The notes under the pieces are model-generated. The model worked only from the letters and a program-made list of their open reading frames with translations, was not told the origin of the DNA and searched no databases. Shown one piece after another: positions 1 through 64,000 of a stretch of 64,000 nucleotides of DNA (the stretch's first letter is position 1; every line of letters starts with the position of its first letter). Location: positions 1,364,001-1,428,000 of the forward strand of contig JAWMAR010000077.1 in the NCBI GenBank assembly GCA_036785375.1, written 5' to 3'. The stretch is from Leucoraja ocellata (taxonomy: Eukaryota). The position numbers were made by a program, and so were the translations under genes.

Positions 1-879
1 CCGTATACTACTTCTATCTTACACACTAGGGGCACAAACCTGCACGTCTTTGTGGGAATGTGGGAATATGGGAATACCGAGTACCCAGAGTAAACACATG
101 CGATCACAGGGTACAATCAGTGATTTCTGACAACCACAACCATTTTACTTTGTGCAAGATAGGACTGTAACCTCTGGCCCCTTTGATGCCCACAGACCAG
201 TTTTACCTTGATGCCTTCATCAGCTCAAATACTGACTGCTGGAGGAACCTGGCGGTTAGGTGGAGGCAGATGGACACTCGATGAGACCCTTTCACAGTCT
301 ATGGAAAGGGGTTCAACCTGAAATGTTGGCTCTCCATTTCTCTCCACAGGTTTGCCTGACCCGCTGACAGCATGTGAAATCGTTTGTGTCTCTTTGCCAA
401 ATGTTGCCAAGGAGATAGCTCCAGGATTGTGAACATGTGACACTGGAGAGTCTCGACACGAAACGTCACCTATTCCTTTTTCTCCTGTCTGACCCGCTGA
501 GTTACTGCAGCCTTTTGTGTCAATGAAGGAAATATGTTTTATTTACAGGGCAGTCATTCCCGTCCGTTTCCAGTTTTTCCTCCAAAGTTTCCCAGTGCAC
601 TGATGCAAAAATATTTCTTGCGATCCCACAAAAAACACAGACTATATGTTTGGAATACAAAAGGCTAGGCAGCATCTATGGAGATAAATGGAGTTAATGC
701 TTCAAACCTTTTCTTAGGCGCACTTAACCCCGAACTGTGAATGATGCTGCAGTAAGGTTTTCACCAAGGAAAATGGAAATTGGGGTTTGCAGAATACCCT
801 ATTTCTGGCTGTTTATTAACATCCAGCAGATACCATAAGATGAACGCAAATATGAGCTGGTTAATGGTGTCAAATTTAC

Positions 880-1565
880 AATGGCCTGCAGGTACAGCAG
901 GCAGTGAAGAAAGCTAATGAAAGCTAACGTTGGCCTTCATAACAAGAGGATTTCAGGATAGGAGTAAAGAGGTTCTTCTGCAGCTGTATAGGTCTCTGGT
1001 GAGACCACATCTGGAGTATGGTGTACAGTTTTGGTCTCCTACTTTCAGGAAGGACATCCTTGTGATTGAGGCAGTGCAGCGAAGGTTCACGTAATTGATC
1101 CATGGGATGGCTGGACTGTCATATGAGGAAAGATTGAAAAGACTAGGCTTGTATTCACTGGAGTTTAGAAGGATGATGGAGGATCTTATAGAAACATATA
1201 AAATTATAAATGGACTGGACAAGCTAGATCCAGGAGAAATGGTCCTAATATTGGGCAAGTCCAGAACCAGGGGCCACAGTCTTAGAATAAAAGGGAGGTC
1301 ATTTAAGACTGAGGTGAGAAAAAAACTTTTTGAGTTGTGAATTTATGGAATTCTCTGCCACAGAGGGCAGTGGAGGCCAAGTCACTGGATGGATTTAAGA
1401 GAGAGTTAGATAGAGCTCTAGCGGCTAGTGGAGTCAAGGGAAATGGGGAGAAGGCAGGCACGGGCTATTGATAGGTGACGATCAGCCATGATCACAATGA
1501 ATGGCGGTGCTGGCTCGAAGGGCCGAATGGCCTCCTCCTGCACTTATTTGCTATGTTTCTATGTC
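880..1565 (+). mobile_element. CR1-like LINE 3' fragment
   Basis: RT C-terminal motifs VRPHLEY, GLYSLE, RTRGH; (CTATGTTT)n tail. Confidence 0.85.
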
Positions 1566-2000
1566 AATTTATATCAATAGATTAGTCTGGATTAATGGGT
1601 TGTTTTCTTTACCATTGACAGCTGGTAAAATTCTTACAATAGTCCTGCTTAACAGACTGATCAGTCTCCTTGAGGGAAACCTATTCTAGAAAATCAGCGT
1701 GGTTTCTGTAAATGGTGTGAAACAATATACATGATCTTTATAGCAAGAGAATTCCAAGTGAAGTGGCGAGAACAAACTGTAGTTTGCTCACCACCTTTTT
1801 GAATGGTTTTCAACACTTTGCGTTGTGGGGACCCATAGAAGATCATAGCAAAGTACGGCAACCCCAAAGGGTATGACGCTCTCTGCAATGATACAGAACT
1901 GGTGCTGCTCGTTATAACCTAGAGGTCTTTAGCCAAAACTAAAATACTATAATCCACTTTATTTTTAAATGCTGATAACTGTGCTCTCAATACACTCATT

Positions 2001-2752
2001 TTATCGGAATGGTGGCCGATTAGGAAAAGGGGAGATGCAACGAGACCTGGGTGTCATGGTACACCACTCAATGAAAGTAGGCATGCAGGTGCAGCAGGCA
2101 GTGAAGAAAGCCAATTGTATGTTAGCATTCATAGCAAAAGGATTTGAGTATAACAGCAGGGAGGTTCTACTACAGTTGTACAAGGTCTTGGTGAGACCAC
2201 ACCTGGAGTATTGCGTACAGTTTTAGTTTCCTAATCTGAGGGTGGACATTCTTGCCATAGAGGGAATACAGAGAAGGTTCACCAGACTGATTCCTGGGAT
2301 GTCAGGACTTTCATACGAAGAAAGACTGGATAGACTCAGCTTGTACTCGCTAGAATTTAGAAGATCTTATAGAAACTTACAAAATTCTTAAGGGGTTGGA
2401 CAGGCTAGATGCAGGAAGATTGTTCCCGATGTTGGGGAAGTCCAGAACAAGGGGTCACAGTTTAAGGATAAAGGGGAAATCTTTTAGGACTGAGATGAGA
2501 AAAACATTTTTTACACAGAGAGTGGTGAATCTCTGGAATTATCTGCCACATAATATAGTTGAGGCCAGTTCATTGGCTATATTTAAGAGGGAATTAGATG
2601 TGGCCCTTGTGGCTAAATGGATCAGGGGGTATGGAGATAGGGCAGGTACAGGATACTGAGTTGGATGATCAGCCATGATCATATTGAATGGCGGTGCAAG
2701 CTCGAAGGGCTGAATGGCCTACTCCTGCACCCATTTTCTATGTTTATATATG
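2001..2752 (+). mobile_element. CR1-like LINE 3' fragment
   Basis: Same motifs and tail as 880-1565. Confidence 0.85.
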
Positions 2753-3315
2753 CTGAAAAATAAATGCCCATTTTAGCAAGGCGAAACGCCCCAGGCGGCT
2801 CACGGTTGATCTCAAAATACAGTCAAACAGCCGACCAAAGTCATGGTTTTAAAGGCGGGAGTGGCTCAAGTGGTGGGGAGATTTAAGAGGGGAGGTGATG
2901 GGAATGGAATTCCCGTGCCACGATACACACGGCTGAGGCTCATCCACCGTCGGTGAGAAAGCTAATATCTCTTGTGTTTAATGGAGCGAAGGATTAGGCA
3001 ACGTTTCGGGCCGAAACCCTTGGGTTGCTGCACAAGCTAATATCTCTGTTGTGAAATTATTCCAATCGCCCTTGGTCATTGTTTGCATGAATCTTTGGCG
3101 TTGAGTAATTCGCAAGAAGGTGCATTAGGAGTCCCTACCTGGCTTTACTGGAAGAACCAATGAAGTTCTTGCACAGATTAATCACTAACCAAGCATTTGA
3201 CGTACCTCTTCTTCCGGGACCATGCGCTCCAATTGGAAACGGTTCACCTGCATTTCAGCAGCATCGAGATCATACACGGAGTCCGCGGCCGCTGTTCGTT
3301 GTTAGCCAACAGTGC

Positions 3316-3340
3316 TAACCACGTCAGGGAGGAAATATTT
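3316..3340 (+). promoter_or_regulatory. Candidate V1 promoter module (CRE-like ACGTCA next to ETS-like GGAA)
   Basis: aaccACGTCAgggaGGAAat about 120 bp upstream of the V1 ATG; CRE and ETS sites are typical of TCR V promoters; motif match only. Confidence 0.3.
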
Positions 3341-3447
3341 CAACGTCTCTCGCAGTCGGTTTAAAGCCGACACATCTGGTGACAGCAGGACCGCTTCATT
3401 TCCACGAACCAGCGAATCCACTCAGCTGGAGCGGTAAAAGCAAAGCC

Positions 3448-3892
3448 ATGCGTGCGGAGATCGCAGCGCCCTTGCTGCTCCTGGCCTTCTCCATCTGTAG
3501 GTAGTTCAGGTTTGGCTCATTTTAAGGTTCATGTTATCCCAAAAGGTCGGTAGTAACTGCAGTATTCCTTCAACAGGCTGCTGCCCTTCCCAGTCTCTAC
3601 TCCAGCTAAAAGCATCAAACACCAGATCGAAAGGGAAGACGGCACGCTTTCGCTGCGTCATTAACACCGAGAATGATTTCGACGGTCTGCAGGTGCATTG
3701 GTACCGAAACGCCGTGAGCGGAGGCATGCAGCGCATCCTGTACATCAGCGTGAAATCCGAGCCAGTCAGGGACCCGGGCTTCGGCGACAAATTCTTCGCT
3801 GAGAATTTGTCGAAGGAGAAAGCGAGCCTGTTGGACATCAGAGACATAGACGAGAGCGACGCGGGGGTCTACTACTGTGCTCATTGGAAGAG
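3448..3892 (+). CDS. TRGV: TCR gamma V segment V1 (leader 3448-3496, intron 3497-3576, V exon 3577-3892), apparently functional
   Basis: Leader MRAEIAAPLLLLAFSI; phase-1 intron gtaggt...caacag in frame; Ig V motifs RFRC, VHWYR, DESDAGVYYCAHW; RSS follows directly. Confidence 0.9.
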
Positions 3893-3931
3893 CACAGTGA
3901 TACAACGCCGCGGGAGCCCAGATCAAATACT
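3893..3931 (+). other. 23-RSS of V1
   Basis: CACAGTG + 23 nt + TCAAATACT (divergent nonamer). Confidence 0.85.
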
Positions 3932-4494
3932 CAGCGCCGAGCCGAGGCTGCAGCTTGCCACACTATGTTGCTGTGTTGTTACAGTCGCTCGAGTCAGGTT
4001 AAATCGGCTGTCCATTATTCCCGTCTCAATTGTTCAATCCAATTACCAATTCAGGTTCCAGATATTTGAGAGGGAGAACCGCATGCCGCCGAGACGCTGC
4101 CGCATATTAACCCTGGAAACTGGGCAGAGGCCTAACAACACAAGAACACGCTGGATAAACTGAGGGTCCCTCTTCATGCCAAGCCACCTTTGTGTCCTGG
4201 GGTACTACAGCCGATCTGTACTCTCTAGGCGCTGGAGGCAACTTCCCGGTTCACCCTTCCATCGATCTTGACGCCTTGCGTCCGACTACTCCTGATCCCT
4301 CTCGTTAACTCTGTCTGCCGAGCCTTCGAGCGGGTTCCCCGACCAGCTCTTGGACGAGTTCCCCCTGACCGCGAGTTCCCCCTGACCGCGAGCCTTGGGA
4401 GGAATTGCGACAATTTGGGGGCAGGTTCCTGGTTTCCTGCCGACGAGCCTAAGGCACATGTTGCGGCCGAGGCAGCTCTGGAGGGACAATTTTA

Positions 4495-5306
4495 TAGGGA
4501 GGTTGCACGCAGTCGAGGATCACGACCCGTGACCCGTACTGTTGCCGCGCACCGCCAACTGGCATACACGCGATGAACTGCAGGTAGGCATTTACTATGG
4601 CTGCCAGCACAGTGGGATTTTCTTCTGTCCCAGCATCCGGACTGGTTGCACACTCGCTGACCCCGGGCCGTCTATCCCCGCGGCCCGGGGGGGGGGGGGG
4701 GGGGGGAAGAGGTCGGGGTGTCGGTGCAGTGACTCTGGGTGGGCGGAGGGAGCAGACCGTCCCCAACCTTGCTGCAGCTGACACTGTCCAGAGCCACGGC
4801 CCCACCTCATCCAGCCCCACCCGGCCCCGCTCCACGTGTGTGGGCGATGCCGACTCACAGCCCCTGACAATGCGGCCACAGGGGGAGACATGGCCGGACA
4901 GCGCTGAGAGTGGGGTCTGCCCCGAGGGATGCGCTCCTTCGGCCTCTTACACCTTGGTGCTCGGGTTCAGACTTGGTGCTCTGACTTTGAGTTCACTTTA
5001 TTTAGCGAAGGCTTATTGAGATGGTGCTGTTTCTCTGGACACGACAATGAATGCGGCTATTAGTCGCGGATTGTAAAATACGCTACACCATGAGATAACA
5101 CCAGTTTAAACATGATACCTTCCCGCTTTTAATGACAGCACCGCCAATTATTTACAGCGCAAAAAATTATCATTTTGGCGGTTTTTAACAGGAAAGAAAG
5201 TACGCGTTTCGTGCGTTAACAGTGTATGCTGAGGCCGCCATGTCCTCCACATGGATTGAGTTGCTTCTTGCCCTTTGACCCGATTACCTTACGCGCAACC
5301 CCCTTA
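4495..5306. mobile_element. Non-autonomous TIR DNA transposon A (superfamily unresolved)
   Basis: Imperfect TIRs TAGGGAGGTTGCACG / CGCGCAACCCCCTTA; homologous sequence at 14728-15145. Confidence 0.55.
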
Positions 5307-5772
5307 TAGAAGCCAATTACTCTATAAATCTGCACGCCTTTGGAATATGAGAGGAAAACGGAGCAACTGGAGAAAACCTATGCGGCCACAGTGCGAATGT
5401 GGAAACTCCATACAGACAGGAACAAACCCCGGTCCCTACTTTCTCCCTTTCTCAACTCTCCCTCAGCCCACTGGCTCCTCCTCTTCCTTTCTTCTTCCCA
5501 CCCCCCCACCCTCACATCAGCCTGAAGAAGGGTTTCGACCCAAAACGTTGCCTATTTCCTTCGCTCCATAGATGCTGCCTCACCCGCTGAGTTTCTCCAG
5601 CATGTTTGTCTACCACAGGATTTATGTTCCTTTTTTGATTGATTGAAAGATACAGCTTGGAAACAGTACCTTTGGCTCGCCAAGTCCTCGCTGACCGATC
5701 ACCCAATCACACAAGTATGTGGTATTCCACACACTCACCCACTTCCTACACACTAGAGGTATTGCAGAGGCC

Positions 5773-6929
5773 AATAAGCGAGTTCAGTATTTCGACTGCG
5801 CATGCCCAGGTCATAGGTCAGTCGCGATAAACATTTTCAGCAGCTGAGCTGCTGCGTGTTAACAGACCTGCATTTCATCCGTAGTCAGGATCGAACCCGG
5901 GTCTCCTGCACTGCAAGAGCTGTTGAATTGCTACTGGAATTAGATAATGTAGAACAAGTGCGAACGGGTGATCTCACTATTGGCCCCGTCCCCTCCCGAG
6001 TGTCCCATCCCTGTCATGGGGAGGGGCCGGAGATGTCCGGGGTGATGGGACACTGGCCTGGAGTAGTGGCGGCCCCAGGCTTACAGTCAGGGCTATCTCC
6101 AGATCAACTCTGCTCCAACTCCCGAGGAAACCGTTCCCCGATGGGCTGGGGACCATCTGTTGCATCTCTTGCCTTATCCGGTGGCTGTCGGTTGACCCCC
6201 TCAGTGCTGGCGAAAACGGAGCACCTGTCATCAACGGGGATTCGCACAAAATACTGCAGTAACTCAGCGGGTCAGGCAACATCTCTGGAGAAGGGTCTCG
6301 ACCCGAACAGCATCCTTTTCTCCAAAGATGCTGCCTGTCCCGCTGAGTTACTCCAATACATTGTGTCTACCTTTGCTGTAAACCAGCATCTGCAGTTCTT
6401 TCTGACAGAGCGACGCCTGTCCATGGGTAAAGAAGAGGCAGCAGAGAGAGAGATGGGGACAGGGATGGGAAGAGAGATGGGGAGAGAGGAACTCTCTATC
6501 GTGGCTTCACTGCAGGTCCTGGACGCCCCGTCTCCGCAAGAACTCCCCGGCACTAGGATAATCCAATCCCCTCACACATCCCCCCCCCCCCCCCCACCCC
6601 GGACTGAAGGGAGGAACTGGGGGACATTGCCCGCCTCTGCAACCGACGTGCAAACCCCGGCACTCACCGTGGATTGTTAAACTAAACACATCTGTGAGCA
6701 AAACACAAACATGCACATCTTTCACCCCCCTTCTCTTTCCCCTACCTCTCACCATCTCTCCGCTGGTCCAGTCTCTCCCCCTGTCTCCCACTCGCATATG
6801 CCCCCTCTCTTTCGCTGGTACACCTCGCTCTCCCGCTACCTGGCAGCCCCATTTGCATTTTTTTTTCTCTGATGACTTTGAGAAATCCCACGATTCCTTG
6901 CATTTTTCGGAATACCGAACTTGTTTATT
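5773..6929. mobile_element. Non-autonomous TIR DNA transposon B, inserted in a V-SINE
   Basis: About 23-bp imperfect TIRs AATAAGCGAGTTCAGTATTTCGA / TCGGAATACCGAACTTGTTTATT; second copy at 14416-15235. Confidence 0.55.
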
Positions 6930-7764
6930 AAACAAGCTCGCAAATCATTAGGACGTGGTAGGAAACTGGAACACCCGGAGGAAATCCATGCAGTCACTGG
7001 GAGACTGTGCAAACTCCACTGAACCCGGGTCTGTGGCATCTTGAGGCTGCAGCTTTATCAGCTGCACTGTTTGTTTGTGGTCTCTCTCTAATTGCTATCT
7101 ATCATTAATCTATGAACCACGTATTTGTCAACAGTTTGTCCACACAGCTACTCCTCTGGTGGGGAAATGATTTATCACCCAGTCTGTGGTTGGAATCCAG
7201 AAGGCGCTGACAGTGTGTGTTTGGGGTGGGGCGGGTTCCACTGTGGCCTTTGAAAGGGAATTGGATCAATACATGGTGCTGTTAAAATTTGCAAAAATAC
7301 AGAGAGGCCAGGAGGTGGAACCAGCTGATGGATAATTGGCACAGACACGATGGGACAAATAGTCTCATGCTGTGCTATAACTATTCTATAATTCTGTCAG
7401 AGATATTCTCTTTGTCCTTTCCCTCCCTTTCCCAGTCTCACTGCAGTTTAACTTGTTCTCTCAACTTCTTAGTTCTGAAGAAGTGTCTGATTTGAAACAT
7501 TACTTTTTGTTCCCTTTCCATAGATGCGGTCTGAACCATTGGCTGTTTCTAGCATTTTCAGTTTTGGTTTCAAGTTCCAACATTTGCAATTTTCTTTGAT
7601 TATTTTTTCATGTGCAAAAATGAGAACTAGTCTGAACCCGGTGATCGATGGTTGGTGTGGATTCAGTGAGCCAATGTTTCCATACTGTGTCCTTCAATTC
7701 AATCAGTCATGACTCATTTAATCAAGGAGGGCTCAAGAATCAGGGCCCAAATTTAATATTTACG

Positions 7765-8250
7765 AAAAGATTTACAAGGATGTTCCACCTAAGGGCATGA
7801 GCTGAGGGCATGAGCTATATGGAAAGGATGGGCAGACCAGGACTTTAATCCTTGGAGCACAGGAGGCTGAGGGGTGATCTTTTAAACGTGTATAAGATCT
7901 TGAGGGGATTGGATGGGGTGAAAGCACAGAGTATTTTACCCAAAGTAGGGGAAATCAAGAACCGGGGGACATAGGATTAAGGGGAGGGGAAGATTTAATA
8001 AGAATCTGGGGGCAACTTTTCTCACACAGATGATGGTGGGTATCCAGAAAGAGCTGTCAGAGGCGATAGTTAAGGCAAGTACTACAACGAAATGTAAAAA
8101 GTCAGGTTGGATAGGAAAGGTACACAGACAGGAAAACTTTAGAGGGATATTGGCCAAACGTGGGCAGGTGGGACTGGCGTAGATGGGGCATCTTGGTTGG
8201 CAGGGGAAAATTGGGCTGAAGGGCCTGTTTCCAGGCTGTTTCAATCTCTG
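7765..8250 (+). mobile_element. Older CR1-like LINE 3' fragment
   Basis: Degenerate RRLRGDL / RTGGH region and LINE 3' end. Confidence 0.65.
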
Positions 8251-8837
8251 ACTATTTAGGCAAAAGATAGAATAGGAATGTCAGGGACAAACATATATAT
8301 TTACACAGAGCATCATTATATTCTAAGATTCACTGCCCACGTGGGTGGTGGAAATGTTAGTCAATGCTTTCTCAATCAATTTCTAGACTTCAGATTTCTA
8401 GCATTCACTGTTTTTTAAATCTTTAAAAAGGGAATCGGATGGATACCTGACCCAAGGATCTTGGACTAGGCCTGGGCTATTTTAGTTCAACTTTATCTGA
8501 GAAGGTTAATGAAATGCAGTCAACTTTTGAAAATAAGTGATTTTTCAAAATCGAAGTCGTGAAAAAGTTAAAAATCTGCACACTCAGAAAATCTGAAATA
8601 AAATTAGGAAATGTTGGCAATGCTCAGCAGTTCAGGCAGCACCCCTGGAGTGAGAAACAGTTAACCTTTTGAGTTAAAACCTTCATCAGGAGTTGGGAAA
8701 AGAGAAACAAGTGCTTCAGATCCAGTGACCATGTAAACAATAAATCACATTTATGCAGGCCCACAATGTAGAAGACTCCGATCGGGCTTTCGCAGGAATT
8801 CAACTTAAAACAAGTGCAGAGGAATGAAGTGCAGATG

Positions 8838-8977
8838 AAGTGCAGTCTGAAGAAGGGTTTCGGCCCGAAACGTCGCCTATTTCCTTCGCTCGATAGATGC
8901 TGCTGCACCCGCTGAGTTTCTCCAGCATTTTTTGTGTACCTTCGATCTTCCAGCATCTTCAGTTCCTTCTTGAAAAC
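8838..8977 (+). mobile_element. Short Penelope-derived repeat with hammerhead motif and 15-bp TSD
   Basis: AATGAAGTGCAGATG at 8823-8837 and 8978-8992; same sequence ends the GIY-YIG Penelope at 51989-52080. Confidence 0.75.
8847..8874 (+). ncRNA. Minimal hammerhead ribozyme motif (Penelope type); representative copy
   Basis: CUGAAGA-A-GGGU(UUCG)GCCC-GAA-ACGU-C; further copies near 5522, 24121, 24556, 28575, 47907, 51989 (+) and 3000, 9090, 55150, 62360 (-). Confidence 0.7.
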
Positions 8978-9524
8978 AATGAAGTGCAGATGCTGGTTTA
9001 CACCAAAGATAATCATAAAATGCTGCAGTAATTCAGCGGGTCAGGCAGCATCTCTGGATAAAGAAATACCTGTAGGTGATGATTTTGGGTCGAGACCCTT
9101 CTTCAGACTGAAGCTGTGCTGAACTATTATCTATTTCACTGGTGACCCTCAAACTATCCTTGATTGGATTGTTCTGGCTTTACCTTGCACTAAACGTTAT
9201 TCCCTTATCATGTATCTACACACTGTAAATGGCTCCATTGTAATCATGCATTATCTTTCCACTGACAGAATAGCACGCAACAAAAGCTTTTCACTGCATC
9301 TCAGTACACGTGACAAAAAACAAAATTAAACTGAACTGACCCAAAATGTCACCTATTCCTTTTCTCCTGAGATGCTGCCTGGCCGGCTGAGTTACTCTAG
9401 CATTTTGTGACTATCTTAGTCTTTCCTATACACCCCCTCAGCCCCCTCATTACTGCTCTAGACTCCTCCTCCCCCTTTCCTGGTTCCATTCACATACTCC
9501 CACGCACAGGGTCCCCTCATCATC

Positions 9525-10785
9525 TATAACCATATAACCATATAACAATTACAGCATGGAAACAGGCCATCTCGACCCTTCTAGTCCGTGCCGAACACAT
9601 ATTCTCCCCTAGTCCCATATACCTGCGCTCAGACCATAACCCTCCATTCCCTTCCCATCCATATAACTATCCAATTTATTTTTAAATGATAAAAACGAAC
9701 CTGCCTCCACCACCTTCACTGGCAGCTCATTCCACACAGCTACCACTCTCTGAGTAAAGAAGTTCCCCCTCATGTTACCCCTAAACTTCAGTCCCTTAAT
9801 TCTCAAGTCATGTCCCCTTGTTTGAATCTTCCCTACTCTCAGTGGGAAAAGCTTTTCCACGTCAACTCTGTCTATCCCTCTCATCATTTTAAAAACCTCT
9901 ATCAAGTCCCCCCTTAACCTTCTGCGCTCCAAAGAATAAAGCCCTAACTTGTTCAACCTTTCTCTGTAACTTAGTTGCTGAAACCCAGGCAACATTCTAG
10001 TAAATCTCCTCTGTACTCTCTCTATTTTGTTGACATCCTTCCTATAATTAGGCGACCAAAATTGTACACCATACTCCAGAATTGGCCTCACCAATGCTTT
10101 GTACAATTTTAACATCACATCCCAACTTCTATACTCAATGCTCTGATTTATAAAGGCCAGCACACCAAAAGCTTTCTTTACCACCCTATCTACATGAGAT
10201 TCCACTTTCAGGGAACTGTGCACAGTTATTCCCAGATCCCTCTGTTCACCTACATTCTTCAATTCCCTACCATTTACCATGTACGTCCTATTTTGATTTG
10301 TCCTGCCAAGATGTAGCACCTCACACTTATCAGCATTAAACTCCATCTGCCATCTTTCAGCCCACTCTTCCAACTGACATAAATCTCCCTGTAGACTTTG
10401 AAACTCTACTTCATTACCCGCAACCCCACCTATTTTAGTATCATCTGCCTACTTACTAATCCAATTTACCACACCATCATCCAGATCATTGATGTACATG
10501 ACAAACAACAGTGGACCCAACACAGATCCCTGTGGCACCCCACTCGTCACTGGCCTCCAACCTGACAAACAACCATCCACCATTACTCTCTGGCATCTCC
10601 CATTCAGCCACTGTTGAATCCATCTTGCTACTCCACCATTAATACCCAACCATTGAACCTTCTTAACCAACCTTCCATGAGGAACCTTGTCAAAGGCCTT
10701 ACTGAAGTCCATATACACAACATCCACTGCTTTACCCTCATCAATTTCCCGAGTAACATCTTCAAAAAATTCAAGAAGATTAGAT
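9525..10785 (-). mobile_element. CR1-like LINE, second family with (TATGGTTA)n tail
   Basis: ORFs 10449-10727 ([21 protein letters not shown]) and 9609-10373; tail at 9525-9550. Confidence 0.9.
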
Positions 10786-11709
10786 CTAGTTCCATCTGCT
10801 TTTCACCTCTCCCCATTATCACCTTCTTTACTTATCCGTTTCCAATGTCCAGTCTTTGTGTGGTCGCTTGTCACAATCTGGCCTCTGTCTTCAGCTTCAC
10901 CCTCCTCTCCCTCCATTTGGCTCCATCCATCCCCTTTCTCATTGCCTGTATCCACGCACGTCTGTCTCCCAATTTAATCCCTCCCCATATGGCTTCATCT
11001 CCCCGTCAAAGGTTCTCCCAACTTCAGGCTACCTATTATCCACTAGTCCGTATCTCGCCTTCCCCCTTCCTCTTCAACCGTCTCTCTGTCCTGCTGTAGG
11101 TTCGCCACACGAAAAGTTGCCCCCCCCCCCCCCCCCGCCCGCCCTAGCTGCTCCACACAGTTCCTCCAGCTATTAATAGTTGCAGAGGGAAGTGAGTCTC
11201 CGGAATTCTCCGCCCATTTAGCGGTAGACACAATTTTGAAAGAAATGTTTGAAAAGCAGTTAGATATTGCTCCAGGTTCCAGCGTCTGTAACCTTTTGTG
11301 TCCAAATTGAGTATTTGCGTCTACTACCCTCCCCCTAACCACAGCCTAACAAAACGTTGGGTTAATTGCATTAGTCAAAACACGGTTTCGAAGGTTGCAA
11401 TCTCCCACCCCAGTGTAGGAGTATGGCCAGTTTTAGAAGCAGGAGCAACTGTAGGAACTGGAACTGGGGCAAGAGCAGCTGTTGGTGCAGAAGCATGAGT
11501 GGGAACAGCGGTAGGAGCAGGAACTGCAGTTGCCGTAGGAGTAAACCTTGTCATGCCTGCCCCACCATTCAATGTGATCACGGCTAATCTGCCCGAGGCC
11601 TCAACCACTTTGTTGGATCTCCACGGTCTTTAATTCTCCACGTCATAGACACACAAAGCTACGCAGCACGAAAACAAACCCCTTGGCGCAGCTGGTCCAT
11701 GGTCTGTCA

Positions 11710-11951
11710 AACATAGAAACATAGAAATTAGGTGCAGGAGTAGGCCATTCGGCCCTTCGAGCCTGCACCGCCATTCAATATGATCATGGCTGATCATCCA
11801 ACTCAGTATCCCGTACCTGCCTTCTCTCCATACCCCCTGATCCCCTTAGCCACAAGGGCCACATCTAACTCCCTCTTAAATATAGCCAATGAACTGGCCT
11901 CAACTACCCTCTGTGGCAGAGAGTTCCAGAGATTCACCACTCTGTGTGAAA
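11710..11951 (-). mobile_element. CR1-like LINE 3' end
   Basis: Reverse (CTATGTTT)n tail and conserved 3' UTR. Confidence 0.85.
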
Positions 11952-12424
11952 ACATGTCTCCTTCCAGTAATCCACATGGGTGGAGAATTCCAGAGATTCA
12001 CATCACACGGTGAGAAGATTTGTTTTAACGACCCTCCTCTTGAAAACAGTTTCGCTCGTCTGCAGGGGATTGTGAAGCGAATCCACGTGCGCTGTTAAAG
12101 TGATGGAGCTGAGGGTTTATTTGGCGGGGAATCTCCACCATCCAGCAGGCTGCCGCACTCAGGATATTCATGGAATCAAAGGTGGGGAATAATGCTAGAA
12201 ACGGCGCTGATGCAGAAGATCAGCCGTGAACGCAGAACAGGGGTTACGGATTCTCAACATACCAGCGGGGAGATGTGGGGGAGCACCACCCCACACATCC
12301 CACACACTTTAACAGTCAGTAGTATGGCGAGCCCGCGTCCCGCACTGCAGGGCGCAGTGCTCCACAGACACAAAATCTAATGCGTCGTAACTAATCCAGT
12401 CGGCACGCAGAGGACTGGATTATT

Positions 12425-12717
12425 TTAAGGATAAGGGGGAAAATCCTTTAAAACCGAGATGAGGAGAACTTTTTTCACACAGAGAGTGGTGAATCTCTGG
12501 AACTCTCTGCCACAGAGGGTAGTTGAGGCCAGTTCATTGGCTATATTTAAGAGGGAGTTAGATGTGGCCCTTGTGGCCAAGGGGATCAGAGGGTATGGAG
12601 AGAAGGCAGGTACGGGATACTGAGTTGGATGATCAGCCATGATCATATTAAATGGCGGTGCAGGCTCGAAGGGCCGAATGGCCTACTCCTGCACCTAATT
12701 TCTATGTTTCTATGTTT
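12425..12717 (+). mobile_element. CR1-like LINE 3' end
   Basis: Same family and tail; near-identical inverted partner at 11710-11951. Confidence 0.85.
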
Positions 12718-13550
12718 CAGACAATAAAGTAGTTGAAGTTCAAATTCGCATTTATTGTCACAACCGATTACGGCACAGTGAAATTTGAGTTACCATACAG
12801 CCATATTAAGCGAAAAGAACAAAATACACACATAATATGAAATTTAACATAAACATCCACCACAGTGGAATCATCATTCCTCATTGTGAAGGAAGGCAAT
12901 AAAGTTCAGCCATCTTCCTCCTTTATTCACCCGTGGTCGAGGCCTTTGAACCGTCGCATTCACCGCTGCCGACGGCCCGATGTTCAGGCCCTCTCGTCGG
13001 GAGGATCGAAACTCCGACGACCGGGAGAGGCTTTAAACACTGAAATATGCTAGCGGGAGGTAGAAGAACTTGCTCGGAAAGGCGGTCGTGCAGTTGGTGC
13101 AGAGGAGAGATACAGCAGAGGATAAGCACATGAGAATACATGTCTGAAATTTGGACCTGCAGCGTTAACTCTGTTTCTCTCTCCAGTATTACTGATTTCC
13201 ATGTTAGATAAAGATCAGTCTTAATGCGAATGAAACGGCGAGGTCGGGGCAGACACAGGGACCGAGTGGCCTTTTGTACCAATGGTCCGGAATAAATGGC
13301 TGAGGTAATTTCAACCTAATTTGTCGGTTGGAAAGGAAGGAAGAAATAACAGCTGTGTGCTTGCACCTCTCACACCCACTCTCCGAGATGAAACATGACG
13401 CCACCGGAATAACGCGAATCATTGTTGCGGGCTCAGCCGAGGAGAGGGTTGCGGGGCGGGTTCAGCGCCGACTCCAATAGCTGGCCGAGTGTGTTGAGGG
13501 AAGTCACTTAATTCCTCTCACTTTCTAAACAGCGATCCAGCTGAGCGAAC

Positions 13551-13978
13551 ATGTGGCTGTTTTCCTGTTTTTTCGTGCTAAGTTTGAGCTGTGCGTGTCA
13601 GATGGTTCTTCAGCTATGTATTGTCGGTCTCTCCCGTGGCACAGCCGATTTAATCAAAATCTGTTCTTTTTGCAGGCGGGTGTTTGTCCCAGACCCTGAA
13701 CCAGCCCAAAGGATCGCTAACCTCGCCTGCCGGTAAAACAGTGCGAGTCTGGTGTCAAGTGAAAGACGGCCAAATTAGTGACACCAACCCCATTCACTGG
13801 TACCAACAGAAAGCCGGGCAGCCGATCGCTCGGATACTCTACTTTGGAAGTAGCGTGGTGCGGGATCCGGGCTTTGGGACTACCTTCAACGGTGGGAAAA
13901 CCACTGACACCGCATTCTACCTCGCAATTGAATTAACGGCTGACAAATCTGCCACCTATTACTGCGCCTGCTGGGTTA
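13551..13978 (+). CDS. TRGV: TCR gamma V segment V2 (leader 13551-13590, intron 13591-13675, V exon 13676-13978)
   Basis: Leader MWLFSCFFVLSLS; phase-1 intron gtgcgt...ttgcag; VRVWC, IHWYQQKAGQ, SATYYCACW. Confidence 0.9.
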
Positions 13979-14017
13979 CACAGCGTGTAACAGAAACACA
14001 ATCTCCGCACAAAAAGC
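13979..14017 (+). other. 23-RSS of V2
   Basis: CACAGCG + 23 nt + ACAAAAAGC. Confidence 0.9.
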
Positions 14018-14046
14018 CAGAACACCTGTGTGCACCTGATCCGGAG

Positions 14047-14115
14047 ACTGCAACAACACGCCGCTGCACCCCTCGCCTACTGCAACAACCCGCCGATGCA
14101 CCCCTCGCCTACTGC
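14047..14115 (+). repeat. 32-bp tandem duplication just downstream of the V2 RSS
   Basis: ACTGCAACAACMCGCCGMTGCACCCCTCGCCT twice. Confidence 0.8.
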
Positions 14116-14415
14116 TTCTCCCAGGGACAGGTGCTGGGGTCCGAGCGAGTAGCAGCCGCTAAAACGGCCCGGATCTCCAGTTACAAGGAAGCGTTTCCGC
14201 TTCAACGATGAGACTGACCCTTGTGTTACCCAATTCCTGGAAGCTGTCCTCCCGCGGAACGGTGGGCGAGGGACTGGCCCGGCCGGTGTGGTGACAAATG
14301 GACTCGCTTTACCTACAGAGTTCCCAATCACCCGACTCTGACGCTGCTCGTCAGAAAACATCATCCCGGTTCCAAGACATTACTGCAGGGCTATTTTCTT
14401 CCACCCAGAAATCTG

Positions 14416-15235
14416 CAATAAGCGTGTTCGGTATTCCGACAACGCATGCCCAGGTTATAGGTCACTAGCTATAAAACAGCCTTGGCAACGGTGATGCTGC
14501 ATTGTGTGCAGGCGCGTTTCGTCAGTAGTCGGGGTTGGCCCTCCGTCGCTGCGGGTGCTGTTGGGCCGTCCCCTCCCCGGTGTCCCGTCCCTGCCTGGAG
14601 GTGTCCGGGTTGGCCCTGGGCTGGCGAGGCGACCCTGGACTTGCAGCCGCTGGCTCCAGCTCGGCCCTGCCTGTCCCACCGGGTTAGCCCCAGCAGCCCT
14701 CCACCTCCACCTCCTCCCCTCAGTCGGACTCGTACTGTTGCCACGCAACGCCAACTGGAGTACATGCGGTGAACTGCAGGTAAGCGTGTCTTTGGTAAGC
14801 ACTTACCCTGGTTTCCAGTGAAGGGGCCCGTCTTCTATCCCAGCTTCCGGACTCCACGCAGACTAGATCCACAATCGTGGACCCCGGCCATCTATCCCCC
14901 GGCCGCTTACACCTTGGTGTTCGGGTTCAGTGCAAAGATAGTAGGGCATTTGGTTCAGAGCGCTCAGTCACCCTCCACAATTATTTACAGCGCAAAAATT
15001 GACCATTTCGGCGGTTTTAACAAGTAAGAAAGTACGCGTTTCGTGTGTTAACAGTGTATGCGGGAGGCTGCCATGTCCTCCAGATGGATTGAGCTGCTCC
15101 GTGCGTCACGCCCTTTGACCCGATGACCTTACATGCAGCCCCCTATAGCGCTGAGATCTATTTACTGTTATAGCTTACGGCCTTTGACAAATCCTATGTT
15201 TCCTTGTGTTTTTCGAAATACCGAACTCACTTATC
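14416..15235. mobile_element. TIR element B containing most of element A
   Basis: TIRs AATAAGCGTGTTCGGTATTCCGA / TCGAAATACCGAACTCACTTAT; interior 14728-15145 matches blocks of 4531-5304. Confidence 0.55.
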
Positions 15236-18095
15236 GTTTCATCAATGAACTCCGTCTGTGTAACAAGTGCACCAAGAAGTGACAATCTACAGCAAGTGAG
15301 TCTAATGAAACATCCTCGCTATTCCATGGCCAGAAAAAGTGAACTGGACCAGCCACTTCACTACTGGGGCAACGCGTACAAGACTAGATATCATGGGATG
15401 ACATTTAAGGATGAGTTTAGCTCCAAACATCTCTCAAAAAGCTCAACACCATCTAGGAAAAGACATTCAAGAGTCTAGAGTTTAATTGTCATGTGCACAG
15501 GGACCAGGCCAACAAAGCTGCTGCTTTACAGACATATTAAATGCAACATTACGAACAATTATACTATAAATTCTCAGTTAAAGCAGCTAGCTAGACCACA
15601 ATAGTATAAGACAAAGTAAGTAGTGGAACCTTATGGAAAGTTCGTAGTAGTTTGGTGCTGAGGTCAGGTTGTGCAATAAGACTCAAAAGCCTGATAAATA
15701 ATGAAAAATCTTCTTTCCAATGGTAACAGCAAGAGCATGTTTCAGGTGGTGTGGATCTTTAATGATCTACTCCTGTAGATCCCGTTAGTGGTGGAGAGGT
15801 CATTATCTGTAGAGTTGCCAGGCTGTATGCTCTCCACCTATAGTAAATCACAAGAGTATTCAGTACTATGCCAAATCTCCTCAAAATTCTGAGGCAGTAG
15901 AGATGTTGGCGAGTTTTATTTTGTAATTGCATCATTATACTGGGCCCAGGATAGATCATCGGAGATCTGTGCATGAGGGAACCTGAAGCTGTTGACTCTC
16001 TATACTGCCACCCCACTAATGAAGACAGGTGTAAGGACACCTCAGTTTTCCCTTCCTGATGAAAAATTAGCTCATTGGACTTGCTAACATTGAGAGCGAG
16101 TTTGTTGTTCTGGTACCACTCAACCAGATTATTATTTTCACTCGTATACTCTGACATCCTTACCATTATTCATCCAACATTGGTGGTGTCATGTGTGAAT
16201 TTAAAGTTTGTGTTGGAGCTGTGTCTGGCTGCACAGTCACGAGTATAGAAATGGTAGGGGATGACTGAGCATGCGGTCTTCATGTGCTTCTCAAGGTCAG
16301 TGTGGAGGAGTTGCGTTTGCCAATTCATACCAATTGAGTTCTGCCACTGAGGAAGTTAAGGATTTTACTTCGGAGTCACGTGAGTGACTACGTGAAGAAC
16401 CCGCCATGGCGCATGCGTATCATATTGCTACAACAATTGCGAAACGACAGGCGGGGTGGAACGATGTTCCCCCGCAGCGGCAAGTTTAAAAGCCGGGACC
16501 GACAGGTAAGTGGTTACTCTGCGGTCTTTATTTTTCCCATACTGTTTCACAGGTGGGAAAACGATGGACAAATCCAAAAAATCAACCAGAGCTGCGACAA
16601 AGCTGGCGGGGGAGGACCGCGGAGTTGCGGGCAGCCAGCAGCGGCCGGCACAGGAATCACACGTAATGGGATCAGCTGTGCCCGACTTAACCCCGCACCT
16701 GCCAGATCAACACCGCGTCCAGGCGGGAAGGCAAAAAGAAAAACAAACGGAGCCGTTGACTCTGAGGAGTCCGACTTTGAGGAGCCACGAGCAGCCAGCG
16801 ACCGTGCGCGCTGGAGCCGGATGGAGCGGCTCATGGAGCAAATGCTCCAACGTGACAGACTCCGGGAGATGGAGTCTAGTCACCGTGGGTCATATATAAC
16901 ACCCACAGCAGCACCTTACCTAGGGCTGCACAGTGCATCTCCCTCGTCAGAGGGGTGTACTGGGGGTCAATTCTGGGCTGACCCCGAAGAGGGGTTTGCT
17001 GAACAAACTACAAGTGTGTAGGGGGTGCAGGAAGGCGAAAATCTACTGGACATGGTGTCCAACTACATACAGCCGGATCAGACTGGACGGAACCTAGAAC
17101 AGAAACTAGCTGCCAGCATTGATGTCCTGTCATTCAAGCAACTACAGGAACAGGCTGTGATGGACACCACTGCCAAATATCTGGCACCAGGAAATTGCGT
17201 ATCCCTGAATGTTCCAGTCGTGAATAATTGTATCTGGAAATACGTCGGAGCAGCAGTTAGAAGCATGGATGTCAAGCTCCAGAGAATACTAAAACTACTA
17301 ACAGCAGGGATCACAGCATTCGCTCGCACAGTGGATGGGAAGGAAATGTCGCAAGAACAACAGGATGTACTGGCATTATTCTGCAATACGCAGTATGAAA
17401 TGTCAGAAAAAGTGCCATCCGACCTGCCTTAAATCCAAAATTTTCAGGCCTGTGCAAACCTGGAGACACAAAGCCACCAATATTATTATTTGGTGGAAAC
17501 CTGTCCAAGCAGGTTAAGGAGCTCGATGAGGCGGCAAAAACCCTGGGGCTCATAAAGGCGACAACAGCAAAGACTTCCCACAGCCACAAACAGCACTCTT
17601 ACGCACCCACCAGCAGAACAGGAGAAGCTGGTAAAAGCTCAAAGGCACGGCATACAGGACAGCGGTCTTTTTTAGGCCATGGCCCAGACCGGCCTTCGTG
17701 GAAAATGCGCAAACCCCAAACCCAAACCCAGACACCGGCACCTCAACCTCCTCGAAGACCACACAGGAAGAAGTAAACCTTCCACTGGTAACCATGGAGG
17801 TAGGTGGGTTTGGTCCCTTACAAATTATAGGAAGTGTGGAAAATACACATATCGGTGGGAGATTACACTTCTTTTGGGAGGCATGGAGTGCATTGACAAC
17901 AGACACTTATATCCTAAACAGTATCCAGGGATATACCATTGAATTTGAGCACAAAAATAGCCCCCCAGTTCAGCATGTACCGAACCGAATGTTCGTACTT
18001 TCATGAAAAGAAAAATTAGAAGCACATGCTGAACTGGTGAGACTTCACGCAAAGGGGGTAATTGAAAAATCCCAACAAATAATTCTCTGGAATTT

Positions 18096-19721
18096 GTGTC
18101 TAATATCTTTACCAAAAACAAAAAAGATGGTGCTTGTCGCATTATCATAGATTTGACCAACTTGAATACATATGTGGAATATATTCATTTCAAAATGGAA
18201 ACCTTAGTTACTGCCAAACAATTGATTTCCAAAGGCTACTTCATGGCTAGCATCGACTTAAAAGATGCTTACTATTCAGTGCCTATACGGACTGACCACA
18301 CACGTTATTTAAAATTCAACTGGATGGGGCAGCGCTGGCAGTATAGAGCTCTACCAAATGGATTAACATCAGCCCTCAGGCTGTTTACAAAAATTTTGAA
18401 ACCAGTCCTAGCGTTTCTTCGGAAACAAAAACATATGATCATGGCCTATCTAGATGACATATTGATTGTGGGCAAAACTTTGGAACTAGCCAAACTAGCT
18501 GTATCAGCCACCAAACAATTGTTTGAGAAACTGGGGTTTATCATCCATCCAGTTAAATCTAAACTAACGCCTTCCACCATAATGGATTATTTGGGGGTCA
18601 CTATTGACTCAGTTCACTTGTTGGTGACTTTACCAAAGGACAAGGCTACAGTCTTAATTGAGGGCTGCAACAACCTCATTGACATCAGTGAACCATCTAT
18701 CAGATTGGTAGCAAGGGTGATTGGCAAAATAATGGCTGCTTTTCCAGCCACACAATTTGGACCTTTGTATTATCAACATTTACAAAGGGCAAAAGTACAA
18801 GCATTCAAAATTAATGCGGGTCATTTCGACAGACCAATGAAGCTACCAATCAAAGCAATTATGGAATTAAAATGGTGGAGGGATAACATTCGGCCTTGTT
18901 CCAGCCCTATTATTATCAGCAACCGCTCAGTGGTGCTACAAACTGATGCCAGTGCGTTTGGTTGGGGTGCAACCAATTCCATCTCCAGTTGTGGAGGTAG
19001 ATGGAATGCACAGGAGGCATCATTACTACAGACACTTGGCATAAACTACCTGGAAATGTTGGATGCGTTCTATGGCCTAAAGTCATACTATTCTGGAATA
19101 TATCACCAGCATGTTAGACTACAGATTGACAATACCACCGTGGTGGCATATATTAACCATATGGGTGGAATCAAATCGACATCATGTGACAATCTGGATA
19201 ATACAAATTGGCAATGGTGTATCCAGAGAAATATTTGAATATCAGCTACTTACCTACCAGGTAACCTAAATTCAGTGGCAGACACCAGGTCACGCAAATT
19301 CAATGAAAACATCGAATGGATGTTGGATATAAAAGTATTTGCTGAAATTGTAGCACAGTATGGAACACCAGATATCGATCTATTTGCATCTAGACTCAAT
19401 CACCAGTTACCAAACTATGTTTCTTGGGAACCAGACCCTGGGGCATCAGCGATAGATGCTTTTTCGCTGCATTGGGGGAAATTGTTTTTCTATGCATTCC
19501 CTCCTTTTGTCTCATCAGTCGGATATTATGCAAAATACAACAAGTCTGGCATTTTGGTAGTGCCCGATTGGCCTACTCAACCATGGTTCCCTGTGATACT
19601 CGACATGGTCTTAGAACCATGTATCACCATCCTGAAACGACCAGATTTGTTGGTTCATCCCGTAACTGGGGATAGCCATCCATGTCATAAAACGACAAAC
19701 TTATTAAGTTGTAGAGTCTAA
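18096..19721 (+). pseudogene. DIRS RT / RNase H / DNA methyltransferase-like ORF, interrupted by stops and frameshifts
   Basis: FMASIDLKDAYYSVPI, AYLDDILI, LQTDASAFGWG, DIDLFASRLN, FFYAFPPF. Confidence 0.85.
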
Positions 19722-19753
19722 AGAGACCTCAACTGGGACTGACGGACCGAACA

Positions 19754-21029
19754 TTGAACGTTATCTCAGCGGCTCACAGGCAGTCCACCAAAAAACAATA
19801 TCTGGTATACATCAGGAAATGGGAGATATATTGCCACAGAAACAACATCACTTACAGCTCGATGAACATAACTTCTGTTCTGGAATTCCTGGCAGGCCTC
19901 CATTATGATGTGGACAAGCTTTTCCCTTTGAGAATAGGGAAGATTCAAACAAGAGGACATGACTTCAGAATTAAGGGACAGAAGTTTAGGGGTAATATGA
20001 GGGGGAACTTCTTTACTCAGAGAGTGGTAGCGGTGTGGAATGATCTTCCAGTGGAAGTGGTGGAGGCAGGTTCATTGGTATCATTTAAAAATAAATTGGA
20101 TAGGCATATGGATGAGAAGGGAATGGAGGGTTATGGTATGAGTGCAGGCAGGTGGGACTAAGGGGAAAAAAAATTTGTTCGGCACGGACTTGTAGGGCCG
20201 AGATGGCCTGTTTCCGTGCTGTAATTGTTATATGGTTATATGGTTATATGATGAGGGGCCCAGTTAAAGTGCCATTAACTGCGCCAGAAGTGCCCTTTCA
20301 GCATATCTATGGCGAGGATCAGAGCGTCATTCTGTTGGGACTCGCCCCCTGGTAACCAAACTTATGAGGGGAATTTTTAATATCAATCCCCCAAGAACCA
20401 GGTACTCTCAAATATGGGATGTGAGTATTGTCCTAACGTTGCTAAGGAACTGGTCTCCAGCAACAGCTCTATCCCTGCAAAAGCTGACGCATAAAACAGT
20501 CATGCTGATGGCTTTGGTCACAGCACAAAGGGTACAGTCTTTACATAAGTTAAGGCTGGACAATACGACTTCTTCAACAAAAAATATAACTTTTCATATT
20601 CACGAATTAGTCAAACAGAACAGACCGGGATCATCAGGCCTCAAAATAGAATTCGGGGCCTACCCTATAGATGATCGTCTCTGTATAATAAGACATTTAT
20701 TGTTATATATGGAGAACACCAAAAACATCAGAGGCAATGAGATGGCATTACTAATCAGCCACAAGCAACCCCACAAAAAAGTGTCGGTTCAAACTATTTC
20801 CAGATGGCTGAAACCGGTTTTAACAACAGCTGGGGTGGATACTAACATATTCAAATCTCATTCCATCAGGGCTGCAGCTACATCGGCAGCTATGGAGTTG
20901 GACGTACCGATGGACCAAATCCTGGAGACAGCAGGATGGTCAAGGGAAAAAACGTTCCAACAATTCTACCATAAACCAGTGGTTAAACCTGGAGCTTTTG
21001 CAGAATCAATTTTAAGTTCTGTAATATGA
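19754..21029 (+). pseudogene. DIRS tyrosine recombinase, interrupted by a LINE fragment and a stop
   Basis: Catalytic motifs TAQR, VKQ, HSIR, AGW, FY. Confidence 0.85.
19911..20246 (+). mobile_element. 5'-truncated CR1-like LINE inserted into the DIRS YR gene
   Basis: Same family as 9525-10785; flanked by TATGATG at 19904-19910 and 20247-20253. Confidence 0.9.
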
Positions 21030-23211
21030 TTTCACCCCATAAAATAGGGCTATAATTTGTTGTTAATAAATTTATCATGGATTTTCAATATCAGATTCAT
21101 GTTTAAACATGTTAACACAATTCCTCCCTTAGTCAATTAAGACAGATGTGATGCATGGACTCGTTTCCACGGCATGAAATCACAGAGCTTTGAAATCTTC
21201 ACGTAGTCACTCACGTGACTCCAAAGTAAAATAGTAAGATTAAACGAGAACTTACCAGTTCGAAGTTTGATCATTATTTTATGAGGAGTAACGTTGAAGG
21301 ATTACGTGCCCTCCACTCCCACCCTTGATCATAAAGTTCAACTGGTATCCTCTTCTCTAATCTTACTATGTTCAGTTATTTACTGTTATCTGTGATTTCA
21401 CACCGCTGCTTTGAAGAATGACACGCTTGCGCTCTGGCGGGTTCTTCACGTAATCCCTCAACGTTACCCCTCATAAAATAATGATCAAACTTCGAACTGG
21501 TAAGTTCTCGTTTAATCTTACTATTCAATTGTATTGTGCCAAGCAGAGATCAATTTCCCTGCATTTAACAATAGGTTTGGAAGGGATGATGTAGGGTATG
21601 TATTTGTGTTGTCCAAGTGGTCCAGTGCCGAGTGGAGAGCCAACAAGGTCACATCCATTATTGATCTTCTGTGGTGAATTGAAGTGAATTGAAGTGAGTC
21701 CATGTCATTACCAAGGCATTAATTGATACTGTTCCCAACCAAACCCTCAAAGCACTTCATCACAAGAGACATGCCACTTGTCGGTAGTCATTGAGGCATA
21801 TAACTTGCTCTTCTTTGGCATTGGTATTAAGGGATCTTGGACAATTGTAATAAGAGGTTGAAGATGTCTGCAAGAGCTCCAGCCATTTAGTCCGCAGTGA
21901 CCAGCGACACCATCAGGAGTGGATGCCTGCTGAGGGTTCACCCTCACCACACCACTAGGGGCGCTAAACGATTGCCAGCCCCGCCAACAGTCTATTTGTT
22001 TTACGTCTTTTTAAAAATTTTTAGTGCATTTTATAGGTTTTGTGTAAATGTTCTCTGGTTTGTTTGATGTGGTGGGTGATCTTTTTTTTCAGTTTCCTAC
22101 CTTGAAAGGAGACACGATGTTTCCAGGTCGCATCTCGGGTCGCTCTGCGGCCTGTCATCGATGGAGCTGGAGGTCTCTTCGGACTGACCTTGGGCCCCAT
22201 TCCAGGGCGTGGACTTAATATCGGAGCTGCTCCCTTGCCAGGGATCGCTCCAACAGTGGCCTGCAGATTTACCATCAAGAGCTCGCAATCTCGGGAGAGG
22301 CTAATCGAGAGCTCCGACATACGCAGAGGCTCGACCAGCCCCGACGCGAGGTTCGATCGGCCAGCGCGGGGGGGGAGCTGACATCCCCCTGATGCAGGAG
22401 CTGGATCGCCCTGACGTGGAGATCATCCCGTTAACGGAGGGCTCGAGGCCCCCGACCGAGAGCTAAGGGAAGAGATTGAACTTTGTTTTGCCTTCCATCA
22501 TAGTGAGGAATTGGGGTCTCTGTGGTGGACGTTTATGTTAAAATGTGTTTTGTGTGTTCTGTTGCTTTTTATTTGTATGACTGACTTGGCAAATGAAATT
22601 CCTCGTATGTTGCAAAACATACTTGGCTAATAAAGTATTATTGTGATTGTGATTGTGAAGGGTCTTCAGATCCTTCTGAAGATCCTCCTGTACCTATATC
22701 TTCCCCCCCCCTTACATCCATCCAGGGATTCTAGCGGTCCTTCGGGGTGGAAGATTTCAACCTTCACGTGGTCCGCCCTGTTTCGATTAATGCAATCAAC
22801 TCGACGTGCACAAACAGAAGATCAAATAGAACAAGTTGTCCTACAACTCTAGGTTGTGCACGCCACACGAAAGAAGAAGCAGAAGCAGTCCTTCCAGGTG
22901 AGACAAATGCACCTCCTCTAACCATTAACTCCCCTTCCCATTCATATACTGGCCTTGTTGACCTGGGCCACCACCATGCCAGAGTAAGACCACACGCAAA
23001 CTGGAAGAGCAGTACCTCTCTTTCCAATTGGATATCTTGCAGCTTAATGTTTACTTTAGTTTATTATTGCAAGTGTACAGAAGTGCAGTGAAAAGCTTTT
23101 TGTTGTGGGCTATCCAGTCAAAAAAAACTCTATACATGATTACAAGCAAGCTGTCCACAGTGTAAAGGTAAAGCTTGAAGGGTACAACATTTTGTGCACG
23201 ACAAGGTCTGA

Positions 23212-23615
23212 TAGAAGATTGAGGGGGGATCTTATAGAAACTTACAAAATTCTTAAGGGGTTGGACACGCTAGATGCAGGAAGATTATTCCCGATGTTGG
23301 GGAAGTCCAGGACAAGAGGTCACAGTTTAAGGATAAGGGGGAAATCTTTTAGGACCGAGATGAGGAAAACATTTTTCACACAGAGAGTGGTGAATCTCTG
23401 GAATTCTCTGCCACAGAAGGTAGTTGAGGCCAGTTCATTGGTTATATTTAAGAGGGAGTTAGATGTGGCCCATGTGTCTATAGAGATCAGGGGGTATGGA
23501 GAGAAGGCAGGTACAGGATACTGAGTTGGATGATCAGCCATGATCATATTGAATGGCGGTGCAGGCTCGAAGGGCCGAATGGCCTACTCCTACACCTATT
23601 TTCTATGTTTCTATG
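23212..23615 (+). mobile_element. CR1-like LINE 3' fragment
   Basis: RRLRGDLIETYK ... (CTATGTTT)n. Confidence 0.85.
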
Positions 23616-24487
23616 ATAAAATATAGTTCAAAGGTCTCCAATGAGGTAGATGGGAGGTCAGGATGGCACTTTAGTTGGCGAGAAGACGATTCAGTTGCTT
23701 GATAGCAGCTGGGAAGAAACTATCCCTGAATCTGGAGTAAAGTGTTTTCAAACTTCTGTGCCTCTTGCCTGATGGGAAAGGGGGTAGTGACCAGGCGAGA
23801 CCAGTTTTTGATTGTGCTGGTGGCCTTGTCAAGGCAATGTGAAGTGTAGATGGAGTCAATGTTGGTTTGCGTGATGATCTAGGCTATGTCCACAACTCTC
23901 TGAATTTTCTTGTGGTCAAGAATGGTGCTGTTCCCAAACTAGGCTATGATGCATCCCAGTAAAATGGTTTCTATGGGGCATCTGTAGAAGCTGGTAAGTG
24001 ATGTTGGGACTTCCTCAGCCTTCTAAGGAAGTAGACGAAATGTGCAAGAAAGAAGTACAGATGCTGGTTTACATCGAAGATAGGCTCAAAATGATGGAGT
24101 AACTCAGTGGGTCAGGCAGTCTGAAGAATGGTCTTGACCCGAAACGTCATCTATTCCTTTTCTCCGGAGGTGCTGCCTGATCCATTGAGTTACACCAGCA
24201 TGTTGCATGTACCTCAGTAAGCAGATATGCTGGTGTGCTTTCCCTGCCCGAGCTTCGATGTGGTTAGTTAAGGAAGGATTTATAGTGATCTTTATTCCTT
24301 GGAACTTGAAACTTTTGACGATCTCTACTTCGGTGCCTTTAATGTATACTGGTATGTGTGTACCTCATTGCTTTCTGAAGTAAAATATAATCTTGCTGAC
24401 ATTGAAGGAAGGTTTTTTGTTATGGCACCAGGTTGCAAGGTTCTCATTCTCCTTCTTGAACTTGGGGGGGTGGGGGGGGGGGGATGT

Positions 24488-24521
<34 letters not shown>

Positions 24522-25019
24522 GCGTGCTGAGAATACATCATCTCAGACATTAGTCTGAAGCAGGGTTTCGACCCGAAACATCACCATTCCTCCTCTCCAG
24601 AAAGCAGCCTGTCCCGCTGAGTTATTGCAGCATTTTGTGTCTATCTTTGAAAGGTCACATATCCATGTCCTCCGGAGATGCTGCCAGACCCGCTGAGTTA
24701 CTCCAGTACTCAGTCACTTTTTTGTACACCAGCACCTACAGTTCCTTGAATCTCGAAGGATCTTCAGTTGCTGGTCTCGGACACTGAGATCACAGTGTCA
24801 TGGGGGATGTGGGGTATCGTGAAGGCCCTTTGTTCTTCCCTTTGATGCAAACATAGAAGACATTGAGCTCATCCAGAAATGATCTTTCTATGTCACCCGA
24901 CCTACTTAGTGTCACCTTGTAGGACGTGATCATGTCCAAGCCCTGCCAGACCTTGTTGAGCATCCACCTCAGCAACCGCCCTGAACATTTATTCTCACCA
25001 CCAGCTGTGCTTAATAACA

Positions 25020-27215
25020 ATTGACAATAGACAGTAGGTGCAGGAGTAGGCCATTCGGCCATTCGAGCCAGCACCGCCATTCAATGTGATCATGGCTGAT
25101 CATCCCCAATCAGTACCCCGTTCCTGCCTTTTCGCCATGTACCCTGACTCCGCTATCTTTAAGAGCCTATCGAGCTCTCTCTTGAAAGCATCCAGACAAT
25201 CTGCCTCCACCGCCCCTCTGAGGCAGAGAATTACACACACTCGCAACTCACTGTGAGAAAAAGTGTTTTCCTCGTCTTCGTTCTAAATGGCTTACCCCTT
25301 ATTCTTAAACTGTGGCAGTGGCGGACTGGCCAGGGTGTCAGCTTCCCCAATGGCAAGTGGGCCCCCTTTGTCTCCTGGCAACCCATATTTTTAGACCCAG
25401 TCCGCTACTGAACTGTGGCCCCTGGTTCTGGACTCCCCCAATATCGGGAGCATGCTTCCTGCCTCCAGCGTGTCCAGACCCTTAACAATCTTATATGTTT
25501 CAATAAGATCCCTTCTCATCCTTCTAAACTCCAGAGTGTACAAGCCCAGCTGTTTCATTCTCTCCGCATATGAGGCCAACATGCCATTCGCTTTTTTCAC
25601 TGCCTGCTGTACCTGCATGCTTACTTTCATAGACTGATGTACAAGGACCCCCAGATCCTGTTGTACTTCCCGTTTTCCCAACTTGACGCCATTTAGATAG
25701 TAATCTGCCTTTATGTTTTTGCTACCAAAGTGGATAACCTCACATTTATCCGCATTAAACTTCATCCGCCATGCATCTGCCCATTACCCCAATCTGTCCA
25801 AGTCACCCTGCATTCTCATAAAATCCTCCTCACAGTTCACACTGCCACCCAGCTTTGTGTCATCTGCAAATTTGCTAATGTTACTTTGAATCCCTTCATC
25901 CAAATCATTGATGTATATTGTAAATAGCTGCGGTCCCAGCACCGAGCCTAGCGGTACCCCACTAGTCACTGCCTGCCATCTGAAAGGGACCCGTTAATCC
26001 CTACTCTTTGTTTCCTGTCTGCCAACCACTTCTCTATCCATGTCAGCACTCTACCCCCAATACCATGTGCCCTAATTTTGCCCACTAATCTCCTATGTGG
26101 GACCTTATCAAATGCTTTCTGAAAGTGCAGGTACACTACATCCCCTGTCTCTCCCTTATCCATTATCCTAGTTACATCTTCAAAAAATTCCAGAAGATTA
26201 GTCAAGAATGATTTCCCCTTCGTAAATCCATGGTGACTCGGACCGATCCTGTTACTGCTATCCAAATGTTCGGCTATCTCATCTTTTATAATTGACTCCA
26301 GCATCTTCCCCACCACCGATGTCAGGCTAACTGGTCTATAATTCCATGTTTTCTCTCTCCCGCCTTTCTTAAAAATGGGATAACATTAGCTACCCTCCAA
26401 TCCACAGGAACTGATCCTGAGTCTATTGAAAATTATCACCAATGCATCCACGATTTCTAGAGCCACTTCCTTATGTACCCTGGGATGCAGACCATCAGGC
26501 CCTGGGGATTTATCAGCCTTCAGTACCATCAGTCTATCCAACACAATTTCCTGCCTAATGTGGATTTCCTTCAGTTCCTCCGTTACCCTCGGTCCTCTGG
26601 CCACTAGTACATCAGGAAGATTATTTGTGTTCTCCTTAGTGAAGACAGATCCAAAGTACCTGTTCAACTCATCTGCCATTTCCTTGTTCCCCATAATAAA
26701 TTCACCTTTTTCGGTCTTCAGGGGTCCAACTTTGGTCTTAACTAATTGTTTTCCTCTTCACATACCTAGAAGAAGCTTTTACTATCGTGCTTTATAATCT
26801 TGGCTAGCTTACCTTCGTACCTCATCTTTTCTTCCCGTATTGTCTTTTTGGTTATTTACTGTTCTTTAAACATTACCCAATCCTCTTGCTTCTCACTCAT
26901 CTTTGCTACATTGTACTTCTTCACTTTAATTTTCATCCTGTCCCTGACGTCCCTTGTCAGCCATGGTTGTCCCTTTCTCCCCTTGGAATCTTTCTTCCTC
27001 CTAGGAATGAACTGATTCTGCACCTTCTGTATTATTCCTAGAAATTCCTGCCATCTTTGTTCCACTGTCATCCCTACTCACGCATCTTTCCAGTCAACTT
27101 TGGCCAGCTCCTCCCTCCATGGCCCCATAGTTCCCTTTATTCAACTGTAACACTGACACCTCCGATCTACCCTTCTCCCTCTCCAATTGTAGATTAAACC
27201 TGACCATGTTATGCA
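25020..27215 (-). mobile_element. Longer CR1-like LINE fragment
   Basis: [29 protein letters not shown] on the minus strand. Confidence 0.88.
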
Positions 27216-27603
27216 GATAAGATATTGCAGATAACTGCACTCTCTCTGCAGGTTATGAGATGCACTACAATTATTCACCCATATTACTGACAATTCTCTT
27301 CCATCATAGATTAATTTAACTGGTGCATTGATACCTGCAGATTCCCCTCCAGGTTGCATGCCATTCCAAATTGTAAATATGTATCTCTGTCCCATGGACT
27401 ATAGCGACTTACTTATTACATTCATTCAGTGCCTATGCAGGATAATTTCTGGATTTGAGTGCCCTATTTTGTTACTACCAGCGAGAAGGAGGTACAGGAG
27501 CCTAAGACCATGACCTCCAGCTTCAAGACCAGCTTCTTCCCTTCAACCATCAGTTCTTGAACACTAAACAACACTAACCTCAGCAACTATGATATTCTGT
27601 TGA

Positions 27604-27798
27604 CTGCCACAGAAGGTAGTTGAGGCCAGTTCATTGGCTATATTTAAGAGGGAGTTAGATGTGGCCCTTGTGGCTAAAGGGATCAGGGGTATGGAGAGAA
27701 GGCAGGTACGGGATACTGAGTTGGATGATCAGCCATGATCATATTGAATGGCGGTGCAGGCTCTTGCACCTATTTTATATGTTTCTATGTTTCCATGA
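27604..27798 (+). mobile_element. CR1-like LINE 3' end
   Basis: Conserved 3' UTR and tail. Confidence 0.8.
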
Positions 27799-28464
27799 CT
27801 ATGTCTTTGGTTTCGTTGCGGACTTGGATCTTTTCATTATTTTGGTTATGTAGTCTTAATGGCTATTAAGTGATGCTGTTTTGATGGTTATATATATCAG
27901 CGTGCTGTTGCATTTACCGCCTGTTAAACTGCAGGAAGTAAGAATGTAATTGTTCCGTTGTCGGTATCGATGCCAATTATAACGTCTTGACCCTTGAACC
28001 TTGGTCGGGGGTCGTGCAAGGAAACGGCGACCAGGAGAAATACCTTTAGTTGATGACCTTAATGAATGGGAACGCGTTGAAGGGACCACTGACGTGCTCT
28101 TGCTCATTTTCTCCATTTTTTTAATGTCGTCAGTTCTCTGGCATGACATTTGAACCAATGAGAGATAAACCGAAGTGTCCAATGTTTACAGGTCCCTTCA
28201 AATACTTGTGATTGCAAAGAAAAAGAAAAAGAAAACGCTGGAAGCACTTAGCAGATCGAGCAGTAGCTATGCTGCCAGACTGAGACTTCTGACTTGGTAT
28301 AATCACCGAGGTGGCAAGGACTAATGTTGAAAATATAACGGGGAGATCACAAGAAGATGCGAGATAATGTCATGGGGAATGTTGAGGCAAAGTGCAACCA
28401 GGATGGCAAGCATGGACAGAAGAACTGTGAATACGAGAACGTAGGAACAAAAATACAACAGATG

Positions 28465-28665
28465 CTTGTTATAACAAAGATCGATACAAAGTGCTGGAGG
28501 AACTCGGCGGGTCAGGCAGCATTTCTGAAAGGAAAAGGGCAGGTGATAGACATTCCGATGCGGGATTCTTCAGTCTGAAGTAGGGTCTCGGCCCGAAACG
28601 TCACCTATTCCTTTTCTCCAGAGATGTTGCCTGGCCCGCTGAGTTACTCCAGCACTTTGGGTCTA
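28465..28665. mobile_element. Fold-back Penelope-derived repeat with central hammerhead motif
   Basis: Arms AAAGTGCTGGAGGAACTCGGCGGGTCAGGCAGCAT / ATGTTGCCTGGCCCGCTGAGTTACTCCAGCACTTT; CTGAAGTAGGGTCTCGGCCCGAAACGTC at 28575; similar structures near 6245-6400 and 24040-24220. Confidence 0.7.
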
Positions 28666-28944
28666 ACTGTGAATGTGATCTTATTGCTGTTGCTTCCAAA
28701 GCAAGCGAGAACTTGCGCGACAGCCAGTATCAACTGCATGACTTCAATGTTGCAACTTATTTATTTGAAGGTGCTCCGTCTGCAGACTGGTCGTAAAACC
28801 ACTCCTGTTCCCACCTCTCTCTGGGCAAATGTATTCACAAATCAACTTGCAGATAAAGGTGCAGACCACAACCGGGGCACCTCGCATTTCATTCTAACCA
28901 TGTGATCAGAGGAGCTAGTCCATCCGAATAGTTACCGCGGCAGC

Positions 28945-29351
28945 ATGTCGCTCCGTTGTCTAGTTACCATCTGGTGGTTTTTCCTTGGTAAGTACTGTAT
29001 GGAAACAACCACTTTCCGTCTTTCCTTGTCCATGTAGCTTCAATGTTTTTTAATTTACAGCTGGATATTCTGCCAATGATTTGCAACAGCCTCAGATATC
29101 GATCACGAAGCCTGTGACCACAACCGTGAAGATACAGTGTTTGGCAAAGGATGTCGATGATATCCTTTGGTATCAACAACGCAGCGACCAGGCGCCCAGA
29201 AGGATCCTGCGCTATAGCAAAGGGAAATCGGAGCGGGATCAGGGAATACCCGCCAAATTCTCAGCCGAGGGAAGTGACTCAACTTTCTCTCTTGTGATTG
29301 ATAACACCGACCTGTCTGATGCCGCCACCTATTACTGTGCCCGATGGGTCT
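28945..29351 (+). CDS. TRGV: TCR gamma V segment V3 (leader 28945-28987, intron 28988-29060, V exon 29061-29351)
   Basis: Leader MSLRCLVTIWWFFL; intron gtaagt...ttacag; LQQPQISITK, VKIQC, LWYQQR, DAATYYCARW. Confidence 0.92.
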
Positions 29352-29390
29352 CACAGTGTGATGCAATGACAGGTGTTCGATACAAAAACC
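29352..29390 (+). other. 23-RSS of V3 (perfect consensus)
   Basis: CACAGTG + 23 nt + ACAAAAACC. Confidence 0.95.
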
Positions 29391-29549
29391 CCTCGAGCCT
29401 CTCTGGCAGATTGACTGCTCGCCGAGCATTGGGAACTCCGGTTTATTGCCAGAGGGGAGCGGTCCCAGTCAATAAGTGGGATTGGTATTGCATTTACCGA
29501 TACTTTGACACTCTGCCTGTAGCGCTTGGTTTGCGCTCCAGCACCACGC

Positions 29550-29718
29550 GGTGAGGCGGAGATCCGGAGTGAAATTTATCTCTGAGCTGGAATAGGAAAC
29601 GACATCACACCAAATGGAAGCGGCAACTTCCTGGTGCGACAGAAGTGGGGCGGTGGTGAGACCAGTAGCCAGCAGCATCTCAGTCGCCTGGCTGGACGCG
29701 ATGCCCCAACTCCTGAAC
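29550..29718 (+). promoter_or_regulatory. V4 promoter region conserved with the V5 promoter (43826-44082)
   Basis: Shared blocks GGAGATCCGGAGTG, CACCAAATGGAA and CAGCATCTYAGTCGCCTGGCTG upstream of both ATGs. Confidence 0.6.
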
Positions 29719-30161
29719 ATGAGGGCGGCCTTGGCTGTCATTGTAATGATCTCCTTTCTCTGTCAGTGGTTAGCATTTAACGACCATTTTCATCAGCCTT
29801 TCACTGTTACCGTGTGAAAGATTTCGATAACCATGTGCTCTTTTCTCCTGCAGGTATATCGGCGGCTCAAATATTGACGCAGTCTCAATTATCGATCACT
29901 AAAGGTCCAACGAAACCTGTCCACTTTTACTGTGAGGTTAAAGATATAGATTTGGAAGAAGCCGTTATACATTGGTACCGGCAGAGGCCGGGGGAAGGGC
30001 TGCAGCGGCTTTTTATTTTAAGACTGCATACGAATATCAGAAAGATGTGGCGGAGGAACGATTCACTGCTAGTAAAATATCTGAGAAAAATTCGTGCACT
30101 CTGCTCCTGACGAATATCCCGAGCGGACGATGCTGGTACCTATTACTGTGCTTATTGGCTA
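29719..30161 (+). pseudogene. TRGV: TCR gamma V segment V4, frameshifted (leader 29719-29761, intron 29762-29853, V exon 29854-30161); paralog of V5
   Basis: Leader MRAALAVIVMISFL; LTQSQLSITK, FYC, IHWYRQRPGEGLQR; -1 in the T run at 30010-30014 and +1 in the C run at 30118-30120 relative to V5; TGA at 30108-30110 in the shifted frame; DAGTYYCAYW resumes afterwards. Confidence 0.85.
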
Positions 30162-30200
30162 CACAGTGGCCGATAGCGACGGGAAGCCAGTACATAAACC
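30162..30200 (+). other. 23-RSS of V4
   Basis: CACAGTG + 23 nt + ACATAAACC. Confidence 0.92.
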
Positions 30201-31464
30201 CAACTTGTGCGCAACATGTTCAAGTGGTTCGAGACCAAATCACAGGTGTGGCGTCTGCAGATCTCCGCGAACATCTGCGTATACCGGGAGGCATTCGGTT
30301 TCTCCACGATGTTATTTGCATTTTATTTTATAACTGGAATGAATAAATTTGTTTTGACAAATTAAAATGCGCATCAACGTGGATCCGAAGGACATACATT
30401 AGTTCATATGTTCGTGTGATGGGAGCAGAATTAGGCCATTTGGCCCATCATGTCTACTTCACCATTCAATCATGGCCGATCTATCTTCTCTCAACCCCGC
30501 CCTGCCTTCCCCCCATAACCCGTGACACGCATAGACGTCAAGAATCTATATCTGCTTTAAAATATCAATTGACATGGCCTCCACAGCCTTCTGTGGCAAT
30601 GAATTCCACAGATTCGCCACACTCTGACAAAAAAAATCTCCTCATCTCCCTTCCTGAGGGAAAGTCCATTTATCCTGAGGCTATCACCTCTGGTCCCAGA
30701 CTCTCCCACTAGTGGAACCATCTTCTCCACATCCACTCACTCTATCCAGGCTATTCGGTAACTTTCAATGAGGTCCCCCTCATGCTTCTATATGGATACC
30801 AACGAATACCCAGGCCACTTCTGTCGTCCCATGTTCACAAGGAACAAATAGTTCAATCTAAGCGCCCTTCTCTGAACTAGAGTAATCGAATTGTACACCA
30901 TGGGAAAATTGTCTTTCGGCCCACCATATCCACGTTGACCTTTTGTATGATCTATATTGAACCCATTTGCCCCGCATTAGCTACGTATCCTTTTTTTCTG
31001 CCTTATTGATATAACTACGTTCATATGTGTCTCTTAAAGGATGTGGTTGTATCTGATTTACCCCCCCCCCCCCCTCCACACACACACACACACGCACACA
31101 CACGCACACATACACGTTCCAGATATGAACCACTGTCAGTTAAATACAACTTTCCTCTCAAACCCTTTGAAGGGTCTTGACCCGAATTGTCACCCATTCC
31201 TTGTCCCGCTGAGTTACTCCAGCATTTTGTGTCTACCCCCATTAAAACCTATCCTTCTCATCTTAAAGCTGTACCGTCTTGTTGTTGATATCCCATATCA
31301 TTGAAAAGAGATTATATCTACTCTATCTATGGCACTTAATTTTACATCCCAATCTGCTCATTGATCGCCCTCCTTCTCCCATAAAAAAACAGCTCATCTG
31401 TCTCTTCCCATAGGTGAAGACCTCCAAGACAGGCAACTAGGACTGGAGTGTAAACGGCACGGTG

Positions 31465-31870
31465 TAGTTGGGGTAAGTGGATTGGGAATGAGTGGCATTG
31501 GGTGCGTGGGTTTGATAATAGCTGGGTTTGAGGAGCAGGTGGGTCTGGGAATAGGTGTCATTTAAAGAGTGGGTAGGTTTGTGAATATGTGTGTTTGGGG
31601 AGTGGGTGTTTGGGGTGGGTAACATTGGGACCAGGTGATTTGGGGGAGAGGGTAGGTTTGGGAGTAGATAGCATTGGCCAGTGGGTGGTTTTTAGGAGGA
31701 GGTAGGTTTGTGGCTTTGAGCAGTGGCTGGGTTTACAAGTGGATGATTTGGGAATAGTTGGGTTTGGGAAGCGGATGATTAGAGAGTAGGTAGGCTGGGA
31801 GAGGATGGATTTGGACATCGGTGGGTTTGTCCAGTCAGTGTGTTTGGGCGTAGATGGCTTTGTGTTGTTG
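31465..31870. repeat. Degenerate G/T-rich minisatellite
   Basis: Recurring GGGTTTG / TGGGT units with strong strand asymmetry. Confidence 0.65.
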
Positions 31871-32042
31871 CCTTATTGAAAGTAATGGCATATACCTTCT
31901 TTCAAAATCTTCTAGTGACTAAATAGTTCCTCCATATTCACAACACAGATTCGGCCCTTTAGGAAAACCAATTTTCTTCACGGCCATGGGCTTGGGTACA
32001 AAATATCCCGATGAGAAAGAGTAATATCTATATTACTAAAAG

Positions 32043-32242
32043 NNNNNNNNNNNNNNNNNNNNNNNNNNNNNNNNNNNNNNNNNNNNNNNNNNNNNNNNNN
32101 NNNNNNNNNNNNNNNNNNNNNNNNNNNNNNNNNNNNNNNNNNNNNNNNNNNNNNNNNNNNNNNNNNNNNNNNNNNNNNNNNNNNNNNNNNNNNNNNNNNN
32201 NNNNNNNNNNNNNNNNNNNNNNNNNNNNNNNNNNNNNNNNNN
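32043..32242. other. Assembly gap (200 N)
   Basis: Run of N. Confidence 1.
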
Positions 32243-33080
32243 ATGTGGTCTCTCCAGGAAGTATCGCAGCTGGCGTCCTAGTGCCATTGCAACAACCTAG
32301 AGCTCAATGCTCTTAAGTCAGTGGAACTGATTGTACACTGTAGGAGGGCTCCCCCTCCCTTCACCCCAACCATCAACTACACCACAGTCACATCTGTGGA
32401 GTCTTTTAAGTTCCTGAGAACCATCATCTCCAAGGACCTTATGTGGGGGGCTACCATTGACTCCACAGTCAAAAAGGCACAACAGAGGATGTACCTCCTG
32501 CGGCAGCTGAGGAAGCACAATCTGCCACAGGCAATGATGATCCAATTCTACACGGCCATCATGGAGTCTGTTCTCATCTTCGCCATCGTGGTCTTGTTTG
32601 GCTCAGCCACCAAGCACGACACCTGGAGGCTGCAGTGAATCGTCCGATCAGTAGAGGAGATTATTGGCTGCAACCTTCCCTCCATTGATGAACTGTACAC
32701 TGAAAGGGACAGGAACGAGCGGGCAAGATCATCTCTGACCCCTCTCACCCTGGCCACAAACTCTTTGAATCACTTCCCTCTGAAGGCGACTCAGGATTGT
32801 CAAAGCTGCCACAGCCAGACATAAAAACAATTTTTATCCACGAGTAGTTGCTCTACTCAACAGCCAAAAATCTGTAGTCTCCCTTTGATCTGGTATTTTG
32901 TTGGTTCCCATGCTTGATCAATGGTGTTTTATCATTAATGTTTTATTATTATTAATGTTTAGTGTTTTCTGAGTCGTTCGTAACTGTCACTGTATGTCGT
33001 GTTGTTACTTGTGGGGCAGAGCACCAAGGCAAATTCCTTGTATGTGAATACTTGGCCAAAACTTACTTACTTACTTACTT
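32243..33080 (+). mobile_element. Rex1/Babar-like LINE 3' fragment
   Basis: VESFKFL, KKAQQRMY.LRQLRK; (ACTT)n tail. Confidence 0.85.
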
Positions 33081-35264
33081 GTTTGGGCAGTCTCGTCAAT
33101 AATAGATAAATCTGGTGTTTCTCCCAACATGCCCTTCTCATCAAGGCAGGGTCGAGTCTCTGGTTTGTCAGCCAGGAAGAGCGCACACCACCTGGTTAAG
33201 GGAGACTACTCTCCTACCAGGTTCTTGAACCAAGTTGCACAACCATATTCCTTCCTTGTTAACATTCCAGGCCACCTCTTGATATATTATGGACTTGTTT
33301 TCTAATTGTGTTTTGCACTAATGTCTTATTTTTTAATATATTTTTTATTGTCTTGCAAAATTTACGTATAATTTAAGTATCATTTACCTTGTGTGTGTTG
33401 TCTGAGTGTACGCACCTGTGCACATACTGTATACTCAGCCAACATCATGCTGTTGCAAGCATGATTCTCATTGTATCTGTACCCCGTGATACATGCATAG
33501 ACGAGGACTATCACCTTCACACCATTGTACAAGTGGGGCATATCATATCCAAAGAATGTGTTAGAGAAATCTAACACTTTACCTATGAGTTATGTCTCTG
33601 CAAGTTTGACTGGGATCTTGCATGGGTGACCTGGGATATTTGGTATAGGGCACTCTCGAGGAAATGTGATTGGAACCCACCACGCTGACCTGGCCAACCT
33701 GCAGGTACATGAAATATTAATCTTAATCTTAAATTTCTAGACCTCTTTGCAGCCTTGGTCCATACACATATCAGGGTGCTGAATTCCAGAGCTTAGGTGG
33801 GCGTGATTGTTCTTGATATCAATGCAGAACATGGTTGACTGTATCCACATAGGGCCTCTGGTAAAGCTGAACTTATTAGGCATCAAAGGGAAATCCCTCC
33901 AAGGACTGCTGCCATAACTCATACTAGGGTTGATGCATGAGGATGTTGGTGGTTAATCATTTCAGACACAGAAAATCACTGCAAGAGTTTCTTCCTAGGC
34001 ATCTTCAATTGCTTCATGAGATACAGTTCTGATATAAGCAGATGGGGTTAGCTTAGCTAGTCGTTACATTCAGCATTGTCTGTCAGGAAAAGACCCATTT
34101 CTATGCTGTACAATGCCAAGATTTCATGAGGTCTGATGTTTGTTGATGATTACAAAATATCCAGCCCCATTCACAACTACTCAGCAAATGAAGAATCATT
34201 TACTTGCAACACCAATATGTAATCAAAATTCAGGCATGGACCAGTAAATGAAAATTGACATTTATGTTACAGGACTACTGTGACGCCTTCAAACCCACGA
34301 TGGTTTTGCATACAGCCTGTCACCACTGGCGACTCGCCATCTGCCTCACGAGAAGGTCCAGCCACAAGAGCGAGCTCAATAATAACTCCAAAGTCAGATG
34401 CACTAATTGGCCTTATCTGCACACGGGTTATGATTGGTGAGAATGTAGGTAAAAGGGGCTCTGGAATAAACGTGACACCTTGTGTCTGGCTCAGCTATGT
34501 GCCATTTGTTCCTTGCTTTCTGTCGTGAGATTCAGTAGATCCTACAACTGGTGACCGCATTGCTACACGCAACCATCCACTTACTCACAAAATGTATGAC
34601 GATAAATGTGACACAGTGCCAGCCGACGAAGTAAAACTCGATGTCCCAAATCGTTTTACAACCAGCGCAGGAGCGTGCTTTGACTAGTATTGACCAGAAG
34701 CTCGATTACACTCCCTCAATGTCACGAGCCAACGGACGAAATTCGGGTGCCTAGTAGCTCGTCTTCCAGAGCAGATGGCATGGGAAGTAGAGGACGTGCT
34801 CCTTAATCCTGAAGAAATGATGCCAGCCAACGTGCTTACATCCGCTATTTTGGAGCGAACGCAGCCCTCGAAGCAAGCCCACATTTTGGAGCTGCTAGGA
34901 GATGATAATCTCGGCGATAGGAGGACATTCCAAATGCTGCAGAGATGGCGCAGGCTGGAGGTAAACAAAAAGATTGACGGCGATGTCTGGAAACAGAAGT
35001 TTCTCCACTGCATGCCTGCCAGGCACGTGCCGTCAGGGTAGGCAGGGTAAGCAGTGCCTACCCTGAATAAAATTATAAAACCGTAATTATTAAATATAAA
35101 TAGTAAAGGCGCGGGAGAATTATGTTTACCTAAGAGATCGATCTCCCGTGCCTTTCATCCGCAGTACATTTAAAACATGGAAGTATATGCTACTCACGTG
35201 CCATCGACGCTCCTTCAAGCCATCGGTGTCAACGGTCTATAAAGGCAGCTGAAATTCGGCCTTT

Positions 35265-35925
35265 ACATAGAAACATAGAAACATAGAAAATAAGTGCAGG
35301 AGTAGGCCATTCGGCCCTTCGAGCCTGCACAGCCATTCAATATGATCATGGCTGATCATCCAACTCAGTATCCTGTACATGCCTTCTCTCCATATCCCCG
35401 ATCCCTTTAGCCACAAGGGCCACATCTAACTCCCTCTTAAACATAGCCAATGAACTGGCCTCAACTACCTTCCGTGGCAGAGAATTCCAGAGATTCACCA
35501 CTCTCTGTGTGAAAAATGTTTTTCTCATCTCGGTCCTAAAAGATTTACCCCTTATCCTTAAACTGTGACACCTTGTTCTGGACTTCCCCAACATCTGGAA
35601 CAATCTTCCTGCATCAAGCCTGTCCAACCGCTTTAGAATTTTGTAAGTTTCTATAAGATCCCCCTTCAATCTTCTAAATTCTAGCGAGTACAAGCCGAGT
35701 CTATCCTGTCTTTCTTCATATGAAAGTCCTGACATCCCAGGAATCAGTCTGGTGAACCTTCTCTGTACTCCCTCTATGGCAAGAATGTCCTTCCTCAGAT
35801 TAGGAGACCAAACCTGTACGCAATACTCCAGGTGTGGTCTCACCATGACCCTGTACAACTGTAGTAGAACCTCAAATCAAATCTTTTCTCATACTCAAAT
35901 CCTTTTGCTATGAGTGCTGACATAT
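35265..35925 (-). mobile_element. CR1-like LINE 3' fragment nested in the hAT-like element
   Basis: ORF 35346-35858 (VRPHLEYC, GLYSLEF) and tail. Confidence 0.88.
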
Positions 35926-35982
35926 GTTAAACCGTGGGCAACGTGCATGTGCAGCGCAAGTTTCTTGGCGGGTGCATTGGCT

Positions 35983-36590
35983 TGAAGTTGTAAGGCACTA
36001 CCTACTGCAAATGGTGGCATGAAGTTGAAAGGCACTACTTACTGCAAATGGTGGCTTGGGTGCTTTGGCTTGAAATTGAAAGGCACTACTTACTGCAAAT
36101 GGTCGCTTGGGTGCTTTGGCTTGAAGTTGAAAGGCACTACTTACTGCAAACGGTAGTTTGGGAACTTTGGTTTGAAGTTGAAAGGCACTACTTACTGCAA
36201 ATGGTCGCTTGGGTGCTTTGATTTGAAGTTGAAAGGCACTACTTACTTCAAATGTTGCCATGAAGTTGAAAGGCACTACCTACTGCAAATGGTGGCTTGG
36301 GTGCTTTGGCTTGAAGTTGAAAGGCACTACTTACTGCAAATGGTGGCTTGGGTGCTTTGGCTTGAAGTTGAAAGGCACTACTTACTGCAAATGGTGGCGG
36401 GTGCTTTGGCCTGAAGTTGAAAGGCGCTACTTACTGCAAATGGTGGCTTGGGAGCTTTGGCTTGAAGTTGAAAGGCATTACTTACTGCAAACGGTGGCTT
36501 GGGTGCTTTGGTTTGAAGTTGAAAGGCACTACTTACTGCAAATGGCGGCTTGGGTGCTTTGGCTTGAAGTTAAAAGGCACTACTCCAAAT
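35983..36590. repeat. 51-bp minisatellite, about 12 copies
   Basis: Unit GAAGTTGAAAGGCACTACTTACTGCAAATGGTGGCTTGGGTGCTTTGGCTT. Confidence 0.95.
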
Positions 36591-36949
36591 GCACGTATTT
36601 CCTGTTTGCACTGTATATTGATTTGAGAAAAAACGCTACCACTTACGGCTGTGATTTTTGGCCATCTTACTCAGTCCCCACTCACTGAGCAGGTGCAGAG
36701 AATTCTTCTCATCAATGAAAAAAAAAAGTGTTTTTAGTGTTTAAAAATTGTTGAGAATCTCTGTCCTGTCAATCACGCCATTAAAGCCACACCTTTTCTG
36801 GTGGGAGGGGGAGGGGTTATAAAACCCGGAAGTGTGGGTGTGGCTCAGTCTCTGCATGATGGGGGAGGGAGGGGTCACGACTCTGTCTGAGCTGTGAATC
36901 AACTGAACACACTGAACTGTGAGTTTCGTGTTTTGTGTGGTTTTATGGT

Positions 36950-38600
36950 GGTTTCACCCTGCATGAAATGGTATGAAGCTGCATTTGAATTTGGTGGCCT
37001 TGCACCCTGCTTGAAATGGAATTAAACTGCACTTGAATTTGGTGGCCTTGCACCCTGATTGAAGTGGAATGAAACTGCACTTGAATTTTGCGGCCTTGCC
37101 TCCTGCTTGAAGTGGTATGAAACTGCACTGAATTTGGTGGCCTTGCACCCTGCTGAAAGTAATATGAAACTGCACTTGTTCAAGTTCAAGTGAGTTTATT
37201 GTCATGTGTCCTTGTATAGGACAATGAAATTCTTGCTTTGCTTCAGCACACAGAACATAGTAGGCATTTACTACAAAACAGATAAGTGTGTCCATATACC
37301 ATAATATAAATATATACACACATGAATAAATAAAGCCAGGTTTAATAGCCTGATGGCTGTGGGGAAGTAGCTACTCCTGAACCTGGTTGTTGCAGTCTTC
37401 AGGCTCCTGTACCTTCTACCTGAAGGTAGCAGGGAGATGAGAGTGTGGCCAGGATGGTGTGGGTCTTTGATGATACTGCCAGCCTTTTTGAGGCAGCGAC
37501 TGTGATAAATCCCCTCGATGGAAGGAAGGTCGAGGCGATGATGAACTGGGCAGTGTTTATTACTTTGTGTAGTCTTTTCCTCTCCAGGGCGCTCAAATTG
37601 CCGAACCAAGCCACAATGCAACCGGTCAGCATGCTCTCTACTGTGCACCTGTATAAGTTAGAGAGAGTCTTCCTTGACAAACCGACTCTCCGTAATCTTC
37701 TCAGGAAGTAGAGGGGCTGATGAGCTTTCTTGATAATTGCATTAATGTTCTCGGACCAGGAAAGATCTTCAGAGATGTGCACGCCCAGGAATTTAAAGCT
37801 CTTGACCCTTTCAACTATCGACCCGTTGATTTGAATAGGGCTGTGGGTCCCCCTCCTACTCCTTCTAAAGTCCACAAACAGTTCCTTGGTTTTGCTGGTG
37901 TTGAGGGCCAGGTTATTGCGCTGGCACCATATGAGCAGTTGCTCGATCTCTCTTCTATACTCTGACTCATCCCCATCAGTGATACATCCCACAACAGTAG
38001 TGTCATCAGCGAACTTGCTGATGGAGTTGGCACTGTGACTGGCTACGCAGTAATGAGTATAGAGTGAGTACAGCAGGGGGCTGAGCACGCAGCCTTGAGG
38101 TGCTCCCGTGCTGATTGTTATTGAGGCTGACACATTTCCACCAATACGAACAGACTGTGGTCTGTGAATGAGGAAGTCGAGGATCCAATTGCAGCGGGAT
38201 GTGCAGAGACCCAGCTCTTCGGGTTTGGTAACCAGCTTGGAGGGGATGATTGTGTTAAATGCCGAGCTTTAGCCCATATGTGTTTTTGTTGTCCAAGTGG
38301 TCCAGAGCGGAGTGGAGGGCCAGCGAGATTGCATCCACCATTGATCTGTTGTGGGGGTAAGTGAACTGCAGTGGGTCCAGTTTTTTGTCGAGGTAGGAGT
38401 TGATTTGCTCCGCGATCAACCTCTCAAAGCACTTTATCACCACCGGCGTTAGTGCCACTGGTCGATAGTCATTGAATTTGGTGGCCTTGGATCCAGCTTG
38501 AAGTGGTTTGAAACTGCACTTGAATTCGATGGCCTTGCACCCTGCTTGAAATGGTAGGAACATGGATTTGAATTTGGTGGCCTTGCACCCTGCTTGAAAG
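36950..38600. repeat. 48-bp minisatellite split by a Rex1 insertion (36950-37178 and 38473-38600)
   Basis: Unit GAATTTGGTGGCCTTGCACCCTGCTTGAARTGG...AAACTGCACTT on both sides of the LINE. Confidence 0.85.
37179..38472 (-). mobile_element. Rex1/Babar-like LINE fragment
   Basis: [36 protein letters not shown]. Confidence 0.9.
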
Positions 38601-38798
38601 AGAATTTCAAGGAATAGTCACGAGTCAACTGCCAGCCCACCAGCCGTGAGTGAGCTGCCAGCAGATCAGGCTTGAGGAACTGAGCTGCCACCCCAAGAAC
38701 CCATACCAGCACTCCAGGAAGCCCCCCCACTGGCCACCAATATTGGAATTGGTGGAGGTGGAATATTGCGCCGGGGGACCAGCCCACCCGTGTGAACA

Positions 38799-38827
38799 TG
38801 GGACCCAACGGGTCCCACTTAGTCTAG
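38799..38827 (+). mobile_element. Helitron-type 3' terminus
   Basis: Hairpin TGGGACCC-AAC-GGGTCCCA, then CTAG six nt later, followed by T. Confidence 0.7.
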
Positions 38828-40483
38828 TTACTTTATAAAAGTTGAGAGAACAATCTGCGCATGCGCAGTTTTCAAGATATTTTGTTGAAAGCCGACTGAC
38901 CAAAGATACTGAATGCCTATCCTGACTATTTATTCACGGCACGTGCCTGATGCCTACTCAGGTATAGGGGCACCTGATAGATATGTTTCAATCTGCCAGC
39001 GTAGATGAGCTCACAAAACAGGCCGACATTGTCATGGAGCCAACCACTGCACTGCAGGTGACTGTGGTTAATGCAACAACAGTAAAGCCAGAAAATGCAC
39101 AGCAGGAACAGCACATTGAAGCGCTCACTGCGCAACTCGAGGCTTTGGCAGCCCAGCAGATCCATCCCCGTTTCAGGTTTAACGCAAACCTTGGGGGCCA
39201 GGGACGGGGCCGAGGCGACGCCCTACGCATTTGCTGGAAACACCGGAAATATGTTGCAGCGGCCCGGTCGTGTCAAACTCCTTGCTCTTTCTACAAATAT
39301 CAACACCCGGGAAACGACGAGGCCCGGCTGTAGAGGTGACAGCTGCTCGTGGGCAAACTTGCCACCGCCTTTTTCTCAGTGACCGCCTTTCGGGTATGCA
39401 TCTCATCGTCTCCGGCGCCGAGTTATCAGTCGTTCCTCCCAATTCCCAAGAGCGTTTTCACCCTAACCCTGATGCAAACAATTCTAGCATACAGACATTT
39501 GGTCAGAAATCAGTCATGTTCGACTGCAGAAAACGATAGTCGCAGTCGTGTCAAAACCCATTATCGGAGCGGATTTTCTTTCACACATTTCTATGCAGGT
39601 GGATTAATGCCCGACGTTGGTGACGTTGGATTATGGGCGAAGACTTGTCTACCAGGTCAACAATCCGAGAACTCCAGGCACTCCAGAACTAGGACCCCTT
39701 TCTGTGAGTTTCCTGTACCTAGGGCGGCCCACTCCCACCATCAAGAAACCACACATATCCGCTCACTTGTGAAGCCAAGTCAGTAGATAATCACAAGATG
39801 GCAAGATGCTATCCCAGTCATCAACATTTCAGTGGAAGCAATATCTCGCGCTTTTGTTGACCGATGGATTTCGGACTTTGGGGTACCAAGTACGAACACA
39901 ACAGACCGAGGACCGCAATTCGAGTCTGCGCTGTTTCAAACACTAACCAACCTCTTGGGTGCGAACCGAATTCGAACGACTGCGTATCATCCACAAACAA
40001 ATGGCCTAATTGAATGGCTCCAGTTGAAAGCCGCTCTGGCAGCCGGAGGAGAAACGTCAAACTGGAGTGAACGGTTGCCTCTGGTTCTGCTTGGCATTCG
40101 TACGGCGGTGAAAGCAGACCTAAGATGTTCGTTGGCAGAAATGGATTATAGCACAACTCTGAAGCTGCCTGGCGAATTTGTCGATGCAAATTCCACAGGC
40201 AGATCCTATGATCCAAGCAGATATGTCGATCAATTAGGCAAACTTTGCAGCTACTCAGGGCAACTGTGACATGGTGAACACCCACAATGGTCTACGTGCC
40301 TGCTGACCTCCAACGCTGCAACGTTTTGGTCCAACATGACCCATCCACTAACCTCTTCAACACGCATTCGATGGCCTTACCAAGTTATCCAAATGTTACC
40401 CAAAAGTTTTGTGATCTGTTGGAACGGAAAAACTGACATCGTATCCATCGACCGGTTAAAGTCAGCATTGGTCGAGAACCAAC

Positions 40484-43000
40484 CGCTACATCCCCCCCCC
40501 CCCCCCCCCCCCCCACCCCTCCAGAATCAGCGGTACGGAAATGCAGGGGTAACCGGACGGTTCGACCGAAACACGTAGTTCGAGGTCGCGAGGCGAGCGT
40601 AACATTTGGGGCCGGCAAAACAGAACCGGAGAGACGCGACAAATGCGAACGAGGGACGGGCGTAACAGGGGGGACCGGTGAAACATAACCGGGGGTAACA
40701 GGTGCAGAGGGCGGCAAAACGGCTGGCAGACGCCCCCAACGCCGTGGAGCGGTCACAGACACCGGGCTATCCTCGTCGACGCAGGCTGCTTAAGGCAGCT
40801 GACGGAGCCGAAACCTCCCTGCTACCCATGTCCAACGTGATAGTCGAGGAACCAGTCTCTTCCACCTTGTACGGTCCTTCGTACACCCGCTGTAACGGCG
40901 AGCGGTGAGCATCCCTATGAAGGAAAACATAAGCACAATCCCGTAACATAGTAGGCACATGCACCGCGGCCCACCCATGTCGGGAGGTGGGAACCGGGAC
41001 CAACGCGTGCCCGCTCGCGAAGGTCAACTAGACCGCCCAAGCTGGGACCTCCTGATCGCGAGTGGCGGGCAGAAAATCCCCAGGTACCCGCAAAACCGAG
41101 CCATAAACCAGCTCGGCCAAGGAGGCGTCGAGATCTTCCTTTGGCATAGTTCTGATGTCTAGGAGAACCCAGGGCAACTGGTCAACCCAATCGGGGCTGG
41201 TGAACCGGGCCTTCAATGCCGACTTAAGGTGTCTATGAAACAGCTCGACTAAATCATAGAAACATAGAAACATAGAAACATAGAAACATAGAAATTAGGT
41301 GCAGGAGTAGGCCATTCGGCCCTTCGAGCCTGCACCGCCATTCAATATGATCATGGCTGATCATCCAACTCAGTATCCCGTACCTGCCTTCTCTCCATAC
41401 CCCCTGATCCCCTTGGCCACAAGGGCCACATCTAACTCCCTCTTAAATATAGCCAATGAACTGGCCTCAACTACCCTCTGTGGCAGAGAGTTCCAGAGAG
41501 ATCCAGAGAAATCATTCGACTCCGGATGATACGCGATGGTCTGGTGCAACTTCGCGTCGTACAGCTGCACCATACCACACCGCACGGAGGACGTGAACTG
41601 GGCCGCACGATCGGTAGTGATATCTGAAGGAACTCCGACATGAGTGATCCAATTGGAGGCAATAGCGAGGGCACAAGCCTAAGCGGAGTTATCGGTTAAC
41701 GGTATCGCCTCCACCCACCTGTTGAACCTACCTACGATGGTTAGTAGGTGATTGGCCCCACGCGAACACGACAAGGGACCCACCAGGTCAACATGGATGT
41801 GCAGGAACCTGCCGACTGGAACAGCGAATTCCTGCACGGGCGGGTGCACATGCCTCTGCACCTTGGAGGTCTGACAGGGGATACAAGCGCGGGCCCATGC
41901 TGCGACCTGATTTCGTAACCCGTGCCAGACGAACTTGGAAGCAGCCAGGGCAGAGGTGGCATGGATGGACGGGAGACCTAGGCTGTGGATGGTGTCGAAA
42001 ATCCGACGCCTCCAGGCAATCGTGACGATCGGGTGGGCTTTACCCGTTGAGACATCGCAAATGACACGCAGCCTGCGGCGCCGCAAGGCACTTCAGTCAG
42101 CTTGAGACCCGATTCAGCATTGCGGTAAACCTCCATGCCGGCATCAGCCCTTTGGACCAAAGATCCTAGGCCGCTGCCAGCTCCGCATAATCCACATCTC
42201 GGCCGGACGGGACAGCGGGTCGGCCACAATGTTCAGCTTCCCCGCCACATGCCGAATGTCAAACATGAATTCGGATATGAAGGCGAGGTGCTGCTGTTGC
42301 CTGGCAGACCAGGGGTCGGACACCTTATTCAAGGCGAACGTGAGCGGCTTGTGGTCCGTGGATGCGGTGGACGAGCGGCCCTCTAGGAAATACCGGAAAT
42401 GTCGGATCGCTAGGTAAAGTGCGAGGAGCTCCCGATCGAAAGCGCTGTACTTGATCTCCGGGGCCGGCAGCTGCCTGCTGCAAAACGCCAGCGGCAGCCG
42501 ACTGTTACCTACCCGCTGCTCGACGTCCAATGCATCCATGGTGAGATGCCCTCGGGTGTACCAGCATGCCAGCGCGCTAGTAGCCCCCTCGAAAGCTATA
42601 CCGGCCTTCTTGGACCAAACCAGGTCATTGTGCTTGCCCACCAGACATTGGAACAACGGCCGCATGATGGCGGCTGCTGACAGGACGAATCGGTGGTAGA
42701 AATTGACCATTCTGATGAATTCCTGCAAGCCCTTGACGGATAGTGGCCTCGGGAAATGACGGATCGCGTCGACCTTCTCAGGCAGCGGTTGTGCGCCTTG
42801 GCAGGTTACCCTGTGACCTAAAAGGGAGATGGAGCGCAATCCAAACCGGCACTTCGCGGGGTTGATCACCAACCCATGCTTAGGCAGCCATTCAAAGAGC
42901 AGGCGGAGATGCCTAACGAGTTCAGTCTGCGAACTGCTGGCCACCAGAATATCATTGAGATAGATTAATCCAAACGGCAAACCCTCAGCCGTAGAGTTAT
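40484..43000 (-). mobile_element. Second Mag-type Gypsy relic (RT, RNase H, integrase, PPT)
   Basis: IYLNDILVAS, YSAFDRELLA, TDHKPL, HIHVDLVGPL; G-rich PPT followed by TGTAGCGG on the minus strand; CR1 tail inserted at 41255-41499. Confidence 0.85.
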
Positions 43001-43280
43001 GTGCATGTAATCCTAGATCCCTCTGCTTACTCAACACTCCCAGGGTAGTACCCTGCCAGCTTTACCAAATATTTATCAATTTTTCTCTTTTGATTATTTT
43101 CTATAGCGTCCTATTTTTCTATAGCGTCCTACCAATAATAACTCTTAAACCAACTGGCGTAATTCCCCAACTTTTGTTTTTTGAACAAGTTACATTTGCT
43201 GTTTCCTAATCTTCTGGTACCCACCCAGAGTTTATCAATTTATGAGATGTTTCAACCAATGGATTTTCCATCTCTGTAGT

Positions 43281-43574
43281 CATAGAAACATAGAAACATA
43301 GAAATTAGGTGCAGGAGTAGGCCATTCGGCCCTTCGAGCCTGTACAGCCATTCAATATGATCATGGCTGATCATCCAACTCAGTATCCTGTACATGCCTT
43401 CTCTCCATACCCCCGATCCCTTTAGCCACAAGGGCCACATCTAACTCCCTCTTAAATATAGCCAATGAACCTGCCTCAACTACCTTCTGTGGCAGAGAAT
43501 ACCAGAGGTTCACCACTCTCTGTGTGAACAATGTTTTCCTCATCTCGGTCCTAAAAGATTTTCCCCTTATCCTT
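43281..43574 (-). mobile_element. CR1-like LINE 3' end
   Basis: Conserved 3' UTR and tail. Confidence 0.85.
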
Positions 43575-44082
43575 TGTCACCTCCTTTGAACCCCCAGCAC
43601 GCAGTCTGCTTGTTCCTCATTGATTATCTGCTTTTAGCCCGTCATTCCCTCCAATACTTTATCACTTGCGATTGGTATTTTGTATGTACTACAGTGTATA
43701 CTGTATAGGACATGGATGATGCTTTTTTCTCGTTGAATCGGAAGTCTTTGGAGTTCTCCTGCACAAAGGGCGGTGGTAAACCTGCAGCAGCTGGTTTAGG
43801 TTCCGTGGGCCATGTGGTGGGGAGGGGGAGTGGAGATCCGGAGTGGCATTTAATGATGCGCCAGAATAGTAATGAGAGGCTACACATCATCGCACCAAAT
43901 GGAACCGGTAGCTTGTGTGAACTATGAACTTATGACTCTCTCCAACATGCTCCGTGCTTATTTCACATTTTAATCACCTGCGTTTTTCGCGTCAGTACTC
44001 GACTGGAGCGGCGGCGGCTGTGAGATCAAACGCCAGCATCTTAGTCGCCTGGCTGAACGCCATCACCCTCCAATTCCTCAAC

Positions 44083-44550
44083 ATGAAGCCGGTCGTGGCT
44101 GTCATTTTATTTATCTCCTTTTTCGGTCAGTAGTATTAATGTTAACGCCAATTTTCATGAGCCTTTTGCTGTCCCCTTATGAAACAGTTCGATAACTTTG
44201 TGCTTTTTTCTCTCCCCCCCCCCCCCCCCCCCTCCCAAGCAGGTAAATCGGCGCCCCAAACATTGATACAGTCCCAGTTATCGATCACCAAAGATGCCAC
44301 GAAATCTGTGCGCTTTCACTGTGAAGTTAAAAACATAGCGTTCAGCGGAGCTGTTATACATTGGTACCGGCAGAGGCAGGGAGAAGGGCTGCAGCGGCTG
44401 CTGTATTTTAAAACGCCATCGGACCAACAGAAGGACGTGACCGACCAAAGGTTATTTGTTGAAAAAGTTATTGAAACTAAATCGTGCACTCTGATCTTGA
44501 AGACCATCCGGGCGAACGATGCTGGTACATATTACTGCGCTTACTGGCAA
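44083..44550 (+). CDS. TRGV: TCR gamma V segment V5 (leader 44083-44125, intron 44126-44242, V exon 44243-44550)
   Basis: Leader MKPVVAVILFISFF; intron gtcagt...aagcag; LIQSQLSITK, FHC, IHWYRQR, DAGTYYCAYW in an open frame. Confidence 0.92.
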
Positions 44551-44589
44551 CACGGTGGCCGACAGCGGCGGGGAACCAGTACATAAACT
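44551..44589 (+). other. 23-RSS of V5
   Basis: CACGGTG + 23 nt + ACATAAACT. Confidence 0.9.
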
Positions 44590-45364
44590 CAACATACCAA
44601 TGTTATCCATTGTGCTCGTTTAACTTGTTCAAAAACAATTAACAGGTGTGGTGCATGCATATCTCCGTCTAAGGTGAACGCAGATGTTCAAAATGTGAAA
44701 CAAGCACGGAAAATGATTCAATCATGGCGGATGTATCTATCCTTCTCAAAACCATTCTCCTGCCTTCTCCCGCATAACCTTTGACACCCTTACTAATCAA
44801 GAATATGTCAAGCTCTGCTTTAAAAATACCCAATGACGGCTTCCGCAGCCGTCTGTGGTAATGAATTCCGCAGATTCACCACTGGAGTACCCGGAAAAAC
44901 ATATGTGGCCACTAAAGAATTTCCTCCTCCTCTCCCTTCTAAAGGTACGCCATTTTATTCTGAGGTTGTACCCTCTGGTCCGAGATTCACCCACGAGTGG
45001 AAACATCCTCTCCACATCATTTTCCCATGGCTATCATATAAACCCACTGACTCCCATGGCTATCTGGACTACACTTCTTCCCACCCTACTTCCTATAAGG
45101 ACTCCATCCCCTACTCCCAATTCCTCCGTCTACTCCGCATCTGCTCCCAGGATGAGGCATTCCACACCAGGGCATCTGAAATGTCCTCATTCTTCAGGGA
45201 ACGGGGGTTCCCCTCCTCCACCATAGATGAGGCTCGCACCAGGGTCTCTTCCATACCCCGCAACACTGCTCTCTCTCCCCATCCCCACACTCGCAACAAG
45301 GGCAGAGCCCCTTAGTCCTCACCATTCACCCCACCAGCCGTCACATACAACAAATAATCCTCCG

Positions 45365-47541
45365 TTTAATCAAGGCAGGGGACGATATGGACAAATAATT
45401 TCCTTTTATTACTTCACAGAGAACACCCGAAGATAAGGGAAGAAACACCATTCTCTAAAAGTTTAAAATGGAAGAGCATTTCCACGTGCGCTGGTCTAGA
45501 CACCTTATCTCCTTTGGACGCTTTGGAATTCAACTCAAGGACATTCTTTGTTCAAAATGAAGGAAAGACTGATAAGCAATGCAGAGACGAACAGCAGAGC
45601 CGAATGTGGAATACATCACAAGGACAAATGGCGGTTTAAGATCTTAAAATAGCTTTACAAAATATAGAGAATTAACAATAATTATCAATACTAATATAGA
45701 AATATAAATGGAAACTAACCTGAACTATATAATGGGCAAAATGTAATAATGTGCTAAAAAGACTGACTAGCTCGTATATAGAGATAACAAATTTTAGAAT
45801 TAAAGTAGATAATACTGAAAGTTTAAGTGCTATGTAGCTTGTGTGGGGAAGGGAGGAGACTCAGGCACCTGGCATAATTCCAGGAGCCTGTTTCTGGTTA
45901 ACCCTTACAGCTAACAGCTTACTATTATCAAAGGTATAACTAATTATAAATAATTAGTAAATGAAAGTGTTAGATAAATAAATTTCACAGTAGCTGAACA
46001 CAGATTTGATAAGTCTAAAATGAAATATTAATGGGTGTAATTGGGTGAAATATAATTGATTTTGAAATGGTACCGCCCTCCTAGGTTTAGAGTAATAAAG
46101 GGCGCGGAGCTAATTGTACAACATCAACTTCGGAAGTCGAATAGATGTCGAATCCCACAGATGCGTGGGACACGCACTACAGTGTCGAATACTCCAGACA
46201 CTGTAATTTTACTTGTTCAATTTTTTTAAAAATCACAATATGTCACTACTATGTGTTTTTTTTTCAAGGACAATCGCAAAAGGGATCTACTAAGGAAGTT
46301 AGTAATATAAACGCCCCCCAAATATCCAGAGTCCTGAGGTATGGATGCACCGTAATAAATAAGGATATTAAAATCAGAGAAAATGCAAGATGATAAACAA
46401 AAGAAAATGGGAGGAATCACACGGTGTAGCTGGAATATAAGGGGTATTAATGAACCAATTAAAAGGGGCAAAATACTAGCTCAGTTGAAATCATATAACA
46501 CGGACATTACTTTTCTACCAGAAACGCATCTTAAACATCAAGATCAGATGAGATTGAGGGCGAATTGGATAGGCCAAACATTTCACTCCTCATATACTTT
46601 GAAATCCAGAGGCACCGCAATTATTATTCGCAAAGGAATACCATTCAAATCAAAGAACACTGTATCAGATAAGGAAGGGAGATATCTTATAGTTACAGAA
46701 GAGATCCATGCTACGCCAATCACTTTGGTAAACATATATGCACCCAATTTTGATAATCTTCAATTTTTTAATAAAATCCTGAATATAATCCCAGAATTTA
46801 ACTACAAAAATGTTATAATTGGAGGAGACTTCTACTGTGTTTTAGATCCGTATTTAGATAAATCGATGCAAAAACAAAGAGGTAATATGAAATCTAAAAC
46901 TAGTGAACTGTTAAATACATATATAAACAATACAAATATAGCAGACTTTGGAGGATCGCGAATTCGACTGGCAGGGAATACTCATTTTATTCAATGGTAC
47001 ACAAAACATACTCACTTCCTAGTGGATACAAAACTAATCCCTTATACTATGAACCCTAAATATCACACCAATACGATTTCAGATCACTCCCCGCTAACTT
47101 TTGTTTTAAAATTAGAAGGAATGTCTACGAACAAATCGTTCTGGAGGTTTAACTCGCAAATTCTGAAAGACCCACAAGGGAGTATATATCTAAAAAAACA
47201 GATGGACCTATTTTTTTAGACAAACGATACACCAGATATATCAAAGGTATAACTAATTATAAATTGTAATTGTAATTGTAAATCTTTATTGTCATTTCCT
47301 GAGTATTCGCATACTCAGAGGAAACAAAAAAACGTTTCTCAACCAGTGTCCATTCAGTTTTCGTTACAAAATAAATAGCAATTAAAATTAAAATACATGT
47401 CATGAACAATTTAACCCTCTAATAACATTCAATAACATTCAACAGCCGTTCCGACTGTTATATATTATAATAATTAGTAAATGAAAGTGTTAGATAAGTA
47501 AATTTCACAGTAGCTGAACACAGATCTGATAAGTCTAAATG

Positions 47542-47583
<42 letters not shown>

Positions 47584-50500
47584 TAATTGGGTGAAATATA
47601 ATTGATTTTGAAATGGTACCGCCCTCCTAGGTTTAGAATAATAAAGGGAGCGAAGCTAATTGTACAACATCAACTTCGGAAGTCGAATAGATGTCAAATC
47701 CCACAGATGCGTGGGACATGCACTACAGTGTCGAATACTCCAGACACTGTAATTTTACTTGTTCAATTTTTTTTTAAATCACAATATGTCACTACTATGT
47801 GTTTTTTTTCAAGGACAATCGCAAAAGGAATCTACCAAGGAAGTTAGAAATATAAACGCCCCCCAAATATCCAGCGTCCTGAGGTATGGATGCACCGTAA
47901 ATCTGTCTGAAGAAGGGTTTCGGCCTGAAACGTCGCCTATTTCCTTCGCTCCATAGATGCTGCTGCACCCGCTGAGTTTCTCCAGCAATTTTGTGTACCA
48001 CCAGATATATCGCCCACTTTACTATGGGAATCCTTCAAAGCATTTATTAGAGGAGTCATTATCTCATATCAAGCTTTTCAAAACAAAAAGAATAAGAATG
48101 AACAAAGACAATTAGAAGAACAAATCAGACAACTAGATATAGATAATGCTAAAGATCCAACTATGGATAAACATAATAAAATTTGAATACTGAAATTTAA
48201 GCGAAGTAAATTATTGTCAGAGAATGTTATAAGATTATTCCAAATTACAAAACAAGAACATTTCGAATTTGGGGATAAACCCCATAAACTTTTAGCACGC
48301 CAACTGAAAAAAACGGGAAAAAGATCATGCAATTTTAAAGATTAAATCAGATAGAAGGGAATTAACACTACCTAATGATATCAATAAAAGATTTGCTCAA
48401 TTTTACAAGAATTTATACACATCGAAAACGCTAATAGACAATAATAAAGTTTCAGACTTTTTGGACAATTGTAACCTTCCAAAACTAGAACTGAAGGAAC
48501 AAGAGGAACTGGGAGCACAAATTACATCTAAGGAAATAGAAGACACAATAAACACACTTAAGAATGGAAAAACACCAGGACCAGACGGATTCAGTAATGA
48601 ATTTTATAAATGTATTTACGACATAGTTACACCACGTCTACAGAAAATGTATACATACGCTTTTAAAGAACAAATCTTACCTGAAACACTAGCAGAATCA
48701 ACGATCACATTAATACTTTAAAAAGATAAAGATATAGAAGAACCAGGCTCATATAGAGCTATTGCTTTCTTAAATACGGATCAAAAAATATTAGCGAAAA
48801 CACTAGCTAGAAGACTAAGTCAATATGTTAGTAAATTAATAAATGAGGATCAAACGGGATTTATACCTAAAAGACATTCATTTAATAACCTGAGACGTCT
48901 GCTTAACATAATGCACTCTCACAAACCTCAAGAACAAGAGTTATCTATCATTTCATAGGACGCAGAAAAAGTGTTTGATCAAGTAGAATGGGATTATATG
49001 ATTAAAGTATTGCAAAAATTTCAAATGGGAGAGAACTTCATCGCATGGATAAAATTATTATATAACAAACCCACGGCTAGAATATTAACTAATAATATAC
49101 TATCTATGAAATTCCAATTATCAAGGGACAATAGACAAGGATGTTCATTATCACCGCTGTTATTTGCTCTGGTAATTGAACCTTTAGCTGAAAAAGTCAG
49201 AACACACTCGGATATTTACGGTTATAATACAAAATACTCAAATAACAAAATATCCTTATACACAGACGATGTACTACTGTATATCACAAAACCCCAAATC
49301 AGTATACCAAACATATTAAATCTAATTGAGGACTTTGGATCTTTCTCAGGATACAGAATAAACTGGAACAAAAGTGAAATTATTTCAATAAAACCGAAAG
49401 ACTCAACACATCTCTTTAAATTCCCCTTTAAAATAGCCACAGAAAAATTTAAATATTTAGGAATTGAAATCACTAGAAACTATCACGCTATGTTTAATGC
49501 CAATTATAGCCCCTTACTTAAGAAACTAAATAATCTAATCAAATTCTGGAAAACGCTCCCAATGTCTTTAATAGGTCAAATAAATGCTATAAAAATGATA
49601 TTTTTTACCACAAATCCTATATTTATTTCAATCGTTACCTATATATCTTCCAAAAACGTTTTTCAAAAAGTAGACTCAGACATTACAAATTTTATATGGG
49701 ATTATAAATCCTACAGAATACAAAGAGCACACCTTAGTAAACCAAAAGAGATGGGTGGTCTAGCGCTCCCTAACTTTATGTACTATAATTGGGCAGTAAA
49801 TATTAAAAATATTATTCACCTGCTGGACAATTCTGCCCAGCAGGTGGACTGGATTGTAATGGAGAGAGAGGACTGCTCTCCGTGTAATACAGGAGCGATT
49901 CTCCTCTCACCAATGAATCTGAATAACAAAAATTATAATAAAAATCCAATGATACATGGCACAATTAGAACTTGGAAATAAATAAAACAGAATCTAAAAT
50001 TAAGAAATCTATCTCTGCTAATGCCAATAGTCAATAACCCGTTGTTTAAACCTTCAATTATAGATAAATCATTTACACAATGGGAAAGAATGGGAATCAA
50101 AACGCTCAGAGACTTGTATGAATTAGGAAAATTATTATCATTTCAACAATTACAACTGAAATATAATTTGAAAAATAATCAATATTTTAAATATCTTCAA
50201 ATCCGTGACTATCTGAAAAAATACACAAAAGACTATCATAACATGCCCCCAGACTTATTGGATGAAGCCATGAAGACAAAGGCTGAAGCAGCAAATCTAA
50301 TATCATACTTATACAATATTATTTTAAATATAGAAATACCTACAACCGATGGTATTAGAAGAGACTGGGAACAAGAACTAGCTATAAAAATTTCAAAAGA
50401 GAGCTGGGATAAACACTATATGTGCATAAATGCTCGATCAATGTATGATATACTCTAATTCAATTTAAAACATTACATAGATTATATTATTCAGAAACTA

Positions 50501-51322
50501 AAATAAATAATTTTTTCCCCATTGTCTCACCCATTTGTGATAAATGTCAGTCACAAGAAGCTACCATAGTGCACTCTTTTGGTTTTTGTATAATAATCCA
50601 AAAATTCTGGAACGAAATATTTGAAATCTTCACAAAATTAATTAAAATAAAACTTGTACCAAAAGCAGAATGGATCATTTTTGGAATATCGGAAGGTAAC
50701 CCCGAATTAAACGTGTTTCAAAAGAACTTACTTAATTACAGGCTAATAATGGGAAAAAAGCTTATACTCAAATTTTGGAAAAATGCTCCAATACCAACAG
50801 TAAAAATGTGGATTTCAAACATGTTCGAAACACTACACCTGGAAGAGATGAGACTCCTCCTAGCAGACAAAGCAGACCACTTCCAAAAGACGTGGTCTGC
50901 ATTTATGGAACTATTACAAGCATAAGGTGCAATAGTAATTTAAAATATAAATGGTACCAGGATCTGGTAACGGGGGGTATAAAATAAAAAAATTAAAAAA
51001 ACACGGTTGGTATATTCTTTTTTGCGGAGTTTTGTGTTATAATAGAGTGATTGTTTTTCCTTTTTTCTTTTCTTTCTAGGGGCTATTTTCTTTCTTTACT
51101 TCCTTCTCTAACTTCTTCCCTAAGTGGCTTTCTTCTCTCAACACTTTCCCGCACCTTCACGATTCTTGCTCACTTTCCTTACTTCTTTTATTTCTACCTT
51201 TTTTAAAGCTCGAAAAACGAAGTGGTACAACAAATGTAATAAGATATATGTGATGTATATTACTGTAATTTACTGTACTTATAATTTAAAAAAAAATAAA
51301 TAAATAAAAATAAATAAATAAA
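45365..51322 (+). mobile_element. L1-clade LINE (5'-truncated, degenerate ORF2)
   Basis: APE endonuclease SWNIRG...FLPETH...SDH (46383-47219); RT KTPGPDG, QGCSLSPLLF, LYTDD; A-rich tail; 13-bp TSD AAATAATCCTCCG (45352-45364 / 51323-51335). Confidence 0.92.
47243..47998 (+). mobile_element. Chimeric insertion: copy of local L1 segment 45931-46353 fused to a Penelope hammerhead terminus
   Basis: Flanked by CACCAGATATATC (47230-47242 / 47999-48011). Confidence 0.8.
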
Positions 51323-52359
51323 AAATAATCCTCCGCCATTTCCGCCACCTCCAACATGACCCCAACCACTCGCCACATCTTCCCATCACCCCCAATGTCT
51401 GCGCTCCGCAAAGACCACTCCCTCTGCAACTCCTTTGTCAATCCCTTCCCTCCCATACCACCCCCTACCCGGGCACTTTCCGTTGCAACCGCAAGAAATG
51501 CAACATCTGTCCTATTACCTCCCCTCTCAACTCCATTCAAGGACCCAAGCAGTCATTCCAGGTGCGACAGAGGTTCACCTGTATCTCCTCCAACCTCATC
51601 TACGGCATCCGCTGCTCTAGATGTCAGCTGATCTACATCGGTGAGACCAAGCGGAGGTTGGGCGATCGTTTCGCCAAACACCTCTGCTCGGTCCACAAGA
51701 ACCTACCTGACCTCCCGGTGGCTCAGCACTTCAACTCCCCCTACCACTCCGAATCCGACCTCTCTGTCCTGGGTCTCCTCCATGGCCAGAGCGAGCAACA
51801 CCGGAAATTGGAGGAATAGCACCGTTTGGGGAGTCTGCATCCGGGGGGCATGAACATTGAATTCTCCCAATTTTGCTAGCCCTTGCTTTCTCCTCCCTTT
51901 CCTTAGCCCTCAGGCTGTCTCCTCCCATCCCCCAGCCCTCAGGCACCTCCTCCTTTTTCCTTCCTTCTCCCTGCCACTCCCTATCAGTCTGAAGAAGGGT
52001 TTCGGCCCGAAATGTTGCCTATTTCCTTCGCTCCATAGATGCTGCTGCACCCGCTGAGTTTCTACAGCCTTTTTGTGTACCTCCTCACCACATCCACTCT
52101 ATCCAGGCCTTTTGTTTATTCGGCGTTTCAATGAAGTACACCCTCATTCTCCAAGAAGTGGGATGAAATGTACCCCACTTGCCTGGATGAGTGCAGATCC
52201 AACAACACTGGATTCTTGGCAGCTAAGTGTTTGAAACCCACCGATATCTTCACTCCCACGGTGACCTCTGCATTATGGCCGCAGTGTTTGTGATACACAC
52301 AGATTTGAGTCAAAACCAAGGGAGTGCCATAGGAGCACCTTCACCATGCCGACTCTAAA

Positions 52360-54345
52360 GATTCAAGATCAGATTCAGATTCAGATTCAATTTGTCATTG
52401 TCAGTGTACAGTACAGAGACAACGAAATGCATTTAGCATCTCCCTGGAAGAGCGATATAGCAAATGATTTGAATAAATAATAATAAGTGTCCGGGGGGGG
52501 GGGGGGGGGGGGTGGTGATTGGCAGTCACCGAGGTACGTTGTTGAGTAGAGTGACAGCCGCCGGGAAGAAGCTGTTCCTCGACCTGCTGGTTCGGCAACG
52601 GAGAGACCTGTAGCGCCTCCCGGATGGTAGGAGGGTAAACAGTCCATGGTTGGGGTGAGAGCTGTCCTTGGCGATGCTGAGCGCCCTCTGCAGACAGCGC
52701 TTGCTTTGGACAGACTCAATGGAGGGGAGTGAGGAACCGGTGATGCGTTGGGCAATTTTCACCACCCTCTGCAATGCCTTCCGGTCGGAGACAGAGCAGT
52801 TGCCATACCATACTGTGATGCAGTTGGCAAGGATGCTCTCGATGGTGCAGCGGTAGAAGTTCACCAGGATCTGAGGAGACAGATGGACCTTCTTCAGTCT
52901 CCTCAGGAAGAAGAGACGCTGATGAGCCTTCTTGATCAGAGTAGAGGTATTGTGGGTCCACGAGAGGTCATCGGAGATGTTGACTCCCAGGAACCTGAAG
53001 CTAGAAACACGTTCCACCTCCGTCCCGTTAATGTGGATGGGGGTGTGCGCGCCGCCTCTGGACTTCCTGAAGTCTACAATGAGCTCCTTGGTCTTCTTGG
53101 AGTTAAGGGCCAGGTTGTTGTCAGCGCACCATGCTGCTAAGTGCTGGACCTCCTCCCTGTAGGCCAGCTCATCGTTGTTGCTGATGAGGCCAATCACCGT
53201 TGTATCATCTGCATACTTGATGATGGTGTTAGTACCATGTACAGGTGTGCAGTCATAGGTGAAGAGGGAGTAGAGGAGGGGGCTCAGCACACAGCCCTGT
53301 GGAACGCCGGTGTTCAGGGTGAGGGTTGAAGAGGTGTGCTTGTCTAATCTCACAGACTGGGGTCTGTTGCTTAGAAAGTCCAGTATCCAGTTGCAGAGGG
53401 AGGGGTCAATGCCCAGGTCACCGAGTTTGGTGATCAGTTTTGATGGTATAATGGTGTTGAATGCTGAGCTGTAATCGATGAACAGCATTCTTACGTAAGT
53501 GTCTCTGTTGTCGAGGTGGGAGAGGGCGGAGTGAAGTGCCGTTGAGATGGCATCCTCCGTACTCCTGTTCTTGCGGTAGGCAAACTGATAGGGATCCAGT
53601 GTGGGGGGTAGGCAGCTTTTGAGGTGTGCCAGGACCAGCCTCTCGAAGCACTTGGTGATGATGGGAGTAGGTGCAACTGGGCGGAAGTCGTTGAGGCTTG
53701 CCACAGTGGAGTGTTTTGGCACTGGCATGATGGAGGTGGTTTTAAGGCAAGTGGGGACAACTGCTTGGGCAAGTGACAGGTTGAAGATGTCAGTCCAGAC
53801 GTCTGTCAGCTGCGCAGTACAGGCCCTGAGAACGCGGCCGGGGATGCCGTCAGGGCCAGCAGCCTTACGTGCATTAGTCCTACTCAGTGCCACGTGCACG
53901 TCGTAGGGGGTGAGTGTGAGGGGCTGGTGATCGGCAGGGAGCACAGCCTTGATGGCTGTCTCTAGATTGTCCCTGTCGAAGCGGCCATAGAAGTGATTAA
54001 GCTCCTCAAGGAAGGAGGCGTCGCTGGATGTGGGGGTGGTGTTGGTGGGTCTGTAGTCCGTGATGGCCTGGATGCCTTGCCACATGCGTCGGGGGTCGGA
54101 GTTGTTGTTGAAGTGCTCCTCAATCCTGAGCTTATGGCAGTGCTTGGCCTTCCTGATGCCCCTCTTCAGGTTAGCCCTGGATGAACTGTAGGCTCGAGCA
54201 TCGCCTGACCTGAAACCGGTGTCCCGTGCTTTCAGCAGTAGCCTGACCTCGCTGTTCATCCATGGCTTCTGATTCGGGTATATGGTCACCCGTTTGAGGG
54301 AGGTGACACTATTGATGGTGGAGTTTATAAAGTCCAGAACAGATG
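52360..54345 (-). mobile_element. Young Rex1/Babar-like LINE with uninterrupted 587-aa RT ORF (52526-54289)
   Basis: [36 protein letters not shown]; (CTGAAT)n tail. Confidence 0.92.
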
Positions 54346-55079
54346 TGGATCACCTCAATCAAAAAACATGCATGGCATAAATTAATGCAAATACAAATTG
54401 TATTTGACGTGCGACTGCATTTAATTGACCCCTTCTCATCCTTTATTAAACAGTCACAAGTTACAACTTTCAAGCGTGCCCTTTCCACCCAAGAATGTGC
54501 TCTAAGATAGCCGTCCGCCGGATTTACAAATCAATCATTCCTGCCCTATTCTGGTCACCCCTCCTAAAGCAGGTCCTGTTTTCACCCCGCAGCTTCCTGT
54601 CCGAGCGATGTTGCACCAACGGGGAATCTGTGATCCCAGACAGATATTATTTTCACTTCACTTCTCCTTACATTGGCTGTAGGGTTTCAGGGGAACGGGG
54701 CAGGCGGAGTGCGCATTAGGGAAGAGTGTTAATCGATGAACATTACCGGACAAAAGTGCTTGCTGAACTAAAGGGATTGTTGGGAGTGAGGATATTTTGA
54801 CCAGTGAGCAGTTTGTAAGGAGACGCTTTCTGGAAGGTTGTAGAAGTTGTTTCTTGGATGTTTATGGAAGAGTCCCGAGTGCAGAGCTCATGCACCACGT
54901 GATTAGAAATCGTTCGTTCAAATTCTAGCGGAAGACAATGTGAGTTATGTTTTAACCGAGTCTCTTTACAATTAAGAGAGTCCTTAATAATGCGCTTTGT
55001 CATAGCTGATAGGGACAAATTAACATTCGGGATGGCCTCCTGCTCAACGACATCTCATCCAACGGATTAGCTCAGATAG

Positions 55080-55840
55080 ATAGACACAAAATGCTGGAGT
55101 CACTCAGCGGGACAGGCAGCATTTGTGTATAGAAGGAATGGGTGAGGTTTTGGGTCGAGACCCTACTTCAGACTGAGAGTCAGGTTAGAGGGACACGGAG
55201 ATAAGGAAGTGTAGGGTGTGAAAACGAGACATCAAAGGGGATGTAGATCAAGGCAAATGTATACATTTGATCCAATGTCAGATCCTCGCCTGGATCCAAA
55301 AGTAATAAATACACTTCAAGGACACTGAACATATACACTTTCGTTTACTCGTCCGGCATTCCTTTACATCCCGCCAACATGTGTATACATTGTTAGCTAG
55401 GAGAAGCTGACAACGAAGAGATACAATTTAATCAGGGGAGCAATCAGGCTCGTCAGAGTACGAAGGGGGGGGGGGGGGGGGGGATGGGGAGAGAAGGAAA
55501 GCACGCGTTACTTGAAGTTAGATAAGTCAATATCCATACCGCTGGGGTGTAAGCTGCCCAAGCGAAATACGAGGAGCTGCTCCTCCAATTTGTACTGCCC
55601 CCACTCTGAGGAGGCCCAGGACAGAAGGGTGAGTGTTGGAACGGGAAGGGGAGTTAAAGTGTTTAGTAACCAGGAGATCAGGTAGGTTCAGGCGGACTGA
55701 GCGGAGGTGTTCAGCAAAACGATCGCCGAGCCTGCGCTTGGTCTTGCGGATATAAAGGAGTCTACAACTGGAACAGTGGACACAGTAGATGAGGTTGGAG
55801 AAGATGCACGCGAACCACTGCCTCACCAGAAAAGACTGGT
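55080..55840 (-). mobile_element. Penelope-like element 3' fragment (GIY-YIG relic plus hammerhead terminus)
   Basis: IYCVHCSSCRLLYIRKTKRRLGDRFAEHL; reverse hammerhead motif near 55145-55172. Confidence 0.8.
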
Positions 55841-56647
55841 GGTTTGGGGCTGAATCGGGAATCTTGTTGGCGGCGAGGCAGTTCCAGGTTCAGTGCAGTA
55901 AACGCTCCGACAGTCAATATGGGGAGAGTCTTTCTGTGTTTGTGGAGTAGCTCCTGGCTCGCATTATTCTGATTATCACATCATTCACGTCAAAAGATTG
56001 GAATAAAGTGGCCAGGAAAATTATGTTGGGATGTCAGGATCCGGCGCAGCATCTCTTTGCTGAAGTTACTTACACCAACCATGTTGCAAGGGTTTGGGGA
56101 ATTTAACATAGCAGCGATAAAGGAAGGAGAGAACTGGTTAAATGTGGGTGGTTTGTGACTGATCAGGCAGAGGGAGGGGGTGGCTGCCTTCATCACGTTA
56201 TATAAGCAGGAAAGATCGAACCAGCTTTTGGCGCAGAAAAAAATCCTCTTATTGACTGGGTGGATTTCTTTTAAAATATAATTTTCCGCACAGTAACAAC
56301 ATTTTGGAAGAACTCGGCGGGTCAAGCATCATCTGAAATGGCGAATGAACATAGACCGTTTCTACATGCTCCATAGATGTTGCCACACCATCTGAGTTAC
56401 GCTAGCACTTGGTATCCTTGTATGTAAACCAGCTTCTGCAGTTCTTCATTTCTGCAGATGTTTCAGGTTGAGGCACATCTTTAGATGGAGTCAGAAGAAG
56501 TGGCCCGGTCGAAATATCGTCTGTCCATTCCCTCCTCACATGCGGCCAGACCAGCTAGGTTCATCCAGCGCCCCGATTTTAGCTCTAGATTCCAGCATCT
56601 GCGGTTCTTCTTTAATGTCTGCAAGTAACAAAATATGTCGGGTACAG

Positions 56648-57652
56648 AGGGCGGCACCGTGGCGCAGCGGTAGAGTTTACGGCGGCAGAGACTACAGCGC
56701 CTGATAGACCAGCCATGGTTGAGTGGCGGAGTAGATTTGATGTGCCAAATGGTCTAATTCTGCTCCCATAACTTACGAACCTATGAACTGACTACAGGTG
56801 CTGCCTGCCCGTGACCACGTGGGGGTTCGATTGCGACAAGTGCGACAAGTTTATTTCGAGAAGACTGGAATATAAAAACAGGGATGTAACGCTGAGGCTT
56901 TATAAGGCACCGGTCAGAGGGCATTTGGAATATTGCAAGCAATTTTGGGCCCCTTGTCTGAGGTAGGATTGCGGGCTTTGTAGAGGATCCAGAGTAGGTT
57001 AATGAGAATGATCCCAGGAATAATTGGGTTAATGTATAACGAGCGGTTGACGCCAATGGGCCCATACTCGATGCGGTTTAGAAGGGTGAGTCTGTACAGA
57101 TTGGATGCGCAGAGGGTGTTTCCATTGGAGGGTTTGGGGCCAAAGGGCATTGCCTCGGAATCAAAAGACGTGTCTATAGAAAGAGGAATGAGGATGAATC
57201 TCTTTAGTCAGAGAGTGATAAATCTGTGGAATTATTTGCCACAAAATGCTGTGGAGGCCAAGTCAATGGATATTTTTTGTCGGGGATTGATATATTCTTG
57301 ATTAGTACCGGTGTTGGGGTTTATGGGGAGAATGCAGGTGAATGGGGTTGAGAGGGAAGGATAGATCAGCCATGGTTGAACGGCGGAGTACATTTGATGT
57401 GCCATATGGTCTAATTCTGCTCCCATAACTTACGAACCTATGAACTGACTACAGGTGCTGTCTGCCCGTGACCACGTGGGTGTTTTTGCTGGGTCCTCCG
57501 GTTTCCTCCCACACTCCAAAGATGTACAGGTTTATAGGTTAATTGGCTCCGGGAGGCGAGTGGGATAGTGTTAGTGTACAGGGTGATCGCTGGTCGGTGC
57601 GATTCGGTGGGTCGAGGGGCCCGTTTCCGTGCTGTGTCTCGAAAATCTAAAG
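56648..57652 (+). mobile_element. tRNA-derived V-SINE interrupted by CR1-like LINE sequence
   Basis: 5' GGGCGGCACCGTGGCGCAGCGGTAGAG; V-SINE body CCGGTTTCCTCCCACACTCCAAAGA resumes near 57445. Confidence 0.7.
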
Positions 57653-57803
57653 ACGAATCTCGAAAGGTTAGAAACGAGGTTAGAAGGCGTGGTTTGTGAC
57701 ATAAGCGACTGTCTGATCGAGGGAAAGTAGGACTTGAGGATTGACGGTATTTATATGCAGCCAGACCAAGTCGAGACAGAGGTGTCACAACCCGACAACC
57801 AGG

Positions 57804-58240
57804 ATGCGGCCGTGCTCTGTCGGTTTCGTGATGTTTTTTCTCCGTATGTCAATTCATTTTCCATCTTCAGTCTGGAAAACAAAGTTATGGGTTTTGTTCT
57901 TTGTTTCTACATTCTAAAGTACAACTTGTGAATTTTCTCTTCACAGGCAGATGTCTTGTTGACGGTATAACACAGCAACAGATGTCCCTCGTCTCAATGG
58001 CAAGTAAAAGTGTCACAATCGCATGCGGCATGAACGAAGCGACCGTCATCCACTGGTATCGGCAGCCAACGGGCCAGGCGCCAGTCAGGATCCTGTATTA
58101 TGAATCTGGGGTCAACAATCGGGATGATGGATTTGGGGACAGATTTACAGCGCGACTTGTTGTGACTGGACAGTATTCTCTAACGGTGGACGCTCTCAAG
58201 AGAGATGACTCCGCCACCTATTTCTGCGCATATTGGGATA
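57804..58240 (+). CDS. TRGV: TCR gamma V segment V6 (leader 57804-57843, intron 57844-57946, V exon 57947-58240)
   Basis: Leader MRPCSVGFVMFFL; intron gtatgt...tcacag; ITQQQMS, VTIAC, IHWYRQ, DDSATYFCAYWD. Confidence 0.9.
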
Positions 58241-58279
58241 CACAGAGTTAAACAGCAACCGACGTCGCTTACAAAAACC
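58241..58279 (+). other. 23-RSS of V6
   Basis: CACAGAG + 23 nt + ACAAAAACC. Confidence 0.92.
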
Positions 58280-59007
58280 TCCGCACACCTCAATGCGCTT
58301 ATCACACATACCACTTCCGACTCACACAGAATTCGCAACTGACAAGAAAACCCCCTTCGTCTCTCTTCAGATGAAGATGTTTTCAACCTAATGCAACCAA
58401 AGCACCAAACGAGCCTCGTCGGCCATTCATGCAATTACACTTACACTTACAGAGTGAATGATTGGTCGCTCGCTAAAAGGTTACAGGTAGTGCATTGGGT
58501 GAAATATCGTATCGACTCCCCGACTCCCCCCCCCCCCCCCCACACCCCCACCCCCCACTCACAGGGATCAGGCGAAGTCCACCCCCCTACCCTCAGCCCC
58601 ATGGGGTTCGTGGAAATCTCGTTCTTCTCCTCTGTATCTGCACCGCCTCTCCCTTTTATCCACAGCACTGTCCTAGAGCTGCTGCCCGATGTGGTTTCGC
58701 CTCCCTCTGTATATTTGGCTTTAAAGTCTGTTCTTTAAGATTTTTGGGGCAATCAAACTTCCTATATTAGTATGCATCCCGGAAACTGGAGGCATAGTTA
58801 TACAAGACGGAATGACCTTCGGGCCATCTTTGTTCCACATCTCTTAATGTCGTTAACACCTGAACATCTAGCAATCTTTGTCTTGGTTATATTTGGCCAC
58901 TGGGCATCCCATTGGAGAAAATGTCCATGAAATTCTTCTCAAGTCTACCGTGAATGGCTGACCCGTGAGATACTTTGTGATTGTGACCCATGACTTTAGA
59001 CATTAGT

Positions 59008-59301
59008 GATGCAGCGTGGAAACAGGCCTTTAGGCTCACCGAGTCTGCGCTGAACAGCGATCATTCCGTACACTAGCACTATCCTACACACTAGGGAACT
59101 TTACAATGTTTTTTTACCAAAGCCCATTAACATAAAAACCTGTACGTCTTTGGAATGTGGGAGGAAACTGGAGTACCCGGAGAAAACACATGCGGTCACA
59201 GGAAGAATGTACAAACCCCGTAGAGACAACAGGTTACAAGTTCGAACCCAGGTCTCTACGGCTGTGAGGCAGTAACTCTACAGCTGCGCCACTGTGCCGC
59301 C
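59008..59301 (-). mobile_element. Complete tRNA-derived V-SINE (HE1-like); fragments also at 1-117, 5310-5430, 5645-5772 and 6930-7070
   Basis: Reverse strand GGCGGCACAGTGGCGCAGC (A box), GGTTCGAAC (B box), CCAGTTTCCTCCCACATTCCAAAGAC core. Confidence 0.8.
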
Positions 59302-59444
59302 ATGGTTCCATACAATCCAGTCAAAGGCGACATCAATGTCACCTGCCCATTACCAATGAGTAAATTCAATGAGATTACCTCTCATTCTTCTACAGAGTTT
59401 AGATCTTGTCTGCCTAATCCCTCTTAAGAGGCCAAACCCGCCAT

Positions 59445-60020
59445 CATAGAAACATAGAAAATAGATGCAGGAGTAGGCCATTCGGCCCTTCGAGCCTGCA
59501 CCTCCATTCAATATGATCATGGCTGATCATCCAACCCAGTATCCTGTACCTGTCTTCCGTCCCCGTCCCCCCCCCCCCCCCCCCGGGGGGGGGGGGGGGG
59601 GGGGTGGGGGCTGCTGATCCCTTTAGCCACAGGGGCCACATCTAACTCCCTCTTAAATATAGCCAATGAACTGGCCTCAACTACCCTCTGTGACGGAGAA
59701 TTCCAGAGATTCACCACTCTCCGTGTGAAAAATGTTTTTCTCATCTTGGTCCTAAAAGATTCCCCCTTATCCTTAAACTGTGACCCCTTGTCCTGGACTT
59801 CCCCAACATCAGGAACAATCCTCCTGCATCTAGCCTGTCCAACCCCTTAAGAATTTTGTAAGTTTCTATAAGATCCCCTCTCAATCTTCTAAATTCTAGC
59901 AAGTACGAGCCGAGTCTATCCAGTCTTTCTTCACATGAAAGTCCTGACATCGCAGGAATCAGTCTGTTGAACCTTCTCTGTACTCCCTCTATGGCAAGAA
60001 TGTGTTTCCTCAGATTAGGA
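59445..60020 (-). mobile_element. CR1-like LINE 3' fragment
   Basis: IEGVQRRF, RRLRGDL, tail. Confidence 0.85.
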
Positions 60021-61373
60021 TTCAGTCTGGTAAATGTTTGTGAATTTCCTCGAATCCTTAAATAAGGAGATATTCCAGGTGTGATCACACAAGGGCACTA
60101 CATGAAAGCCTCAAACCCCCTTACCAACAAAGGCTAACATACTATTTGCTTGTTAGATCTTTATATTAGCATCCATTTTTGTGCAAAGGGCCCCCCTGAA
60201 CCATCTCAACACTAACACCCTTCAATCTCTCACCAGTAAAATAACTCTGCTTTCTATTTTGATCTATTTGATGACATTACATGTTCCACATTATGTTGTA
60301 TCCACCACATCCGCTCCTATTTTACCAAATGATCACTCCACACTAACAACAGCACCACTAGTATCTACATAATTTGTAAACTAACTTATCATACTTCCTA
60401 TATTAATATCCACATTGTTGTGTGCCCAAACATCATATCCATGGTGTTTGAGCACATTGCGAGGGCCCAAAAGTTTAGAGTTGATGAGATCCAATGTAAT
60501 TTGGCAAATTGGCTTGGGAACAAGAGGCAGAAAGTAATGGTGGATGAATGGTTCTTTTTATGACCAGAAACCTGTGGCTAGTTATGTAAAACAAGGTTGG
60601 TGCTGCGGGCCTTATTGTTTGTTCAAGAAGGAACTGCAGATGCTGGAAAATCGAAGCAATTCTACAACAAAATTGCTGGAGAACCTCAGCGGGTGCAGCA
60701 GCAGCTATGGAGCGAAGGAAAACCAATGCCTTATTTTAAACCAAAACCAGGGCCTTATTGTTTGTCGCTTTGGCCAGAGTCATTTAAAAAATAGCAGGCA
60801 GAAACAGGAAAGTGAGAATGAGGGCAAGATTAGATCTGTCATTAATTCATTGAATGACAGAACAGTTCTCCCAGTGGTGCATTTGCCCTTTAGCTGCACC
60901 TATTTCTTATATATTTGCCCTAATTTTACTGTCTTCAAACACACCGATTATCTACAGCACTGGACACATGTTACACAGAATGTCTCTGCAAAGTTCTTTA
61001 CATTCACAGGCCAGGTAAGCCAGAAAGGAACATCAGTGTCCTCCATGACCAGCTTCTTAGTATAAAGGCTCTAAAAATGGTGGTCAGCCAGGTCACATCA
61101 CTTGCAACTGGCTCACAACATAGACATACAAACAGATCCACATACACATTATGAGCAATGGTAGACCGCTTGGCCTACTCTGCCATTGGGGGGGGGGGGG
61201 GGGGGAGGAACCACTGCATAATTGCTTGGGTTCAGTAGTGGCATTGGACATAAAAGATTACGCCATGATTTTTTCCAACTTCATAATCAAATATGTGGAG
61301 GAGTGTGTTCTCACCAATACCATCTGAGGGCTCCACAACCAGAAGCCATGAATGAACCAGGCTGTTCCCCCTT

Positions 61374-61661
61374 ACGGATAAGGGGGAAATCCTTTAAAAC
61401 TGAGATGAGAAGAACTTTTTTCACACAGAGAGTGGTGAATCTCTGGAACTCTCTGCCACAGAGGGTAGTTGAGGCCAGTTCATTGGCTATATTTAAGAGG
61501 GAGTTAGATGTGGCCCTTGTGGCTAAGGGGATCAGGGGGTATGGAGAGAAGGCGGGTACGGGATACTGAGTTGGATGATCAGCCATGATCATATTGAATG
61601 GCGGTGCAGGCTCGAAGGGCCGAATGGCCTACTCCTGCACCTAATTTCTATGTTTCTATGT
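61374..61661 (+). mobile_element. CR1-like LINE 3' end
   Basis: Conserved 3' UTR and tail. Confidence 0.85.
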
Positions 61662-64000
61662 CTGCAATTACTGAGGACTAGGCATTCCAGTCGGGCAATG
61701 TAGGTTTGTGTAGGTAGTCCAGGTTTGACTTTAATAAGGCTATCAAAACTGCAAAGAGACACTTTCATTCTAAATTGGAGGGTGATTCGAACAATTAGCA
61801 GCTGTGGCAGGGCTTGCATCCCGTCACTTCCTGGAAGACAAACACAAGTGGTGGCTCAACGGTAGTGAGGCAACACTCCCAGCAAGAGCTAAATGCTTTC
61901 TACACATGGTCTGATAGGGAGAACAACAATATGCCCCATGGCACAGTAATCTCATGGTAATAATAAAAAGGTATATATCAGGCTGTTATTCGTCAACTAC
62001 AAGTCCGAGTTTAACACCATCATCTCCTCCAAACTTTTTATCAAGTTCAGGGAACTGGGTCTTTCTATACACCTTTTTAATTGGATTCTTGACTTCCTCA
62101 TCAATAGACCACAATTAGAACAGATTGGCAAGAATTCCTCTTCAATAACCATCTGCACAGGAGCACGACTCCTGCATGACTGTGTGGCCAGATACAATTC
62201 TAACACCATCTTTATATTTGCCGCAACATCACAGTTGTTAGACAAATTACTGGTAATGATGAGTGTGTAAGAAGGAGCTGTAGATGCTGGTTTAAACTGA
62301 AGATAGACACAAAAAACTGGAGTAACTCAGCGGGACAGGCAGAGAAGGAATTGGTGACGTTTCGGGTCGAGCACCTTCTTCAGACTGGTTAGGGATAAGG
62401 GAAAAGAGAGGTATAGATGGTGATGTGGAGAGATAAAGAACAATGAATGAAAGATATGCAAAAAGTACCGATGATGAGTTGGACCATATGAGGGAGATTT
62501 AGGTTTATTATTATCACATGTACTGGGTACATGGGTACATTGTTTTGTATGCTATCCAAACAGATCAGATATGCCATACATTGACACAATCAGTTCAAAT
62601 TCAAGTACAATAGACAGTGCAAAGAGGAAGCTACATTTTCAGCATTGTAGCATTGTTCCTTCTCAGTTCCTTAGGCAAAGTCCAGTGTCCTCAATGGGGT
62701 ACAGGTGGATCGGACAGTATCTAGCCTTATACACCCCCTATGATCAAAGGGGTCTATAGAAGGCCCTGCCTTAAAAAGACAGCCAGATTACAATTGAAGA
62801 CCCACACCACCTTGGCCATCCTTTCATTTCACTGCTATTATCAGGAATAAGGCATACGTCAGAAAAACATAATCCCTAGGTTCAAGAATAGCTTCTTCCC
62901 AACAATCTCTTGAATGCTACAAAATGCCAAAATACGAAGGACTTTGGGATTTTATGTAATACTGCTGAGGTTATTACTTTTTTAAATTTTCTTTTTTCTT
63001 TATTATATGTTATCTATGAGTATTATATTCACAGGCCTATTATGCTGTTGCTTTGTTTTTGGTACATATGACAATTAAGCACTCTTGCCCCTTGACACTT
63101 GATGGTACTGTTGTATTAAAAAGAGATTTGGTTGATTAGTTTGTATTCTCTCAAATCCAGTAAAATTAGATATCTCATTGAAATATACAAAACTATTCCA
63201 GGGCTCAATATGCTTGATTCAGTGAGAATATTTCTGTAAACAAGTGCCAAAGTCATTGCGTGGTTTAAACACATCTTTAATAATCACTTAGCAGCACTAG
63301 GATAACTGGTCATCAGTACACCCTAGCTGCTTGAACCCAAGTGCCCGGGGTGGGGCATTAGTAAGAGTGTTAGTATGGGTGTTGTGAAGGGGTGGAGTTA
63401 GTGGTACTGGCTTGTGTGTGATTGGTTCACATGCACTCAATCTACATCCTTCCCCCTTGGGATTAAGTGTGGAAAGGGCACCCATGCCATGGAGTTAAAC
63501 ATACTCGCCATATCTGTCTGGCGGTCTGCTAACGTGCGCGTGCGGACAAAACCCTCCCATCCCTCTCCCGAAAGATGGGACGGAGATCCAGGAGGTGAGA
63601 ATGGCGCGGGAGAAGCTTGTGGTGCCCGAAAGGGGAAACATGCGGTAGGTGAGTCGCCGTGGTTAGTGGAGACCGAGGGACGAGGGGGGGTGTAAGGCAT
63701 GCGGGGACGGCGGGTGGGAGACACCGCAGGAGGCGTCTGGAACTGGAGCGGTGGAGTGTAGGGACCAGCAGGCGGTGGTCGGGGCTCCCTCACAGCAAGC
63801 AGGTGTTGTCGACTTCTCCAGTAGACCGCTCCCTCACAGTCGACCAGGTAGGATCGTGGCTCGTTAGTCGGGCTGACAACAGTGCCCAGACGGGAATGTC
63901 CAGTCGAAGTTCGTAGACGGCCGACCTGGCCCGGCAGTAGAGGCTTGAGTGGTCCGCTGGAACTGTCACATGACCGTTTATGGATGCTCTGCTTCTCTTG

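Follow-up and report, generated by a model that had tools for sequence, protein, structure and literature searches.

A 5'-truncated Penelope-like terminus and a copy of nearby L1 spacer enclosed by one 13-bp target-site duplication in Leucoraja ocellata

The window, that is, the whole stretch of 64,000 nucleotides of Leucoraja ocellata DNA analysed here (assembly GCA_036785375.1, contig JAWMAR010000077.1), contains a V-set exon followed by a Penelope-like element, an L1 nested in that element, and a composite insert nested in the L1. T-cell-receptor gamma chains were the best single-domain matches for the exon, which lies 1.4 kb upstream of the L1 segment represented in the insert. The host L1 starts at approximately the ORF1 stop and therefore lacks both a promoter and ORF1. 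The first-pass annotation had assigned the outer Penelope-like element a span of 45019-52081, an ending like that of the insert, and a 13-bp target-site duplication (TSD); the span and the ending were confirmed, and the TSD was found to carry one mismatch. Positions 47901-48002, which begin with the terminus in the insert, share 92% identity with the final part of the outer element. The last reading frame of that element matches GIY-YIG with an E value of 4.5e-4, just under the Pfam cut-off, and on this match the terminus family appears to possess a C-terminal GIY-YIG endonuclease. A CX4CxxC motif precedes the GIY-YIG remnant. Given that CX2-5CxxC ahead of GIY-YIG is described as a mark of Neptune and Nematis elements (excerpts of PMC8557442), this linker motif suggests that the outer element is of the Neptune/Nematis type. 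The features are as follows.

44161..44589, + strand: V-set exon, T-cell-receptor gamma V-like, with heptamer, 23-bp spacer and nonamer at 44551-44589
45019..52081, + strand: outer Penelope-like element hosting the L1, 5'-truncated; TSD 45006-45018 / 52082-52094, 12/13 identical
45365..51322, + strand: host L1, 5'-truncated at about the ORF1 stop; TSD 45352-45364 / 51323-51335 (13 bp)
45930..46355, + strand: source of the copy, the spacer that separates ORF1 from ORF2 in the host L1; TATC at 45926-45929 stands immediately before it
47230..47242, + strand: left TSD, 13 bp of L1 ORF2 sequence, its last four bases forming the microhomology with the source
47243..47264, + strand: captured copy, first 22 bp (source 45930-45951; 22/22 identical)
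47265..47463, - strand: 3' end of a younger, unrelated LINE, 199 bp, with a short tandem tail; boundaries approximate to a few bases
47464..47900, + strand: captured copy, remainder, matching the inter-ORF spacer of the host L1 as far as 46355; its (TA)n is expanded
47901..47998, + strand: Penelope-like terminus, 5'-truncated, 98 bp, without the 3' tail extension
47999..48011, + strand: right TSD, exact over 13 bp

The window has only two occurrences of the 13-mer CACCAGATATATC, one at 47230-47242 and the other at 47999-48011 (spacing, 769), and the match is not extendable; the rough probability of such a 13-mer arising by chance within 2 kb is ~5e-4. The 756 bp between the duplications disrupt ORF2 of the host L1 (endonuclease, 46359-47216; reverse transcriptase, 48959-49978), and other copies of the host L1 family are contiguous across the insertion site and have a single 13-mer. 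The first-pass annotation had correctly recognized the 756-bp insert with its 13-bp duplication and about 100 bp of Penelope terminus, now placed at 47901-47998 (98 bp). The parts that it listed summed to ~520 bp rather than 756, with the rest being mainly the 199-bp LINE end that it had overlooked, and the copy that it placed at 45931-46353 is joined at TATC as described, with limits refined to 45930-46355. This TATC is common to the end of the left TSD and to 45926-45929, just before the source. The junction between copy and Penelope terminus shows no clear microhomology (0 nt, rising to 2 nt when a slip of 3 nt is permitted), and the bases preceding 47901 recur after 47998 for four letters at most. 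The copied segment contains neither an intron nor poly(A) and lies on the same strand as its source, in the sense of the host L1 and of the upstream V gene. As is expected of an insertion by an endonuclease-bearing Penelope-like element, the TSD begins directly at the terminus; it is exact over 13 bp, with the mode of the family being 14 bp. The structure of the insert, composed of TSD, spacer copy and Penelope terminus, is real.

The younger LINE splits the captured copy after its first 22 bp. It is very young: among 1245 candidates for this element, all 39 of the other scored matches were 99-100% identical to it. A reverse transcriptase frame is present in its longer copies, from which we take it to be Rex1/Babar-like. 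It is missing from a second assembled copy of the whole locus situated 243 kb downstream (L002, L031 and L032), where the insert measures 533 bp; the original insert was therefore 533 bp.

The second locus copy has the same TSD and identical junctions, differs from the first by 1-2%, and lies in a stretch of at least 140 kb that is collinear at ~97.8% identity and whose start directly follows an assembly gap. This copy could represent the other haplotype instead of a true duplication; in either case it is a separately assembled sequence with the same junctions, which speaks against the misassembly that the first-pass annotation had named as a refuting result. The substitutions peculiar to the captured copy are common to both assembled copies, one TSD bounds both parts of the insert with the second copy identical in this respect, and no empty orthologous allele was seen. 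The scaffold is repeat-rich and contains gaps. Among the matches listed for three public contig sets and one RNA run, no piece bridged the chimeric junction; those listed for 47150-48100 in four public contig sets were repeat-derived pieces only; both results are evidence neither way, and no RNA holder was found among the public runs listed. Joints that skip 769 in alignments of public contigs are what other L1 copies give.

Copy and source are separated by 11-15 substitutions in ~385 aligned sites, plus microsatellite differences. For the comparison of identities, three simple-sequence tracts were masked and 67 distinct other L1 segments from 109 loci were included, the segment searches having scored 40 of 753, 40 of 467 and 40 of 450 candidates. 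In this masked comparison the two insert copies were nearest to each other (4 differences), then to the local segment (11/362 and 13/385 differences), and then to the best of the 67 other segments (14/332 and 17/355). As the first-pass annotation had proposed, the nearest neighbour of the copy among the L1 segments compared is thus the local one and not a distant L1. A first ranking by raw identity, in which distant L1 copies (93-94%) stood above the local segment (89%), was misleading because of the (TA)n and the younger insertion, and was reversed once both were masked. Source and copy share 45960A, present in 2 of the 67 other segments, and 46018A, present in 1; none of the 67 has the two together. 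They also share one CpG change and subfamily markers, such that near-private support for local ancestry among the 67 segments compared amounts to one CpG site in addition to the two bases. In a tree limited to the 65 sequences of sufficient length, source and copy were united in one clade with a bootstrap value of 99 (93/99 without CpG columns). These comparisons make a local source of some kind highly probable, and no distant copy of the extra sequence was found among the 67 segments.

The private bases of the copy, in source coordinates, are 45978G, 46107A, 46150A, 46173T, 46284A, 46303A and 46330C. Derived bases number seven on the branch of the copy and three on that of the source (p = 0.34, not significant), and a reading of the excess as a mark of error-prone synthesis was accordingly dropped. 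The copy retains the (TA)n of the family, whereas the local segment has changed there. With the L1/Penelope junction as query, full-length matches were confined to this locus and its second copy (40 of 1883 candidates scored). As far as searched, the chimera is therefore not a dispersed family, in agreement with the first-pass annotation; among the candidates scored it is neither dispersed nor arranged in tandem, as a non-autonomous family or a retrozyme would be.

The terminus at 47901-47998 is 99% identical to many dispersed copies; like the outer element it is 5'-truncated, and none of the copies retrieved was full-length. A minimal hammerhead-like motif can be recognized by eye at 47907-47934 by comparison with excerpts of PMC4209133: it has the CUGANGA and GAAA boxes, an extra base after A9, a palindromic 15.2-16.2 and an NUH site. 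It departs from the minimal type I hammerhead of Penelope-like elements (PLEs) in having G-U at 47915/47926 instead of G10.1-C11.1, where most relatives have C, and in a helix I of two pairs by eye rather than the expected 4-5 bp. The hammerhead of the first-pass annotation was thus retained as a motif by eye and was not matched in Rfam, a scan of the window at E values up to 1 having given four matches with no hammerhead among them. RNA folds of four termini had z-scores of -0.29 to 0.50, and their lowest-energy folds did not contain the motif. The predicted cut falls after 47934, 33 nt downstream of the junction between copy and terminus, which indicates that the copied RNA was uncut there. 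The role given to the ribozyme in the first-pass annotation is not upheld: cleavage as the maker of the junction was rejected on the position of the junction, and the ribozyme predicted from the motif did not set it. This offset agrees with work on a purified PLE protein, which cuts and extends both target strands, has no need of ribozyme cleavage, and initiates internally at two positions by which the optional tail is defined (excerpts of PMC11167929).

We gathered termini of the family from four genome searches and from 1.06 Mb of contiguous sequence that includes the window. The two partly overlapping listings comprised 205 and 97 termini, with 44 of the 97 lacking a TSD by the thresholds used and left unclassed. 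After duplicate loci and matches internal to the element had been removed, the survey covered inserts of 40-1100 bp with a TSD of at most 22 bp, and, at search-derived loci, sources up to 1.5 kb away. It yielded 114 insertions (63 direct and 51 inverted two-arm), with a TSD of 13-16 bp in 81 and a mode of 14 bp. In the contiguous sample, the preferred end point of the arms lies immediately before the hammerhead motif (55/92 at 80-99 nt from the terminus and 1 at 100-109); the Penelope piece of the present insert (94-98 nt) has the modal length of the family, and solo stubs of similar length account for 36 of the 63 direct insertions.

At least 10 non-element bases were present in 30 of the 114 insertions. 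Judged against control flanks, only two contained clear local copies: the present insert and L100, in which 33 bp repeat, in inverted orientation, the bases located 5-37 upstream of its own TSD. One of the 113 other TSD-bounded insertions thus had a clear local copy (33 bp), and 0/113 had one of hundreds of bases. Local capture by this Penelope family is rare, and the proposal in the first-pass annotation of a general route for duplicating local sequence is not borne out by this sample. Candidates rejected as captures were L292 (394 bp of a common repeat matched better by control flanks), L297 (219 bp of a palindromic repeat without a local match), L115, L186 and L170/L171 (tandem or duplicated context) and the weak 26-mer of L104. 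Several long candidate TSDs were element-internal matches and were filtered out.

Anatomy, nesting order, local ancestry and the position of the junction are shown by the sequence comparisons. With regard to how the insert formed, the explanation that we consider probable is that the whole insert arose in one event, during which synthesis templated by DNA 0.9-1.3 kb upstream closed the break. The GIY-YIG endonuclease would cut both strands 13 nt apart, and reverse transcription from the downstream end would halt after 94-98 nt, the usual stop of the family ahead of the motif. A free 3' end would then copy ~426 nt of local DNA and be released, and the ends would be joined at the TATC microhomology. 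The cDNA end might anneal to an exposed upstream strand, copy leftwards and re-anneal at the target end; alternatively, the upstream target end might prime at TATC on the intact duplex and then be end-joined to the cDNA. Copying of the DNA by the polymerase of the element or by a host repair polymerase would fit either way. This account of a single, DNA-templated event is supported because the exact TSD starts at the terminus and is within the range of the family, and because both target ends are active in the family, as seen in the 51/114 inverted insertions and in L100, with the purified PLE protein likewise acting on both strands (excerpts of PMC11167929). Given that the copy/Penelope junction shows no clear microhomology, a template jump or end-joining suits it better than annealing. 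The four-base TATC microhomology itself may be due to chance. The first-pass annotation had proposed that Penelope reverse transcription switched template onto local DNA or RNA; a single Penelope-made insertion with a locally templated 5' part is the portion of that proposal that stands. In place of a switch by the Penelope reverse transcriptase itself, synthesis primed at the upstream DNA end or carried out by a host polymerase would fit equally well.

A local template might also have been RNA, with the Penelope reverse transcriptase leaving its own RNA, jumping to a read-through transcript of the host L1 and being joined at TATC. Such a jump would proceed without homology, the local ancestry of the copy fits equally, and the orientation of the copy in the sense of the L1 and the V gene suits a read-through RNA as well, with same-strand orientation also being found in L1 template-switch chimeras (excerpts of PMC13174262). 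Because the copied segment has no intron, its sequence cannot show an RNA intermediate. The host L1, however, lost with its 5' end the promoter from which it could have supplied RNA, the outer Penelope is likewise 5'-truncated, and the nearest obvious promoter is that of the V gene. The V gene promoter works in lymphocytes, whereas the insertion was heritable; the absence of promoters from the host elements and the heritability of the event together favour a DNA template and leave the read-through RNA unlikely. A chimera with RNA of a different, closely related L1 that landed in an L1 of the same family would agree with the number of differences between copy and source, with the (TA)n retained by the copy, and with the nonsignificant excess of derived bases on its branch. 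We nevertheless regard this as very unlikely, given that the copy clades with the local segment, that none of the 67 other segments is closer, and that a chance landing 0.9 kb from a homologous segment would be improbable.

The two parts of the insert might instead have arrived in two steps, by a repair-templated local duplication and a later solo Penelope stub at its edge, or in the reverse order. Solo stubs of this length are common, and nesting is rife at the locus, as the younger LINE illustrates; but one TSD of Penelope-typical length encloses both parts and starts exactly at the terminus, the bases before 47901 are not repeated after 47998 beyond four letters, and both assembled copies hold both parts, all of which renders the two-step history distinctly unlikely. 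The repeat-rich, gapped scaffold and the lack of a bridging read among the matches listed are what an assembly artefact might leave, and later gene conversion might give a distantly derived copy a local look. Either would be extremely improbable, with two assembled copies 1-2% apart having identical junctions and shared copy-specific substitutions, and with gene conversion being expected to erase differences and not to leave them.

The single DNA-templated event that we favour has counterparts in several systems. Endonuclease-bearing Penelope elements of Adineta vaga captured host DNA, and resemble the present insert in TSD-bounded non-element DNA that ends in a Penelope terminal repeat and in microhomology at 5' junctions, for which template jumps were proposed (excerpts of PMC3846280). 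In those elements terminal repeats enclose the cargo, which originated at distant loci (same excerpts), whereas the present insert has a single terminus and directly copies sequence 0.9-1.3 kb upstream. L1 insertion sites can show templated genomic insertions and local rearrangements (excerpts of PMC11702581), and R2 insertions "snap-back", "extra template" and "other" 5' junctions (excerpts of PMC11331408); in these as in the present insert, a target-primed insertion gained genomic sequence at its 5' junction while the break was being closed. The present insert differs in its enzymes, presumably a GIY-YIG endonuclease plus a PLE reverse transcriptase, and in being a germline fossil and not an experiment. 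Among L1 chimeras (U6/L1, Alu/L1 and mRNA/L1), two-part insertions within one TSD and a 5' partner in the same orientation are likewise found, with partners that are abundant RNAs from elsewhere and not, as here, the neighbourhood of the target itself (excerpts of PMC13174262).

Truncated 5' ends of Neptune-type PLEs carry a minimal hammerhead and an optional 30-40-bp tail (excerpts of PMC4209133, PMC8557442 and PMC11167929). The present family resembles them in its terminus, motif layout, optional tail, inverted forms and the CX2-5CxxC linker of the outer element; the present copy differs in its G-U for the conserved G10.1-C11.1 and in a helix I of only two pairs. Duplications associated with the Dualen LINE in Chlamydomonas are similar in that a retroelement insertion is accompanied by duplication of hundreds of bases nearby, but they are giant flanking TSDs (excerpts of PMC9977147), whereas the present insert has a TSD of 13 bp and a copy that derives from a non-adjacent segment. 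In a literature search that covered few subscription journals, no description emerged of direct copies templated by local sequence at the 5' junctions of Penelope elements, and the available portions of bioRxiv 2024.08.27.596794 and 2026.07.22.740005 contained nothing on local capture.

Published work already documents both the capture of host DNA by Penelope ends and templated sequence at L1 insertions, and this locus, though real and well resolved, is one fossil of a type of junction event that is known. The insert is a dead one-off product. The copied DNA is dead L1 spacer alone, with no V gene and no signal sequence, and the relevance to an antigen-receptor locus suggested in the first-pass annotation is not sustained: the event was single and old, and it changed nothing at the T-cell-receptor locus. 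It is conceivable, if rather doubtful, that the Penelope polymerase, at its fixed stop ahead of the hammerhead, jumps to a resected host strand and copies hundreds of bases, and that an abundant family could in this way have seeded about a thousand short local duplications in cartilaginous-fish genomes, occasionally including exons or recombination signals. The value of the locus would rise only as part of a catalogue covering the whole genome and distinguishing DNA templates from RNA templates. The later steps of PLE insertion were still unvalidated in excerpts of PMC11167929, and a one-armed insertion with a long same-strand local addition is a useful fossil for how such insertion is completed: the 5' junction would be closable by hundreds of bases of nearby-templated synthesis, with the TSD intact and without ribozyme cutting.

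The arms of the Penelope-like family stop sharply at 80 to 99 nt from the terminus throughout the family, examples in the window being found at 47901 and 8843. The stop point coincides with a TCAGTC motif that is initiator-like, and it may correspond to the 5' end of the RNA or to a stall. In the retrieved locus L100 (4859-4891 and 4892-4935), the 5' junction of a Penelope stub has a 33-bp copy, inverted, of its own upstream flank. Four inverted insertions (L170, L171, L291, and L295) bear at the inversion point short tandem arrays whose unit is an approximately 33-nt piece of the hammerhead region, and another (L297, approximately 7770-8290) has a 219-bp palindromic repeat between its two arms that looks like a later MITE.

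The LINE 3' end at 47265-47463 belongs to a very young family, with dozens of 3' ends genome-wide being 100% identical among the matches listed. Given that it was found in just one of the two copies of the locus, this insertion is possibly polymorphic. The spacer between ORF1 and ORF2 of the L1 family (L020, other L1 loci, and window 45368-46384) was unusually long, at approximately 1 kb, and contained (TA)n of variable length.

The window also contains two V-set exons and other retroelement sequences:

3501-4163, V-set exon
18066-21029, reverse transcriptase frame followed by a tyrosine-recombinase frame, a DIRS-like arrangement
42144-43061, minus strand, LTR-type reverse transcriptase/RNase H fragment
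44161-44589, V-set exon with a 23-bp-spacer recombination signal, T-cell-receptor gamma V-like

The window is part of a segment, no shorter than 140 kb, that is present in two copies on the same contig (approximately 1,348,700-1,489,700 versus 1,588,836-1,727,800) with approximately 97.8% identity, the second being located approximately 240 kb downstream of the first and its start at 1,588,836 being directly preceded by an assembly gap. Same-contig pairs of like kind were apparent among the retrieved loci (L003/L004, L122/L123, L129/L130, L138/L139, L148/L149, and L347/L348). The recurrence of such pairs suggests the presence of uncollapsed haplotypes, and V-gene counts in this region may be inflated.
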